The notes under the pieces were generated by a model. That model saw only the letters and a program-made list of their open reading frames with translations. It had not been told where the DNA came from and searched no databases. Position numbers and translations under genes: made by a program. Below are positions 1 through 64,000 of a stretch of DNA of 64,000 bases, piece by piece. Position 1 is the first letter of the stretch, and every line of letters starts with the position of its first letter. The DNA lies in assembly GCA_000431215.1 (NCBI GenBank), contig HF985561.1, positions 39,125 through 103,124 of the forward strand, written 5' to 3'. Origin of the DNA: Prevotella sp. CAG:1031. GTDB taxonomy: Bacteria > Bacteroidota > Bacteroidia > Bacteroidales > Muribaculaceae.

Positions 1-31
1 TAGATTTTGCCGTAAAATCTCTACTTTTGAT

Positions 32-1876
32 ATGCAATTTATAAATGTAGAGATGATCCGATTTTATCTGATGTTCATTCTGGCAACCGCGCTGGCCTCT
101 TGTTCATGCAACGGCGCGGGCCATCATACAGACCAATTACCTGTCGATCCGGTCGAGGCACTTCCTCCGTCAAAGGCCTACTCTGAATATCTTTCGCGCC
201 TGCGTTCTTCACCGGCCTCCGACGGCTATATCTACCACAAGGCATTCTATTCTGCGGTCGACGCCGACTCGCTCAGGCACTTTGCCTCTTTCCTTGATTC
301 CATGCTGTCTCTGAATGCGAGCAAAATCAACACAAATTATATAGTATCCCACCGGCTGCTCTGTTCCTATATGTTGTCGCTGCCCGATATTGACGCGCTC
401 AAAGACAGCGCCACCTCGATGAAGCCATCTTCCGACCCCACACAAGAGGAAGTGTCGTCACACGTGACGGCCAAGACCATGGTAGCGAGCGATCCGCGGC
501 GCGCGTTCGACATGCAGTTCAGGGCGATAGAGGCAATGCGCCACGGCGGCACTTACCGTCCGGCTGAAGTACTCGCCCAGGCTGCTCTGATATGCACCAA
601 TCTGGGCCGCTACCAGATGGCCATGGATTATATCAACGAGGCTACCGACACCCTGATTGCCCATGACTGGCCCAAGCGCGAGACTATATTTGTTCTGGGA
701 AACAAAGCAAATCTCTATCAGACGCTTGAGATGATCGACTCGGCGCTCAGCGTAAACAGCCACGCCCTCGAAGTGGCTGCCGACAGCCCCAGTATGCTCG
801 CCGATCTTCTCGGCTGGCGCGCCGAAACCTTTGCTCAGGCGGGCGAACGCGATTCAGCATATTTCTATATCGACTCGGCTCTACAGGTAGTATCGAGCCT
901 CGACCTCTCCTATAAGGCCATGTTTGCCCGACATCTGCGTGCACGCCGCGGAATACTGACCGTAGGCGACTCGTCGGCCTCGAACCGACAGATAAGCGAA
1001 GCCGTCAGTGACATTCGCGAGGCTCTGAACGACTGGCTTATACCCTGGGAAGAGCGGTTTGCCATAGCTTTGGGGGAGTTCCGGCTTGGCGACCACGAGG
1101 CCATCTCGCGCATGGAAGAGGCCCACGACAGCCTTGCGCGGCATATCGACCCGCGGGAGCAGCTCTGGATCAAACGGGCTCTCATCGACGCTTACACCGC
1201 CACCGGGCGCACCGCCGACGCCTCGCGCGAATATGCCGCCACCTTCAGGCTGATGGACACGATAGACACCCGCTATGCCCGCTACCTGTCTATAGCCAAC
1301 GACATACAGTATCATGCGCGCGAGCGGCTACAGGAAAACGTCAGGCTGCGCAGCCTCCACCAGCGCGACAGCGCTCGTGTCTCATGGCTCACAATAATCT
1401 GCGGTATGATATTGCTCCTGCTTGGCGGAGCGACATGGCTCATCATACACTCTCACCGCCGTCACCGCCGCAGCATCGAGGCCCATAACGGGGAAATCGA
1501 CACCCTGCGCCGCAACAACGGCGAACTGAGCGAGCACATCGAAGAGCTGAAAGCTGCCGGAAAGGAGCGCGAAGCCTCGGAAGAATGGGACAAACTGACA
1601 CCTCCGTCAATGACATCGGAAGACAATGCCCGTTTCAGACACGCGTTCAGAAACCACCTTCCCGACTTCCTTGACAGGCTCAACTCACGCTGTGAGGGCC
1701 TGACACCCGGCGACGAAACTCTCTGTATGCTTATCCGCATCGGCCGCGACACCGACGACATATCGGTTGCCCTCGGCATATCGCGTGCGAGCGTCAACTC
1801 CGCACGCTACCGCATCCGACGCAAAATGAACCTCGCCAAAGAAGAGTCGCTCGACGATCTGATCAACTCGCTCTAA
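32..1876 (+). CDS. TPR-repeat, single-pass membrane regulator with C-terminal LuxR-family HTH domain
   Basis: 614-aa ORF: N-terminal lipoprotein-like signal (LASCSCN), TPR-like helical repeats, one TM segment (WLTIICGMILLLLGGATWLII), coiled coil, C-terminal LuxR-type HTH (ETLCMLIRIGRDTDDISVALGISRASVNSARYRIRRKM). Confidence 0.6.
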   Translation: MQFINVEMIRFYLMFILATALASCSCNGAGHHTDQLPVDPVEALPPSKAYSEYLSRLRSSPASDGYIYHKAFYSAVDADSLRHFASFLDSMLSLNASKINTNYIVSHRLLCSYMLSLPDIDALKDSATSMKPSSDPTQEEVSSHVTAKTMVASDPRRAFDMQFRAIEAMRHGGTYRPAEVLAQAALICTNLGRYQMAMDYINEATDTLIAHDWPKRETIFVLGNKANLYQTLEMIDSALSVNSHALEVAADSPSMLADLLGWRAETFAQAGERDSAYFYIDSALQVVSSLDLSYKAMFARHLRARRGILTVGDSSASNRQISEAVSDIREALNDWLIPWEERFAIALGEFRLGDHEAISRMEEAHDSLARHIDPREQLWIKRALIDAYTATGRTADASREYAATFRLMDTIDTRYARYLSIANDIQYHARERLQENVRLRSLHQRDSARVSWLTIICGMILLLLGGATWLIIHSHRRHRRSIEAHNGEIDTLRRNNGELSEHIEELKAAGKEREASEEWDKLTPPSMTSEDNARFRHAFRNHLPDFLDRLNSRCEGLTPGDETLCMLIRIGRDTDDISVALGISRASVNSARYRIRRKMNLAKEESLDDLINSL

Positions 1877-1951
1877 TAGATTTTTGCGTCGATTTGATAG
1901 ATTATCGCACGCAATCATTGCAGAATCTAATGCAATCTATCTATTACAGCC

Positions 1952-1959
1952 TATATTTG
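1952..1959 (+). promoter_or_regulatory. candidate Bacteroidota sigma-A -7 element (TATATTTG) for the downstream cargo gene
   Basis: exact TAnnTTTG match about 55 nt upstream of the ATG at 2014; no good -33 TTG at canonical spacing. Confidence 0.3.
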
Positions 1960-2013
1960 CACATCATCGTTTTTCACCAACAATTCTCAAAACCTTTCCA
2001 AAAACATTACGTT

Positions 2014-5000
2014 ATGAAGAAGATGCTACTATGCCTTGTGACAGCTCTGGCGGTATCTCCGGCGATGAACGGACAGCTTCTGGCTCCATCGCGCCCCGGG
2101 AATGCCTCCACTGCCTACAACAGTCCTCTGGGCGTCACGGCCAAAACCAATCCGCCGGGCCACAAAGCCCGGGTCAGTGTCGACAGCCGCACGACAGCCG
2201 ACCCTTCCAGGATCATGCGCCGGGCGACGGACGCCGTTCCCGAACCGGGCCTTCAGCTATGGGGCGTTGTCGGCTACAGCGACCACAATGAGGAAGGCAC
2301 CATGAATGCCCACCGCGGATTCTATCTCATCAGCGGCGAAGGGCGGTTCACAAAACTCGACGCCATCGACATCCCGTATGCCCGCAGTTCAAATTATGGA
2401 ACAACGCTGATCGGACGCGACTACTATCTCTATTACACTCCCAAATTCGAAATATGGTCGACAAAATCATGGACAAACACAGGCACGATCGCCGTCGGCA
2501 AGGGCTTCAGCAGCTTTGCCACCGCCTACTGGGCTCCTGACGGACTCGTCTATGCCTCGAAAAAAGACGGCACGACCTTCAAGCTCGTCACCCAGAACTA
2601 TGAATTAGGCACCGAGACCGAGATTGCCACACTCGAGACTCTATGGTTCGCAATGGCTTTCGACAAAGACGGGACTCTCTGGGGACTCGACAGCTCATGC
2701 TCGATCTGGAAAGCAACTCGCGAGGGCACTGTAACGAAGGTTCACGACAAGGTCATTCCCTGCGAGATGCCCGACTACTTCAATTCGATAAGCTCGGCTG
2801 TCATCGACAACAGCAATAACACGATGATCGCCAGCATCCTCGGCAACAACACCGACCTTGAGGCAGCCGACGACAACGGTCTCACCGCAGGTCTCTACCG
2901 AATAGACCTCGCCACCGGCAAAGCCACACTGCTCGTCCACTGGACCTACAACGACGAGGTCCTCGGTCTGGCATTCCCACTCGGCACCACCCCCGGTATT
3001 CCTGCCGACATGGCCGCGCCCGAACTTGACTTCGGATCCGGCTCGCTGACCGGAAACGTGAGCTTCACCTTGCCCTCGGAAACGACCGACGGCTCGGCCG
3101 GAGATGGCGAGCTGACATATACGGTCTATGTCGCCGGCAAAAAAGCCGCCTCGGGCACCGGCGCCTGGGGTTCTTCGCAGAATGTCAGCGTAACCGCCCC
3201 CACCTCGGGCTATAACTATTTCTATGTCGAATGCTCGTCGACAGCCGGAAAAGGCATCGGTGCAGGAAAGTGGATGTTTACCGGCAAGGATGCTCCTGTG
3301 GCCCCGTCGAGCGTCAACGCCCAATTTATGGCAGGGGGCAGCATGGTCATGGTGACATGGAGCAAAGTGACCGAGTCGGTCAACGGCGGCTATATCAACC
3401 CCGACGAAGTCACCTACACTCTTCGCCGCTACACCGGCCCTGACGACACCGAAGGAGAAATCTGGAAAGAAAATATCTCTATCACAAGTGAGGCCCGTCC
3501 TATGGCCGAGCCTGATCAGATCACCGACTATACATGGGGTGTGACCGCTACCTACGACGGCAAGACATCGGCCGAGACACGTTCGAACGCGCTGCGCTCG
3601 GGATACGTCACTCCGCCCTGGACCTACGACTTCAGCAATGAGGCCGACATCTTCAACACCTTCACGCGAATAAACAACAACAGCGACACCGAGTCCTGGA
3701 AATACTATTCCAGCGGCTTCGGAGCAAACAAGAACGGAATGGTGTCGGTGCGCCTCAACAAATATCAGGCTACGGGAGAAGACTGGGACAAATGGCTCGT
3801 CTCGCCCAACGTCAAGCTGATACCGGGCAAAGCCTACCGTTTCAACGTCAAGGTCAAAGACCAGAGCAACAGCACCACGAGTCCCCACCGCGTCGAGGTG
3901 AAACTCGGCACCTCGTCGAGCGACATGGAAACCATGACACTTGACATCGTGCCTCAGCAGGATGTTACCGGAACGACATGGAAAACCCTCGAGGGTTATA
4001 TCCGCGTCGACACCGAGAACAAATATTTTGTCGGAATCCACGTCTGCACTCCCGCCAACAACGGCGTCGCCGTTTCACGCACCATCTACTTCGACGACTT
4101 CACGATAGGACTTCCGCAGGAAAGCAGCACTCCCGGCCAGGTAGCCGATTTCTCGGTGACACCGGCCGCCGACGGCTCTCATTCAGCTACAATCAGCTTC
4201 AAAGCTCCGTCGACCGACTTCGCCGGGCAGAATCCTCTCGCATCGCTTGACAAAGTCGACATCTACCGGGGCGAAGAACTGATAAAGACCTTCGAACACC
4301 CCTCGTTCGGGCAGCAGCTCGAATATATCGACAACACCCCCTCATTCGGCGAATACACCTACCGCGTCGTCGGCTCGAACGAGAACGGCGAAGGAAATGC
4401 CATGTCAGCCACGGTGTTCGTCGGTGTCAAGCTTGCCGCATCGCCTGAAAACGTCACTGTTTTCCAGACGTCAAATCCGGGCGAAGTGACCCTGTCATGG
4501 ACACCCCCGACAAAAGACATCGACGGCGGCCTTCTTCCCGCAGGAGGTGTAACAGGCTATTCGGTTGTCGAGCTTCTCGGAAGCGCACAGAACTGGCTTC
4601 AGGATGTCGACGCCTCAGTCAACAGCGTAACCTTCAGAGCGATCGAAGCCGATGCGGCTCAGGACTTCAAACGCTACGCGGTATTCCCGATAACCGAGAG
4701 CGGCACAGGCCGCGGCCGGGCCAGCGAAATCATCGTGGTCGGCAATCCCGACCAGCTTCCCTGGAGCGAATCGTTCAACGACGCGGAGTTCCACCACAAC
4801 TATATGATCGAAGGCACCGGCGGCAACTGGTTCCTGTTTAAAGACGAAGATCTGTCGGGCCTCTCCGACTGCGACGGCAACAACGGATTCATCGGCATGC
4901 AGGCCGAATTTATCGACGACTGGTCAGCTCTGGTTACAGGCCGCATATCGCTCGCCGGCACAACCAATCCCTATCTGACTTTCAATACCTACAATATCGT

Positions 5001-6600
5001 CAACTCACTCGGCACACCCGATCAGAACAAACTCGAAGTTTTCGTAGTTGCTCCGGGAGAAGAGGTCAAATGCGTCAAGACAATCGTCATGGCCGACGAC
5101 TGTGCCCAGCAGGGCTGGAACCGCTTCCTCGTCGACCTCTCGGAATGGGCAGGCCGCGACATACAGCTCAAATTCCAGGCCACCGCAGTAAATCTGCAAT
5201 ACACCTTCATCGACGCCGTCAAGGTCAATGAGGCCCGCGCCCACGACCTCACCGCCCTCTCAATCACAGCTCCCGAGAAAATCCGCGCCAACGAAGAATT
5301 CAAAGTGCGCGTCAAACTTGAGAACTCCGGTTCATCGACCGAGGGAGACTACTCGATCAACCTTATGCGAAACGGTCAGCCCGAGGTTACGGCTCAGGGG
5401 CGCACCGTCCATCCCACCGAAACAATGTGGGTCGACATTCCTGTCACAGTCGGCGTTATTAACGAAGGCCCCCAGGAATTCAAGGCCGAAATCGTGCTCG
5501 CCACCGATGAATATACCGACGACAATATGACCGGCACAGCTATCTCCAAGCTGGTGCTTCCGAAGCTTCCCGTAGTCAACAATCCCGTGGCTACGACTGA
5601 CGGCAACGGCTCAGTTGAGCTTCAATGGGAAAAGCCGACCATCGACCGCACTCCGCGACGCATCACCGACACAATGGAAGCCTACGAAGGCGGCACAAGC
5701 GAATGCGACGAATGGATAATCATCGACGGCGACGAGATGCCTGTGCTCGGTTTCGAAGACTTCAGGATGCCCGGAGTACCCTCCGGTTCAAAACGCTCAT
5801 GGTTTGTCATTGACGAGAGCGACCCGGCCTTCGGCGACATCGACTCGTTCTATGCCCATTCAGGCAACAAGAGCCTCGGATTCTTCGGCGTCGACGGCAC
5901 CTGTGCCGACTGGATCATCTCTCCGCAGCTCTCCGGTCAGGCCCAGCAGGTATCGTTGTGGCTGCGCGCCTATCATCCCTATGTCAGCGAAACAGTCGAA
6001 TTCCTCATCTCTGGTGAGAGCAACAACCCGTGGAACTTCACCCGAGTTGCCACCTACGATCTCATCGGAGCCGACTGGACCGAATATATCATCAATCTGC
6101 CTGCCGGAGCCCGCTACTTCGCCATCAAGGGCGCTACAGCCTCCGGGCTGCTCGGAATGCTCGACGACGTCTCGTATATCCCTCTGGGCAACAGCGCTGT
6201 CAACCATCGCGGCTACAATATCTACCGCGACGGCGTGCGGCTCAATGAGTCACCTCTCCGGAAGCCTGCATTCAGCCACGCTGTCAGCGGCGATGCCGTA
6301 GGCTCAGTCTACCGTCTTACCGCAGTGTATGACGAAGGTGAATCAATTCCTGTCGATGTAACCGTGACACAGGCAGCTGCTCTCGGCATGACATCAGCCC
6401 CGTCGGTAGCCATCGCCGGAGGCCGCGGAAAAATCACCGTCACCGGTGCCGAAGGCCTTGAGGTCATCATCGTGTCGCCCGACGGAAAGATTGTCTACAG
6501 CGGCATAGCCTCCGACAACAACCTTTCGGTATCGATCGCCAACCCGGGCATCTACATCGCCAAAGCCGGCACAACAGCCGCTAAAGTGACCGTCAGATAA
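2014..6600 (+). CDS. large secreted T9SS cargo protein (Fn3-like and choice-of-anchor-J-like domains, C-terminal Por sorting domain)
   Basis: Signal peptide MKKMLLCLVTALAVSPAMNGQ begins at 2014 (ORF-track 1894 start lies upstream of the signal peptide). About 1528 aa of Thr/Ser/Gly-rich beta-sandwich repeats. C-terminal roughly 80 aa ending ...PGIYIAKAGTTAAKVTVR matches the T9SS type-A sorting domain pattern. Confidence 0.65.
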   Translation: MKKMLLCLVTALAVSPAMNGQLLAPSRPGNASTAYNSPLGVTAKTNPPGHKARVSVDSRTTADPSRIMRRATDAVPEPGLQLWGVVGYSDHNEEGTMNAHRGFYLISGEGRFTKLDAIDIPYARSSNYGTTLIGRDYYLYYTPKFEIWSTKSWTNTGTIAVGKGFSSFATAYWAPDGLVYASKKDGTTFKLVTQNYELGTETEIATLETLWFAMAFDKDGTLWGLDSSCSIWKATREGTVTKVHDKVIPCEMPDYFNSISSAVIDNSNNTMIASILGNNTDLEAADDNGLTAGLYRIDLATGKATLLVHWTYNDEVLGLAFPLGTTPGIPADMAAPELDFGSGSLTGNVSFTLPSETTDGSAGDGELTYTVYVAGKKAASGTGAWGSSQNVSVTAPTSGYNYFYVECSSTAGKGIGAGKWMFTGKDAPVAPSSVNAQFMAGGSMVMVTWSKVTESVNGGYINPDEVTYTLRRYTGPDDTEGEIWKENISITSEARPMAEPDQITDYTWGVTATYDGKTSAETRSNALRSGYVTPPWTYDFSNEADIFNTFTRINNNSDTESWKYYSSGFGANKNGMVSVRLNKYQATGEDWDKWLVSPNVKLIPGKAYRFNVKVKDQSNSTTSPHRVEVKLGTSSSDMETMTLDIVPQQDVTGTTWKTLEGYIRVDTENKYFVGIHVCTPANNGVAVSRTIYFDDFTIGLPQESSTPGQVADFSVTPAADGSHSATISFKAPSTDFAGQNPLASLDKVDIYRGEELIKTFEHPSFGQQLEYIDNTPSFGEYTYRVVGSNENGEGNAMSATVFVGVKLAASPENVTVFQTSNPGEVTLSWTPPTKDIDGGLLPAGGVTGYSVVELLGSAQNWLQDVDASVNSVTFRAIEADAAQDFKRYAVFPITESGTGRGRASEIIVVGNPDQLPWSESFNDAEFHHNYMIEGTGGNWFLFKDEDLSGLSDCDGNNGFIGMQAEFIDDWSALVTGRISLAGTTNPYLTFNTYNIVNSLGTPDQNKLEVFVVAPGEEVKCVKTIVMADDCAQQGWNRFLVDLSEWAGRDIQLKFQATAVNLQYTFIDAVKVNEARAHDLTALSITAPEKIRANEEFKVRVKLENSGSSTEGDYSINLMRNGQPEVTAQGRTVHPTETMWVDIPVTVGVINEGPQEFKAEIVLATDEYTDDNMTGTAISKLVLPKLPVVNNPVATTDGNGSVELQWEKPTIDRTPRRITDTMEAYEGGTSECDEWIIIDGDEMPVLGFEDFRMPGVPSGSKRSWFVIDESDPAFGDIDSFYAHSGNKSLGFFGVDGTCADWIISPQLSGQAQQVSLWLRAYHPYVSETVEFLISGESNNPWNFTRVATYDLIGADWTEYIINLPAGARYFAIKGATASGLLGMLDDVSYIPLGNSAVNHRGYNIYRDGVRLNESPLRKPAFSHAVSGDAVGSVYRLTAVYDEGESIPVDVTVTQAAALGMTSAPSVAIAGGRGKITVTGAEGLEVIIVSPDGKIVYSGIASDNNLSVSIANPGIYIAKAGTTAAKVTVR

Positions 6601-6622
6601 CCGTTCCCTACCCGTATAATCG

Positions 6623-6671
6623 ACCGCGTTCCGCAAGCCTTGCAAAGGGCTATACGGAACGCGGTTTTCTA
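6623..6671 (+). terminator. rho-independent terminator after cargo gene
   Basis: 11-bp GC-rich stem accgcgttccg/cggaacgcggt followed by TTTTCT immediately after stop at 6600. Confidence 0.4.
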
Positions 6672-6687
6672 TGTCGTCACCCGGACG

Positions 6688-7746
6688 TCAGACTCCGAAA
6701 AGAAACATTAGCGGCTTTGAGTCGCGCATCTCGCCAGCAGCGTCGCCCGAATATATCGCGCCATTTGTCAGAGTGAGTTTCATGACCTTGTTGCCGGCAT
6801 TGAAATCAAGCTTTCTTAAATCAATCCAGAAAATATCGGGGCTTAGCGTAGACTCGAAATAATAAACCAGATTCTTCTGATCGGCGACAGTGCGCCAGCG
6901 GGTCGAGGCGATATTCGGCTGCGACGGGATTGAGATTCCCAGTGGCACCGACACATTGCGCATAACGCTGAAGACTCCGGCCACAGCCTGACGATAATCA
7001 GAGGTCCGGGGCAAAGCCTTGATATAGAACGAAGCTCTCACAAACCTGTCGGATGCCCTGTTGGTACCCGGCAGCATGACAAGACCGCCGATCTGCTCCC
7101 AGTAATCGTCGAGAGTCTGCTGCTTGTCGTAGGTCGGAGAATTGGTCATCACCTGACATTCACGTCCGTGATGGATCACGAGGTTGCCGTTGATATATTC
7201 AAAAATCGCACTGTTCCCCGTAGGGTCGGAGATAGAAAGATGCAATGTCGATTTCGCACCGTTGGGAAGATCGGGATCATCTATCCTGAACAGTTCCTTG
7301 CCAAGTTCCTCGACAGCCTCATCAACGGTGGCGAAATTATCGAGCACATATTGTGTCCATATACTCAGCCCCATGACAGGCCGGTTGTCGTCGGGTCGGT
7401 GGTAATCTGATTCCGCCAGAAAAAGCAGATTGGCCACAAGCCCCTTCTCGTTCATGCCGTCGCAGACCCCGATGTCATATCCGGCAGTCACCACACTGCC
7501 GTAGGCCGACGTCCATCTGACAGTATTGTCAGTTTCGGCTCCGCGACGGGACATACCCCTCGGAAAGAAATAGATGTTTGAATGCGGATCTTCTTTCCAG
7601 TCCATCGTGCGTCCCGTGACAATCATGTTGTCGGGGCCCAGATAAACGGCCCGTGTGCAGGCATCCGCCAATCCCGGCAAAGCTGCCGACCCTGCAATAA
7701 CACACGCCAAAGCGGCGATTCTCAAATACCCTGTTTTGTCAGTCAT
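6688..7746 (-). CDS. linear amide C-N hydrolase, choloylglycine hydrolase / penicillin V acylase (Ntn-hydrolase) family, secreted
   Basis: 352 aa; signal peptide then ...ADAC-TRAVYLGPDNMIVTGRTMDWKED (N-terminal nucleophile Cys context typical of CBAH/PVA family), NEKGL motif; intact length for family. Confidence 0.7.
   Translation of the reverse strand: MTDKTGYLRIAALACVIAGSAALPGLADACTRAVYLGPDNMIVTGRTMDWKEDPHSNIYFFPRGMSRRGAETDNTVRWTSAYGSVVTAGYDIGVCDGMNEKGLVANLLFLAESDYHRPDDNRPVMGLSIWTQYVLDNFATVDEAVEELGKELFRIDDPDLPNGAKSTLHLSISDPTGNSAIFEYINGNLVIHHGRECQVMTNSPTYDKQQTLDDYWEQIGGLVMLPGTNRASDRFVRASFYIKALPRTSDYRQAVAGVFSVMRNVSVPLGISIPSQPNIASTRWRTVADQKNLVYYFESTLSPDIFWIDLRKLDFNAGNKVMKLTLTNGAIYSGDAAGEMRDSKPLMFLFGV
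7286..7730. repeat. direct repeat copy A (445 bp; 5' part of Ntn-hydrolase gene), about 96% identical to 8729..9173
   Basis: base-by-base comparison: about 16 mismatches over 445 bp, constant offset 1443 bp. Confidence 0.8.
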
Positions 7747-8060
7747 ATCAGTATATAAATCAAATTCTTATTATCCACAAAAATTGCGACCTCAACACTT
7801 TTATAACGTCTGAAGAAAGAAACGGTTTAAATTTTAGCAGAAATTCCGACACGCGCGTTTTGTAATCGAAAGATAGGGCAAAATCTCAGATTATATTATA
7901 ACTTTGTCAAGTACAGCGTACATAGGTTCTTCTTTATGAATGATTTAAGCAGCCATAATATAGCAAGCAAACTTATTTACACGTTGTATTTCAACACTTT
8001 AACTACTTACTTAAGAACTTGAAACTTGAAATAAGTTTAAATCACTTTATTATATATTTT

Positions 8061-8732
8061 ATGGAATACTCAACTAAGCGTAAAGGAATAATTATTATAA
8101 GTTGTGTTGCAGCTACTGCTATTGTTGGCGTAACCGTACTTTGGGTTATAAATAAATACCGAAATGAAAAGTTTTTAGATGAAGGAGAGGCGATACTATT
8201 TGACGAATGTATGTATGCGTCCTATCCTTTAATCGCTAATTACTCTAATGTGCTATATGAACAGGCAAGTATATTTGAGTATAATGCACAACAAGCGAGT
8301 GCTATGAGTAGAGATTTAGATGAGTTCCAAGAAAACTTAATTAATCTAAACAGGCCATATATTAATAGTCGGCGAGATTGGTTTGCTGTATCTATGGAAT
8401 ATAGGATGTTTATAACATCAGTGCCATATAGTTATCTATGTATTAATCCTAAACTTCGCAAGAAAGAATCTGCCGCCTTTGGTAAGACAATATATTCAGA
8501 GAATACTCTAAAAAAATGGGACGAAATGGAACCAGACTCATTAATCCACGCTTGTCAAGAGATAAAAGTATGTCTCTCTGAAGCCCTAAGAGATTTGGAT
8601 AGATATAGAAAGCCTAACCAAGAAATTACTGCATGGCGAGAAATTTCCCCAAATCAAGGGCGAGATTTATATAAAAAGTATAATGAGCGGAAAAACTGGC
8701 CTTTTTCGTTTCTTAACAAAAAACAATACTGA
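8061..8732 (+). CDS. hypothetical membrane-anchored protein encoded in AT-rich island
   Basis: 223-aa ORF from ATG 8061 (MEYSTKRKGIIIISCVAATAIVGVTVLWVI = N-terminal TM helix). Local GC about 30% versus about 58% elsewhere. Stop codon TGA sits exactly at the island/repeat junction. No recognisable family. Confidence 0.4.
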   Translation: MEYSTKRKGIIIISCVAATAIVGVTVLWVINKYRNEKFLDEGEAILFDECMYASYPLIANYSNVLYEQASIFEYNAQQASAMSRDLDEFQENLINLNRPYINSRRDWFAVSMEYRMFITSVPYSYLCINPKLRKKESAAFGKTIYSENTLKKWDEMEPDSLIHACQEIKVCLSEALRDLDRYRKPNQEITAWREISPNQGRDLYKKYNERKNWPFSFLNKKQY

Positions 8733-9173
8733 ACAGCTCCTTGCCAAGTTCCTCGACAGCCTCATCGACGGTGGCGAAATTATCGAGCACATATTGTGTC
8801 CATATACTCAGCCCCATGACAGGCCGGTTGTCATCGGATCTGTGGTAATCTGATTCCGCCAGAAAAAGCAGATTGGCCACAAGCCCCTTCTCGTTCATGC
8901 CGTCGCAGACCCCGATGTCATATCCAGCAGTCACCACACTGCCGTAGGCCGACGTCCATCTGACCGTATTGTCGGTCTCGGCTCCGCGCCGGGCCATACC
9001 CCTCGGAAAGAAATAGATGTTTGAATGCGGATCTTCTTTCCAGTCCATCGTGCGTCCCGTGACAATCATGTTGTCGGGGCCCAGATAAACGGCCCGTGTG
9101 CAGGCATCCGACAATTCCGGCAAAACTGCCGACCCTGCAATAACACACGCCATAGCGGCGATTCTCAAATTCC
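8729..9173 (-). pseudogene. truncated 5' fragment (about 147 codons) of a second Ntn-hydrolase gene copy
   Basis: translation MACVIAGSAVLPELSDACTRAVYLGPDNMIVTGRTMDWKED...EELGKELF then runs into AT-rich DNA; 3' 60% of gene absent. Confidence 0.6.
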
Positions 9174-9223
9174 GCCCGATGAAATTTTCAGCTACCCGAC
9201 AATGATTTCTGATGAATAAGTTG

Positions 9224-9231
9224 TATTTTTG
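9224..9231 (+). promoter_or_regulatory. candidate -7 element TATTTTTG for lipoprotein gene
   Basis: TAnnTTTG match 23 nt upstream of ATG 9254. Confidence 0.3.
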
Positions 9232-9253
9232 CGCGATTAAATATTTATCACAG

Positions 9254-9658
9254 ATGTCAAGGAAATTCTTTATGACGGTGATTCTGGGCTGCGCGCTTGT
9301 TCTGGCGGCCTGCAATCATCTGAGCGATGAGGCAAAAGAGATTGCCGGCAATTACTATATCAGCGAGATTTCTCAGGACGAGCCTCTTATGGAGCTCAAC
9401 AAAAACGGCAAATGCAAGATCAGAGCCATCAATCCCGGGGTCCTGACAATGACTGTCGAGGGCAAATGGAATGTCGAGGGCAACAAGCTGATTCTTGATC
9501 TCGACCCGTCGACTCTGCTCACCGAAGGCGATTCGACCCTCGTCGGAAAAATTGTCGGCCATCAGGAGAAACCGATTGTTGACTTCAACGGAATCACACT
9601 GACGGTCAACGACCACGGCAGCAACTTCATGTATCATCGCCGGAATGATGTCAAATAA
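9254..9658 (+). CDS. hypothetical lipoprotein
   Basis: MSRKFFMTVILGCALVLAAC lipoprotein signal; 134 aa; no family recognised. Confidence 0.5.
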   Translation: MSRKFFMTVILGCALVLAACNHLSDEAKEIAGNYYISEISQDEPLMELNKNGKCKIRAINPGVLTMTVEGKWNVEGNKLILDLDPSTLLTEGDSTLVGKIVGHQEKPIVDFNGITLTVNDHGSNFMYHRRNDVK

Positions 9659-10010
9659 TCGTCAGGGAATGGACTGGCGCGATTCTCTGCGTCAGCTGCT
9701 CGACCCCGAGCAACAGTCCGACGTAGACGGAGCCGATGAGCCTGTCCAGGCTCCCGCTGAGCCCGTTTTCGGAGGCAGGAAGCTCGACATCGTGCTCGAC
9801 AAAAAAGGACGGCGAGGCAAACAGGCCACTATCATCGCAGGCTTCGACACCGACAACGACACCGAGGCTCTGGCTGTTGCCGCTCGCCTCAAACAATCTC
9901 TCGGCACAGGAGGCTCAGCCCGCGGCGGAGAGATTCTGATTCAGGGCGACCGCAGAAAAGATGTAGCGTCGCTGCTGACAGGGATGGGCTATAAAACGCG
10001 CATAATCTGA
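9645..10010 (+). CDS. SUI1/YciH-family translation initiation factor
   Basis: 121 aa; conserved core RKLDIVLDKKGRRGKQATIIAGF...GGSARGGEILIQGDRRKDV matches eIF1/SUI1 fold signature (KxGRKGK...IQLQGD). Confidence 0.65.
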   Translation: MMSNNRQGMDWRDSLRQLLDPEQQSDVDGADEPVQAPAEPVFGGRKLDIVLDKKGRRGKQATIIAGFDTDNDTEALAVAARLKQSLGTGGSARGGEILIQGDRRKDVASLLTGMGYKTRII

Positions 10011-10016
10011 CCGCGG

Positions 10017-13000
10017 ATGCTCGACGTCTACAAAGCTTCGGCTGGCTCGGGAAAAACCTACACTCTGGCCAAACGCTACATTCGGATGCTCCTTGGCTAT
10101 ACCGATTCCAACGGGCGCCGGCATCTTTACCGCCATGCTCCGATGGCCCATCGTTCTCTTCTGGCAATCACGTTCACCAACAAAGCCACTGAAGAGATGA
10201 AAAACCGAATTGTCCATGAATTGTCACTGCTGGCTCTCAATCCGGCGACAATGGCGGTTCTCGATCCGACGGAGCGAAGCCCCTACCTCAAAGAATTCAT
10301 GGCCAACTTCAACGCCTCGGAGGAAGAGATCGCTGCCGCGGCCTCTGAAGCACTGAAGCAGCTGCTCTACGATTACGGAATGTTCAGCGTTTCGACCATC
10401 GATTCTTTTTTCCAGACAATTCTCCGCGCGTTCGCCCGTGAGGCCGAACTCGACGGCAACTACGAGGTCGATCTCGACGAATCGACAGCTATCTTCAACG
10501 GCGTCAATGACCTTCTCAACAGCCTCGACCACAATACCGACGCGGAGACACGCCAGCTGATGGGATGGGTAACTGAATACGCTCTGACACGCTTCAACGA
10601 AAGGAAGGCATTCAATGTCTTCGATCGCGGTTCGAACACTTTTTCTGAATTCCTCTCGTTTTTCAAGACCCTGTTCAACGAAACTTTCGAAGAGAATATC
10701 GACAAGATGCTTCGATGGCTTTCTGACCCGGCGCGAATAAAACGATTCCGCGATGGCCTGACCTCCCGGGCCGACAACCTTATCGAAGTGGCCCGGTCAG
10801 CTTCGCAGAAGGCTCTTCGGACTGCGTCGGGACACGAACAATTAATCTCGGCCAACGCGTTCAAGCTTCTCAACTCATGGGCTGCGGCGACACCGTCGAA
10901 TTTGCCGGGACTTAAACTCAATCAGACCGAACAGAATCCGGCCAAAGCATTCAAAGGCAAAACAGAACCGCCGGCAATACTTGTAGCCGACGTCAGCGAA
11001 GCCTTCAGTGCGATCGTAGAGGCAAAAAAGATGTGGGAACTGCTCAACAAAATGAGTGTCAACGTCTATGCCATGGGGCTGATCGGCAACGTGACCGACT
11101 CTATCCACAAGATTCTCGAGCAGAACAACTCGCTCCTTCTCAAAGACACCAACTCGGTTCTCCACCGCATAATCGCCGACAACGATTCGCCTTTCATATT
11201 CGAGCGACTGAACCAGTATTACCGCCATTTCCTTATCGATGAGTTTCAGGACACCTCGCGCCTCCAATGGGAAAATCTAAGCAAGCTCATTGCGGAGAGC
11301 GTCAGTTTCGGCAACGAAAGCCTCGTCATCGGCGACGAAAAACAATGTATCTACCGTTTCCGTAACAGCGACCCTACCCTGCTGACAAACATTGCCGGTG
11401 ACTTTCCGGGGAACACTGCCATTACAGGCAACGACGTGGCAGGAAACACAAACTGGCGCAGTGCCGCCGACATTGTCAGATTCAACAATGTTCTTTTCAA
11501 GTCGATGGCCGAAGCCGCAGGCCTTGGAGATATCTATGCCAATGTCGTTCAGAGTGTGGCGCCGAAACGCCGTGAGCTTCAGGGATATGTGCGGATTTCC
11601 GATCTGAGGTTCACTCTCGGGACAAAAGCTACCTCCGAGGAATTCATAACCCGATCATTCGAGACAACCATCGGAGAAATCAGGCGCCAGCTGCGTGCCG
11701 GTTATCGCGGAGGTGAGATCGCAGTGCTTTTCCGCACAAACGACACAGCCCGCAGCTTTATCGAGACATTGCTGCCGGTGCTGTCGTCAGATCCCGATTT
11801 CAAGGGTGTAAAAATCTCCAGCGACGAAGCCCTCGCGCTGAAGAACTCTCCGGCGGTCAGAGTTGTGATGAGCATTCTGAAAACCATGACAGCGTCGGAT
11901 TTCGTCACCTCCGACCGGAATGTGTCGATGCGTGAGATCGCCATTCTGAACAAAGACTATGAAGAAGAATGTGCCGCCGGCCATCCTGTCAGCGAGGCCT
12001 TTGCCCGTGCTGTCGGAAATTATATGCGCCGCCGGCGTGAACGTGCCGAAAATCCCGAAACGGCAATCGATCCGGCGCCGGTGAATCTCGGCAAAGGAAA
12101 CTCGCTTCCGTCGGTTGTCAGAAACATTATAGCGTCGCTCTCCGAAGAGCAGCGCGTCAACCAGAACGCATATCTCACATCCCTTCTCGATCTGGCGATC
12201 GACCACAGCGAGAAAACCGGCGAAGGCGACATCGCGTCGTTTGTCAGCTGGTGGGAAAACTATGGGAACAGAACGGCAATGGTCGATACCGACGCCGACC
12301 CCGACGCAATCTGCGTCATGACTATCCATAAATCGAAGGGGCTTGAATTCCCCTGTGTCCATATTCCATATATCGACAAAAAGAACCGCGAACGACTCCG
12401 TTGGTTCAGGACTCCCCAGATCGAAGGCATCAACGATGACGACCGCCCCGAACTGGTGCCGCTTATCCCGTCGAAAGCAATGCTCGGCACCCCCTTTGAC
12501 GAACAATACCGCAAATATGACCGGGAGGTATTGTCGGACATGATCAACGTTCTCTACGTTGCTTTCACAAGAGCCGGACGCGAGCTATGCGTCAATATCG
12601 GAGCAAAAGGTGGGAACGGTACTTCGCTCGTCGAGAATGCGCTCGAACTCGGAGGCTTCGTCGCCGATGCCGCCACAGGAAATATCATAGCAGGAGCGCC
12701 GACCTCGCCGGTTCGCGAAAAAAGCAAGCGCAGCGTTCTCGAGCCCGTCGAGTCGTTTTTCATTGATCCGATAGGCGCAGCCACGGAAAATCGCGATATA
12801 TGGGCCGGCGTCACCCTCGACGACGACGAATCGCCTTCAGAGAGCTACACCGAGCGCTTTATCGCCCTTCTGCGAAACCGGCGCAGCGCTTCGGCAATCG
12901 GCAAGGAGATCAGACGGCTTGCCGCACAGCATTTCATCGACATCGCCACCGCCGACAGGCTCTCGGCCGATATTTCCTCGGCACTGGCTGACACTACCGT

Positions 13001-13280
13001 GGCCCGATGGTACGACTCAGACTCTTCTGTGACATGCCATGCGGCCGTCAACTTCGAGAATGGCGGTTCATGGCTCATCGACAGGCTTGTTGTTCTGCCG
13101 GGAGGCGACATCCATGCTGTTGAGATTGTCGACGATCCCGACCGCTATCCCGACATTCCGTCGAAACGCCAACGCCTCCACCGACTGACAGCAGCCGTGC
13201 GCTCGGCTCTCGACGCTACCGAAGCAAAGCGCGTCACGGCGTGGCTTTGGACTCCGGGCCATCCTCCTGTCCGGCTGTAG
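10017..13280 (+). CDS. UvrD/AddA-like superfamily-1 DNA helicase (large, about 1087 aa)
   Basis: Walker A at N-terminus ([12 protein letters not shown]), DEFQDTS motif, [10 protein letters not shown] motif VI-region; long C-terminal extension typical of Bacteroidota AddA-like proteins. Confidence 0.7.
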
Positions 13281-14722
13281 AGGCGGCTTTGTCGGCTCCG
13301 GCAAACAGCTTCGAAAGATAGCGTTCTAGAAGGCGTTCCATCAGTTCCCAGAAATTCGGCACGAAAAGCGTTCCGACAATGGCGTTGACCGCCATACCGA
13401 ACACGACCGCCGTTCCGAGCGACACACGGCTCGCTGCTCCGGCGCCGTTTGCGAACAACATCGGCATGACGCCGAACACGAAAGCGAGAGCGGTCATCAT
13501 GATCGGCCGGAAGCGGATCTTGCCGGCATCGAGCGCCGCCTGCCTTATGTCATTGCCCGCCGAACGGAAATCGCGGGCATATTCAACAATCAGAATAGCG
13601 TTTTTGGCTGCGAGACCCAACAGAAGGATAATACCGATCTGGGTGTAGATACTGATGCTTTGACTGAGGAATATGCAGCCCATGACCGTTCCAAGAAGTG
13701 CCGTCGGCATTGCCATAATCACGGCCACCGGATCTGTCCAGTTCTCATATTGTGCGGCCAGCACAAGCAGAGTCATCACTATGGCGAAGATCAGCACAAG
13801 CGAGATCGTTGTTCCGCTCTGCGTCTCCTGATATGCTTCGCCGGTCCAGGCGTAGTTATAGTTTTCGCCGGCGACCTCTCTGACAAGATTCTCCATCTCT
13901 TCGATTCCTTCGCTCGAACTGACGCCGTGGGCCGGAATTGAGCGTCGCCCCGAAACCTTTCTCAAACCAGCGGTAGATGAAGAATTTAGCCTGTTTCTTC
14001 TTGCGCAGAAACAGGGCACACATCGCCGGCGTGAAAGTCAGGGCGTTGAATCCCGAGAAAGCTGTCGACACAGCGATTGTGAGCGCGAACTGTTTATAGA
14101 GCTGACCGGTTATGCCGCTGATGAAAGCCGTAGGGATGAAAACCGACAGCAACACGAGCACCTCGCCAATGACCGGTCTCTGAAGTTCCTGCATAGCCTT
14201 CTCGGCGCCCTGACGCGGCGTCAGTTTCCCCTCATCGACCAGTCGGGAACAGTCTTCGACAACCACTATCGCGTCGTCGACCACTATCGCGATGGCGAGA
14301 ACAAGACCGAAAAGCGTCAGGGTGTTCAGAGTGAATCCCAACAGCTTCATGACGGCGAAAGTCGCAATCAACGAAACCGGAATAGTTATCATCGGTATGA
14401 TTACTGCGCGCCAGTTCTGGAGGAACAGCAGAATGACGATCATGACAATCAGCGTTGTCTCGACAAAGGTGACCAGTACCTCGTCGATAGAAGCAGTGAC
14501 AAACTCCGTAGTGTCGAGCACGACATCATATTTGACTCCGGGCGGAAAATTCTGAGCGAGTTGCTCGAGCCGGTCGCGCACCGCATTGGCAACACTGAGG
14601 GCATTGGCTCCGGGCAACTGATAGATTCCCATGAGCGCACATTCATGGCCCGACACTTTCGAGACAGTGCCGTACTGCTGGCTGCCGAGATCTATCCGCG
14701 CAACATCCTTAACATATTTCAA
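13234..14722 (-). pseudogene. RND (AcrB/HAE1-family) efflux permease remnant: N-terminally truncated, internal deletion and frame change
   Basis: ORF 13856..14722 matches AcrB residues roughly 250-510 (VKDVARIDLG..., TM2-6, ...RWFEKGFG). ORF 13234..14019 in another frame matches AcrB C-terminal TM bundle ([12 protein letters not shown]...[11 protein letters not shown]...). Porter domain (about 340 codons) and first about 250 codons missing. No MFP/OMF partner genes. Confidence 0.6.
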
Positions 14723-14920
14723 ATACGTTTTAATAACTTAACCAGTTTTGCCACTCGATTGTTTAAGAAATCTCAGAATTCGGCCCTGCTCTGCCGAGAT
14801 TCTATAGCGAATATAAAACGCCACTATCGAATATAAATTTACGCAATAATCAATATGAAATTTGCAAATACAAAGGAAATGCTATCTCTTTGTGAGAGAT
14901 CATCACAATTATTATTGATT

Positions 14921-17214
14921 ATGAAAATTTCATTTCTTGCTCTGTTAGCAGCCGCCACTGTCGCGCCACTGTCGGCCGCACCGCCGACACCGCTTGTCGA
15001 CGCCGTTGCCGGAACACCGGCAATAACGAACCGCCATGCCACTCCGGCATCAATGAGAGTAATCTCTAACCGCCAGCTCGGCCCGTCGGCAAGGCTCCAG
15101 ATTCTGCGCGACGCCAACGGCAACTCCGTCAAAAAATTTGTAAAAGGTTCCATGGCTATCACTCCCCGGCTGCGCAACCTGCCGGCGGCAGCTCCCGACG
15201 CTAATGGAAACGTCCTCAGCGAAAACTTCGAACACGACGGAGCGACTCCCGACGGATGGGCCGTCGATTCCAAAAACAATCTCGAAAGCGATCTGACCTG
15301 GCACGCCGACAATCCGGCATTGCTGTTCATGACCGGATTCGAGGGCGATTATGCCTTCTACTGCCCCTTCAACGGCGACGTCGACCTTAACGAATGGCTC
15401 GTCACTCCCGAGATAGAGCTGCCCGAAGGATGGGACTTGACTTCCTTCTATATGCCGACGCCGTCTTCTTTTTCAGCATGGATAATGTTAATTGGGACAC
15501 CTATGAATATATCGGCGACCCGGTCGTTATCGGCGATTTTAAGGTTAAAGTATCGGCCGACGGCGGAACGACATGGAACGATCTATACAGCACCGTCGAA
15601 TCGAGCAAAGACAAATCTTTCGAAGAACTGCTCAATGAGTCGGGCCAGCCGGCTAAACAGATTTCCGTCAGCCTCGCCGAATATGCCGGCAAGAAGGTTA
15701 AGATCGCTTTCGTCAGCTCGGGAAAAGACACCAATTCTGTCTTCGTCGACGCTGTGCGCGTAGGCTATCCCAGACTTTCGGCGTCATACGCCCACCCGGG
15801 GGGCACTCTCTTCTTCGGCTATGACAAAGAAATGACCGGACTGACCATGCCTGTGGCCGTGAACGGAGTAAACATCCCTCTGACATGGACAGCCACGAGC
15901 GACGACAGCGGCGTCGACTTCGTCTGGTCATACATGAATAACGAGGGGGAGACAATGCCGGCCGACGGCGAAGAGCTGACCGTCACCTATCATCCCGACT
16001 ACACGTCGGAATTCACCACCCGCAACAACCTGTTCCCCGTGCCGGAGGTTACAGCAACCCGCGACGGCGCCGCTCCCGGCTCGTTCAGCCACGCATCTTA
16101 TATCCAGGTCGGCGGACGCCCTCAATTCGAGGCAAAAGTCGATGGAACTCCGACTCTGCTTGAGCTCGGGCTTATGTCATTCCCATATACCGACGGATTA
16201 TACAATCAGCTTGGCGGCGACGACATGACAATTCCCGTTCTGGGTCACAGCCCCGGAACCGATGCCTTCTGGACCGACTACACCTTCAACGGCGATCCCG
16301 AAGACGGCGACTACTCCAAACTCATCTCTCTCATCAATATGTATACGACAACGGAAGCGCCCACGGTTGTGCGCGGGCTGCACTTCGGTGCTTACGCCGA
16401 CTTTGCCGACGGTGCCGAACTGACAGCTGAGATTCATCTCGCCGATATTGACAAGGAAACGGGCGGCTACATCATCCGACCGACTGCCCTCGCCTCGGCA
16501 AAGAGCGTTGTCAACACCGTTATGGAGGAATCGACAGGCAAAGACCTCGTAACAATCATGTTCACGTTCGACAAGCCCGTTGTGCTTTCCTCTGACGTTG
16601 CTCCCGGATATGTCGTTAAAATCATAGGGTTCAACAGTCCCGACGTCAATTACTTCTCGCCGTTCGTCGGCATGGCCGACGACTATCGGGGCCTCGCCTA
16701 CGGATGGATCGAGAAAGAGATATGCTACTCCGGCAACGAACCGCGCACGACTCTCAGTCCTATCGCATACATGACCGGGCTGATGAACTCATTCGCATTC
16801 GTGCTCGACGCCGAACTGCCATGGCTGACCGGGCCCGAAGAAATCGGAGTTATTCCCGCTGCGCCGACACGCCTCGTTCTCGACAGCTTTTACGATGCCC
16901 CGGAGCTGACCGTCGAAGGGCTTCCAGACGGGGTCAGCTGCGCCATCGAAGGACGTTACGACAAATGCACGGCTACACTGACAACAACGCGCACCGACAA
17001 AGCCACTGCCGACATAACCTTCAGGGCTCCGGGCGTAGAACTGCCCGTCAGACTTCTGATCGGAACGGCCGCGATAGACAATATCGAGGCCGGAACCTCA
17101 GCAACGGTCGCCTTCTACGACCTCTGCGGACGCCGCATCTCAACCCCGACAACTCCGGGAATATATATCGAAAAACGCGCCGACGGCTCGACCGTCAAGC
17201 AGATTCTCCGCTGA
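14921..17214 (+). pseudogene. T9SS cargo paralogue (choice-of-anchor-J-like N-domain, Por C-terminal sorting domain) interrupted by a -1 frameshift near 15435-15450
   Basis: signal peptide MKISFLALLAAATVAPLSA at 14921; reading continues in the -1 frame from about 15440 (ORF 15394..17214); C-terminus ...VAFYDLCGRRISTPTTPGIYIEKRADGSTVKQILR is a T9SS CTD. Confidence 0.5.
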
Positions 17215-17380
17215 CAGCTCCGCTCTCCCTTAACAGACCCTGTCCGCCTCACAGCGGCCGGGGTCTGTTGCATTTGACAATATGTTAGTCATATTTAACA
17301 ACATAGGGCGGGAAGTTCGATATTATTTGTATCCATTTGCAATCAAATTAAATATCTTTAACTACAACCAGTCTTTCACA

Positions 17381-19855
17381 ATGAGATTCAGACATCTGCT
17401 TTTCGGCGCGACCGCGCTGATAGCCCTCGCAGCGGGAGCCGTCGATCTGTCCGCCGACATCTCACTGCGCTATCCCGAGTCCGAAGCCTCGGCCCGCTCC
17501 TACAATCTTATCAACAGCGATGCCCTTCTGTTCAAACAGCCGGGCTTGGGCATGACCGTCAGCTCCGACAGCCGCAACGAACGTCAGGCAATACGCCCGC
17601 CGATGGCACCGCCGGCCCCCGGCTATAATGTTAAGCTCCGCGGCTGTAACCTCAGGCCCGCCAATACCAATAACACGGCAATCGTCACCTTCCGGGCCAA
17701 CCCCGACTACGGAATGACTACCCTCGTGACCGGCGACCAGTTCCGCGCCAACGGCGGCGGATGCTATAACGGCAACGACTATTACTATATCGGCTACACC
17801 CAGCTTTTCGGCTCAAGCATTGCCCAATACTACCATTACAATGCATCGACCTGGGAGATGCTGACCGTCAGAGATGCCCCGGAGGGATGTATAGGCTACG
17901 ATATGACCTACGACTCGACCGACGGAAAAATCTACGGCATTTTCTACACCGATGACATGACGGGCTATGTGTTCGGAACATTTGACCCCGAAACGGTAAC
18001 CCGAACCGCTATTGCCACTCTCCCCTGTGAATACTTCGCCATCGCCGCGTCGCCTCAGGGCGTCATTTACGCGATCGACGAAGACGGCGACCTCAACACT
18101 CTCGACAAGACTTCGGGAAAGGCAACACTCGTCGGTTCCACCGGCGTTAAGCCGCGGTTCAAACAGTCGGCCGACTTCGACGACACAACCGGCCGCCTCT
18201 ACTGGGTTGCCGCGAAAGCCGACAACACTTCGGCATTCTACGAAGTCGCGCCGCAACGAAAATCTTCGATCTGCCCGACGAAGACCAGATCGTGGCCCTC
18301 GACGTCATGACGCCCGAAGCCCTTCAAGGCGCTCCCAACACCGCCGATGCCCTGAAAATCGACATTACCGACGGATCTCTGAAAGGAAAACTGACTTTCA
18401 CCGCGCCCGACTACACCTTCGGCGGTTCTCCGCTGACCGGCAATCTCAGCTATGAGGTGACCGTCGACGGAACTGTGTCAGAGACAGGAACCATAGCCGC
18501 AGGCGCTACAAAGACTGTCGAAGTCGAAGCCACCACTGCAGGCTTCCACACTCTCGGGGTCACCACCTCGAACTCCACCGGAAAATCTCCCGTGCGCGAG
18601 CTCAAAGCCTGGTTCGGCAAAGACACCCCCTCGGCAGTGACGAATATGCGGCTGACCTCCGACAACACCGGCCTCACGCTCAGCTGGGACGCCCCGACGC
18701 AGGGTGTCAACGGCGGATATATCGACGCGGCAGCCCTGCGATATACTATAGTGCGACAGCCCGACAATGTCATCGTTGCCACTTCGCAGACTGCCACAAC
18801 TTTCTCAGAGCCATTCACGGCTTCGGGCACAGGAGTCTGGTATGACGTCACCCCTGAAGCCGACGGCCTCACAGGTCCGACAACCTCATCGCCGAAAGCT
18901 CTGACAGGGGGAGCCATGTCGGTTCCCTACAGCGAGAATTTCGACAATTCCTCGGCCAACGACTTCTTCACTGTCATCGACGTCAGGAAAGACGGCAAGA
19001 CATGGGAGTTCGTATACGACGAAGACTACAACGAAGGCGACATGCAATGCAAATATTCGTCGGAGAATGCTAAAGACGACTGGCTGATAAGTCCGCCCAT
19101 ACGTCTCGAAAGCGGACGTCTCTACAATATCTCGCTCGATGTCAGGGCCCGCTCCGGCTCGCTCTATCCCGAGACGATGGCGATAATGATGGCCACCGCC
19201 GCCACGGCCGAAGCCATGAAAGCCGACAACGCCGTCACGGTCATGGAGGAACAGACATTCCGCTCGTCGAGATTCACTACCGTGACCAATCTCGTTCAGG
19301 TTCCGGCCGACGGAATATATTATATCGGAATCCATGCGACAACCAAGGCCGACAGTGACGTGCTCGCTATCGACAATCTCAAAGTGACGCAGGAAGCCGG
19401 CTCGAACGCCCCGGCCGCAGTGACCGACATTAAGATTGTTCCCAATCCCGACGGCTCGGAAGGCCTGACACTGACTTTCACGACGCCCTCACTCTCGATT
19501 GCCGGAAACAACCTCAGGTCGCTTTCGAAAGTCGAGATCTACCGCGGCGAAACTGTTGTCCACACCGTTGCGCCCGTCGAGCCGGGCAAAACCTACACAT
19601 GGTATGACGCCACTCCGGCGAAGGGCCTCAACACCTACGACCTCCGCGCCTTCGACGGTGATCTGCGCGGTCTTGCCGGAACAGCCTCGGGGTTCTCGGG
19701 ATTCGACGTGCCGGGTCGTCCGAGAAACGTGCGCGTGACCGAGAAAGACGGATTCGTCGGACTGTCGTGGGAAGCCCCGACCGAAGGCGAACAGGGAGGC
19801 GTATTCGACAAGAACGATCTCTCATACATAGTGCTCGACTCGGAAAGCAACATAA
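17381..19855 (+). pseudogene. T9SS-cargo-like secreted protein paralogue, -1 frameshift near 18250 and 3' end truncated by IS insertion
   Basis: signal peptide MRFRHLLFGATALIALAAGA; ORF 17282..18310 continues in -1 frame as ORF 18292..19941; Fn3-like repeats homologous to the 2014..6600 protein; last 86 nt of ORF are IS-derived; no CTD. Confidence 0.5.
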
Positions 19856-21007
19856 TAACGCGAGTTCGGGATAACGATATCCAACTCGGCGACATTACAG
19901 TTAGGCATGAATTATCAGGCGGCCGGTCATTGGGCGCCTGATTTTTCAACCGGTGCAGTTTATTGCCAGAGGACGAGCTGCCCGTTGGACTCAGGCACCT
20001 CGTAATCGAAATTGACTTCCGGCTTTGTGGAGAAGAAGCAATACGCACCCATTGCCGCAAGCAGGTTCATGATAAAATTGTGGACGCTGCGGTGGCGGGA
20101 ATGCACCAGCCGGGCCACGTTCTTGAGCATGTCGTTTATTGACTCGATGATGCTTCTCTTACGTAGCATTATCTTGTCGTAAAGCGGCATGAGGCGCTGT
20201 TTCATATTCGAGCGCAGGCCGGTCACGATATGCACCCCGTTGTCCCACAGATGTCCGAAAAGCGATTGCGAGATATATCCCTTGTCGGCGTACAGCTTGC
20301 CGAACACCTTGTCTGTCAGCGTGTCAATGACAGATTCTTGACGGTCGTCGACGTTTGCACGGGTGAGGACGAAGTTCACAAGTTCCCCCTTTTCGTTACA
20401 CAGAAGATGCAGTTTGAAGCCTACGTACCATCCCATGGTACTCTTGCCCTTGGCCGCTATGCCTTTGAACACCTTCATGTTGAACTCACGCTTGTTGTGT
20501 ATCACCGGAATACAGGTGCTGTCGACAAAGCTGATCCCGGTGCATTCTCCGAAACAGGCAAGACGCAGAAACATTGTCAGTGTCACGAAGCAACGCGGCA
20601 TGACCTCCACAAAACGATTATACGAGAACCGGCGCGGGAACAGATGCCTCCACTGTCCGCACACGCATGACAGATAATAATGCTTGAAGTTGCGGTAGGT
20701 GTTGAAGTGGAAGCAGATCAGAATCGTGATGACCTCCGCATCAGACATTATGCGCTTCCGGCGCCGTTTCGGGGCGTCAGGGGAGGACGGAAGGGAGTTT
20801 TTTGCCATCTCGACTTCAAATTCCTTGCAAAAATCATCGGCAATACAGAAAATTTCAGTAACTTTACTCTCGGTAATCATGATATAGTACTTATTGTTTG
20901 TCACCTCTAAATTACTAAATATCAGTGATATTGCCAAGAGAATCGGCAACTTTTTAAAGCTGCCGATTCAACTTTTTAGGGTATTTCTTATCCCGAACTC
21001 GCGTTAA
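19856..21007 (-). mobile_element. complete IS982-family insertion sequence (1152 bp)
   Basis: 19-bp perfect terminal inverted repeats TAACGCGAGTTCGGGATAA at 19856-19874 and (reverse complement) 20989-21007; ATAA on both flanks (possible 4-bp TSD); single transposase ORF. Confidence 0.7.
19960..20880 (-). CDS. IS982-family DDE transposase
   Basis: 306 aa from MITESKVTEIFCIADDFCKEF...; family hallmarks FHFNTYRNFKHYY, FVDSTCIPV, GKSTMGWYVGFKLHLLCNEKGELV, DKGYIS. Confidence 0.75.
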   Translation of the reverse strand: MITESKVTEIFCIADDFCKEFEVEMAKNSLPSSPDAPKRRRKRIMSDAEVITILICFHFNTYRNFKHYYLSCVCGQWRHLFPRRFSYNRFVEVMPRCFVTLTMFLRLACFGECTGISFVDSTCIPVIHNKREFNMKVFKGIAAKGKSTMGWYVGFKLHLLCNEKGELVNFVLTRANVDDRQESVIDTLTDKVFGKLYADKGYISQSLFGHLWDNGVHIVTGLRSNMKQRLMPLYDKIMLRKRSIIESINDMLKNVARLVHSRHRSVHNFIMNLLAAMGAYCFFSTKPEVNFDYEVPESNGQLVLWQ

Positions 21008-21101
21008 TAAGTCACACAAATCTGAAGTATCAGTCTGTCGAAAAGCGACAAACTGATTCCCGGCGGCGACGAATCATCGCTGAAGATAAATCAATATGGA
21101 T

Positions 21102-22880
21102 TCAGGCCAGCTCGTCGAGTTCAAGCCAGCGGAGTTCTTTGGCGTCGAGCTCGGAGCTGAGGGCCTCGTATCGCCGTGAAGCTGCGGCGAAGTCTTCAGC
21201 CGTTCCGTCGGCGAAAGCTGCCTCAAGAGCCTTTTTCTCAGCTGTCAGAGCGTCGATTTCGGCAGTCAGCGCCTCATATTCCTTGCGCTCTTTGAAACTC
21301 ATGCGCGCCGGACGTTCGCTTCGGGGCTTCGTCTTTTCGGCCGGCGCCGACGGCTCGTTGCGCCGTTCTTCGCGGGCCCGTTCGTCGGCCCAGCCGCGAT
21401 ACTCTGTATAGGTACCCGGAAAATCCTTGACAACTCCGTCGCCTTCGAGAACAAAAAGATGGTCGACGATAGAATCGAGAAAAAACCTGTCGTGGCTGAT
21501 AACGATAGCGCATCCCTCGAATTCGCGGAGATACTCTTCGAGAATGGCAAGCGTAGGAATGTCGAGGTCGTTGGTCGGCTCGTCGAGAATAAGAAAGTTC
21601 GGCCGGCGCAACAGAACCGAAGCGAGATGGAGGCGGCTGCGCTCGCCGCCGCTGAGTGTTGAAATATATTTTTGCTGGTCGGCCGGATCGAAGAGAAAAC
21701 GGGTCAGGAACTGCATCGGCGAGAGTGTCCGGCCTCCGTCGTTGAGACTGACCTCTTCGGCCTGGCGGGTAATCGCGTCGATGACGCGCATTCCGGGATC
21801 GAAGGCTATTCCGTCCTGGCTGTAATATCCGAAACGCACCGTTGTGCCGACATCGAAATGTCCGGCATCGGGACTGACAAGCCCCTGAAGCATCTTGACA
21901 AACGTCGACTTCCCCACCCCGTTGGCACCGATGATGCCGAGCTTCTCGCCACGGGCGAAAACATAATTGAAACGGTCGAGAATTCTTTTCGGGCCGAAGC
22001 TCTTCGACACGTCGACCGCCTCGAAAATTTTCGAGCCGATATAGCTCGAACGGCTTTCGAGACTGACATCGCGCTGTCGCAGGTCGACACGCGAACGCTC
22101 CTTGAGGTCATAGAACGAATCGATGCGGAACTTAGCTTTCCCGGCGCGCGCCTGAGGCTGTCGGCTCATCCACTGCTGCTCGCGGCGCAAAGTGTTGCGC
22201 ACGCGGTCGAGTTCGGCGCTCATTGCGTCGAGACGTTCGGCGCGGCGTCGCAGATAATAGTCGAAATTGCCTTCGTGGACGAAAGCGCTCTTATGGTCAA
22301 GCTCGATTATCCTTCGGGTTACACGGTCGAGAAAATAGCGGTCGTGGGTAACCATCAGAAGCGTCAGGCGCTGACGCGACAGATATTTCTCGAGCCATTC
22401 AATGGCGGAGATGTCGAGATGGTTCGTAGGCTCGTCGAGAATGAGAAGATCGGGACGCGACAGAATGACGGCAGCAAGAGCCACACGCTTGCGCTGTCCT
22501 CCCGAAAGAGTATCGACCCGGGCGTCGGCGTCGGCGAGTCCGAGCTGCGTCAGTGTGCGCCGCGCATCGTCGGGCAATGTCGGCTCTTCGGCCGCTACTT
22601 CGGCATCAATAAGGCTCAGGCAGGCTTCTATGGCCGTCGCCCCGTCGGGCAACGGAGGAATCTGCTGGAGGAATCCTATCCGCAACCCGCGCGAACCGAC
22701 AACAGAACCACTGTCGGCCTCTTCGAGGCCGGCGATGATTCTGAGCAGTGTGGATTTTCCCGTTCCGTTGCGGGCTACGATACCGATCTTGTCACCTTCT
22801 TCGATACCGAAGGTGACATCGGCAAACAGCAGGCGGTCGCCGTAGCTCTTGGTAAGGCCGTCGACCTGAAGGCGGATCAC
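21102..22880 (-). CDS. ABC-F family ATPase (tandem ABC domains, C-terminal coiled coil)
   Basis: two Walker A motifs ([12 protein letters not shown]; [12 protein letters not shown]), two LSGG signature motifs, no TM domain, 592 aa. Confidence 0.75.
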
Positions 22881-23737
22881 TGACCGAGGTAGGGTTTGAG
22901 AAGTTTGCTGCGCTGGCCTTTAAGCCTGCGGATAGCCTTTTCCTTGATCTGGCGCACGCGCTCGCGGGTAAGATCGAACTTGGCACCGATCTCTTCGAGT
23001 GTCATTTCCTGACAGCCTATGCCGAAGAACATCTTCAGTATGTCGCGCTCGCGTTCGTGGAGCTGACGCAGAGCGCGGTCGACCTCTTTCGACAGCGATT
23101 CCTGAGTCAGGGTGGCGTCGGCCATGGGAGAATCGTCGTTTGTAAGAACGTCGAGAAGACTGTTGTCCTCTCCCTCTACAAACGGAGCGTCGACAGAGAT
23201 ATGACGGCCGCTTACCTTAAGGGTATCGGCGATTTTGTCGACAGGGACATCGAGCCGTTCGGCCAGTTCCTCGGGCGACGGACGACGCTCGTTCTCCTGC
23301 TCGAACTTGCTGAGAGCTTTACCTATCTTATTGAGTGAGCCGACCTGATTCAGCGGAAGGCGCACAATGCGGCTCTGCTCGGCAAGTGCCTGCAGAATCG
23401 ACTGACGTATCCACCAGACGGCGTATGAGATAAACTTGAAACCACGCGTCTCGTCGAATTTGCGGGCGGCCTTTATAAGTCCGAGATTGCCCTCGTTGAT
23501 TAGGTCGGAAAGGCTCAGACCCTGATTCTGATATTGCTTGGCTACCGACACCACAAAACGAAGATTAGCACGGGTCAGCTTCTCAAGGGCGCGCTGGTCA
23601 CCCTGACGGATACGCTGAGCCAGTTCAACCTCCTCTTCTACCGAGATAAGCTCTTCACGGCCAATTTCCTGAAGATATTTGTCGAGCGATGCTGTCTCAC
23701 GGTTGGTGATTGACTTTACTATTTTAAGTTGTCTCAT
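22877..23737 (-). CDS. rpoD: RNA polymerase primary sigma factor (sigma-70/RpoD, short Bacteroidota form)
   Basis: 286 aa; regions 2.x-4.2 conserved ([35 protein letters not shown]). Confidence 0.85.
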
Positions 23738-23920
23738 TCTTCTTTGGCTGGTAAATTTCGCGCGAATTTACGATTTTTCTGTTAATATTCGGTTAACGAC
23801 GGCTGAGTTTTCACAATATTTAGCAGTGTAAGTCTTGTATTATTGCCGTCAGTAATATAACGTATGTCCGGCCCGCAATGTGGCGCCGGACACACGTTAT
23901 TTAACTAAAAGGGGCCTTTT

Positions 23921-25225
23921 TTATTTATATTTCACCCAACGCATCAGCTCTTTAAGATTCGGTTTCTTGCCATACATGAAGATTCCGACACGATAGATCT
24001 TTCCTGCCATCCATATAATGAACAGAGTCGAGACTATCAGTATGGCGATCGACAGCACAATCTCCCAGGCGGGGATTCCGAACGGAACGCGAGCCATCAT
24101 TACCATGGGCGACGTCAGCGGGAACATCGACAGCCAGAAAGCCACGGGTCCCATCGGGTCGTTGGCAGCCTGGAAAGAGAATATCAGGCCGAGGATGATT
24201 GGGATAGTGATAATCGTAGTGAGCTGGCTGGCATCCTGAATGTTGTCGATGGCCGACCCGATTGCGGCGAACAGAGCCGAATAGAGAAGGAAGCCGAACA
24301 CGAGGAAGAGCATCAGCACAAACATTATTCCCATCATGTAGCCGATATTGCCGAACATTGCGAAAGCTTTCACGAGATCGATGTCGGAGCTGACGGCGTC
24401 GAGATTTCCGGCATTGGCCGAAGCTATGTCGGCGGCAAGCTCAGGCGGAATGACAGCCGGCAACACAAACGTGATCATCGCTCCCATCAGAACAGTCCAG
24501 ATGACAATCTGGGTCAGCGCCACCAACGCGACACCGACAATCTTGCCCATCATGAGCTGAGAGGGCTTGACACTCGACACAACCAGTTCGAGCACACGGT
24601 TGCCCTTCTCTTCGATAATCGAGGTCATCACCATCTGACCATAGATCAGCAGGAACATATAGAGCACGAATGTCAGCAATATGCCGAGTCCAAAGCTCAG
24701 TCCGGCCGACGATTCCTCGTCGCTCTCCTTGTCGTTTCGCTTGCTCGAAAGAACGATTTCGCTGTGGACTTTGTCGAGAATCTCCGACAGATTGTCAATA
24801 TTATACTGACGCAGACGGATATCCTCGATAGTGGAGTTGATCTGGCCGGTAATATTCTCTTCGAGCGATATCGAAGAAGGGCCGTTGGTGAAGAGCCGCA
24901 CTTTGGCATTCTCAGCCTCGACGACATCGCGCGGAATCACCAGAACACCCGTGCAGTCATCGCGGCGGAGAGCCGAGTCGACAGAAATGCCTGAGGTGGC
25001 GGTGTAACGCACATTCTCGTCACTTTTAAGATGAGGGACTATCACTCCCGAATTGTCGATTACAAGTATATCGCTCTGCGACTGGCCACCGAAGAAGAGC
25101 ATGGCCGAGGGCGCGACCATCAGCATCAGCATCAGCACGGGCATCAGCAGAGTGGTTATCAGAAAACTTTTCTTGGCGACGCGCTCGCGATATTCGCGTT
25201 CAATAACAATGCCGAGATTATTCAT
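23921..25225 (-). CDS. ABC-2 type transporter permease with large extracytoplasmic loop
   Basis: N-terminal TM, about 180-aa periplasmic domain, then 5 TM helices; start MNNLGIV overlaps ATPase stop by 8 nt (ORF-track 25294 start lies upstream, inside the ATPase gene). Confidence 0.6.
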   Translation of the reverse strand: MNNLGIVIEREYRERVAKKSFLITTLLMPVLMLMLMVAPSAMLFFGGQSQSDILVIDNSGVIVPHLKSDENVRYTATSGISVDSALRRDDCTGVLVIPRDVVEAENAKVRLFTNGPSSISLEENITGQINSTIEDIRLRQYNIDNLSEILDKVHSEIVLSSKRNDKESDEESSAGLSFGLGILLTFVLYMFLLIYGQMVMTSIIEEKGNRVLELVVSSVKPSQLMMGKIVGVALVALTQIVIWTVLMGAMITFVLPAVIPPELAADIASANAGNLDAVSSDIDLVKAFAMFGNIGYMMGIMFVLMLFLVFGFLLYSALFAAIGSAIDNIQDASQLTTIITIPIILGLIFSFQAANDPMGPVAFWLSMFPLTSPMVMMARVPFGIPAWEIVLSIAILIVSTLFIIWMAGKIYRVGIFMYGKKPNLKELMRWVKYK

Positions 25226-26183
25226 TGGTAAGCTGATTTTCGGATTCAACATTCGCGCCGGCATTGTTGCTGCCGACGGCGCGGATAAACACATCGTTCA
25301 TCGATGCTGTCGCAGGTGAGAACGAACGCAGTTCGACAGCCTCGTTGGCCGCAGCGATAAGTTCACGCTCGTTTTTATCGGGATTGATCTTCAGCGACAG
25401 CTCGAAGTAGTCTTCAGGGAGTTGCTTTATGTCGAACTCACCGGCCAGCGGGGTCAGCGCTCTGACAAGCCCGGTGGCGTCGCCGCGGAACCTGAAGGCA
25501 TATCGTCCGTGGCAATAGGTGCGCCGGATTTCTTCGACACTGCCCGTCAATATGTTGTGGCCGTTGTTGATAAGCGTGATATTGTCGCATATTTCTTCGA
25601 CACTCGACATATTGTGGGTGCTGAATATGATTGTCGACCCATTGTCGCGCAACCTGAGAATCTCATCTTTCAGAAGATTGGCGTTGATCGGGTCGAAACC
25701 GCTGAAAGGCTCGTCGAAGATAAGCAGTTTCGGCTCGTGGAGCACAGTGACAATGAACTGCACCTTCTGGGCCATACCCTTCGACAGCTCTTCGATTTTC
25801 TTGTTCCACCAGTCCGAAATGCCGAACCGCTCGAACCATGAGCGCAGACGGCGTGTGGCCTCTGCCTTGCTGAGCCCTTTGAGGCGAGCAAAGAACACAG
25901 CCTGATCCCCCACTTTCATTTTTTTGTAGAGACCGCGTTCCTCGGGCAGATAGCCTATGTTCGAGACAAGATCGGCGGTCAGCGGCTTTCCATCGAAAAA
26001 GACTTCGCCGGAGTCAGGTGCCGTGATATGGTTGATGATACGGATCAGTGTGGTCTTGCCGGCACCGTTCGGACCGAGAAGACCGTAGACACTGCCACGC
26101 GGCACTTCGAGCGACACATCGTCGAGAGCCACATGGTTGGTGAACGCCTTGGTGACGTTTTTGACAGACAGGATTGATTCCAC
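25218..26183 (-). CDS. ABC transporter ATP-binding protein
   Basis: Walker A GPNGAGKTT, signature LSKGMAQK, Walker B LLIFDEP; about 100-aa C-terminal extension. Confidence 0.75.
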   Translation of the reverse strand: MESILSVKNVTKAFTNHVALDDVSLEVPRGSVYGLLGPNGAGKTTLIRIINHITAPDSGEVFFDGKPLTADLVSNIGYLPEERGLYKKMKVGDQAVFFARLKGLSKAEATRRLRSWFERFGISDWWNKKIEELSKGMAQKVQFIVTVLHEPKLLIFDEPFSGFDPINANLLKDEILRLRDNGSTIIFSTHNMSSVEEICDNITLINNGHNILTGSVEEIRRTYCHGRYAFRFRGDATGLVRALTPLAGEFDIKQLPEDYFELSLKINPDKNERELIAAANEAVELRSFSPATASMNDVFIRAVGSNNAGANVESENQLTNE

Positions 26184-26302
26184 CTTAATAAAAGAATAGA
26201 GAATAGATTACTTGTTACTTTTACCTCATTAGACGCAACTTTTCCCCGAAAGTTTCACCGGGCAGTTATAAAATTTATAACTCTTATAACTTAGGGCAGG
26301 CT

Positions 26303-26345
26303 GTTGAAAAATAATGCAGCAGGGCGGCGCTCAGCGCCGCCCTGC
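26303..26345 (-). terminator. rho-independent terminator downstream of mutB
   Basis: 12-bp perfect GC stem gcagggcggcgc/gcgccgccctgc with 3-nt loop; U-rich tract on the minus-strand transcript (plus-strand gaaaaataatgc). Confidence 0.4.
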
Positions 26346-26372
26346 CTGTGTCAGTTCTGGGGAGTTCGGTTA

Positions 26373-28508
26373 TCAGTCTTCGGGCTTGAGAAGCTCAAGC
26401 ATCTTGATAGCCGAAGTGGGAATGCGTGTGCCGGGGCCGAAGATGGCTGCTACACCTGCCTTGTAGAGGAAGTCGTAGTCCTGGGCAGGGATAACGCCGC
26501 CGGCGGTGACCATGATGTCGTCGCGGCCGAGTTTCTTAAGCTCGGCGATAACCTGCGGAATGAGCGTCTTGTGTCCGGCAGCCAGAGAGCTGACGCCGAG
26601 GATGTGGACGTCGTTCTCGACAGCCTGACGGGCTGCCTCGGCGGGAGTCTGGAACAGCGGGCCCATGTCGACGTCGAAACCGCAGTCGGCATAACCGGTT
26701 GCTACGACCTTGGCGCCGCGGTCGTGGCCGTCCTGACCCATCTTGGCGATCATGATACGCGGCTGACGACCTTCGCGCTTGGCAAATTCCTCACACATCT
26801 GACGCGCTTTCTCAAAGTCGGCGTCGTTCTTTGTTTCGTTTGAATACACTCCTGAGATTGTTCTGATTACAGCTTTGTAACGTCCGACGACCTCTTCGCA
26901 GGCCGACGAGATTTCACCGAGGGTGGCGCGTACGCCGGCAGCCTTGACGGCGAGGTCGAGAAGATTGCCTTTCTTTGTGCGCACACATTCTGTGATTGCT
27001 TCGAGAGCTTTCTTGACGGCTTCGTTGTCGCGACGGCTCTTGAGATCTTCGAGGCGGGCAACCTGTTCGTTGCGCACTTCGGTATTGTCGATCTCGAGAA
27101 TATCGATGGGATCCTCGTGTTCGAGACGGTATTTGTTGATACCGACGATGGTCTGGCGTCCGGAGTCGATGCGGGCCTGGGTGCGGGCCGAAGCTTCTTC
27201 GATACGGAGCTTGGGAAGACCGGTCTCGATAGCTTTGGCCATACCGCCGAGCTTCTCGATTTCCTGAATATGCTCCCATGCGCGGTGGGCGATCTCGTTG
27301 GTGAGGGCTTCAACATAGTAGCTGCCGGCCCAGGGATCGACCTGCTTGGTGATCATCGTCTCTTCCTGGATATAGATCTGGGTGTTACGGGCGATACGGG
27401 CGCTAAAGTCGGTAGGCAGTGCGATAGCCTCGTCGAGAGCGTTGGTGTGGAGGCTCTGAGTGTGTCCCAGGGCGGCGCCCATGGCTTCGATACAGGTGCG
27501 TCCTACGTTGTTGTAGGGATCCTGCTCGGTGAGCGACCATCCCGATGTCTGCGAGTGGGTGCGCAGGGCGAGCGATTTGGGGTTCTTCGGGTTAAACTGC
27601 TTGACGATCTTTGCCCAGAGCATGCGGGCGGCGCGCATCTTGGCGATCTCCATGAAGAAGTTCATGCCGATAGCCCAGAAGAACGACAGACGCGGAGCGA
27701 ACTGATCGATGCTCATTCCGGCGTTGACACCGGCACGCAGATATTCGAGACCGTCGGCCAGGGTATAGGCCAGCTCGATGTCGGCCGTAGCGCCGGCTTC
27801 CTGCATGTGGTATCCCGAAATCGAGATAGAGTTGAATTTCGGCATATTCTGCGAGGTGAACTCGAAGATGTCGGCGATAATGCGCATCGAGAACTCGGGA
27901 GGATAGATATAGGTGTTGCGCACCATGAACTCCTTCAGAATGTCGTTCTGGATTGTACCGGCCATCTCGTCGAGTTTCGCGCCCTGCTCAAGGCCGGCGT
28001 TGATGTAGAAGGCGAGCACGGGGAGCACTGCGCCGTTCATTGTCATCGAAACCGACATCTTATTCAGAGGAATACCGTCGAACAGAACCTGCATGTCTTC
28101 GATCGAGCAGATCGACACGCCGGCTTTACCTACATCGCCTACAACGCGCTCATGGTCGGCGTCGTAGCCACGGTGTGTAGCGAGGTCGAAGGCAACCGAA
28201 AGGCCTTTCTGTCCCGAAGCAAGGTTGCGGCGGTAGAAAGCGTTCGATTCTTTTGCGGTCGAGAAACCGGCATACTGGCGAATTGTCCAGGGGCGCATGG
28301 GATACATGGCGCTGTAGGGGCCGCGCAGGAACGGGGGCAGGCCGGCTACATAATCGAGGTGTTCAAGCCCTTCGAGGTCGTCTTTGGTGTAGACGGGCTT
28401 CACGGGAATCATCTCGGGGGTGAGCCAGTCTTCACCCTTGGGCAGAGGTGCGTGCTTGTCGCCGAAAGCGTCGCGCGCAATATCGATAGTCTTAAAATCG
28501 GGTTTCAT
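26373..28508 (-). CDS. mutB: methylmalonyl-CoA mutase large (alpha) subunit with C-terminal B12-binding domain
   Basis: 711 aa; N-terminal (beta/alpha)8 CoA-ester domain motifs ([21 protein letters not shown]), C-terminal DxHxxG-type cobalamin domain ([13 protein letters not shown]). Confidence 0.85.
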
Positions 28509-28536
28509 TGTTATCGTTTATAAGGGTGAAGATGGA

Positions 28537-30399
28537 TTATTTCAAAAGGCGGCGGTTGAAGTCGAGCAGTGTGTCGAGGACATTGCAGCGGACATGAACG
28601 AAGTCGTTGATGCCGATAGCTTTGAGGTCGTCCATGCAGGCAGGAGCACCGGCAACGACAAATTCTGCGCGGCCGTCGAGATATTTGAAGGCTGCGGGAG
28701 CGAGTTCGGCATATTCGTCGTCGCTCGAGCAGAGGACAACGATGTCGGCTCCGGCTGCGAGAGCGGCGTCGACGCCTTCTTCCACGGTCTTGAAGCCGTT
28801 GTTGTCGATAATCTGATAACCGGCACAGCCGAAGAAGTTGCCCGAGAACTGGGCGCGGGCCAGACGCATGGCGAGATTGCCGATCGTGAGCATGAACACT
28901 TTCGGACGTTTTTCGGCATGTTCGGTTGCAAGGCGGAGAGCTTCGAAGGCACTGGCCGCACGGGTATTGGGAAGGCCCTTGGCCGAAGCTGCTTCTTCGC
29001 CGTGGCCGCATCCGCAGGCATTCGAGCCGGCGTCACAGACGATCTTGTCGGCGGCCATTTCGTTGACATTGGGGAACTGGTTGGTTCCGAGCAGGCTTTC
29101 CTTGCGACGGGCGACGTCGGTGTGGCGTTTGGCCGAGGTCTCGCGGATAACGCTCTGAATCTTGTCGTTGTCGATGTTGGCGAGGAAACCGCCGTTCTCT
29201 TCGACTTCGAGGAATACTTTCCATGCCTGTTCGGCGATTGCTACGGTGAGAGTCTCAACATAATAGCTGCCGCCGGCGGGATCGACAACCTTGTCGAGGT
29301 GGCTTTCCTCCTTGAGAAGGAACTGCTGGTTGCGGGCTATGCGCTCGCTGAAATCATCGGCGGGCTTATAGCAGACATCGAACGGAGTTGTCGTTATCGA
29401 GTCGACACCGGCCAGAGCAGCCGACATTGTCTCGGTCTGGCTGCGCAGCAGGTTGACGTAGGCGTCGTAGATAGTCTGGTTGAAGCGCGAGGTGATAGCG
29501 TGGACGTGCATCTTGCAGCTGCAGTCGCAGGCGGGCTCATATTTCTTGACGATCTGAGCCCAGAGCATACGGGCTGCGCGGAATTTGGCAAGCTCCATGA
29601 AGTAGTTCGAGCTTACACCCATATTGAATTTGATGCGCTTTGCTACTGTGTCAGCGTCGAGACCGGCCTCGGTAAGCATTGTCATCCACTGTGCGCCCCA
29701 GCTCAGAGCATAGCCGAGTTCCTGATAGATATAGGCACCGGCATTTGAGAGCACATAGGAGTCGACTGCCAGAAGGCGCAGACCCTTGACATCGGCGGCG
29801 GCTTCGATCATCTCTTTTGCCATTGCGGCGATATCGCCGGCGAAAGGTTCGCCGTGACGAAGGGCGCGACGCATCGGGTTGAAATCGATCGAACCGCGAA
29901 AATCGGCTGTCCAGCCTTTCTTCCCGAGGAATTCAACGAGAACGCGCGTCAGGCGCAGAGCTGTTTTCGGGCAGCAGCTGAAGTTGATTTCCACAGCGGG
30001 AACATCGATGTCCTTCAGGAGTGTCTCGAGAGTCTCGACAGTGGGCTCGCCTTCGATCTTGAAACCGAGAGAGGTGATGCCTTTCTTGAGCACGTCGAGA
30101 GCCGTGGCATTGCACTGCTCGGGGGTCTCGCCCTGAATCTCCTGGCGTGTCAGCCAGTCGTTGTCGGTGCGTGTGCCGCGTACAAAGGGATACTCGCCGG
30201 GGAGCGATCCTGTTGTTTTCAGGTCTTCGATGTCCTCGCGACGGTACATGGGCTGCACATTGAACCCTTCGGATGTGCGCCAGACAAGTTTCTTGTCAAA
30301 GGGGGCACCTTTGAGGTCAGCCTCTACCTTTGCGCGCCATTCCTCTGTCGAAACAGGCGGAAACATGTCAAACAATCGTTCTTTCTTTTCTTCTGCCAT
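28537..30399 (-). CDS. mutA: methylmalonyl-CoA mutase small (beta) subunit
   Basis: homologous to mutB N-domain but lacking B12 histidine ligand region; start chosen at MAEEKKERLF; directly upstream of mutB. Confidence 0.8.
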   Translation of the reverse strand: MAEEKKERLFDMFPPVSTEEWRAKVEADLKGAPFDKKLVWRTSEGFNVQPMYRREDIEDLKTTGSLPGEYPFVRGTRTDNDWLTRQEIQGETPEQCNATALDVLKKGITSLGFKIEGEPTVETLETLLKDIDVPAVEINFSCCPKTALRLTRVLVEFLGKKGWTADFRGSIDFNPMRRALRHGEPFAGDIAAMAKEMIEAAADVKGLRLLAVDSYVLSNAGAYIYQELGYALSWGAQWMTMLTEAGLDADTVAKRIKFNMGVSSNYFMELAKFRAARMLWAQIVKKYEPACDCSCKMHVHAITSRFNQTIYDAYVNLLRSQTETMSAALAGVDSITTTPFDVCYKPADDFSERIARNQQFLLKEESHLDKVVDPAGGSYYVETLTVAIAEQAWKVFLEVEENGGFLANIDNDKIQSVIRETSAKRHTDVARRKESLLGTNQFPNVNEMAADKIVCDAGSNACGCGHGEEAASAKGLPNTRAASAFEALRLATEHAEKRPKVFMLTIGNLAMRLARAQFSGNFFGCAGYQIIDNNGFKTVEEGVDAALAAGADIVVLCSSDDEYAELAPAAFKYLDGRAEFVVAGAPACMDDLKAIGINDFVHVRCNVLDTLLDFNRRLLK

Positions 30400-30547
30400 T
30401 GTAATAATGAAGCGTTTTTTATGACGGGACAAAGCGCCCCGTAGATAATAGGTTAACTTTGTGACGCAAAATTACAAATGTTTTGTTTCCTCGCAAAAAA
30501 TCCGGCCAAAAATCCGCTAAAAATACCGTTCCGGAGCCCGTGACGGC

Positions 30548-31159
30548 TCAAAGATAGCGCGGTTCGGAGGGTTCGGTCGCCGCCGGATAGAGTCTGACAC
30601 ACCCGTCGAGGTCTCGGGGCGTTTGGTCGACATACTTCACGCTCCAGCGGAACATATATGGCAACAGCCTCCAGAGATTTATTTTCAGGCCCTTTTCAAT
30701 AGGCTCGATCGCGAAGCGGCTTTCGCTGTCGGTCAGGCGCAGCGTTATGTCGCGCGGACGGCAAAGAGCGGTTCCGCGATCGGTCATGTCGGTGTAGATC
30801 TGCCCTATGTAGGTGTCGGCACGGGCTGTCGCCGCGAGATAGCCCATGACTGTTCCGGGACGCACGGCCCGGTCAGGGCTTTCAACAACTACCATAGCAT
30901 ATACCGAGGCACCGGCCGCTCCGGCCCTGAGCTGTCGGCGCTCTATAGCCACACGGCCCCCGTCGGACGCAAAACGCCACAGACCTTCGATGCGCTCCAT
31001 GGCGCCGGCACCGAGTCGGGCAATAACCAAGCTGTCGCTGTCATAGCCTTCGAGACGTTCGGAAACATCAGGCAGGCAGGTCTTCGAGGCGTCGGGACGG
31101 ACGGCCTGACAGACAAACGATGTCAGCAAAGCTATTGTCAGCAGCAGAGTCCGGCCCAT
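30548..31159 (-). CDS. hypothetical secreted protein
   Basis: 203 aa with signal peptide MGRTLLLTIALLTSFVCQA; no family recognised. Confidence 0.45.
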   Translation of the reverse strand: MGRTLLLTIALLTSFVCQAVRPDASKTCLPDVSERLEGYDSDSLVIARLGAGAMERIEGLWRFASDGGRVAIERRQLRAGAAGASVYAMVVVESPDRAVRPGTVMGYLAATARADTYIGQIYTDMTDRGTALCRPRDITLRLTDSESRFAIEPIEKGLKINLWRLLPYMFRWSVKYVDQTPRDLDGCVRLYPAATEPSEPRYL

Positions 31160-31164
31160 GAAGT

Positions 31165-32451
31165 TCAGAGTGTCGAGAACCGATAGTTGAAGCCGAACGA
31201 CAGGACTTCGTTAATCTGCCACAGATGCCATCTGGAATTCTCCACGCGCGGCGTCGACGAGTCGTAGCGCAGTCTGAACTGGAGCTGGGTCGACAGGAAC
31301 CGGTTGATGTCGAAGGTGACGGTATTCTCCCAGTCGCCCTGAATATAGCTGTAGTCGGTGAAGATGAACAGCCGCGTGGTGTAATGGATATTATAATTGA
31401 TAGTAGCCTCGAACTTCACCTCGGCCGAGCTACCGAATTCGTGAGCCACACGATGACCGGCGTCGATATTGTAGTTCACAGGATCCATCCTGCGGTTGAG
31501 GCAGGTCTTCATATTCCACGACAGCGGCGACACCGAGGCGTCGAACTTCACCGTCTTGCGCTTGTTGACATTGCTGTAGGTCATACCGAGACCGACATTC
31601 AGCTCGCCCGGCGACATGAACGCTGCTTTCAGATCGGGATTGTTTATCTCGAAAGAGTGGAAAAACTGGGTCTTGAACATCGCCGTCACCGAATAGAACC
31701 ATTTTTTCGCGGCGCGCACACCGAATTTGGCATTCAGCTGCAAGAGGTCTTCGGCAATATTGTAGTTCCTCAGCGAGTCTTCGGGGGTTCCGTGGATATT
31801 AAGCTTGTATGAGGCAGAAAACTCAGCCAGAAGATTCGGATGATAGTTGCGGTTCAGCTTGACGTCGAAGTTGAGATTGACGAGCATTGTCAGGTTGTTA
31901 GATCCTCCCTGATACCAGTTCGGCGACACGTAGGCCTGGGCGAACTGAAGGCGCCCGTCGAAGAGATGTATCCAGTGGCGTTTCTTGATTTCGTCGGCCT
32001 TGAGCTCGCCGATTTTCGGGGCCGTGATAATTCCGTCGTCTTCAACGAACGTCAGCCGCGCCGTCAGCGGATCGACAACTGCATGATATTTTCGAGGCGG
32101 CTCGGGCAGAAGCGCCTCTACGTAGTGCACCTGTTCCGGATTGGCTATCATGAAGCGCTGTCGCGCCTGACGTATCATGGCGTTCTGGAAAACGGCATCG
32201 TCAAGCCAGTCGAACGCTGTCGACTCGAACAGCGAGTCGCTGGGCGATGGGGTCGTCAGCGACAGCGTGTCGCCGATGTCATAACGGTCGAACACTGCCG
32301 TGCGCAGCTCATAGTCGGGAAGCTGCCTGTGATGCCTGAGCGTTATAAGATAGGGATTGGCCACAACCGAGTCTTCGGCCGCGAAAATGTCCTGAGCTGT
32401 TGCTGAGCCAACAGCGGCGAGCAAGAATGCGATGAAAAGTTTCAGTCTCAT
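31165..32451 (-). CDS. putative outer-membrane (beta-barrel-like) protein
   Basis: signal peptide MRLKLFIAFLLAAVGSATAQ; alternating amphipathic beta-strand-like segments, aromatic-rich C-terminus (SFGFNYRFSTL). Confidence 0.45.
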   Translation of the reverse strand: MRLKLFIAFLLAAVGSATAQDIFAAEDSVVANPYLITLRHHRQLPDYELRTAVFDRYDIGDTLSLTTPSPSDSLFESTAFDWLDDAVFQNAMIRQARQRFMIANPEQVHYVEALLPEPPRKYHAVVDPLTARLTFVEDDGIITAPKIGELKADEIKKRHWIHLFDGRLQFAQAYVSPNWYQGGSNNLTMLVNLNFDVKLNRNYHPNLLAEFSASYKLNIHGTPEDSLRNYNIAEDLLQLNAKFGVRAAKKWFYSVTAMFKTQFFHSFEINNPDLKAAFMSPGELNVGLGMTYSNVNKRKTVKFDASVSPLSWNMKTCLNRRMDPVNYNIDAGHRVAHEFGSSAEVKFEATINYNIHYTTRLFIFTDYSYIQGDWENTVTFDINRFLSTQLQFRLRYDSSTPRVENSRWHLWQINEVLSFGFNYRFSTL

Positions 32452-32595
32452 AATCCGCTGCAAAGTTAGCGAAAAAACGCGCCCTGCCAAAAACCAACAG
32501 GCTATATGTCGTGATTCTGAAAACAACGTGCGCGGCCTGCAAAGCGGGGCCGCCCGATGGGCAGCCCCGTAATGGTCTGGGATGTGTGGGAGGCC

Positions 32596-34230
32596 TCAGG
32601 AGGTCTCTTCACTGTTTTTCGAGCGTTCTTTGGCTTTAGTTTTCGATTTTGTGGCCGACGAGTCGACATCTTTCTCTTCTTTAAGGTCGATCTCTTCGCC
32701 ATTTTTGTCGACGACACGATATTGAAGATAGGCCAGCGACTGATCGGGCATGACACGGAATTTATTACCGTATTCCATTCTCCAGCGCCGATACATGCTG
32801 ATAAGTCCTTTCTTCAGATATGCGTCGACGAAAGGATGGACGTAGAGAATGAACCCGCTCTGGCGCAGATCGCCGGTCAGATATGCCACTTTCTCCTTGA
32901 GGACGTCGGTGAACAGCAGCGACGGTTGCACTTTGCCTTTTCCGTAACACGACGGACAATCTTCGGCTGTCACGATGTCCATTGCCGGGCGCACACGCTG
33001 GCGCGTTATCTGCATCAGTCCGAATTTACTGAGCGGCAATATGTTGTGGCGGGCGCGGTCATTCACCATAAGCTCGCGCATGTGGTCGTAGAGCTTCTGG
33101 CGGTGTTCGGCCTTGTTCATGTCGATATAATCGATGACAATGATGCCGCCCATGTCGCGCAGGCGAAGCTGACGCGCTATCTCGTCGGCGGCGCGCATAT
33201 TGACTTCGAGAGCGTTGGTTTCCTGATCGTTCGAGGCCTTGGAGCGGTTGCCGCTGTTTACGTCTATGACATGGAGAGCTTCAGTGCTCTCGATAATAAG
33301 ATAGGCGCCGCTTTTGAACGAGACGGTTTTTCCGAACGAAGATTTTATCTGCCTGGTTATTCCGAAATGATCGAAGATCGGCTCGGGCTTCTCGTAGAGC
33401 TTTACGATATCGGTGCGCTCGGGGGCGATCAGTTCAACGTATTTGCGAATCTGGCCGTAGACCTCTTCGTTGTTGACATGAATACTTTCGAAAGAGGGGC
33501 TGAAGACGTCGCGCAGCATGCCGACTATGCGGCTTTCTTCTTCAAACACAAGGGCCGGAGGGGTCGCCTTGCGGGCTTTGGCAAGCGTTTCTTCCCAACA
33601 CTTGAGCAGTGTTTTCAGCTCGTTGTTGAGCTCCGCGACCTTTTTACCTTCGGCCGAAGTGCGTATGATTATGCCGAAGTTCTTGGGCTTGATTGCCTCG
33701 AGTATGCGCCGCAGGCGCAGCTTTTCCTCTGTAGTCTTTATTTTCTGGGATATCGAGATCTTGTCACCGAACGGAATGAGAACCATATACCGGCCTGTGA
33801 AAGTGATCTCTGTTGTCAGGCGTGGCCCTTTCGACGAGATGGGCTCTTTAACAATCTGAACCAGAAGCTGCTGCCCCTGCTTGAGGGCGTCGACGATTGT
33901 GCCGTGTTTGTCGATGTCGGCTTCGCGTTTTATGCGCGACACCTGAGGCATTTTATTTTTATCGTCGAGGGCTTCTTCGAGGAATTTGGCGTATGTCGAA
34001 AACTGAGAGCCGAGGTCGAGGTAGTGAAGAAACGCATCTTTTTCATGGCCAACATTGACAAAGGCGGCATTCAGGCCGGGCATGAGCTTTTTAACCTTTG
34101 CCAAATAGATATCACCCACAGCATAGGCCGTAGTGCGCCCCTCTTTCTGGAGAGACACCAGACGCGAGTCTTCGGTCAGAGCTATGGCCACATCCTTTTT
34201 CTGCACGTCGACAATAAGTTCGCTTTGCAT
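32596..34230 (-). CDS. rng: ribonuclease G/E family endoribonuclease
   Basis: 544 aa; S1 domain at N-terminus, catalytic core motifs (HVIDVNSGN, GGIIVIDYIDM), Zn-link CPSCYGKG. Confidence 0.8.
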   Translation of the reverse strand: MQSELIVDVQKKDVAIALTEDSRLVSLQKEGRTTAYAVGDIYLAKVKKLMPGLNAAFVNVGHEKDAFLHYLDLGSQFSTYAKFLEEALDDKNKMPQVSRIKREADIDKHGTIVDALKQGQQLLVQIVKEPISSKGPRLTTEITFTGRYMVLIPFGDKISISQKIKTTEEKLRLRRILEAIKPKNFGIIIRTSAEGKKVAELNNELKTLLKCWEETLAKARKATPPALVFEEESRIVGMLRDVFSPSFESIHVNNEEVYGQIRKYVELIAPERTDIVKLYEKPEPIFDHFGITRQIKSSFGKTVSFKSGAYLIIESTEALHVIDVNSGNRSKASNDQETNALEVNMRAADEIARQLRLRDMGGIIVIDYIDMNKAEHRQKLYDHMRELMVNDRARHNILPLSKFGLMQITRQRVRPAMDIVTAEDCPSCYGKGKVQPSLLFTDVLKEKVAYLTGDLRQSGFILYVHPFVDAYLKKGLISMYRRWRMEYGNKFRVMPDQSLAYLQYRVVDKNGEEIDLKEEKDVDSSATKSKTKAKERSKNSEETS

Positions 34231-34476
34231 GGGGACAGTGGTTAGGGGGTGGTGGAAGAGTTGGTGGTTATGAAAAGTGTGTTATTATGTTTCTCGCCCA
34301 TTCTCGGGCTCTTCTATAGTGGGGCTTATATTGACAACACACCGTCGCCTCCGCCTTGCAGGCGGACCGGCGCGGTGGTTATTGCCTTGGGGGAGAGGGA
34401 TGTTTTTCTGCGCGGATCCGGCGCCCCGCGCCGGATGTCCGCTGCCGTCGAATCAGACGGCAAGGATGGGCCCGCC

Positions 34477-34566
34477 TTACTTCTTCTTATGACGGTTCTT
34501 GCGCAAACGTTTTTTACGTTTGTGAGTGGCCATCTTGTGGCCTTTTCTTTTCTTTCCGCTGGGCAT
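34477..34566 (-). CDS. 29-aa ultra-basic peptide, candidate ribosomal protein bS22-like
   Basis: not in ORF track (<60 aa). Minus-strand ATG..TAA encodes MPSGKKRKGHKMATHKRKKRLRKNRHKKK (16 K/R of 29). Resembles mycobacterial bS22 (MGSVIKKRRKRM..KKHRKLL..R...RK). Located between rng and hup. Confidence 0.45.
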   Translation of the reverse strand: MPSGKKRKGHKMATHKRKKRLRKNRHKKK

Positions 34567-34617
34567 TGTTGTTGCTTGGGTTAGAGGTTGGACTTCAGGT
34601 TTTAAGCGCTAAGGATA

Positions 34618-34890
34618 TTAGCGGACATCTTCCATGAACACTTTAGCGGGCTTGAAAGCGGGGATTTTGTGTTCAGGGATGGTGATGGTGGTATTCTTCG
34701 AGATATTGCGGGCAGTCTTGGCGGAACGAACCTTGATGATGAAGCTGCCGAAGCCACGGAGATAGACGTTTTCGCCATGAGCCAGCGAATCCTTAACGAC
34801 TTCCATGAACTTTTCGATAGTGTCGAGCACATTGGCGCGGTCGATACCGGTAGACTTTGAAATCTCGTTTACAATGTCGGCTTTTGTCAT
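34618..34890 (-). CDS. hup: HU-family nucleoid DNA-binding protein
   Basis: 90 aa; MTKADIVNEISKSTGI...GFGSF...ARNISKNTTITIPEHKIPAFKPAK. Confidence 0.8.
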   Translation of the reverse strand: MTKADIVNEISKSTGIDRANVLDTIEKFMEVVKDSLAHGENVYLRGFGSFIIKVRSAKTARNISKNTTITIPEHKIPAFKPAKVFMEDVR

Positions 34891-35068
34891 TGTGATAATA
34901 TTTGAGGTTTGGTTAACGAATCAAAATAACAGCGCCCCTGAGGCAGGGCGTTTTTCGGGTGCAAATATCGTAATTTTTTTCGTAACTGCCGAATTTAGAG
35001 CGAAATTTTTTCGAATAAAGTTCAAATCGGGGCTCTTTGAACAGGCGGTTACTATATAGAACAAGGTG

Positions 35069-35755
35069 TCAGGCGGCGGGGGTGACGGCCTCGATCGTCT
35101 TCAGACGCCTGACAACGATACGCGTCAGCGGGAGCACTGCGACTTCATAGGCGGTTTTCAGCAGTGCCTGGCTCACCATAAGACCTACCAGCGTCGAGGC
35201 ATCGACAACTCCGGCGAAAGCTATCGGAAAGAACACCAGCGAGTCGACCCCTTCACCCCATAATGTCGACACTATGGCGCGCAGCGAGAACGAACCGCGG
35301 CCGCGCTCTTCGGCGCGACGCTTCATCCGGCTCATAACCCAGGCATTGACCATCGAACCGGCAAGGAAAGCGGCGAAACTGGCGGCAAGGATTCGTGGGA
35401 CGGCTCCGAAAACTGTCTCCATAGCCGCTTGTCCTTCCCACCCTTCGATTCCTGGCAGCAGAAGCCCGATCTGAAGCAGGATGCTGACAAGCAGGTTCAT
35501 GGCGAATCCGAGCCAAATCACGAACCTGGCCTTGTCGAAGCCATAGACTTCGACAAGGCAGTCATTGATAATATATGAGATCGGAAAGACAATCATTCCG
35601 GCAGTAAGGGTGACGCCGCCGAGCGGCACCACCTTTATCTCCATCAGATTGGCCACGATAAGGCAAACACAGAACAGCACTGTCATAACTGTGAATGTCA
35701 GGCTGACCGGCTTGCGCATATTCGATGAGAACCTGTTCATAGGTTTATTCGGCAA
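35069..35755 (-). CDS. yhhQ: queuosine-precursor transporter (YhhQ/VUT family, DUF165)
   Basis: 6-7 TM helices; conserved PISYIINDCLVEVYG and FLAGSMVNAWVM segments; alternative starts at M6/M13 possible. Confidence 0.7.
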   Translation of the reverse strand: MPNKPMNRFSSNMRKPVSLTFTVMTVLFCVCLIVANLMEIKVVPLGGVTLTAGMIVFPISYIINDCLVEVYGFDKARFVIWLGFAMNLLVSILLQIGLLLPGIEGWEGQAAMETVFGAVPRILAASFAAFLAGSMVNAWVMSRMKRRAEERGRGSFSLRAIVSTLWGEGVDSLVFFPIAFAGVVDASTLVGLMVSQALLKTAYEVAVLPLTRIVVRRLKTIEAVTPAA

Positions 35756-38297
35756 TTCGGTTCAGGGTCTGGAGCAATCGGTCGGCAAGCCCTATCGAAT
35801 AACCCTGCGACGAGAACACGACTCGATTGAATGTATCAGCGATAACGAAGATCGGACGCTCAGACTCGTGGGCGCTGAGGCGCAGATTCTCAATGAGTTC
35901 TTTGGTTATGGCGCCGTCTATATCCGTTCCGAAAACAACGTTCGACGGCAGTCCGGGATAAGCTCGGGCGTTGAAGCGCGACATCTCGTCGGCGTCGGCG
36001 AAGAGAAGCACAATCTTGCGCCCCGTCGCCTCAAGGCGGTCGGCCAGGGCTGTCATTTCGTTGAGAGCGTGGGCCGAAGGCTCATGGTTGGGACGTATGA
36101 TACCGAGCACATAGTAACCGCGGCCTGTTGTCGACAGCAGGCTCTTCTCTGACTTCGCGGCGGCATCACTGTAGAGATTCTCGGAGTTGAACGAGCCGAT
36201 GACCTGCACTTCGCTGTTGTCATACCTGACGACAAGCGGACGGGTGACAACCGAATCGGCCGGGACCTCGAAAATATCGGTCCGGGTCATAACCGAGCCG
36301 TCGGCCAGACGCTGCCCGGTGACGAGCATATATCGCCCGGCATCGAGCGAGATGCCGTCGGCATTCAGCTGCGAGGCGGGAGCGGCTTCGTCGAATTCAA
36401 GAAGCTGCGGAACGCCATTTTCGATTTTTGAGAGCGCGAACTGCATATAATATTGCGGATCGACAATATGTCCGACGGGGTTCACTTCGAGCACGAGCTT
36501 TCCTTTGGGGGTCGCCGATGTCTTGGGCGCAGCAAAAAGAGCGTCAATCCAGTCACTGTCGCCGACAGCATACTGAGGCTTGCCCGTCACCGGGTCGACG
36601 CGCGAAGGTATGCCAAGGCTTCGGGCCATAGCGACAAAGAGAATTGCGCGCGAGCGTCCGTCGGCTATCCGGTTTTTATAAGCGGCACGCGGGTCTATGC
36701 GGTTACCGGTGCGGTTCCAGACGGTATCGACTGCAATCTCCCGGCCTATCCACTCGACAAGCGCCGCCGGATCGGCCTTGAAGCGGCTCTTGTCGGCACT
36801 CGGGATGGCCTTGGCAAAGAAAGCCTTGAAAGGAGTCAGTCCTTCTGTCTCGATTCGCGGATTCATAATATAGGCGTCAAAAAGAGGCGAGCCGGTTTCG
36901 GCGGTGGCAAGCGCGTCGGCGAGAACTTCGCGCGACACATCGCGCCTGTCTTTCTCACTTATGGCTTCAAGCAGCCGGATGGCTTTGCCGCGGTCGGCCG
37001 AAGGGGTAGACCGCAGGAAATCGGTTATCATGGCGTGATTGCCTCGCGACTCCACAAGGATTCGTTCAAGGGGCGCTCTGTCAACTCCGAGCTCGTAAGC
37101 AAGGAGAGCAGCAAACTCCGGCGTGGCGAACGTCGAGACGTAGGCGTTGCGGATAGAGTCTTCGCGGGCGAACCGTATGTCGTTGGCCCGGCGCTGCGCG
37201 GCGGTGGGCGTCGGGAGCGAGGCCGACGGAGCGGGAGGTGTCAGATTGAACTCATCGACACCGGTATAATCTTCATCGCGATTGAGAACAACAATGACAT
37301 CATCACCCGGGCGTCCCTTGACATAACCGAACCTGCGGCCGTCGGAAGCCCAGATAAGCATCTCCCCTATTCCGGTTGTGAGCTGAGCGTGACCGGCGGC
37401 ATCAGTGGTTTTCACTGCGGTCGGATAGAATTCGGCATAGTTATAGAGGCAGAAACGCACCTGAGCGCCGTTCACCGGCTTCCCAGAAATATCTGTGACC
37501 TTCACTTTCAGGGGTGCCACCGGAGCATAATTGGCAGTCACATTGATAACCGTAGAAGCAGGCTGACGGTCGAGCACCTCTTCGGGGCCGTCATAGTCTC
37601 CGAACACTTTGGTAGTCATCAGCATACCGCGTGAGGCGGGCGCGTTGAACCATGCGAGATCGAGAATCGGTTCAGGCTCGCATGCGCCGAGAAAATGCCA
37701 GCGGCCGTTGGCCCATGCCTCGACCCAGGCATGATTGTCGTCGGTATGGGCCCAACGCGGAGTGTAGACCTGACGCGCAGGGATGCCGACCGCGCGCAGA
37801 GCAGCCACAGCGAACGTAGATTCTTCGCCACAGCGTCCGATGGCCTGACTGACCGAACTGAGCGGAGAACTCGTACGGCCGTCGGATGGACGGTATGTCA
37901 CCTTTTCATGGCACCAGTGGTTCACTTCCAGAATCGCATCTTCGATAGAAAGTCCGCCGACACGCTGACGCAGTTCGGCATAGAAAGCCGGACGCGACAT
38001 ATCGAGATTCTCGTTGTTGACGCGCACAGGCAGAACGAAATGGCGGAATTCGCGTTCAGGCACCGAGGCGCCCCACGGCATCTCGCGGCGCGCTTTCAGC
38101 GACGCTCTGACATTCTCCAGGAAAAACTCGGGCGGATAGCCTATGCGGTCAGACGTGGGCAGATAACTGTAGAGGAACTCCATGGCGGAGCGCTCTTCGG
38201 GATTCATTTCGAGTCGGCCGAAATCGGGAGCCGGACGTCCGGCTTCAGCTGTCAGTATCGCAAACAGAGCGATAAAATATGTCAGTGTCTGTTTCAT
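35745..38297 (-). CDS. secreted transglutaminase-like cysteine-protease superfamily protein
   Basis: 850 aa, signal peptide; transglutaminase core with Cys (GRCGEESTFAVAALRAVGIPARQVYTPRWAH...DNHAWVEAW: Cys-His-Asp arrangement). Confidence 0.65.
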   Translation of the reverse strand: MKQTLTYFIALFAILTAEAGRPAPDFGRLEMNPEERSAMEFLYSYLPTSDRIGYPPEFFLENVRASLKARREMPWGASVPEREFRHFVLPVRVNNENLDMSRPAFYAELRQRVGGLSIEDAILEVNHWCHEKVTYRPSDGRTSSPLSSVSQAIGRCGEESTFAVAALRAVGIPARQVYTPRWAHTDDNHAWVEAWANGRWHFLGACEPEPILDLAWFNAPASRGMLMTTKVFGDYDGPEEVLDRQPASTVINVTANYAPVAPLKVKVTDISGKPVNGAQVRFCLYNYAEFYPTAVKTTDAAGHAQLTTGIGEMLIWASDGRRFGYVKGRPGDDVIVVLNRDEDYTGVDEFNLTPPAPSASLPTPTAAQRRANDIRFAREDSIRNAYVSTFATPEFAALLAYELGVDRAPLERILVESRGNHAMITDFLRSTPSADRGKAIRLLEAISEKDRRDVSREVLADALATAETGSPLFDAYIMNPRIETEGLTPFKAFFAKAIPSADKSRFKADPAALVEWIGREIAVDTVWNRTGNRIDPRAAYKNRIADGRSRAILFVAMARSLGIPSRVDPVTGKPQYAVGDSDWIDALFAAPKTSATPKGKLVLEVNPVGHIVDPQYYMQFALSKIENGVPQLLEFDEAAPASQLNADGISLDAGRYMLVTGQRLADGSVMTRTDIFEVPADSVVTRPLVVRYDNSEVQVIGSFNSENLYSDAAAKSEKSLLSTTGRGYYVLGIIRPNHEPSAHALNEMTALADRLEATGRKIVLLFADADEMSRFNARAYPGLPSNVVFGTDIDGAITKELIENLRLSAHESERPIFVIADTFNRVVFSSQGYSIGLADRLLQTLNRIAE

Positions 38298-39034
38298 TAT
38301 TCTAATGCTTTTATTATGGCGGCCACCCGCGAGGCGTCGGTAGTCGCGCGTGAATATTCGTCGGTATCGGGAGTGCCCATGCTGACATCGGCACGCCGAA
38401 AACGCATTGCCGAACCTACGGTGTGCTTTGCCGACGCATGAAGCTCTTCAACACCGGTCAGCCTCACTATATCACGGCAGTTTTCGGCAGTGACACCACC
38501 ACCGGCAAGAATTATTATCTTTCCGTCGGCATCTTCGACGAGCCGACGAATAAGCGCCGCCCCCTCAAGGGCTGAAGCTGCCTGTCCGGAAGTCAGAACC
38601 CTGCGGCATCCGAGGGCTATCAGATCGTCGAGCGCCTTGCGCGGGTCGCGACAAAGGTCGAACGCACGGTGAAACGTGAGCGGCCGGCCGTCGGCTACAG
38701 CCATAAACCGCCTCATGACGTCGATGTCGACATCGCCGTCGGCGGTAAGCGCGCCGACAACTATGCCGTCGGCCCCGGCGGCAACGGCGTCGGTAATCTC
38801 GGCTTCCATCTGAGCCACCTCGTCGGCGCTGTAGAGGAAATCGCCGCTGCGCGGGCGTATCAGCACATTGACAGCCGGGCCTCCGGCGTCAACAGCCATG
38901 CGCGTCATTGCCGGCGTCGGCGTGAGACCTCCTTCGGTCAGGGCCGAACAAAGCTCTATGCGTGCGGCCCCCGCGCTACGGGCTGCGCCGACACTGGCTA
39001 TATCGCCGCAACACACTTCGAGAAGAACGCTCAT
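38297..39034 (-). CDS. cutC: copper homeostasis protein CutC family
   Basis: MSVLLEVCCGDIASVGAARSAGAARIELCSALTEGGLTPT... canonical CutC N-terminal signature. Confidence 0.8.
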   Translation of the reverse strand: MSVLLEVCCGDIASVGAARSAGAARIELCSALTEGGLTPTPAMTRMAVDAGGPAVNVLIRPRSGDFLYSADEVAQMEAEITDAVAAGADGIVVGALTADGDVDIDVMRRFMAVADGRPLTFHRAFDLCRDPRKALDDLIALGCRRVLTSGQAASALEGAALIRRLVEDADGKIIILAGGGVTAENCRDIVRLTGVEELHASAKHTVGSAMRFRRADVSMGTPDTDEYSRATTDASRVAAIIKALE

Positions 39035-40326
39035 CTTACGGTAAGCTCAACGATATTGTCAATATCTTCGGTGAGTTCGGGAAGATGGAGTGTGACACTA
39101 TCTTTCGAACGAGAGAATTTGACCTTTGTGCCGTCGGCGAACATCTTCGCGTGCCAGACGCTGAAACCCTCGGTAGGAATCACAATATCTTTCGATTCGG
39201 GATTGAGGACATGGATAAACAGGCGTTCCCCTTTGCGGGTCGCGGTTCCCCAGGGCTGTTCGGCAAACGGAGAGCCTTCGGTTCCGTAGATCGTCTCGCC
39301 GTGGGCTCTCATCCATTCTCCTATTTCGCGAAGACGTTCGAGCGCCATTGCCGGGAGCTCGCCATTGGGCTGCGGGCCTATGTTCAGCAGCAGGTTGGCA
39401 CCTTTTCCGGCCGTCTTAACCAGATAGTGGACAAGTGTGCGCGTATCTTTATAATCTGTATCCTCGATACGGAAGCCCCACATTCCGTTCATGGTGTCAC
39501 AAGTTTCGAGAGGCAGCTGGCTTATAGCCTGTCCCGAAAGTCCGGCCGTGTTCTCGCCCGGCATATCGCGTTCGAAAATCTGTATGTCCTCCCCTTCGAA
39601 AGGCGCCTGATGATGGTTGTTACCTACCAGACATCCCGGCTGAAGGCTGTGGATAAGAGCGTATTGCTGAGGCAACTGCCAGTTGAAAGGAACTGAATCC
39701 TGATCGTGGTCCCACCATCCGTCGAACCATATTGCGCGAATCGGGCCATAGCCTGTCAGCAGTTCGCTGAGCTGACGGTTCATGAAAGCATAGTAGTGAG
39801 GCCAGTCGCTCTTCAGGCTGTCTTTGCCGGTCGTGCGGCCGGTTCGCCCTGCCGGATAGTCATCGCGCCCCCAGTCAATATGAGAATAATAGAGATGGAG
39901 CTTAAGGTCGTTTTTCTGACAGGCCTCCGACAGTTCTTTCAGCACATCGCGCTTGAACGGCGTGGCGTCGACGATATTGTAGTCCGACTCCTTGGTGCCG
40001 AACATCGAGAACCCGTCGTGATGGCGCGTCGTGAAGCAGATATATCGTGCGCCTGAATCCTTGATAGCTTGTGCCCAGGCTTCGGCATCGAAATCGGCCG
40101 GATAGAAAGCGCGGGCCGTCTTGGCATATTCGCTCTGCAGAGGTCCGTAATTCAGATACCACTCACCACGGGCAAACATGCTGTAAATGCCCCAGTGGAT
40201 GAATATGCCGAAGCGGTCAGCGGCAAACTCTTTGCGTGATTCCAAAACCTGAGGTGACGCTACATACTCGGCCGAAGCCGGCAGAAGCATCAAAGCCGTC
40301 AATACTGATAGGATTAATCTTTTCAT
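39031..40326 (-). CDS. alpha-L-fucosidase (GH29), secreted
   Basis: signal peptide; FGIFIHWGIYS, HHDGFSMF, WFDGWWD motifs of GH29. Confidence 0.75.
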   Translation of the reverse strand: MKRLILSVLTALMLLPASAEYVASPQVLESRKEFAADRFGIFIHWGIYSMFARGEWYLNYGPLQSEYAKTARAFYPADFDAEAWAQAIKDSGARYICFTTRHHDGFSMFGTKESDYNIVDATPFKRDVLKELSEACQKNDLKLHLYYSHIDWGRDDYPAGRTGRTTGKDSLKSDWPHYYAFMNRQLSELLTGYGPIRAIWFDGWWDHDQDSVPFNWQLPQQYALIHSLQPGCLVGNNHHQAPFEGEDIQIFERDMPGENTAGLSGQAISQLPLETCDTMNGMWGFRIEDTDYKDTRTLVHYLVKTAGKGANLLLNIGPQPNGELPAMALERLREIGEWMRAHGETIYGTEGSPFAEQPWGTATRKGERLFIHVLNPESKDIVIPTEGFSVWHAKMFADGTKVKFSRSKDSVTLHLPELTEDIDNIVELTVR

Positions 40327-40349
40327 GGATCGATAATTGGTTTACCGCG

Positions 40350-40357
40350 CAAAGATA
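40350..40357 (-). promoter_or_regulatory. candidate -7 element (TATCTTTG on minus strand) for fucosidase gene
   Basis: plus-strand CAAAGATA 24 nt upstream of start codon at 40326. Confidence 0.3.
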
Positions 40358-40422
40358 CTACGAAATCCCGTGCGATGCAAGCCTTTTGCCGCCGCCGGGT
40401 TGGAGGTTAACGCGCTTTGGAG

Positions 40423-40430
40423 TATCTTTG
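40423..40430 (+). promoter_or_regulatory. candidate -7 element TATCTTTG for umuDC (near-leaderless)
   Basis: exact TAnnTTTG ending 8 nt before the umuD ATG at 40439. Confidence 0.35.
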
Positions 40431-40438
40431 CATTACTT

Positions 40439-40897
40439 ATGAGCACAAACGTCAAAATATTCCGGCCCGACACGTCGACAGAACTGCCTCTTATCTACGC
40501 CGACGGCGGCATCCGCGCCGGCTTTCCGTCGCCGGCCCAGGACTACATATCCGAAACAATCGACCTCAACAAAGACCTCATATCCAATCCGGCGTCGACT
40601 TTCTACGGCCGTGTCGTCGGCGACTCCATGATCGAGGAAGGCATCACCGAGGGCGATATTCTTGTGATCGACCGCTCGGTCGAGCCTGAGAACGACGATC
40701 TGGCCGTCTGCTGTCTCGACGGCGAATTCACGCTGAAGCGAATCCATATCTCCGACGACGGCCATATTCAGCTCGTTCCGAGCAACCGCCGTTACCGCCC
40801 TATCGACGTCGATGAAGGCGACGAACTTATAATCTGGGGCGTCGTAATCTATACCATCAAGGCCAACCGCCGTCCGCGCTTCGGCCATAGGTTCTGA
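40439..40897 (+). CDS. umuD: UmuD-like S24 peptidase (translesion polymerase accessory / LexA-like autopeptidase)
   Basis: 152 aa; AGFPSPAQDYISETIDLN, GDSM (Ser), TLKR (Lys) align with E. coli UmuD cleavage/catalytic regions. Confidence 0.75.
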   Translation: MSTNVKIFRPDTSTELPLIYADGGIRAGFPSPAQDYISETIDLNKDLISNPASTFYGRVVGDSMIEEGITEGDILVIDRSVEPENDDLAVCCLDGEFTLKRIHISDDGHIQLVPSNRRYRPIDVDEGDELIIWGVVIYTIKANRRPRFGHRF

Positions 40898-40923
40898 GCT
40901 GACATCCTCCAAAACCGACACCC

Positions 40924-42207
40924 ATGTATGCTCTTGTCGACTGCAACAACTTCTTTGTTTCCTGCGAGCGCGTTTTCCGCCCCGAACTCGAAGGAAAGCC
41001 GGTCGTTGTCCTGAGCAACAACGACGGGTGTGCGGTGTCGATGAGCAACGAGGCCAAGGCTCTCGGCATAAAGCGCGGCTCCCCCTATTTCAGATTCCGC
41101 GACCTCGCCGAGGCCAACGGCGTCGTATGCCTCTCGGGGAACCACCGCCTCTACGGCGACATGTCGCGCCGCGTGATGCTCACTCTCAAAGCCCATGTCG
41201 AAGACCTCGAAGTCTATTCCATCGACGAGGCATTCATGGCCCTCGGCAAAGAAATCGGAGAATATGACGGATTCGGCCGCTATCTCGTCAGGCGCGTTCG
41301 CCGCGACACAGGCATCCCCGTCAGCATCGGCATAGCCCCGACAAAAACTCTCGCAAAAGCGGCTGCCCGATTTGCTAAAAAATATAAGGGATACAAGGGC
41401 GCCTGCCTCATCGACAGCGATGAGAAAAGACGGAAGGCTCTCTCGCTTACATGGATAGGCGACGTGTGGGGAATCGGCCGGCGCAACTGCCGCCGCCTTA
41501 TTGAATACGGAATCGACACTGCGCTGAAATTCGCCGACCTGCCCCGTCAGCAGGCCGAGTCGCTGTTCAACGTCGTCGGCGTCAGAACATGGCGCGAGCT
41601 CAACGGCGAGCCGTGCATTGAGCGTGAGATCCGCGACCACAGGAAGTCGATCTCATCGACGCGCACCTTCGCCTCGGAGCTCCACACTTTCGAGGAACTG
41701 CGTCAGGCTATAGCCGGATTCATCAGCATAGCCGCCCGCAAACTGCGCGAAGACGACGGTTTCGCCGACCGCCTGTCGGTTTTCCTCTGCACAAACCCGT
41801 TCCACGAGCGCGACCCGCAATATTTCAACGAAGCGTCGGCCTCGCTCCAGTTCGCGACCAACGACACCGGTCTGCTGCTCGAAGCGGCGCTCGATGCCCT
41901 CAGAAAGATTTTCCGCGACGGTTTCGGATATAAAAGAGCCGGCGTAACACTGACCCACATTACGCCGCGCGAAGGCACCCAGCAGAGCCTCTTCGCCGAC
42001 ACCGACGCACTGCGCAAGCGCGAACGGCTGATGCGCATTGTCGACGCCATAAACGCCTCGCCGAAATCCGCCAACACCGTTACAATCGCTGCCGCCGGCG
42101 CCGGTCTCGACCCGCTCGTGCGCCGCGAGAAGCAGTCGCGCCTCTACACCACCCGCATCTCCGACATCTTCGAAATCCACACCCCCGGCCGTATTATTCC
42201 CGATTAA
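40924..42207 (+). CDS. umuC: Y-family translesion DNA polymerase (UmuC-like)
   Basis: [36 protein letters not shown]...SIDEAF... palm/fingers motifs of Y-family polymerases; 427 aa. Confidence 0.8.
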
Positions 42208-42250
42208 TCTCGAATTATCCTGATTAATCCCGATTAATCCTGAATAATTT
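42191..42250. repeat. six tandem imperfect 10-bp units (consensus YGATTAATCC)
   Basis: gtattattcc cgattaatct cgaattatcc tgattaatcc cgattaatcc tgaataattt in exact 10-nt register; spans umuC stop codon and precedes a -7 promoter motif. Confidence 0.6.
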
Positions 42251-42251
42251 G

Positions 42252-42259
42252 TATCTTTG
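42252..42259 (+). promoter_or_regulatory. candidate -7 element TATCTTTG for aminopeptidase/aminotransferase operon
   Basis: exact TAnnTTTG 10 nt upstream of first ATG (42270). Confidence 0.35.
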
Positions 42260-42269
42260 CGGCAAGGCC

Positions 42270-43595
42270 ATGAGCCCCGTTAACAGATTTAGAATGATTA
42301 TGAGCGAGAATGTGAACAAGCTGATGGCGTTCCTCGACGCCTCACCGGTAAATTTCCTGGCTGTGAAGACAGCCGAGAGCCTGCTGCAGGCCAATGGCTT
42401 CAAGCCTCTCGACAAGCGCGACGCATGGGTTCTTCAGCCCGGCGACCGCCGCTATATCGTGAAGAACTCGAGCGCTCTGATGGCGTTTGTTGTCGGCCAC
42501 GGCGGTTCCGAAGCCGGATTCCACATTATCTCGGCTCACAGCGATTCGCCCGGCTTCCGCATCAAGCCCCGGGCCGAGATGACAGGCGACGGCGGCGTAG
42601 TACGGCTCAACACCGAGGTCTATGGCGGCCCGATTCTCTATACCTGGTTCGACCGTCCGCTGTCGATAGCCGGGCGTGTGGTGCTCCGCAGCTCCGACCC
42701 GCTCAATCCGCTGACGACGACCGTAGATTTCCGCCGGCCGCTGCTGACGATACCCCATCTGGCAATCCATTTCAACCGTGCCGTCAACGACGGATACAAG
42801 CTTTCTCGCCAGAAAGACATGATGCCCGTTCTTGGCTACATAAAAGACTGTGCCGAGGCCGACGGCCTACTGCTGCGTCTCGTGGCCGACGAACTCGGAG
42901 TCGACCGCAAGGAGATTCTCGACTTCGATCTCAGTCTCTACGACACCACCCCGGCTTGCCTCGTCGGCCTTCACAACGAGTTCATAACATCAGGGCGTCT
43001 CGACGACCTTTCGATGGTTCACGCCGCCCTGACGGCGCTGACCGCCGAAGCCGACACCCACACGGCTGCCACGCGCGTCTGCGCCATCTTCGACAACGAA
43101 GAGACTGGTTCGGGAACGAAACAGGGCGCCGCTTCGCCTCTGCTGGCCGACCTGCTGCAGCGCATCAATTTCTGCCTCGGAGGCAATGAGGAAACATATC
43201 TGCGCGGAGTCGACGCCTCGTTCATGGTGTCGGCCGACAATGCCCACGGCGTCCATCCGAACTATGTCGAGAAGCAGGATCCCACGAATCATCCCGTTCT
43301 CGGCGGAGGCCCGACTATAAAGATCAACGCCAACTGCAAGTATATGACCGACGCCGAATCGGCCGCGGTATTCGCCGAAGTTTGCCGCCTCGCCGACGTC
43401 CCCTGCCAGTATTTCGTCAACCACAGCGATGTTGCCGGCGGCTCGACCTTAGGAAATATCCTGACAGGCCAGATTGATCTTCGCGGAGTCGACATGGGAG
43501 CCGCAATATGGGCCATGCACTCGTGCCGCGAAACAGCCTCGGCCATCGACCACGACTATATTATCGCGGCCTTCTCTAAATTCATGACCTTATAA
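42270..43595 (+). CDS. M18-family aminopeptidase (aspartyl aminopeptidase-like)
   Basis: HSDSPGFRIKP, metal-binding His/Asp/Glu pattern of M18/M42 fold. Start at 42270, downstream of the promoter motif (ORF-track 42249 start would overlap the motif). Alternative ATGs at 42294 and 42300. Confidence 0.7.
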   Translation: MSPVNRFRMIMSENVNKLMAFLDASPVNFLAVKTAESLLQANGFKPLDKRDAWVLQPGDRRYIVKNSSALMAFVVGHGGSEAGFHIISAHSDSPGFRIKPRAEMTGDGGVVRLNTEVYGGPILYTWFDRPLSIAGRVVLRSSDPLNPLTTTVDFRRPLLTIPHLAIHFNRAVNDGYKLSRQKDMMPVLGYIKDCAEADGLLLRLVADELGVDRKEILDFDLSLYDTTPACLVGLHNEFITSGRLDDLSMVHAALTALTAEADTHTAATRVCAIFDNEETGSGTKQGAASPLLADLLQRINFCLGGNEETYLRGVDASFMVSADNAHGVHPNYVEKQDPTNHPVLGGGPTIKINANCKYMTDAESAAVFAEVCRLADVPCQYFVNHSDVAGGSTLGNILTGQIDLRGVDMGAAIWAMHSCRETASAIDHDYIIAAFSKFMTL

Positions 43596-43617
43596 TCCAA
43601 CACCAAAAAATATTGCA

Positions 43618-44817
43618 ATGATAGAAATATCGAGCTTAGTCAATTCGCTGTCGCCGAGCCAGACTCTGGCTATGTCACAGAAAAGCGCCGAGCTTCGCGC
43701 TCAGGGAGTCGATGTCATCAATCTCAGTGTCGGCGAACCTGATTTCAACACTCCGGCCCACATCAAGGAGGCTGCAAAACGCGCTATCGACGAGAACTAT
43801 ACGCGCTACACACCGGTGGCCGGCTACAAAGAGCTGCGCGAGGCAATAGCCTCAGATATGCGACGCCATCCCGGAGTGGATTTCACCGCCGACGACATCG
43901 TTGTCAGCAACGGCGCCAAACAATCGCTCTGCAACGCCATTCTGGCCACCGTCAACCCCGGCGACGAGGTTATCATACCGGCTCCGGCATGGGTTAGCTA
44001 CAGCGAGATGGTAAAACTGGCCCACGGCGTCTCTGTCATAGTGGAATCGGGCATTGAAGACGATTTCAAGATGACTCCCGAAAAGCTCGAAAAAGCCATC
44101 ACGCCCAAAACGCGAATGCTGCTGCTGACCTCTCCGTCGAACCCGACAGGAAGCGTCTATACCCGCGCCGAGCTTCAGGACCTCGTCGACGTTCTCGCCC
44201 GCCACGAGCGCGTTCTCGTTCTCGCCGACGAGATATACGAGCATATCAACTTCACAGGCTCTTTCACCTCGATGGCTGAGTTCCCGGAACTGAAAGGCCG
44301 TGTCATCATCATAAACGGTGTGTCGAAAGCCTATGCCATGACAGGCTGGCGAATAGGCTTCATGGCCGCTCCGCGCGAACTGGCCAAGGCCTGCACCAAA
44401 CTCCAGAGCCAGTATACCTCAAACCCGTCGTCGATAGCCCAGAAAGCCGCCGAAGCCGCCTACACCGGACCTCAGGACTGCGTGACGGAAATGAACAAAG
44501 CTTTCGAACGGCGCCGCGACCTCGTCGTCGAGCTTGCGCGCACGATTCCCGGATGGGAAGTGAATGTGCCTATGGGCGCCTTCTATCTGTTGCCGCGCGT
44601 GACCGGCTGCCTCGGCACAACAGCCCCCGACGGGCGCCGAATCGAGACATCGGGCGATCTCGCGCTCTATCTTCTTGAGAAAGCCGCCGTGGCCACCGTC
44701 GACGGAGCTGCCTTCGCGGCCCCCGGCTATCTGCGTCTCAGCTATGCCACAAGCGACGACAATCTGCGCGAAGCCTTCCGCCGCATCGGCGAGGCCGTCG
44801 CAGCCCTCAAACGTTGA
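43618..44817 (+). CDS. class I pyridoxal-phosphate-dependent aminotransferase (aspartate aminotransferase-like)
   Basis: 399 aa; [16 protein letters not shown] PLP-lysine motif ([15 protein letters not shown]). Confidence 0.75.
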
Positions 44818-44849
44818 ATATATACTTTATAACTACACATTTTACTACG

Positions 44850-46145
44850 ATGAATTTTGTTGAAGAGCTCCGCTGGCGCGGCATGATCCACCAGATGATG
44901 CCGGGCACAGAAGAGCAGCTACAGAAAGAGATGACAACGGCCTATCTCGGAATCGACCCGACAGCCGACAGCCTCCACATAGGCCATCTCGTCGGTGTGA
45001 TGATGCTCAAGCATCTGCAGCGCAGCGGCCACAAACCTATCGCCGTTGTCGGAGGTGCCACAGGTATGATCGGCGACCCCTCGATGAAGAGTCAGGAGCG
45101 CAAGCTTATTGACGAAGAAACCCTGCGCCACAATCAGGAAGCCATCAAACGTCAGCTCGCCCACTTCCTCGACTTCGACAGCGGTGCTCCAAACGCCGCA
45201 GTAATGGCCAACAACTACGACTGGATGAAGGACTTCACCTTCCTTGACTTCATCCGCGATATCGGCAAGCATATCACCGTCAACTACATGATGGCCAAAG
45301 ACTCGGTAAAGAAGCGCCTCAACGGCGAGAACTCCGAGGGAATGTCGTTTACGGAATTTTCATATCAGCTCCTGCAGGGCTACGACTTCCTCCATCTCTA
45401 CGAGACTATGGGCTGCAAACTCCAGCTCGGCGGCAGCGACCAGTGGGGCAATATAACTACGGGCACCGAGCTTATCCGCCGCATGAACGGCGGCGAGGCT
45501 TTCGCCCTGACCTGTCCGCTGATCACCAAGGCCGACGGCAAGAAATTCGGCAAGACCGAACAGGGCAACGTATGGCTCGACCCGAACCGCACCACACCGT
45601 TTGCCTTCTATCAGTTCTGGGTCAACACTTCCGATGAAGACGCCGCCCGCTATATAAAGATTTTCACCGAACTTTCGCGCGAGGAAATCGAAGCTCTCGA
45701 AGCCGAACAGGCTGCCGATCCCGGCAAACGTCCGCTGCAGCACCGTCTGGCCAAGGAACTGACCACCATGGTTCACTCCGCTCAGGACTATGAGACAGCC
45801 GTCGAGGCCAGCCAGATTCTATTCAGCAACAAAGCTGTCGACATCCTCCACAAAATCGACGAACCTACGCTTCTGGCAGTCATGGAAGGAGTGCCGCGCT
45901 TCACAGTCAGCCGCGACCTGCTCAAAGGTGAAGGTGTGAAACTTATCGACCTCTCTACCGAACACGCCCCTGTTTTCTCGTCGAAAGGCGAGATGCGCAA
46001 GCTCGTTCAGGGTGGCGGCGTGTCGCTCAACAAAGAGAAAGTGGCCGACCCGAACCGCGCAGTGACCGAAGCCGACCTTCTCAACAACAAATACCTGCTG
46101 CTCCAGCGCGGCAAGAAGAACCACTACCTTCTGACCGTAGAATAA
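44850..46145 (+). CDS. tyrS: tyrosine--tRNA ligase
   Basis: HIGH motif (DSLHIGHL), KMSKS-like KFGKT, C-terminal S4-like domain; start at ATG 44850 ([12 protein letters not shown]). Confidence 0.85.
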
Positions 46146-46171
46146 CCCCCGAGCGTCAGAAAGCCCTTTCA

Positions 46172-46209
46172 CCCCGCCGCGGCATCCCTCCCGGCGGGGT
46201 TTATTTATT
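46172..46209 (+). terminator. rho-independent terminator after tyrS
   Basis: 8-bp stem ccccgccg/cggcgggg, 12-nt loop, then TTTATTTATT. Confidence 0.5.
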
Positions 46210-46296
46210 CTGTCCCTATCAGTTGTGAATTTATCCCATAAAGACTATTATAAGGATAACGTATCTGCACATAGCTGAGATACAAAATAAAAGTGT

Positions 46297-46304
46297 TAAC
46301 TTTG
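46297..46304 (+). promoter_or_regulatory. candidate -7 element TAACTTTG for YhcG-like gene (leaderless)
   Basis: exact TAnnTTTG ending 3 nt before ATG 46308. Confidence 0.35.
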
Positions 46305-46307
46305 TAT

Positions 46308-47357
46308 ATGGAAACAGTCGTTCGTATTCATAGCGAATCAGAGTATAATGAAATACTGAGACAGGCCGTCGCAGTTATTGAAGCCTCACGAGACAATGCC
46401 GCCCGTGCTATTGTCAGGACATCCAATGAAATGCACTGGCGGATCGGTCAGCTGCTATATGAGCGCAAACTCGACAGCGCACACGGAGCAGGGGTTGTGA
46501 CAAGACTATCATCAGACCTCAAAGCTTCCTATCCAAAAATGGGAATGTCGGTGAGCAACTTATGGAATATGAAACGTTTGTATGCGCGGTTTCATAAATC
46601 AGGCCCAAAACTACAACAAGCTGTTGTAGTTTTGCCTTGGGGACATATCAATCATCTCATTACTAAATTTGGAGATGATGACAATGCTATTCTTTACTAC
46701 GCCGAGAAAACTGTTCAGAAAGGCTGGAGTCGGGCATTATTGGTCAATGCTATAAAGCTGGAGATGCACAAGCATCAGCCGGAAGCCAACATGTCAAATA
46801 ATTTTGCCGTCGCTCTTCCGAAGACTCAGGCAGCATACGCCAACGAGATTTTCAAGGATTCTTATTGCATGGGATTTCTTGGCGTGACAGAGCCACTCTT
46901 TGAACTGGAGCTTGAGCGGAGATTGGTTGAGAAAGTAAAACATTTTCTCCTTGAACTCGGTCAGGGATTTACATACATCGGCAATCAGCACGTTCTGTCT
47001 TACAATGGTAAGGATTATAAGGTGGATATGCTTTTCTTTCACCGCGGACTTAGGTCGCTCGTTGCCGTTGATTTGAAAATATCCGAATTCATGCCCGAAT
47101 ATGTCAGCAAGATGAATCTCTATCTCTCGTTGCTTGACAGGCTTGAAAGAGGGAAAGACGAAAATCCCTCAATCGGTATAATCCTGTGCGCTGAAAAAGA
47201 CAACGTGGAAGTAGAGCTGGCGCTTGAAGGGTTTACAAAACCTATAGGCGTCGCCGAATACAAACTTATCGTCCCTCAAAAAGAGCTGAAACAGCTAATC
47301 TCCGACGAAATAAAGACCTTCAACAAAGAAGTCGCCGATATATCAGCACAACAATGA
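46308..47357 (+). CDS. YhcG-like DUF1016 protein with C-terminal PD-(D/E)xK nuclease fold
   Basis: 350 aa; N-terminal DUF1016 region; C-terminal ...GKDYKVDMLFFH...LVAVDLKISEF... (D, ELK-like restriction-endonuclease-fold motif); gene GC about 45%, flanks about 38%. Confidence 0.55.
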   Translation: METVVRIHSESEYNEILRQAVAVIEASRDNAARAIVRTSNEMHWRIGQLLYERKLDSAHGAGVVTRLSSDLKASYPKMGMSVSNLWNMKRLYARFHKSGPKLQQAVVVLPWGHINHLITKFGDDDNAILYYAEKTVQKGWSRALLVNAIKLEMHKHQPEANMSNNFAVALPKTQAAYANEIFKDSYCMGFLGVTEPLFELELERRLVEKVKHFLLELGQGFTYIGNQHVLSYNGKDYKVDMLFFHRGLRSLVAVDLKISEFMPEYVSKMNLYLSLLDRLERGKDENPSIGIILCAEKDNVEVELALEGFTKPIGVAEYKLIVPQKELKQLISDEIKTFNKEVADISAQQ

Positions 47358-47551
47358 GATGGGGAAGCCTTTATATTGCCTATTAGCTTACTTGTCGGCC
47401 AAATTCCTTAATCGGACTTGTTCCAGAAAAAGAGGTTGAAGAATGACGCTCTGAAATTCATCTCTTTCCTTACGCCGGAAAAAGGCGGCTGATTATTTAT
47501 TGTTAACAAATGCCGCTGTCCCGAATCGGGATGTTTCCGCGGAAAAATTCG

Positions 47552-47559
47552 TAACTTTG
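47552..47559 (+). promoter_or_regulatory. candidate -7 element TAACTTTG for rml operon
   Basis: TAnnTTTG 38 nt upstream of rfbA ATG. Confidence 0.3.
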
Positions 47560-47596
47560 AGGCCGTAATGGAAAACCGCCGCAAAACGTCTGACAG

Positions 47597-48502
47597 ATGA
47601 AAGGCATAGTATTGGCCGGAGGCTCCGGCACCCGTCTCTACCCTATCACCAAGGGAGTAAGCAAGCAGCTCTTGCCGATTTTCGACAAGCCGATGGTCTA
47701 TTACCCGATCTCGACACTGATGCTCGCCGGCATAAGGGATATTCTGATAATCTCGACACCGGCCGACCTGCCCGCGTTCCAACGTCTTCTGGGCGACGGC
47801 AGCGACTTCGGAGTAAGCTTTACCTACGCCGAACAGCCGAGTCCCGACGGACTGGCTCAGGCTTTCATCATAGGCCGCGATTTCATCGGCGACGACGCCG
47901 CCTGCCTCGTTCTGGGCGACAATATATTCCACGGCCCGGGATTTTCGCAGACCCTGAAAAAAGCTGTCGACGCAGCCGAAACAGAGGGTAAGGCAACAGT
48001 CTTCGGATACTGGGTCGACGACCCCGAGCGCTACGGCGTGGCCGAGTTCGACAGCAGCGGAAACTGCCTCTCTATCGAAGAAAAGCCCGAAAAGCCCAAA
48101 AGCAACTATGCCGTTGTCGGACTTTATTTCTACCCCAACAAGGTTGTCGACATTGCCGCATCGATAAAGCCGTCGGCCCGCGGAGAGCTTGAAATAACGA
48201 GCGTCAATCAGGAGTTTCTCAGCTCGGGCGAGCTGAGGGTGCAGACTCTGCCGCGCGGATTCGCCTGGCTCGACACCGGCACCCACGATTCGCTGGCCGA
48301 CGCTTCAATATATGTCGAAGTTCTCGAGAAGCGTCAGGGACTCAAGATCGCCTGTCTCGAAGGAATAGCCTACCGCCAGGGCTGGATTTCGCGCGAGAAG
48401 ATGATAGAGCTGGCAAAGCCAATGCTGAAAAACCAATACGGGCAGTATCTTATGAAAGTTATCAACGAAATAGACCGTTCGGGCTACAGCAATCTCGACT
48501 GA
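47597..48502 (+). CDS. rfbA: glucose-1-phosphate thymidylyltransferase
   Basis: [18 protein letters not shown]...; 301 aa RmlA signature. Confidence 0.85.
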
Positions 48503-48504
48503 CA

Positions 48505-49080
48505 ATGAATGTGATAAAGACAGATATTGAAGGTGTGGTCGTCATCGAGCCGAGAGTTTTCGACGATGCGCGCGGATATTTCTTCGAGTCGTATTCGAAG
48601 CGCCGGTTCGACGAGGTTGTCAGGCCCATAGAGTTCGTTCAGGACAATGAGTCGATGTCGACGCGCGGAGTTATCCGCGGACTCCATTTCCAGCGGCCCC
48701 CCTTCTCTCAGAGCAAACTCGTCAGATGCGTCAGAGGTGCCGTGCTCGATGTCGTCGTCGACATCCGCCGCGGCTCTCCGACCTACGGACGCCATATCGC
48801 CGTTGAACTGACCGGCGAAAACAGGCGCCAGCTGTTCGTGCCGCGCGGTTTCGCCCACGGCTTCGCGGTTCTGAGCGACGAGGCCGTCTTCCAGTATAAA
48901 TGCGACAACTACTATCATCCCGAATCGGAAGGAGGCATCTCCATAGCCGACCACTCGCTCGGCATCGACTGGCGCATCGATCCCGCCGAGGCCATTCTCT
49001 CTGAGAAAGACCTCCGCAACCCGATGTTCAGCGACTTCGAGAGTCCTTTCGACATAACGGTTAGCCTTTACGACGAATGA
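48505..49080 (+). CDS. rfbC: dTDP-4-dehydrorhamnose 3,5-epimerase
   Basis: 191 aa cupin; GVIRGLHFQ, RGFAHGF motifs. Confidence 0.85.
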   Translation: MNVIKTDIEGVVVIEPRVFDDARGYFFESYSKRRFDEVVRPIEFVQDNESMSTRGVIRGLHFQRPPFSQSKLVRCVRGAVLDVVVDIRRGSPTYGRHIAVELTGENRRQLFVPRGFAHGFAVLSDEAVFQYKCDNYYHPESEGGISIADHSLGIDWRIDPAEAILSEKDLRNPMFSDFESPFDITVSLYDE

Positions 49081-49949
49081 ATATACTTGTAACAGGGGCC
49101 GACGGCCAGCTCGGACGCTGCCTGCGCGACGTCACAGCCTCATCGGCCGACAACTATATCTTCACAGATGTCGCGCAGCTCGACATCACTGACCCTGCAG
49201 CCGTCAGGCGCGCTGTAGCCGACAATAAGCCTGCGGTCATCATAAACTGCGCGGCCTATACCGACGTCGAACGCGCCGAATCCGACCCCGCGACAGCCGA
49301 AAAGCTGAACGCCACGGCCGTTGCCGTACTGGCCGAAGAGGCGGCCCGCACGGGAGCCACGCTGTTTCACATATCGACCGACTACGTGTTCGGCCGCGAA
49401 CCCTATAACACCCCCTGCCGCGAGGACCAGCAGGGCACGCCGACAGGCGTCTACGGACTGACAAAGCTCCACGGCGAGCAGGCGATTGCCGCAAGCGGCT
49501 GCAAAGCTCTGATTTTCCGCACGGCGTGGCTTTATTCGGAATATGGCAAGAACTTCGTCAGAACTATGCTCGGTCTGACCGCATCACGGCCTACGCTGAA
49601 TGTCGTCTTCGACCAGGCGGGAACCCCTACCTATGCCCGCGATCTCGCCGAAGCCATCGCAACCATAATCGCCGGCCGCAGTTTCGAGGGGCGCGAAGGA
49701 ATCTACCACTATTCCAACGAAGGAGTATGCTCATGGTTCGACTTCGCCAAAGCTATCGCGACAATGGCCGGCAACAGCAACTGCGACATCCGTCCCTGCC
49801 ATTCCAACGAATTTCCGTCGGCAGTGAAACGTCCGGCATACTCCGTGCTCGACAAAACAAAATTCAAAACGACATTCGGTCTCTCTGTCCCCTACTGGAC
49901 CGACTCGCTCGCCGAATGCCTGAACAAACTGAAAGGCAATGAAGCGTAA
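49077..49949 (+). CDS. rfbD: dTDP-4-dehydrorhamnose reductase
   Basis: MNILVTGADGQLG Rossmann start; 290 aa; overlaps neighbours by 4 and 11 nt (operon). Confidence 0.8.
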   Translation: MNILVTGADGQLGRCLRDVTASSADNYIFTDVAQLDITDPAAVRRAVADNKPAVIINCAAYTDVERAESDPATAEKLNATAVAVLAEEAARTGATLFHISTDYVFGREPYNTPCREDQQGTPTGVYGLTKLHGEQAIAASGCKALIFRTAWLYSEYGKNFVRTMLGLTASRPTLNVVFDQAGTPTYARDLAEAIATIIAGRSFEGREGIYHYSNEGVCSWFDFAKAIATMAGNSNCDIRPCHSNEFPSAVKRPAYSVLDKTKFKTTFGLSVPYWTDSLAECLNKLKGNEA

Positions 49950-51072
49950 CATACTTATCACCGGAGGGGCCGGATTCATCGGCAACCACGTCGTCCGCCT
50001 CTTCGTCAACAAATATCCCGACTATCATATCGTCAACCTCGACAAGCTGACCTATGCAGGGAATCTCGCTAACCTCAGCGATATCGAAGACCGTCCGAAC
50101 TACACTTTCGTGCGCGCCGACATCGCCGATCTCGACGCCATGCGCCGCATAATCCGCGAGCACCGGATCGACGGCATTATCCACCTCGCCGCCGAAAGCC
50201 ATGTCGACCGATCGATAAAAGACCCGTTCACCTTCGCCCGCACCAACGTCATGGGCACCCTCGCCCTGCTTCAGGCGGCCCGCGAATACTGGGAATCGCT
50301 GCCCGAGCGCTATGAGGGCAAGCTCTTCTACCACATATCGACCGACGAAGTCTACGGTGCTCTCGAACTAACCCACCCCGAAGGTGTGGAGCCCCCCTTC
50401 ACAACCCTCGCATCGAGCCGCGACGACAAAGCCTACGGCACGGAATTCTTCACCGAGGAAACTAAATACGACCCCCACTCCCCCTACTCTGCCTCGAAGG
50501 CGTCGAGCGACCACTTCGTGCGCTCCTATCACGACACCTACGGAATGCCGACCCTCGTCACCAACTGCTCGAACAACTACGGCCCCTATCAGTTTCCCGA
50601 GAAACTGATCCCACTGTTCATAAACAATATACGCCACCGTCGCCCGCTGCCCGTATACGGCCGCGGCGAGAACGTGCGCGACTGGCTCTTCGTCGAAGAC
50701 CACGCCCGGGCGATTGATCTTATATTCCACAAGGGACGGGCTGCCGAAACCTACAATATCGGCGGCTTCAACGAATGGAAAAATATCGACCTTATAAAGG
50801 TAATAATCAAAACTGTCGACCGTCTATTGGGAAATCCCGAAGGCCAGTCGCTCGACCTCATAACATACGTCACCGACCGCCCAGGCCACGATATGCGCTA
50901 CGCCATCGACAGCCGCAAACTTCAGAGCGAGCTCGGCTGGGAGCCGTCGCTCCAGTTCGAGGAAGGCATCGAGAAAACCGTGCGCTGGTATCTCGACAAC
51001 CAGGCCTGGATGGACAACATAACATCCGGCGAATACGAGCGCTATTACGACGATATGTATAGCGGCCGATAA
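49939..51072 (+). CDS. rfbB: dTDP-glucose 4,6-dehydratase
   Basis: MKRNILITGGAGFIGNHVV..., YSASKASSDH catalytic YxxxK. Confidence 0.85.
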   Translation: MKRNILITGGAGFIGNHVVRLFVNKYPDYHIVNLDKLTYAGNLANLSDIEDRPNYTFVRADIADLDAMRRIIREHRIDGIIHLAAESHVDRSIKDPFTFARTNVMGTLALLQAAREYWESLPERYEGKLFYHISTDEVYGALELTHPEGVEPPFTTLASSRDDKAYGTEFFTEETKYDPHSPYSASKASSDHFVRSYHDTYGMPTLVTNCSNNYGPYQFPEKLIPLFINNIRHRRPLPVYGRGENVRDWLFVEDHARAIDLIFHKGRAAETYNIGGFNEWKNIDLIKVIIKTVDRLLGNPEGQSLDLITYVTDRPGHDMRYAIDSRKLQSELGWEPSLQFEEGIEKTVRWYLDNQAWMDNITSGEYERYYDDMYSGR

Positions 51073-51094
51073 CCGTTTTCAGCAACTCAACCGC

Positions 51095-52447
51095 ATGACA
51101 AGCCTCGATTCACTGACCAAAGAATCTGTCGGACGTCTTCTGTGGCGCTATTCGCTACCGTCGATAGTCGGTATGCTCGTCATGTCGCTCTACAACGTCA
51201 TCGACCGCATCATACTCGGACAGGTTGTCGGAGCCGACGCGCTTTCGGGACTGACGATAACTTTTCCGGTCATGAACCTCGCCACGGCTATCGGCGTCCT
51301 CGTCGGCGTAGGAGCCTGCACACGTGTCAGCATCTTCCTCGGAGCCGGCAACCATCGCGAAGCGTCGCAGGTGCTCGGCAACGCCCTGGTGCTGACCATC
51401 GTCAACGGCATAATCTACATCAGCCTTTTCGCTCTGTTCCTCGATCCGCTGCTGCGGCTTTTCGGCGCAAGCGACGTCACAATCGTCTATGCCCGCGACT
51501 TCATGAGGTGGATTCTTCCGGGGCTGCTACTGATCAACATCGCTTTCGGTTTCAATAATATCATGCGGTCGTCGGGCTATCCCAACAAGGCGATGGTCAC
51601 AATGATACTCGGAGCAGTCTGCAACATCTTTCTTGCGTTTCTGTTCGTTTATAAACTGCGCTGGGGCATCAAAGGCGCCGCAATAGCAACCGACATCTCC
51701 ATGGCCGTTACGGCAACTTTCGTGATACAGCATTTCATAAGCCGCAAGTCGAGGCTCCACTTCGTCAGGGGAATCTACCGTCTGAAAAGGGATATTGTCA
51801 GGCAGATCGTATCTATCGGCATGGCACCGAGCATTATAAATGTTGCAGCCTGTCTGATAAACATTCTCATCAACAAGACCTTGCTGGCCAACGGCGGTGA
51901 CATAGCGATTGCCACAGCCGGCATCTTCGTGACCTTCACGTCGCTGATAACCTGCGTTGTTCTGGGTGTCAATATGGGAATGCAGCCTATAATAGGATAT
52001 AACTACGGCGCCGGAGTCTATTCCCGGGTCAGAAGCACCATGCAGCTCGCGATGGTCTGGGGAACGGCGATATGCACTCTCGGATGGATCGGGGGCACCT
52101 TTTTCCCGTCTGAAATAGCGTCGCTGTTCACTGTCGACCGTACTCTTATCGAAGTCACTGCCGAAGCGCTTCCGAAAGCGATGTCGGTATTCTTCGTCGT
52201 AGGCATCCAGATTATCGCCACGGGAATGCTTCAGTCGATCGGTCAGGCAGGCAAAGCGATATTCCTCAGTCTGACACGTCAGGTTCTGTTTCTGATTCCC
52301 TTGCTGCTGATTATGCCGCGCTCGCTGGGAACCGACGGCGTATGGTGGTCGTTTCCGCTGAGCGACATTCTTGCTACGGTAGTGACCGCCACTATATTGG
52401 TATTCCAGATGCGCTCACTCACCCGCCGGAGCATGATGACGGCATGA
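51095..52447 (+). CDS. MATE-family efflux transporter
   Basis: 450 aa, 12 TM helices, MATE N-terminal signature. Confidence 0.75.
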   Translation: MTSLDSLTKESVGRLLWRYSLPSIVGMLVMSLYNVIDRIILGQVVGADALSGLTITFPVMNLATAIGVLVGVGACTRVSIFLGAGNHREASQVLGNALVLTIVNGIIYISLFALFLDPLLRLFGASDVTIVYARDFMRWILPGLLLINIAFGFNNIMRSSGYPNKAMVTMILGAVCNIFLAFLFVYKLRWGIKGAAIATDISMAVTATFVIQHFISRKSRLHFVRGIYRLKRDIVRQIVSIGMAPSIINVAACLINILINKTLLANGGDIAIATAGIFVTFTSLITCVVLGVNMGMQPIIGYNYGAGVYSRVRSTMQLAMVWGTAICTLGWIGGTFFPSEIASLFTVDRTLIEVTAEALPKAMSVFFVVGIQIIATGMLQSIGQAGKAIFLSLTRQVLFLIPLLLIMPRSLGTDGVWWSFPLSDILATVVTATILVFQMRSLTRRSMMTA

Positions 52448-52462
52448 TGACGGTGTGCCGTC

Positions 52463-53878
52463 TCATTCAACCGGTGAGAGGCCAAGCCCTGCGGCAAATT
52501 CGAGCATAAACTCGCGCGCGGCATCGTGGTCGTTGGGAATCTTGCCGTCTAATATCGCATCTTTTATAGCCTGTTTGATCTGCCCCACGACGGGTGTCCC
52601 TTTCAGATTGAAAGCCGCCATAATCTCCAGCCCGTCGACGGGAGGCTGAAAGTTTCTTATCGCATCTCGCTCGTTGAGGTCGGCCATCTTGGCTCTGACA
52701 ATGGCGAAATTGTCGAGAAAGCGCTTAACCTTCTCGCGGTTGCGTGACGTTATGTCGGCCTCACACAGGGTCATAAGATCCTCCAGATCATTGCCGGCCT
52801 CAAAAATCAGGCGCCTGACGGCCGAGTCGGTGACTCCGTCCTCTACAAGAGCTATCGGCCTCATGTGAAGCTCGACAAGTTTGGCCACATATTTGAGATG
52901 TTCGTTCATAGGCAGACGCAGCCGGCGGAAAATCCGCTCGACCATCTTGGCTCCTATGAAATTATGGTTATGGAAAGTCCAGCCTACAGCGTCGTCCCAC
53001 CGCTTTGTAACAGGCTTGGCTATATCATGAAGCAGAGCCGACCAGCGCAGCCATTCATTCTCGCTGGCGGCAGCCACGCGGTCGAGCACGATCATCGTAT
53101 GCTCGAAATTATCTTTATGTCCGCGTCCTTTCACGACCTCAACACCCTTCATGGCGTCGAGCTCAGGCATGATGATTTTAAGCAGTCCTGTCGACAGCAG
53201 CAACTCCCATCCTATCGACGGCCGGGGAGACCGCATTATTTTCTGAAGCTCAGTGGCGATACGTTCGCGCGACACAATCTCGAGGCGCTGTGCGTTGCGG
53301 GCAATGGCGCCGAATGTTTCGGGACAGATTGTGAAATCGAGCTGAGTCGCAAACCTTATGGCGCGCATCATTCTGAGCGGGTCGTCGCTGAAAGTAATAT
53401 CGGGGTCAAGAGGTGTTCGGATCACACGTCGTTCGAGATCGCCTATACCGTCGAAACGGTCGACAAGCTCGCCGAAAGAAACCGAGTTGACGCTCAGGGC
53501 CATGGCGTTGATAGTGAAGTCGCGACGCGAGATGTCGTCGTCGAGTGTTCCGTCTTCCACTATTGGCTTTCTGGAATCGCGGTTATAGCTCTCGCGGCGC
53601 GCGCCGACAAACTCAAGCTCGTCATCGCCGCTGTGGACCTGAGCGGTTCCGAAATTCTTATAGACGTGAACCTGAGCTTTCGGGCCGAGCCGCTGCGCAA
53701 CCTCGCGTGCAAGCTCTATGCCGCCACCCACGGTCAGGAAGTCGATATCCTTGCTGTGGCGGCCGAGCAAAAGATCGCGCACATATCCGCCGACGACGTA
53801 TGCCTCGCGCCCAAGGCTGTCGGCAGCGTTGCCGACGAGATGAAAGATCGGTCTGTCGATTCGTTCAGCGTAGTTCAT
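52463..53878 (-). CDS. cca: CCA-adding tRNA nucleotidyltransferase (polyA-polymerase head domain plus HD domain)
   Basis: GGYVRDLLLGRHSKDIDF nucleotidyltransferase motif; C-terminal HD domain (LHDIAK). Confidence 0.75.
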   Translation of the reverse strand: MNYAERIDRPIFHLVGNAADSLGREAYVVGGYVRDLLLGRHSKDIDFLTVGGGIELAREVAQRLGPKAQVHVYKNFGTAQVHSGDDELEFVGARRESYNRDSRKPIVEDGTLDDDISRRDFTINAMALSVNSVSFGELVDRFDGIGDLERRVIRTPLDPDITFSDDPLRMMRAIRFATQLDFTICPETFGAIARNAQRLEIVSRERIATELQKIMRSPRPSIGWELLLSTGLLKIIMPELDAMKGVEVVKGRGHKDNFEHTMIVLDRVAAASENEWLRWSALLHDIAKPVTKRWDDAVGWTFHNHNFIGAKMVERIFRRLRLPMNEHLKYVAKLVELHMRPIALVEDGVTDSAVRRLIFEAGNDLEDLMTLCEADITSRNREKVKRFLDNFAIVRAKMADLNERDAIRNFQPPVDGLEIMAAFNLKGTPVVGQIKQAIKDAILDGKIPNDHDAAREFMLEFAAGLGLSPVE

Positions 53879-55078
53879 TCACACATCAAAATATTGAATC
53901 TCTTCGGGAGCCGGAGTCAGATTCTCGGGCTCTCCGTCACGGCTGACGGCATAGGTATTCTCGATGCCGACAGCCCCGACATGGGGAATAACGAACTTAG
54001 GCTCGAGAGCAATGACATTGCCCTCGGCAAGAATGTCGCGGGAACGCGGCGCTATGACGGGCAACTCATTGATTTCGATGCCGACACCATGTCCGATAAA
54101 TCCGGCTTTCTGACGGTGGCCCATGAAATATTCGTGGAGTCCGCGCTCATGAACCATATTGTCGGCCATCTCATAGATTTCGCGGGCAGTAGCTCCCGGG
54201 CGCGCAATGCGGCGGAACTCCGCATGGATGTCGAGCGAGCACTGATGGGCCCGCAGGGCAACCTCGGGAATCTCTCCAAGAGCGAAAACGCGGGTCATAT
54301 CGGTCATATATCCCGTGAAATCGCCCCCCATATCGACCATTACAGTCGTACCCGGACGTATCATCGTGCCGTTGGCTCCAACCGGCAGACTCGGGTCGGA
54401 ACCTGCGCCTCCCATTGCAAAATCGTAGGGGGAGGGATTGTCGGCATTCTCGCCGACGAGCACATTGCCCATGAAAAACTCCATTGAATCGCCACTGATG
54501 CGGAACTGGCCCAGCGATCCTTCGAGGCGCGACACCCGTTCGATCTCTATCTGAAGCTCGATATCTGACATCCCCTCGGTAAAGATATGGGGGATTCTCG
54601 AATAAACACGCTGGTGGGCCACACCGCTGCGGCGTATCATGTCGATCTGGGCGGCAGTCTTGCGCGAACGCACCTCGCGCATAACAGCCGAGGCATTGCA
54701 CAGCTCAGCCTCAGGGAAGATAGCTTTCAGCCGTCGGATTTCGCTGAAAGAGCGCGTATCGAGCTCAAGACCGATACGCCGGGGCTGACGCGCGAGCCGT
54801 GAGGCAATCTCTTCAGGCTTGCGCACAAATTCGGTCGAGTCACCCTTAAGAACGACGGGGCGTTTTACAAAGAACACGACGTCGCCCTCGAAAGGCACAT
54901 AAATCCATCCCGCGAAAACTCGGCCGGTCAGGTCATAGATATTGGAGTTGTCGGCGAGCAGAAGCGCGTCGGGAGCATCGGAGGCCGATGCCATTACGCT
55001 GCGCACGCCGTCGATACGTTTCTGAAACTCGGCATTGTCGAGCAGAAGTGTCGAAAATTCATCTTTAGGTTCTATCAT
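53879..55078 (-). CDS. M24-family Xaa-Pro aminopeptidase / creatinase-like metallopeptidase
   Basis: pita-bread fold metal ligands (D, D, H, E, E pattern: VMVDMGG...GHGVGIEINE...). Confidence 0.7.
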   Translation of the reverse strand: MIEPKDEFSTLLLDNAEFQKRIDGVRSVMASASDAPDALLLADNSNIYDLTGRVFAGWIYVPFEGDVVFFVKRPVVLKGDSTEFVRKPEEIASRLARQPRRIGLELDTRSFSEIRRLKAIFPEAELCNASAVMREVRSRKTAAQIDMIRRSGVAHQRVYSRIPHIFTEGMSDIELQIEIERVSRLEGSLGQFRISGDSMEFFMGNVLVGENADNPSPYDFAMGGAGSDPSLPVGANGTMIRPGTTVMVDMGGDFTGYMTDMTRVFALGEIPEVALRAHQCSLDIHAEFRRIARPGATAREIYEMADNMVHERGLHEYFMGHRQKAGFIGHGVGIEINELPVIAPRSRDILAEGNVIALEPKFVIPHVGAVGIENTYAVSRDGEPENLTPAPEEIQYFDV

Positions 55079-55095
55079 CGCTATTCCTGTTTAAT

Positions 55096-55563
55096 TTAAC
55101 GGCTCCTGAAATACACTCCGACTGCCTCGACACCGCGGAGGGTATCGACACGCATTATATGCCGGACTTTAACAGGCGCTCCGCTGAGCGGACTGACATC
55201 GGTGGCGACAACGGCCTCTGCCTGACGGCTTGCTCCGAATCCCCTGCCATACCAGCGGCCGTGGACATCGGCCAGAGGAATGTTGACGGTGTCGACAGTC
55301 TGACGCCCGTTGTTATTATAACAAATCTCGAGCCAAAGGTTTGAATATGGATAGTCTATATTATGACGCAACGAAACTTCGAGATCGCCTCTCGAAAGAG
55401 AGTCTTCGCGACCTGTGTCGAAATCCAGAGCATTCCCGTAGGCCCAACCTTCGGGAGGCACTTCGGTATAATGGCTGAAATCGCCGGGCGACGTACAGCC
55501 CGCGACAGCCGACATGACCATCGCTACAACAGCGGCCGGAATTGAATACCTGACATTAAGCAT
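55096..55563 (-). CDS. gldH: GldH-like lipoprotein
   Basis: 155 aa; lipobox AVAGC-T; ORF-track 55869 start is an N-terminal over-extension antisense to next gene; operonic 8-nt overlap with upstream PSP1 gene. Confidence 0.45.
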   Translation of the reverse strand: MLNVRYSIPAAVVAMVMSAVAGCTSPGDFSHYTEVPPEGWAYGNALDFDTGREDSLSRGDLEVSLRHNIDYPYSNLWLEICYNNNGRQTVDTVNIPLADVHGRWYGRGFGASRQAEAVVATDVSPLSGAPVKVRHIMRVDTLRGVEAVGVYFRSR

Positions 55564-56887
55564 TGTCCAACGGCTTCTGAGGGGCCTGAGCTTTAGGAGC
55601 GTCAGGGCGTCCCCCGCCCTGCGCGTTCTGTCCTTTCTTGCGGCGGCGCGAACGCTGTCCCTGCTTCTCGTCGCCGCCCTGAGGCTGGTTCTGAGTCTTG
55701 GCTTTGGGCTGGCTCTGAGACTTGGAAGTCTGGTCGTCAGGTCTGGCACCCTTGTCAGACGATTTTTTCTTCTTTTTCTTTTTCTTGCTCTTGTCGAAAC
55801 GGGTAAGCGATTCCTGAGTGGCAAGATCGAGCACTTTCGGCGTTGCTTTTTTGTCAGACTCGAGCTCAAGCTTCAGAGGCTTCTCGCCGGCCTTGTTCAT
55901 CTCAATGACTTCGAAAGCACGCGCGGCATCGATAGTGACGAGGTTGGCCGCCAGATTCTTGTCGGTGCTGTATGTTATCTCTTTCTTGAAAATATCGGTC
56001 TTGAAATGATAATATGTTGAATCGGCGGTTTCGAGGCGTATATCCTTCGGAGGCAATTCCTTGGTGCTCTCCATGTAGGTGTCGACCTCGAAATTAAGGC
56101 AGCACTTCAGTTTCGCACACTGTCCGGCAAGTTTCTGTGGATTGAGCGACAGATCCTGACAGCGCGCGGCAGCGGTGCCGACGCTGACAAAGTTCGTCAT
56201 CCAGCTGGCGCAGCAGAGCGGCCTTCCGCACGGGCCGATTCCTCCTATGCGGCCGGCCTCCTGACGTGCTCCGATCTGCTTCATCTCGATTCTGACCTTG
56301 AACGTCTCGGCCAACACCTTGATGAGCTGGCGGAAATCGACACGTTCCTCAGCGATATAATAGAAAATCGCCTTGTTGCCGTCGCCCTGATATTCGACGT
56401 CGCCGATTTTCATGTTGAGATGAAGTTCTTCGGCTATACGGCGCGCGCGGATCATGGTGTCGTGTTCGCGGGCCTGAGCCTCACGATATTTCTCGAGGTC
56501 GACAGGCCGGGCTTTGCGGAACACTCGTTTGATATCGGGTGAGTCGGGCTTGATACGGGCTTTTTTCATCTGGAGCGCGACAAGCCGTCCGGTCAGTGTG
56601 ACGCGGCCGATGTCGTGGCCCGGCATCGATTCGACTGCCACCATATCTCCCTGCTCAAGATGCAGATTGAGACTGTTGCGGTAGTAGCCCTTGCGCGTGT
56701 TCTTGAACACGACTTCAACAATGTCCCAGTCGGCAAACCCGCCCGGAATATCAGCAAGCCAGTTCGTGCTGTAGAGCTTGCCGCGGGGCTCGCCGTGAAC
56801 CTCTGACTGAGGGGTTGCGGGCTGAGGTGTCGCGGCAGCCTCGTCTGCTACAGACTGCTGCTGTTTTTTATCTTCTTTAGCTGACAT
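55556..56887 (-). CDS. PSP1 C-terminal domain protein (RicT/YaaT-like)
   Basis: conserved PSP1 core with Cys cluster (GPCGRPLCCASW, KLKCCLNFE); long low-complexity K/Q-rich C-terminal tail. Confidence 0.65.
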   Translation of the reverse strand: MSAKEDKKQQQSVADEAAATPQPATPQSEVHGEPRGKLYSTNWLADIPGGFADWDIVEVVFKNTRKGYYRNSLNLHLEQGDMVAVESMPGHDIGRVTLTGRLVALQMKKARIKPDSPDIKRVFRKARPVDLEKYREAQAREHDTMIRARRIAEELHLNMKIGDVEYQGDGNKAIFYYIAEERVDFRQLIKVLAETFKVRIEMKQIGARQEAGRIGGIGPCGRPLCCASWMTNFVSVGTAAARCQDLSLNPQKLAGQCAKLKCCLNFEVDTYMESTKELPPKDIRLETADSTYYHFKTDIFKKEITYSTDKNLAANLVTIDAARAFEVIEMNKAGEKPLKLELESDKKATPKVLDLATQESLTRFDKSKKKKKKKKSSDKGARPDDQTSKSQSQPKAKTQNQPQGGDEKQGQRSRRRKKGQNAQGGGRPDAPKAQAPQKPLDNA

Positions 56888-56902
56888 TGCTTTTTGCCGC
56901 TT

Positions 56903-58444
56903 TTATTTGGCGAAGCTGACAGCTCGGGTCTCGCGGATAACGGTGATCTTCACCTGACCCGGATAGGTCATCTCGTCCTGAATTCGTTTGGCTATTTCAG
57001 CCGACAGTTTCTCTGTCTCGGTATCGTCGATCTTATCGGCTCCGACAATGACGCGCAACTCGCGGCCGGCCTGAATAGCGTAGGTCTTGAGCACTCCGGG
57101 ATAGCTCAGAGCAAGCTGTTCGAGATCGTTCAGACGCTTGATATAGGCTTCAACAATCTCTCGGCGGGCGCCCGGACGGGCGCCTGAGATGGCATCACAT
57201 ACCTGAACAATGGGAGCCAGCAGCGATGTAGGTTCTATCTCGTCGTGGTGGGCGCCGATAGCATTGCAGATTTCAGGCTTCTCCTTATATTTTTCGGCAA
57301 GCTTCATGCCAAGGAGTGCGTGGGGCAGTTCGGGCTCTTCGTCGGGTACTTTGCCTATATCATGCAACAGTCCGGCGCGACGCGCTTTCTTCGGGTTCAG
57401 GCCGAGTTCCGAGGCCATGATCGCACAGAGATTAGCCGTTTCACGCGAATGCTGGAGAAGGTTCTGCCCGTAACTCGAACGATATTTCATCTTTCCGACC
57501 ATGCGGATGAGATCGGGATGGAGTCCGTGTATGCCGAGATCTATGGTAGTGCGTTTGCCGGTCTCGATAATTTCTTCTTCGACCTGACGGCGAACTTTGT
57601 TGACGACCTCCTCGATACGGGCAGGATGAATGCGGCCGTCGACAACGAGCTGATGAAGCGCGAGGCGGGCGATTTCGCGGCGCACGGGGTCGAATCCGCT
57701 GAGAACGATAGCCTCAGGAGTGTCGTCGACAATGATTTCGATTCCGGTAGCGGCTTCGAGGGCACGTATGTTTCGGCCTTCACGCCCGATTATGCGGCCT
57801 TTGATTTCGTCGCTGTCGATATGGAATACCGTTACCGAATTTTCGATAGCTGTTTCAGTCGCCACTCGCTGGATTGTCTGAACCACAATGCGTTTGGCTT
57901 CTTTATTTGCAGTCAGCTTAGCCTCGTCCATAATATCGTTTATATATCCGGCAGCGGCAGTCTTGGCTTCGTCGCGCAGCGATTCGATAAGGCGTTCTTT
58001 GGCTGCGTCCGCTGTCAGACCTGAAATCTGCTCGAGATTTTCCTGGGCCACATGAATAAGTTTGTCGAGCTCGGCGCGGTTGTTTTCGAGCGTAACGCGC
58101 TGCGCCTCGAGCTGTTGGCGCGTCTGGTCGTTTTCGTTTCTGGCGCGCTGGGTTTCGCTCTGGAGCTGATTGAGCTGGTTCTGGCGCTGTTTGATGCGGC
58201 CTTCCTCGGCCTGAACACGCTGAAGCCGCTGCTGGGCCTGACGTTCGGCTTCTCCTTTGATACGAAGTTCTTCTTCGCGTGCCTCAAGGAGTTTTTTCTC
58301 TTTTATGACTTCGGCATCGCGCTCGGCTTCCGCAAGAATTGTGTTGGCTCGTGAACGGGCCATCTTCCGCTGGATAGCCATTGTGGCGACAACGCTCACG
58401 CCGGCTGCAACGAGAATGGCGCATACGAGAATTACTATTTCCAT
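56903..58444 (-). CDS. rny: ribonuclease Y
   Basis: N-terminal TM, coiled coil, KH domain, HD domain (LLHDIGK); 513 aa. Confidence 0.85.
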
Positions 58445-58606
58445 ATTGGTATTAACAGATAGATTTATTGGTTGTTACATTAATTGTCAATAAATAAAAA
58501 AGCCGGTGCGGAGAGCCTGACAAAACAGCCTGCGGCCCGTTATGAAGAGCCAAAGGCGGCGTTGCGGCCTCTGCATCGTGCGGAAAATTCTCTTAGACAC
58601 CGCCGG

Positions 58607-58948
58607 TCACTCCTGACCTTGCGGCCGATGAACTTCGGTCCCGAAAGACTGATGCTCATCGAGTCTGAGCACAATTTCATCGAGTCGGCGCCCGCTCTCG
58701 GCGAGAACCTCTTCGACCTCTTTCATCTCCCGCAGTTGCCCGTAATAATAGCGGGCGAACTGAAAGGCTACCATGGCAAGCACTTCATCAGGCTCTTTAT
58801 CAGGAAATTCCTGACACCATGACCGCCAGAGACGGTTGATATTATACTCGGCCTCTCTCATAAGCTCTTCCTCACCGGGCGTGACGTCTGACAAGGAGAT
58901 TGGCTTGTGGTCGGCCAGTTTTATAGTTATGTTCAGTTTATCTTTCAC
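58607..58948 (-). CDS. zapA: cell division protein ZapA-like
   Basis: 113 aa; ITIKLADHKPISL...EEELMREAEYNINRL pattern; conserved position upstream of rny in Bacteroidota. Confidence 0.55.
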   Translation of the reverse strand: MKDKLNITIKLADHKPISLSDVTPGEEELMREAEYNINRLWRSWCQEFPDKEPDEVLAMVAFQFARYYYGQLREMKEVEEVLAESGRRLDEIVLRLDEHQSFGTEVHRPQGQE

Positions 58949-58970
58949 GGCATCGTTGTTTTGAATGGGG

Positions 58971-59276
58971 TCAGACAGTCAAATCGCTGATGCACTTGTC
59001 GATCTCCCGCAACAATTCGGAGAGGAACCTGCGCGTCTGGTGGATGTCGCCGCCTGTGGGAGCAATGACAGCGCTCGACCTTAGCATTCCGATCTCGTTT
59101 TCGAGTTCTGCCCTGCGGGCTTCGCTCTCGGCGAGACGGCCTTCCAGCTCAGCTACCGACGAAAGGGCTTGGCGATGGGCCTGAGCAAGTTTGTTATACC
59201 GCTCGACCAGGACTGTCGCCTTGGCCCGGATCGAATCGAGTTGTTGCTGAAGTGTTCCGGCCATGGTTCTTTCCAA
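58971..59276 (-). CDS. hypothetical coiled-coil protein
   Basis: 101 aa, heptad-rich. Confidence 0.4.
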   Translation of the reverse strand: MERTMAGTLQQQLDSIRAKATVLVERYNKLAQAHRQALSSVAELEGRLAESEARRAELENEIGMLRSSAVIAPTGGDIHQTRRFLSELLREIDKCISDLTV

Positions 59277-59366
59277 ATTTTCACAAAAGTAGTTATTTTT
59301 TTCGAAAGAACAGCCTTGCGTGCCGAAAAAAACCGTCGGTCAGACCGATTTTCGGTATACCGGTCA

Positions 59367-59957
59367 TCAGAATTGCTTGAGAACTTCCCAGAGACGATGC
59401 ACCGGGAGCCCCATGACATTGTAAAAGCTGCCGTCGATACGGCGTATGCCTACGGCGCCTATCCACTCCTGTATTCCGTAGGCCCCCGCCTTGTCGAGCG
59501 GATGGTAATGGCCCACATATTCCTCGATTTCATCGTCGGGAACGGCAGCGAATTCGACTGTGGTCAATGCCTTGAAACTGGTCGTTTTCCGGCGGGTGAA
59601 GACCGTGACGCCGGTCACTACCTCATGACTGCGCCCGCTGAGGCGGCGCAACATCCCGACAGCTTCGGCCTCGTCGCGGGGCTTACCGAGCACCTCACCT
59701 CCGACAATGACAACGGTGTCGGCGGTGATATACAGGTCGTCGTCGGCCATCGAAGGCCGATAAGCGTCGGCTTTAAGGCGCGACAGAAACAACGGCACTT
59801 CGTGGGCCTCGAGACTGTCAGGATAATTCTCGTCGATTTCGAGAGGCTCCACGATATGGAACGGAATGTCGAGCATTGCAAGAAGCTCGCGCCGTCGCGG
59901 CGAACCGCTGGCAAGTCCGAGACGATAGCCTGCAATCGATTTCGGTGGCTGCATCAT
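59367..59957 (-). CDS. maf: Maf-family nucleoside triphosphate pyrophosphatase
   Basis: LASGSPRRRELL motif; start at MMQPP (ORF-track 60182 start is an over-extension through the kdsC gene). Confidence 0.75.
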   Translation of the reverse strand: MMQPPKSIAGYRLGLASGSPRRRELLAMLDIPFHIVEPLEIDENYPDSLEAHEVPLFLSRLKADAYRPSMADDDLYITADTVVIVGGEVLGKPRDEAEAVGMLRRLSGRSHEVVTGVTVFTRRKTTSFKALTTVEFAAVPDDEIEEYVGHYHPLDKAGAYGIQEWIGAVGIRRIDGSFYNVMGLPVHRLWEVLKQF

Positions 59958-59977
59958 AATAGGTTGTTTTCTGTCGG

Positions 59978-60502
59978 TTACCATCCGAAAGCCTCGGCAT
60001 CGGCAAGCCATTGCCCTTTGGCTTTCAGAATCTGTTCGATAAGATCCCGGGCAACTCCATAACCACCGTTGAAAGGCGAGATATAAGAGGCGAGGTCGCG
60101 CACTTCGACGGCGGCATCGCGCGGCGCCACGGCGAGCCCGACAGCTTTCATGGCCGGAATATCGGGAATATCGTCGCCGCAATAAGCGACTTCATGCGGT
60201 TCAAGGCCGTTCTCTTTCATCCATTGCTCGAGCACGGGCAATTTATGTGACGCTTTCAGATATATGTCGTGGATTCCGAGAGTTGAATAGCGCGTCAGTA
60301 GCGCGGGGGTGTTCGCGCCGGTGATAATGACAATTTTCAGGCCGAGGCGCGCTGCCAGCTGAAGGGCATAACCGTCTTTTATATTAGCCATGCGCTGGGG
60401 GATTCCGTCGTTGCTCATCGGTATTGTCGAAGGCGACAGAACGCCGTCGACGTCAAAGGCGACAGCGCGTATGCGCGTCAGGTCATAGGCTATGCTGCTC
60501 AT
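59978..60502 (-). CDS. kdsC: KDO-8-phosphate phosphatase (HAD family)
   Basis: AFDVDGVLS HAD motif I, GDDIPD motif. Confidence 0.75.
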   Translation of the reverse strand: MSSIAYDLTRIRAVAFDVDGVLSPSTIPMSNDGIPQRMANIKDGYALQLAARLGLKIVIITGANTPALLTRYSTLGIHDIYLKASHKLPVLEQWMKENGLEPHEVAYCGDDIPDIPAMKAVGLAVAPRDAAVEVRDLASYISPFNGGYGVARDLIEQILKAKGQWLADAEAFGW

Positions 60503-61239
60503 TGTCGATACATTTTGATAATAGATTCGCTTAGTCTTGAATATAAATCGGCCAGCTCGGGCGGAAGCATTCTTTTATGTGACTCCATAATTCGGGTGTC
60601 GCCGCGGCGCGCGGGTCCGGTCTGTCCCGAACGGGGACCTGTCTCGACAGCCTTGTCTAGAGTTTCGCGAAGCAGGGGTTCGAGAAGATCGAAACTCATG
60701 CCGTCGTCACCGAGAAGGCGGTCGGCGATAGCCCAGAGATGGTTGACGAAGTTGCAGCCGAAAACCGCTGCAATATGCAACCGGCGTCGGCGCGCGCTGT
60801 CGGCTTCGAGAACGCGCCGGCTCAACGATCGGGCCAGCAGTCCGACAGCCGGATCGTCGCCCTCTATAAAAATCGGTATATCAGCGAAATCTCTGCGCCG
60901 TCCGCGGCTGAATGTCTGGAGAGGATATACTACCCCCCGGCGAGGCCCCAGAGGGTCAAGAGCCTCAATCGGGACTGAGCCGCTGGTATGAACCCAAAGC
61001 GCCCCGGGATTAAGACGCGCGAGCCGCTGCGCAGTAGGCGCAACGGCATCGTCGACAAGCGTTATGATATATACGTCGGCATCGGCAGTGACAGAATCGA
61101 GGCTGTCAGTTGCGCGTCCGGGCGCGAGTTCCTCGGCATGGGCATGCGTCCGGCTGTAGACCTGCACCACTCTGTCGCCAAGCGCCGGAACAAGTGATGC
61201 GGCAACATTTCCGCCGCCGATGACAACGATTCTGTTCAC
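60499..61239 (-). CDS. Rossmann-fold / DUF2520 domain protein
   Basis: MNRIVVIGGGNVAASL dinucleotide-binding start. Confidence 0.6.
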   Translation of the reverse strand: MNRIVVIGGGNVAASLVPALGDRVVQVYSRTHAHAEELAPGRATDSLDSVTADADVYIITLVDDAVAPTAQRLARLNPGALWVHTSGSVPIEALDPLGPRRGVVYPLQTFSRGRRRDFADIPIFIEGDDPAVGLLARSLSRRVLEADSARRRRLHIAAVFGCNFVNHLWAIADRLLGDDGMSFDLLEPLLRETLDKAVETGPRSGQTGPARRGDTRIMESHKRMLPPELADLYSRLSESIIKMYRQ

Positions 61240-61781
61240 TCAGGCTGTTTGAATTTGCCGATATGGACTTTCTCCCACAAGAGTTTCTCGGGATCAACCG
61301 GACGGCGGGTTTCGTTGATATGGCCGAATGTGACAACACACATCGGAACAAGTTCTTCGGGAATATTGAGAGCTTCGCGCACAAAAGCCTCGGAAGGCTC
61401 CCCTTCGCGATCCTGACGGCCGCGGATTTCGACCCAGCATGCACCAAGTCCGAGAGCGGCAGCCTGAAGGAGCATGAAGCTTGCCGCTACTGAGCCATCT
61501 TCGATCCAGGCTTCTGACTTCGAAGGATCTACGACTACTACAACCGCCATAGCGCAGTTCTTGACAGGAACAGTGCCGCCGACTTTCATTTCGCTAAGGC
61601 GTTGAAGCTCATCTTTGTCTTCGACAACGATAAACTGCCACGGGCGTGAGCTCTTCGACGAAGGAGCGAGAAGAGCCGCCTCGAGAATTTTCTTTACCTC
61701 ATCGGCATCGAGGGGTTCGTCGGTATAGCGGCGTATACTATGACGTTCAAAGAGCATCTCATTGAAGCTTTTCATAATCAA
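61236..61781 (-). CDS. nitroreductase-family protein
   Basis: ERHSIRRYTDEPL, SSKSSRPWQFIVV motifs. Confidence 0.7.
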   Translation of the reverse strand: MIMKSFNEMLFERHSIRRYTDEPLDADEVKKILEAALLAPSSKSSRPWQFIVVEDKDELQRLSEMKVGGTVPVKNCAMAVVVVVDPSKSEAWIEDGSVAASFMLLQAAALGLGACWVEIRGRQDREGEPSEAFVREALNIPEELVPMCVVTFGHINETRRPVDPEKLLWEKVHIGKFKQPE

Positions 61782-61814
61782 AAAAGGTGTTGGATAGAAG
61801 GTTAGGATTTCAGA

Positions 61815-62858
61815 TTAGCGCTCACAAACCCACGCGCCCGCATAGCGGCCCGAAAATTCCGTAATTGCGCTGTGAGCCGCTTCTTTGGTGGAACGCGAGG
61901 CTACATAAACGCGATAACGGCGTTTTCCCGACTTGAGAATCCTGAGACGGCTGTCGCCCTGTTCGGCAATCCAGCGCTCCGCTTTCTCACGGCTGTCGTG
62001 GGAGGCGACAACGATGCAGAAGTCACCGCTGCCCGTCTGTTGAACGTCGGCGGTAAAAGATTTGTTCGGTGCTTTCCTGTCAGAAACGGAACGAACCGGT
62101 TTATCGTTGCGGCGCGATGATTCCTGACGCATCTTGCCGACATAGCTGTTATGCGCCACGGTGTCGACCTCTTGCCATGCTCCTTCGCCGGGCATTGCGA
62201 TAAACAGTTCGCCGTCGCTGAGGACATCGCCGGTAATGACATTCGAGGGACGCACAGGCGCCAGAGAAGCATATTCGCTGCCTGACTGCATGGTCCCGCG
62301 AGGCATTGTCAATGTAAATCCGAGACCGAGAAGAAGAGCCATCGAAGCGGCGACTGACGCAATTGCCCTGAAAGCGCCGAAACGGCGCGGACGCAATCCG
62401 GCGACGTTTTCTTCTGCCAGGACTTCGCTCTCTGTCAGATCAGCTTTGGCGCCCTCGATAGAGGGAAGAGCCCAATAGGCCGCATTGGCAGCGGAATTTT
62501 CATATTGCTCGAATGTCGGGGTCGAGTCGAGCTGGTCGGTAAGTATACCGACACCTTTTATAGTAAGGTGGCCGTCAGCATGGAGCTCGCTGAGCATCGT
62601 GTCGACTTCGTGCCCTACGATTTCTGACGCCCGCTCATAGCTGACGCCTTCGCTTTGTGCGACACTTCCTATAAGGATTCCGTCGTTGCGCGTCAGGGCG
62701 CCGTTAAAAACAACGGTGCGGCAGGGAGCGGTCAAGCAGTTTTCGTTCTCGTCATAACGAGCTGGTTCATAGGACGTTATAAAAGCACCTAACCCCGGAA
62801 CGATAACACAATCGCAACGGCTGAGAAGGAATGCAATATGTTGACAAAGCAATTTCAC
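61815..62858 (-). CDS. HU-like N-domain / C-terminal SPOR-domain protein
   Basis: N-terminal HU-fold-like segment (VIVPGLGAF), central TM, C-terminal SPOR-like region (FCIVVASHDSREKAERW). Confidence 0.5.
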   Translation of the reverse strand: MKLLCQHIAFLLSRCDCVIVPGLGAFITSYEPARYDENENCLTAPCRTVVFNGALTRNDGILIGSVAQSEGVSYERASEIVGHEVDTMLSELHADGHLTIKGVGILTDQLDSTPTFEQYENSAANAAYWALPSIEGAKADLTESEVLAEENVAGLRPRRFGAFRAIASVAASMALLLGLGFTLTMPRGTMQSGSEYASLAPVRPSNVITGDVLSDGELFIAMPGEGAWQEVDTVAHNSYVGKMRQESSRRNDKPVRSVSDRKAPNKSFTADVQQTGSGDFCIVVASHDSREKAERWIAEQGDSRLRILKSGKRRYRVYVASRSTKEAAHSAITEFSGRYAGAWVCER

Positions 62859-63029
62859 GTCGCAAAGTTAAGCAACATTTTCAGACTATCCAACAGCCTC
62901 GCCGACCGCTCGCAGAAGTGCCCGGCGCAACTGTCGCCATAGCTCTTTATCAAACAACAACTTCCAAAATCATTAGATAATGAAAAAAATTTAAAATTTT
63001 TTCGACACAAAAAATAGGGAACTTTTTAC

Positions 63030-63037
63030 TATATTTG
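63030..63037 (+). promoter_or_regulatory. candidate -7 element TATATTTG
   Basis: TAnnTTTG 40 nt upstream of ATG 63077. Confidence 0.3.
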
Positions 63038-63076
63038 CAAACAAAATAACCATTAACAACCCATCGAATTATCCTA

Positions 63077-63451
63077 ATGGAAATTACCGGAAAAATCATC
63101 AAATCCCTTCCCGAGCAGTCCGGAACCTCAAAAGCCGGAAACGCCTGGAAAAAGAAAATATATGTGCTCGAGACCACCGATGCCTACCCCAAACAGGTAG
63201 CTTTCGACTTCTTCGGCGACCGCGTTGATCAATACCCACTCAATATCGGCGATTTCGTAAAGATCAGCTTCGATATCGAAAGCCGCGAGTTCAACGAGCG
63301 CTGGTATACCGACATACGCGCCTGGCGCGCCGAACCGGCAAATCCCGCCGACGGCCAGCCTGTTCCTCCCGTTCAGCAGATGCCCGGCGGAACCCCGCTT
63401 CCTCCCGAGCCTCAGAATCTCGGCGGCGGAAACGACGACCTTCCTTTCTGA
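63077..63451 (+). CDS. DUF3127-like small protein
   Basis: MEITGKIIKSLPEQSGTSKAGNAWKKKIYVLET pattern typical of Bacteroidota DUF3127; Pro/Gly-rich tail. Confidence 0.5.
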   Translation: MEITGKIIKSLPEQSGTSKAGNAWKKKIYVLETTDAYPKQVAFDFFGDRVDQYPLNIGDFVKISFDIESREFNERWYTDIRAWRAEPANPADGQPVPPVQQMPGGTPLPPEPQNLGGGNDDLPF

Positions 63452-63475
63452 TACCCGAAACAAATTCAGCATAAT

Positions 63476-63523
63476 ATATGCCCCAAAAGTTTGACAACAT
63501 CAGCTTTTGGGGCATATTGTTTT
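63476..63523 (+). terminator. rho-independent terminator
   Basis: 14-bp perfect stem atatgccccaaaag/cttttggggcatat, 14-nt loop, then TGTTTT. Confidence 0.6.
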
Positions 63524-63554
63524 GAAACATGCTTATTATTAATAGTATCTCGCG

Positions 63555-64000
63555 ATGAAACAGATTCTGGCTATTATTATATGTGTGATGTCAGTAGCGA
63601 CATCACTTGCTGATTCAGCGTTCGTCTACGTAACCGGCAAAACTGTCAACCTGCGTCAGGAACCGAGCACATCGAGCAAGATTCTCGGAACGGCAAACCT
63701 CGGCGACATCTATCCCGTCAGCGATATGGGCGATAACTCTGCAATTCAGGGCGACTGGATTCAGATTGAGACATTAGGAGGCGACGCCGAAAGCCCCTAC
63801 AGCCAGTTCCCGTATATCAACAGGAACTTCGTAAAAATCCTCAATAACGACGAAATTCCCTTAGAGGTGCTCGAAGCCGGATTTATGTTCGATGACATCG
63901 TCAACTTCGGCTTCCTCGAATTTCAGAATCCCGAAAACGAACAGATAACCTACTCTCTGATGGTCAAGAACCGCGAGATGCAAGAATCCGGCGGCAACGG
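63555..64000 (+). CDS. secreted SH3-like domain protein (3' partial, continues beyond window)
   Basis: signal peptide MKQILAIIICVMSVATSLA; SH3b-like FVYVTGKTVNLRQEPSTSSKILGTANLGDIYPV. Confidence 0.45.
   Translation, partial: MKQILAIIICVMSVATSLADSAFVYVTGKTVNLRQEPSTSSKILGTANLGDIYPVSDMGDNSAIQGDWIQIETLGGDAESPYSQFPYINRNFVKILNNDEIPLEVLEAGFMFDDIVNFGFLEFQNPENEQITYSLMVKNREMQESGGN

Follow-up and report, generated by a model that had tools for sequence, protein, structure and literature searches.

Organization of the hydrolase locus

The locus described here is located in a 64,000-nucleotide stretch of contig HF985561.1 from Prevotella sp. CAG:1031, hereafter called the window. It contains an intact gene of the choloylglycine hydrolase (Ntn) family on the reverse strand (6688..7746), encoding a protein of 352 amino acids that matches PF02275 with an E-value of 5.8e-50. 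This protein starts with a Sec-type leader, MTDKTGYLRIAALACVIAGSAALPGLADA, followed by Cys30, and position 1 of the PF02275 profile aligns to this residue 30. The initial annotation referred to the bile salt hydrolase family. This is correct for the broad PF02275 membership, but the protein is not the strict bile salt hydrolase equivalog, since it scores 100.8 bits with the NCBIfam model bile_salt_hydro (NF038245), whose cut-off is 350 bits. The exact 352-aa protein is encoded on 15 contigs. A synteny between the hydrolase gene and its neighbors was searched for in 80 loci of other species and none was found.

A large part of this gene is present twice. Repeat search and pairwise alignment reveal one direct repeat of 448 bp. 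Its copies are 96.2% identical, differ by 17 substitutions without any indel, and have two sharp boundaries in the alignment. Copy 1 (7283..7730, reverse strand) corresponds to codons 7-155 of the intact gene, and copy 2 (8726..9173, reverse strand) is a hydrolase fragment covering the same codons, with a start-to-start spacing of 1,443 bp. Besides this pair, nothing longer than 23 nt was detected by the repeat search between 5500 and 11000. The pair and its identity of about 96% had been recognized beforehand, but with a size of 445 bp and starts at 7286 and 8729 instead of 7283 and 8726. The repeat had also been described as the first 445 bp of the gene, which is incorrect: the first 16 nt (MTDKTG) lie outside. 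Copy 2 is devoid of the start codon region, the promoter and the 3' part. It still matches PF02275 (CBAH, choloylglycine hydrolase family; E-value of 6.4e-17), and gene-callers report it as an ORF of 146 amino acids (8713..9153, reverse strand); this 'CBAH' gene is a relic. The products of both hydrolase genes are erroneously named 'SecA subunit' in the NCBI records. The two copies are separated, as previously described, by an AT-rich island of about 1 kb (7731-8728), the GC content of which is 32.9% compared to 54.7% for the window.

A duplication of this type could be produced artificially by an assembler joining the alleles of two strains. There are 150 index blocks that list the exact island ORF, and 69 of them have only contigs shorter than 2 kb, a proportion suggesting that assemblers often break at the repeats. 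Against such an artefact, the same layout is present in 24 of the 24 contigs read, which belong to independent metagenome assemblies differing in sample and assembler; it is found in contigs of 50-200 kb, and strain-specific variants occur in both repeat copies across the assemblies. The recurrence of the layout in at least 24 independent assemblies reduces the probability of an artefact to almost nil, and the duplication can be considered as genuine.

Repeat alleles, native leader and foreign cargo

The substitutions between the two copies are of all types and mostly synonymous. In the mature part, dN/dS between copies is 0.08-0.10, a value also obtained for pairs of functional alleles and significantly different from neutrality (P = 1.6e-5). 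Moreover, at 8 of the 19 sites separating the copies, copy 2 has the same base as L122, an independent functional allele. As judged from these substitution patterns, copy 2 proves to be a distinct allele and not a decayed duplicate. This result disfavors the second scenario of the initial annotation, a partial tandem duplication with a subsequent foreign insertion; one of two copies made in situ from the 5' part of the gene would in this case have decayed. Such a duplication would moreover have carried along codons 1-6 and the upstream region, which are missing from copy 2. The nearly identical copies of strain L140 over 7390-7606, with a private change common to both, could be taken as a trace of recent duplication; this identity is best explained by gene conversion, since it is not found in the sister strain L081. 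Altogether, an origin by tandem duplication appears very improbable.

Gene conversion is also visible in the window strain, where copy 1 carries the copy-2 bases at 7606 and 7636 as a private patch, and it makes site 7390 polymorphic. These strain comparisons show that the repeats still exchange sequence. A mosaic test of L122 against the two copies was suggestive but not significant (Fisher, about 0.07). Two further readings of the repeats were rejected: a diversity-generating retroelement, as the substitutions are not adenine-specific and the neighborhood contains no reverse transcriptase, and an invertible promoter, as the repeats are direct.

Copy 1 is preceded by a segment of the reverse strand (7731..7848) comprising the gene start (MTDKTG) and 102 bp of upstream sequence. 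This segment is missing from copy 2 and from the single-copy allele of strains L137-L139 described below, and it terminates in the 8-bp core AAATTCCG (7841-7848). It is shared up to 7848 with L122, an independent single-copy allele having the same upstream region (7747-7848) and the N-terminus MTDKTG/MTNKT. A remnant of it (7801-7838) persists in L112 and L121, fused directly to the sequence from 9169 onward, and the N-terminal motif recurs in the orthologs of other species, which begin with MNKTGRYRI or MVNKAGIYRL. These comparisons establish that 7731-7848 is native: in its ancestral form, the gene already had MTDKTG and the adjoining 102 bp of upstream sequence (7747-7848). The N-terminus and upstream region had been considered as newly acquired. 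They do differ from those of the single-copy allele, but their evolutionary novelty is rejected by the orthologs, L122 and the L112/L121 remnants. The proposal that the old upstream region now fronts a dead 5' fragment is valid relative to the single-copy partner allele.

The remainder of the island is an AT-rich cargo on the forward strand (7849..8725, 33% GC), composed of a 212-bp leader and an ORF, and without homology to the other alleles of the locus. The homology with L122 stops at 7848 and, within the spacer, the foreign part is on this evidence limited to 7849-8725. This cargo is near-invariant, with 0-1 substitutions per 877 bp in most strains and one 3-bp indel in L115. Its ORF (8061..8732, forward strand) encodes a protein of 223 amino acids with a predicted N-terminal transmembrane helix followed by a predicted all-helical bundle (AlphaFold2 model, pLDDT 93.3). 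The TGA stop is situated inside hydrolase-derived sequence, 3 codons beyond the usual end of the family. This family is unannotated and comprises 37 clusters among 1.84 billion representatives. The ORF has no match in Pfam, NCBIfam or PADLOC, and the protein none in plasmid or phage collections; only weak matches were obtained with PHROG (E above 0.05), nothing better than E = 0.011 with PDB sequences, and no significant match with PDB folds (best E 0.11). The gene is solitary in the window. One relative of the protein adjoins ArdA on a phage-like contig, and a homolog with 30% identity is encoded between hsdS and hsdR in a type I restriction-modification operon. It is from these genomic contexts that a possible role in defense is deduced.

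A reciprocal single-copy allele and the direction of the event

The initial annotation proposed that the locus arose by a Campbell-type single crossover with a circular molecule, and called for a search for strains in which the hydrolase gene is single and the island is missing. Such strains exist in the same species, and they support this idea. Indeed, the allele of L137-L139 is, in the strain alignments, the exact reciprocal recombinant of the two repeats: it carries the copy-1 bases at 13 of 13 diagnostic sites from 7285 to 7606, then the copy-2 bases at 7636, 7668, 7673 and 7710, and enters the same outer junction CTCAAATTCCGCCCG as the window. There is a single switch, located within a 29-bp crossover interval (7607..7635, corresponding to 9050-9078 in copy 2) between the copy-1 state of 7606 and the copy-2 state of 7636. 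With only one switch between the states of the repeats, this allele corresponds exactly to the reciprocal product of the integration or the excision of a 1,443-bp circle. It encodes 340 amino acids starting with MACVIAG and lies 118 bp from the lipoprotein gene. Compared with the recipient-derived parts of the window, the hydrolase of L137-L139 has only 5 differences in 1014 bases, against a divergence of about 4% between the two copies. In the window, copy 1 matches the single-copy allele over 7283-7606 (recipient type) and is of the other type (donor) over 7636-7730. Each repeat is thus, as far as these sites tell, a donor/recipient hybrid, and not simply 'resident versus incoming'.

The other end of the variable site presents a second copy of the core (9167..9174), where copy 2 meets the lipoprotein-proximal spacer. 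This 8-mer occurs 7 times on both strands of the 64 kb, two of them being these junctions (7841-7848 and 9167-9174). The spacer and promoter region of the lipoprotein gene follow on the forward strand (9175..9229). All alleles become collinear again from 9221/9222, and the strain-variable region has its right edge at TATTTTTG (9222-9229), which in a motif scan matches TAnnTTTG, the -7 promoter element of Bacteroidetes. At least six structural alleles were found at this single intergenic site. L122 carries a different cargo, made of a DndB/DpdB-like gene and one further gene, which begins at the same nucleotide as the cargo of the window and is flanked by the core-like repeats GGAATTCCGG and GGAAT-CCGG. 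In L139 and L140, an insertion begins 1 bp from the core; its sequence has no match in viral contigs. In these alleles the insertion point AAATTCCG is a hot spot, with at least four other rearrangements ending there.

Taken together, these data indicate that the locus is probably a natural Campbell-type merodiploid with the following history. The ancestral gene, with its long leader (MTDKTG...), would have been preceded by an upstream region of its own, which abutted the lipoprotein spacer at the core. In one lineage, a deletion of about 114 bp from AAATACC (codons 6-7) to the core would have removed the start codon and upstream region, leaving the 340-aa single-copy allele that starts at an internal ATG. 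In a second lineage, with a hydrolase about 4% different, an AT-rich phage-type gene would have been inserted right after the core. A 1,443-bp piece of this donor, running from hydrolase codon 155 back to codon 1 and on through the native upstream region and the cargo gene, would then have circularized, and a single homologous crossover of RecA type, located between 7607 and 7635, would have inserted it into the truncated allele. The outcome would be a full-length gene, a cargo gene and a displaced dead 5' fragment; leader and upstream region being ancestral, the event would have restored both to a 5'-truncated allele. A simple Campbell integration into an intact long-leader gene was rejected, since codons 1-6 and the upstream region would remain beside the distal copy, which is not observed.

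The relation between the alleles gives by itself no direction, integration and excision being exact inverses. Their diversity and distribution favor integration. The truncated allele and its decayed derivatives (L097, L106, L107, L109, L111, L114 and L116) are found on flanks with a divergence of 0-5%, and among the remnants the divergence is about 2%; the cargo shows 0-1 differences per 877 bp even where the hydrolase 3' parts of the island-bearing strains differ by 1.5-3.6%. On these grounds we infer integration rather than excision, with a putative circular intermediate and a putative donor allele. The donor form predicted here, with the cargo after the core and no copy 2 following, is absent among the 24 contigs read for the exact ORF. 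The closing joint of the putative circle lies at most 9 bp from the natural end of the ORF, and such a proximity needs luck or selection. Frequent gene conversion between copies and strongly mosaic flanks also blur the allele histories. Two attempts to derive the polarity were discarded: the pattern of the two remnants left in the decayed allele (47 bp and 105 bp) is predicted by both models, and the flanks are too mosaic for a phylogeny.

In the reverse polarity, a composite made of the cargo and a foreign hydrolase fragment could have been inserted into an intact gene at AAATTCCG, through microhomology joining or the action in trans of a site-specific recombinase, with duplication of the 8-bp core, and the single-copy and decayed alleles would be later pop-outs, formed when the two repeats recombined by homology. 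The perfect 8-bp direct repeat flanking the cargo and copy 2, which could be read as a target-site duplication, is in line with this proposal, as are the core-like repeats around the cargo of L122, with the same starting nucleotide, and the insertion of L139/L140 starting 1 bp from the core. Repeats of 448 bp are in addition expected to give frequent pop-outs, and these would yield exactly the single-copy allele observed. The right copy of the core is equally well explained as the joint of a deletion, since the 9167-9174 junction already exists in the single-copy allele; it is also found in the decayed alleles. The reverse polarity requires furthermore an unexplained composite element whose hydrolase end stops by chance at a core-like sequence. 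The single-copy and decayed alleles all have one common switch pattern and G at 7682, which points to one origin and not to recurrent pop-outs, and the truncated alleles are more diverse and more widespread than the near-invariant cargo. No recombinase gene exists in or beside the insert: no integrase or recombinase gene was found between the surface-protein gene and the UvrD-like helicase gene, and the insert contains no transposase (Pfam, NCBIfam, PHROG), integrase or terminal inverted repeat. This reverse order of events is consequently regarded as unlikely, while keeping an appreciable chance of being correct.

Another possibility is homology-facilitated illegitimate recombination of a linear donor, with a crossover on the left and the cargo end joined to codon 155, in which case copy 2 would wholly be the allele of the truncated recipient gene. 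The 8725/8726 joint is indeed illegitimate, with a microhomology of at most 3-4 bp, and this mechanism has been invoked for displacement arrays retaining relics (PMC5361080). Classic events of this type delete or replace recipient DNA and leave no duplication. Moreover, the right part of copy 2 matches the truncated allele but its left 324 bp differ from it at 12 sites, so that further recombination is needed to account for L137-L139. A linear donor appears for these reasons quite improbable.

A more speculative reading, which we hold to be improbable as well if slightly less so, regards the 1.44-kb unit as an integrase-free 'homing cassette'. A phage-derived gene may have captured a piece of host gene as a homology arm and may spread between strains as a small circle or linear DNA, AAATTCC(G) possibly serving as recombination site for an enzyme encoded elsewhere. 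Such a site would explain that the two different cargo insertions, the 114-bp deletion and the L139/L140 insertion end at this sequence or no more than 1 bp away, and the cargo protein would be an unrecognized defense or anti-defense factor.

Relation to known systems

Rather than a new process, the locus illustrates a known one, in a clean natural form. In E. coli conjugation with one-sided homology, most integrants were single crossovers of a re-circularized molecule and left duplications of 109-950 bp (PMC3240628), a range that includes the 448 bp observed here. As in Campbell-type integrants, direct homology repeats flank the insert and each of them is a hybrid with a single switch point; there is a reciprocal allele with one copy, and the insert is devoid of transposase, integrase and inverted repeats. 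In contrast with suicide-vector integrants, the event took place naturally, in a gut commensal and without plasmid backbone, and the putative circle of 1.44 kb combines chromosomal DNA of a related strain with one phage-type gene. If the proposed integration is correct, the locus documents, with unusual completeness, how a gene was gained in nature by homologous single crossover: the integrant, its single-copy partner, the decayed derivatives and the alternative cargos are all present within one species of the human gut. It would indicate that a foreign gene can be ferried by a small chromosomal fragment of a related strain, that a single crossover can mend a gene truncated at its 5' end by giving back the leader and upstream region, and that the repeats left behind keep exchanging sequence.

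Displacement arrays, such as those of the T6SS effector-immunity modules of Vibrio cholerae or the orphan 3' ends of Rhs/CDI systems (PMC5361080), are comparable in that homology to a resident gene guides the incoming DNA and a diverged relic is kept beside the new module. Here, it is the 5' end that is duplicated, the full gene is intact, the recipient DNA has undergone duplication instead of replacement, and one homologous crossover suffices to relate the locus to its single-copy allele. The locus also resembles integration hot spots and defense islands, with at least six alleles at one intergenic site between core genes, fixed boundaries, and alternative cargos that are defense-like (the DndB/DpdB-like gene of L122 and the 223-aa gene here). 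Unlike usual hot spots, the site spans 0.2-2.5 kb, neither an integrase nor a tRNA lies next to it, and several of its rearrangements end at one 8-bp sequence; it constitutes a very compact hot spot of cargo insertion.

The prrC and rlo genes are accessory genes embedded in type I restriction-modification operons, and the location of the 30%-identical homolog between hsdS and hsdR is reminiscent of them, although the cargo protein shares no sequence or fold similarity with PrrC or any PADLOC model. The locus thereby draws attention to a small family of uncharacterized proteins linked to anti-restriction and restriction-modification loci.

A diverged repeat of part of a choloylglycine-hydrolase-family gene

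Repeat search and pairwise alignment resolved a single long direct repeat in the window, joining 7283-7730 (copy 1) and 8726-9173 (copy 2) over 448 bp with 17 substitutions, no indels and sharp edges. The 998 bp between the copies have a GC content of 32.9%, against 54.7% for the window, and the repeat with AT-rich spacer described in the initial annotation is thus confirmed. Copy 1 belongs to a gene of the choloylglycine hydrolase family (6688..7746, minus strand; PF02275, 352 aa). Copy 2 contains codons 7-155 only, the 16 nt for MTDKTG being outside the repeat. This arrangement is not an assembly artefact, since the exact hydrolase protein is present on 15 contigs, the exact island ORF occurs in 150 index blocks with the same gene order in 24 of the 24 contigs read, and the source contigs were produced by several assemblers and carry strain-specific variants within the repeats.

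The Pfam profile begins at Cys30 of the hydrolase, immediately past a Sec-type leader, and the protein falls well short of the cut-off of the NCBIfam bile-salt-hydrolase equivalog (100.8 bits vs 350). The organism is named Prevotella sp. CAG:1031 in NCBI records; among species-representative genomes, the closest hydrolases belong to Muribaculaceae-type metagenome-assembled genomes, with at most 87% identity over full-length matches and 91% for a partial match (L066). The hydrolase (CCX43676.1, 6688-7746) and the 146-aa relic (CCX43678.1, 8713-9153) both carry the NCBI label 'preprotein translocase SecA subunit', which is a mis-annotation.

Copy 2 is a distinct allele and not a decayed duplicate. 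The dN/dS ratio between the copies is 0.08-0.10 in the mature part, compared to 0.10 between copy 1 and L122, a pair of functional alleles, and the non-synonymous deficit between the copies has P = 1.6e-5 under neutrality. At 8 of the 19 sites separating the copies, copy 2 has the L122 base. Gene conversion between the copies is ongoing. At 7606 and 7636, which read T and C in every other strain, copy 1 of the window strain has taken on the bases of copy 2; copy-1 bases are found in copy 2 at 7390, 7395 and 7398 in L099, L100, L103 and L123, and the reverse transfer, from copy 2 to copy 1, in P0046 and P0053. In L140, copy 1 is of copy-2 type across at least 217 bp (7390-7606), and a private N-to-Y change is common to both copies.

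Structural alleles and the ancestral 5' end

Same-species alleles were gathered by anchoring on the neighbouring lipoprotein gene. The island-bearing allele (a) is that of the window, L081, L098-L104, L110, L115, L123, L126-L135 and L140. Allele (b) retains hydrolase scraps, with window positions 1-6802 followed by 47 bp matching 7349-7395 and by 9069 onward, and microhomology at the deletion joints (L097, L106, L107, L109, L111, L114 and L116). Allele (c) is without hydrolase, 6673-9220 being swapped for 167 unrelated bp (L105, L108 and L117-L120). In allele (d), found in L112 and L121, the surface-protein gene and the hydrolase are deleted and 7801-7838 is fused directly to 9169 onward. Allele (e), L122, combines an intact hydrolase with another cargo: native upstream region to 7848, 2,094 bp, then 9221 onward. 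Allele (f), L137-L139, has a single-copy 340-aa hydrolase, no island, and 118 bp to the lipoprotein gene. The hydrolase adjoins these neighbours in none of 80 loci from other species.

Two further features of these alleles were observed. The final 49 bp of the allele (c) replacement (L105:6810-6976) are similar to the right end of the L122 cargo region, and a 9-bp motif (CCCGACAAT / ATTGTCGGG) has opposite orientations in window-type 6673-9220 and the L105-type spacer, hinting at a small inversion between the two spacer kinds. The large surface-protein gene (1894-6600, plus strand; Ig-like, CBM_4_9 and DUF6383 domains) is polymorphic: L100, L116, L120 and L138 have it as two ORFs, L114 has a shortened version, and in allele (d) it is deleted.

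The MTDKTG N-terminus and the region upstream had been considered new, a view that the orthologues and L122 contradict. MTDKTGYLRI has similar counterparts in orthologues of other species (MNKTGRYRI and MVNKAGIYRL, for example), L122 has an MTNKT start with the same 102-bp upstream region, and 38 bp of this native region, fused to the lipoprotein spacer, are kept in L112 and L121. On these grounds the gene's ancestral 5' end spans 7731-7848, including 7747-7848 upstream of the start, which leaves 7849-8725 as the sole foreign part. The 340-aa allele is a 5'-truncated derivative, whose joint lies between AAATACC (codons 6-7) and AAATTCCG (spacer), consistent with a deletion of ~114 bp at 4-7-bp microhomology.

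A probable single crossover and its direction

The search for island-free strains with one hydrolase gene was answered by L137-L139. Compared base by base, their allele (f) has the copy-1 base at 13 of 13 diagnostic sites (7285-7606), the copy-2 base at 7636, 7668, 7673 and 7710, and then enters the identical junction CTCAAATTCCGCCCG. One switch, located in the 29 bp from 7607 to 7635, accounts for this pattern, so that adding a 1,443-bp circle to the single-copy allele through one homologous crossover gives the duplicated allele. Such a circle is made up of 324 bp from the left of copy 2, 95 bp from the right of copy 1, MTDKTG, the upstream region 7747-7848 and the cargo 7849-8725. Conversely, the duplicated allele minus this pop-out is allele (f). 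The comparison supports the Campbell-type single crossover proposed in the initial annotation, with two corrections: the repeats are hybrids, and the leader is ancestral, as is the upstream region. L137 departs from the recipient-type parts of the window at 5 of 1014 bases, against ~4% between donor-type and recipient-type sequence. The scraps of allele (b) match allele (f), also in having G at 7682, a site occupied by A in every copy 2; allele (b) is therefore a decayed allele (f).

At the sequence level, integration and excision are symmetric. Integration into the truncated allele is probably the correct direction, given the diversity of this allele (0-5% differences in the flanks carrying it or its decayed form, ~2% between remnants), the invariance of the cargo (0-1 differences per 877 bp, even where the hydrolase 3' parts of island strains differ by 1.5-3.6%), and the ordinary nature of each step along the integration route. 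In E. coli, single-crossover integration of re-circularised donor DNA is documented and leaves duplications of 109-950 bp (PMC3240628), a range that includes the 448 bp found here. The donor allele predicted by integration is absent from the 24 contigs read for the ORF, which speaks against integration. In the excision route the duplicated form came first and the single-copy allele is a later pop-out; this route requires an unexplained composite element, and we consider it less likely. The locus is a well-documented natural case of a known mechanism, to which a hot spot and an uncharacterised cargo family add moderate interest.

Rearrangement hot spot and cargo family

Several independent rearrangements terminate at, or within 1 bp of, the 8-bp core AAATTCCG: the left edge of the window cargo, that of the L122 cargo, the ~114-bp deletion joint, and an insertion common to L139 (1-126) and L140 (1-53). 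The L122 cargo (L122:3856-5949, 38% GC) starts at the same nucleotide as the window cargo, ends on the right with a core-like repeat, and is bracketed by GGAATTCCGG and GGAAT-CCGG; its DndB/DpdB-like 343-aa gene and unannotated 254-aa gene could be a two-gene defence module. In L139 (single-copy) and L140 (island), unrelated DNA starts after ...GCGGCGATTCTC, just before AAATTCCG, and both contigs end soon after. This DNA, without match among viral contigs, may belong to a repeated or mobile element that inserted at the core. On the right, all variation stops at TATTTTTG (9222-9229), which matches TAnnTTTG, the Bacteroidetes -7 promoter element. The same motif is present in the cargo leader at 7899 (plus) and 7975 (minus), the latter facing the hydrolase, whose start lies 229 bp further on, and has no match in the native 102-bp upstream region.

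The 223-aa cargo ORF (8061..8732, plus strand) is essentially full length, as its conserved C-terminus RKNWPF(S/T)FLNK is intact; the TGA stop follows three codons later, within hydrolase-derived sequence. Word search detected four clusters of this very small family in 5.8 billion proteins, and profile search 37 in 1.84 billion representatives. No Pfam domain was found in the family and no significant PDB match for the protein, whose confident AlphaFold2 model (pLDDT 93.3) has a transmembrane helix continuing into a bundle of helices. On an IMG/VR contig, a homologue with 73% identity is flanked by ArdA and the gene of a ClpP-type prohead protease. L082 and L083, both metagenome contigs, carry P0002 (72% identical) beside ArdA, a 30%-identical homologue is found between hsdS and hsdR, and another close to an integrase arm-binding domain. 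Judging from these neighbourhoods, the protein may plausibly take part in phage-host or restriction conflict.

Elsewhere in the window, a second low-GC patch (46293-47357, plus strand, ~43% GC) encodes a YhcG/DUF1016 protein of the PDDEXK nuclease family, probably another acquired accessory gene; its neighbours, from ORF translations judged by eye, look like tyrosyl-tRNA synthetase and RfbA. At ~13234-14722 (minus strand), where L122 has a single gene of at least 1,060 aa, most strains have a pair of short ACR_tran/MMPL ORFs of 288 and 220 aa that overlap; in the window lineage, the gene of this RND-type transporter seems to have been truncated or to have suffered a frameshift.
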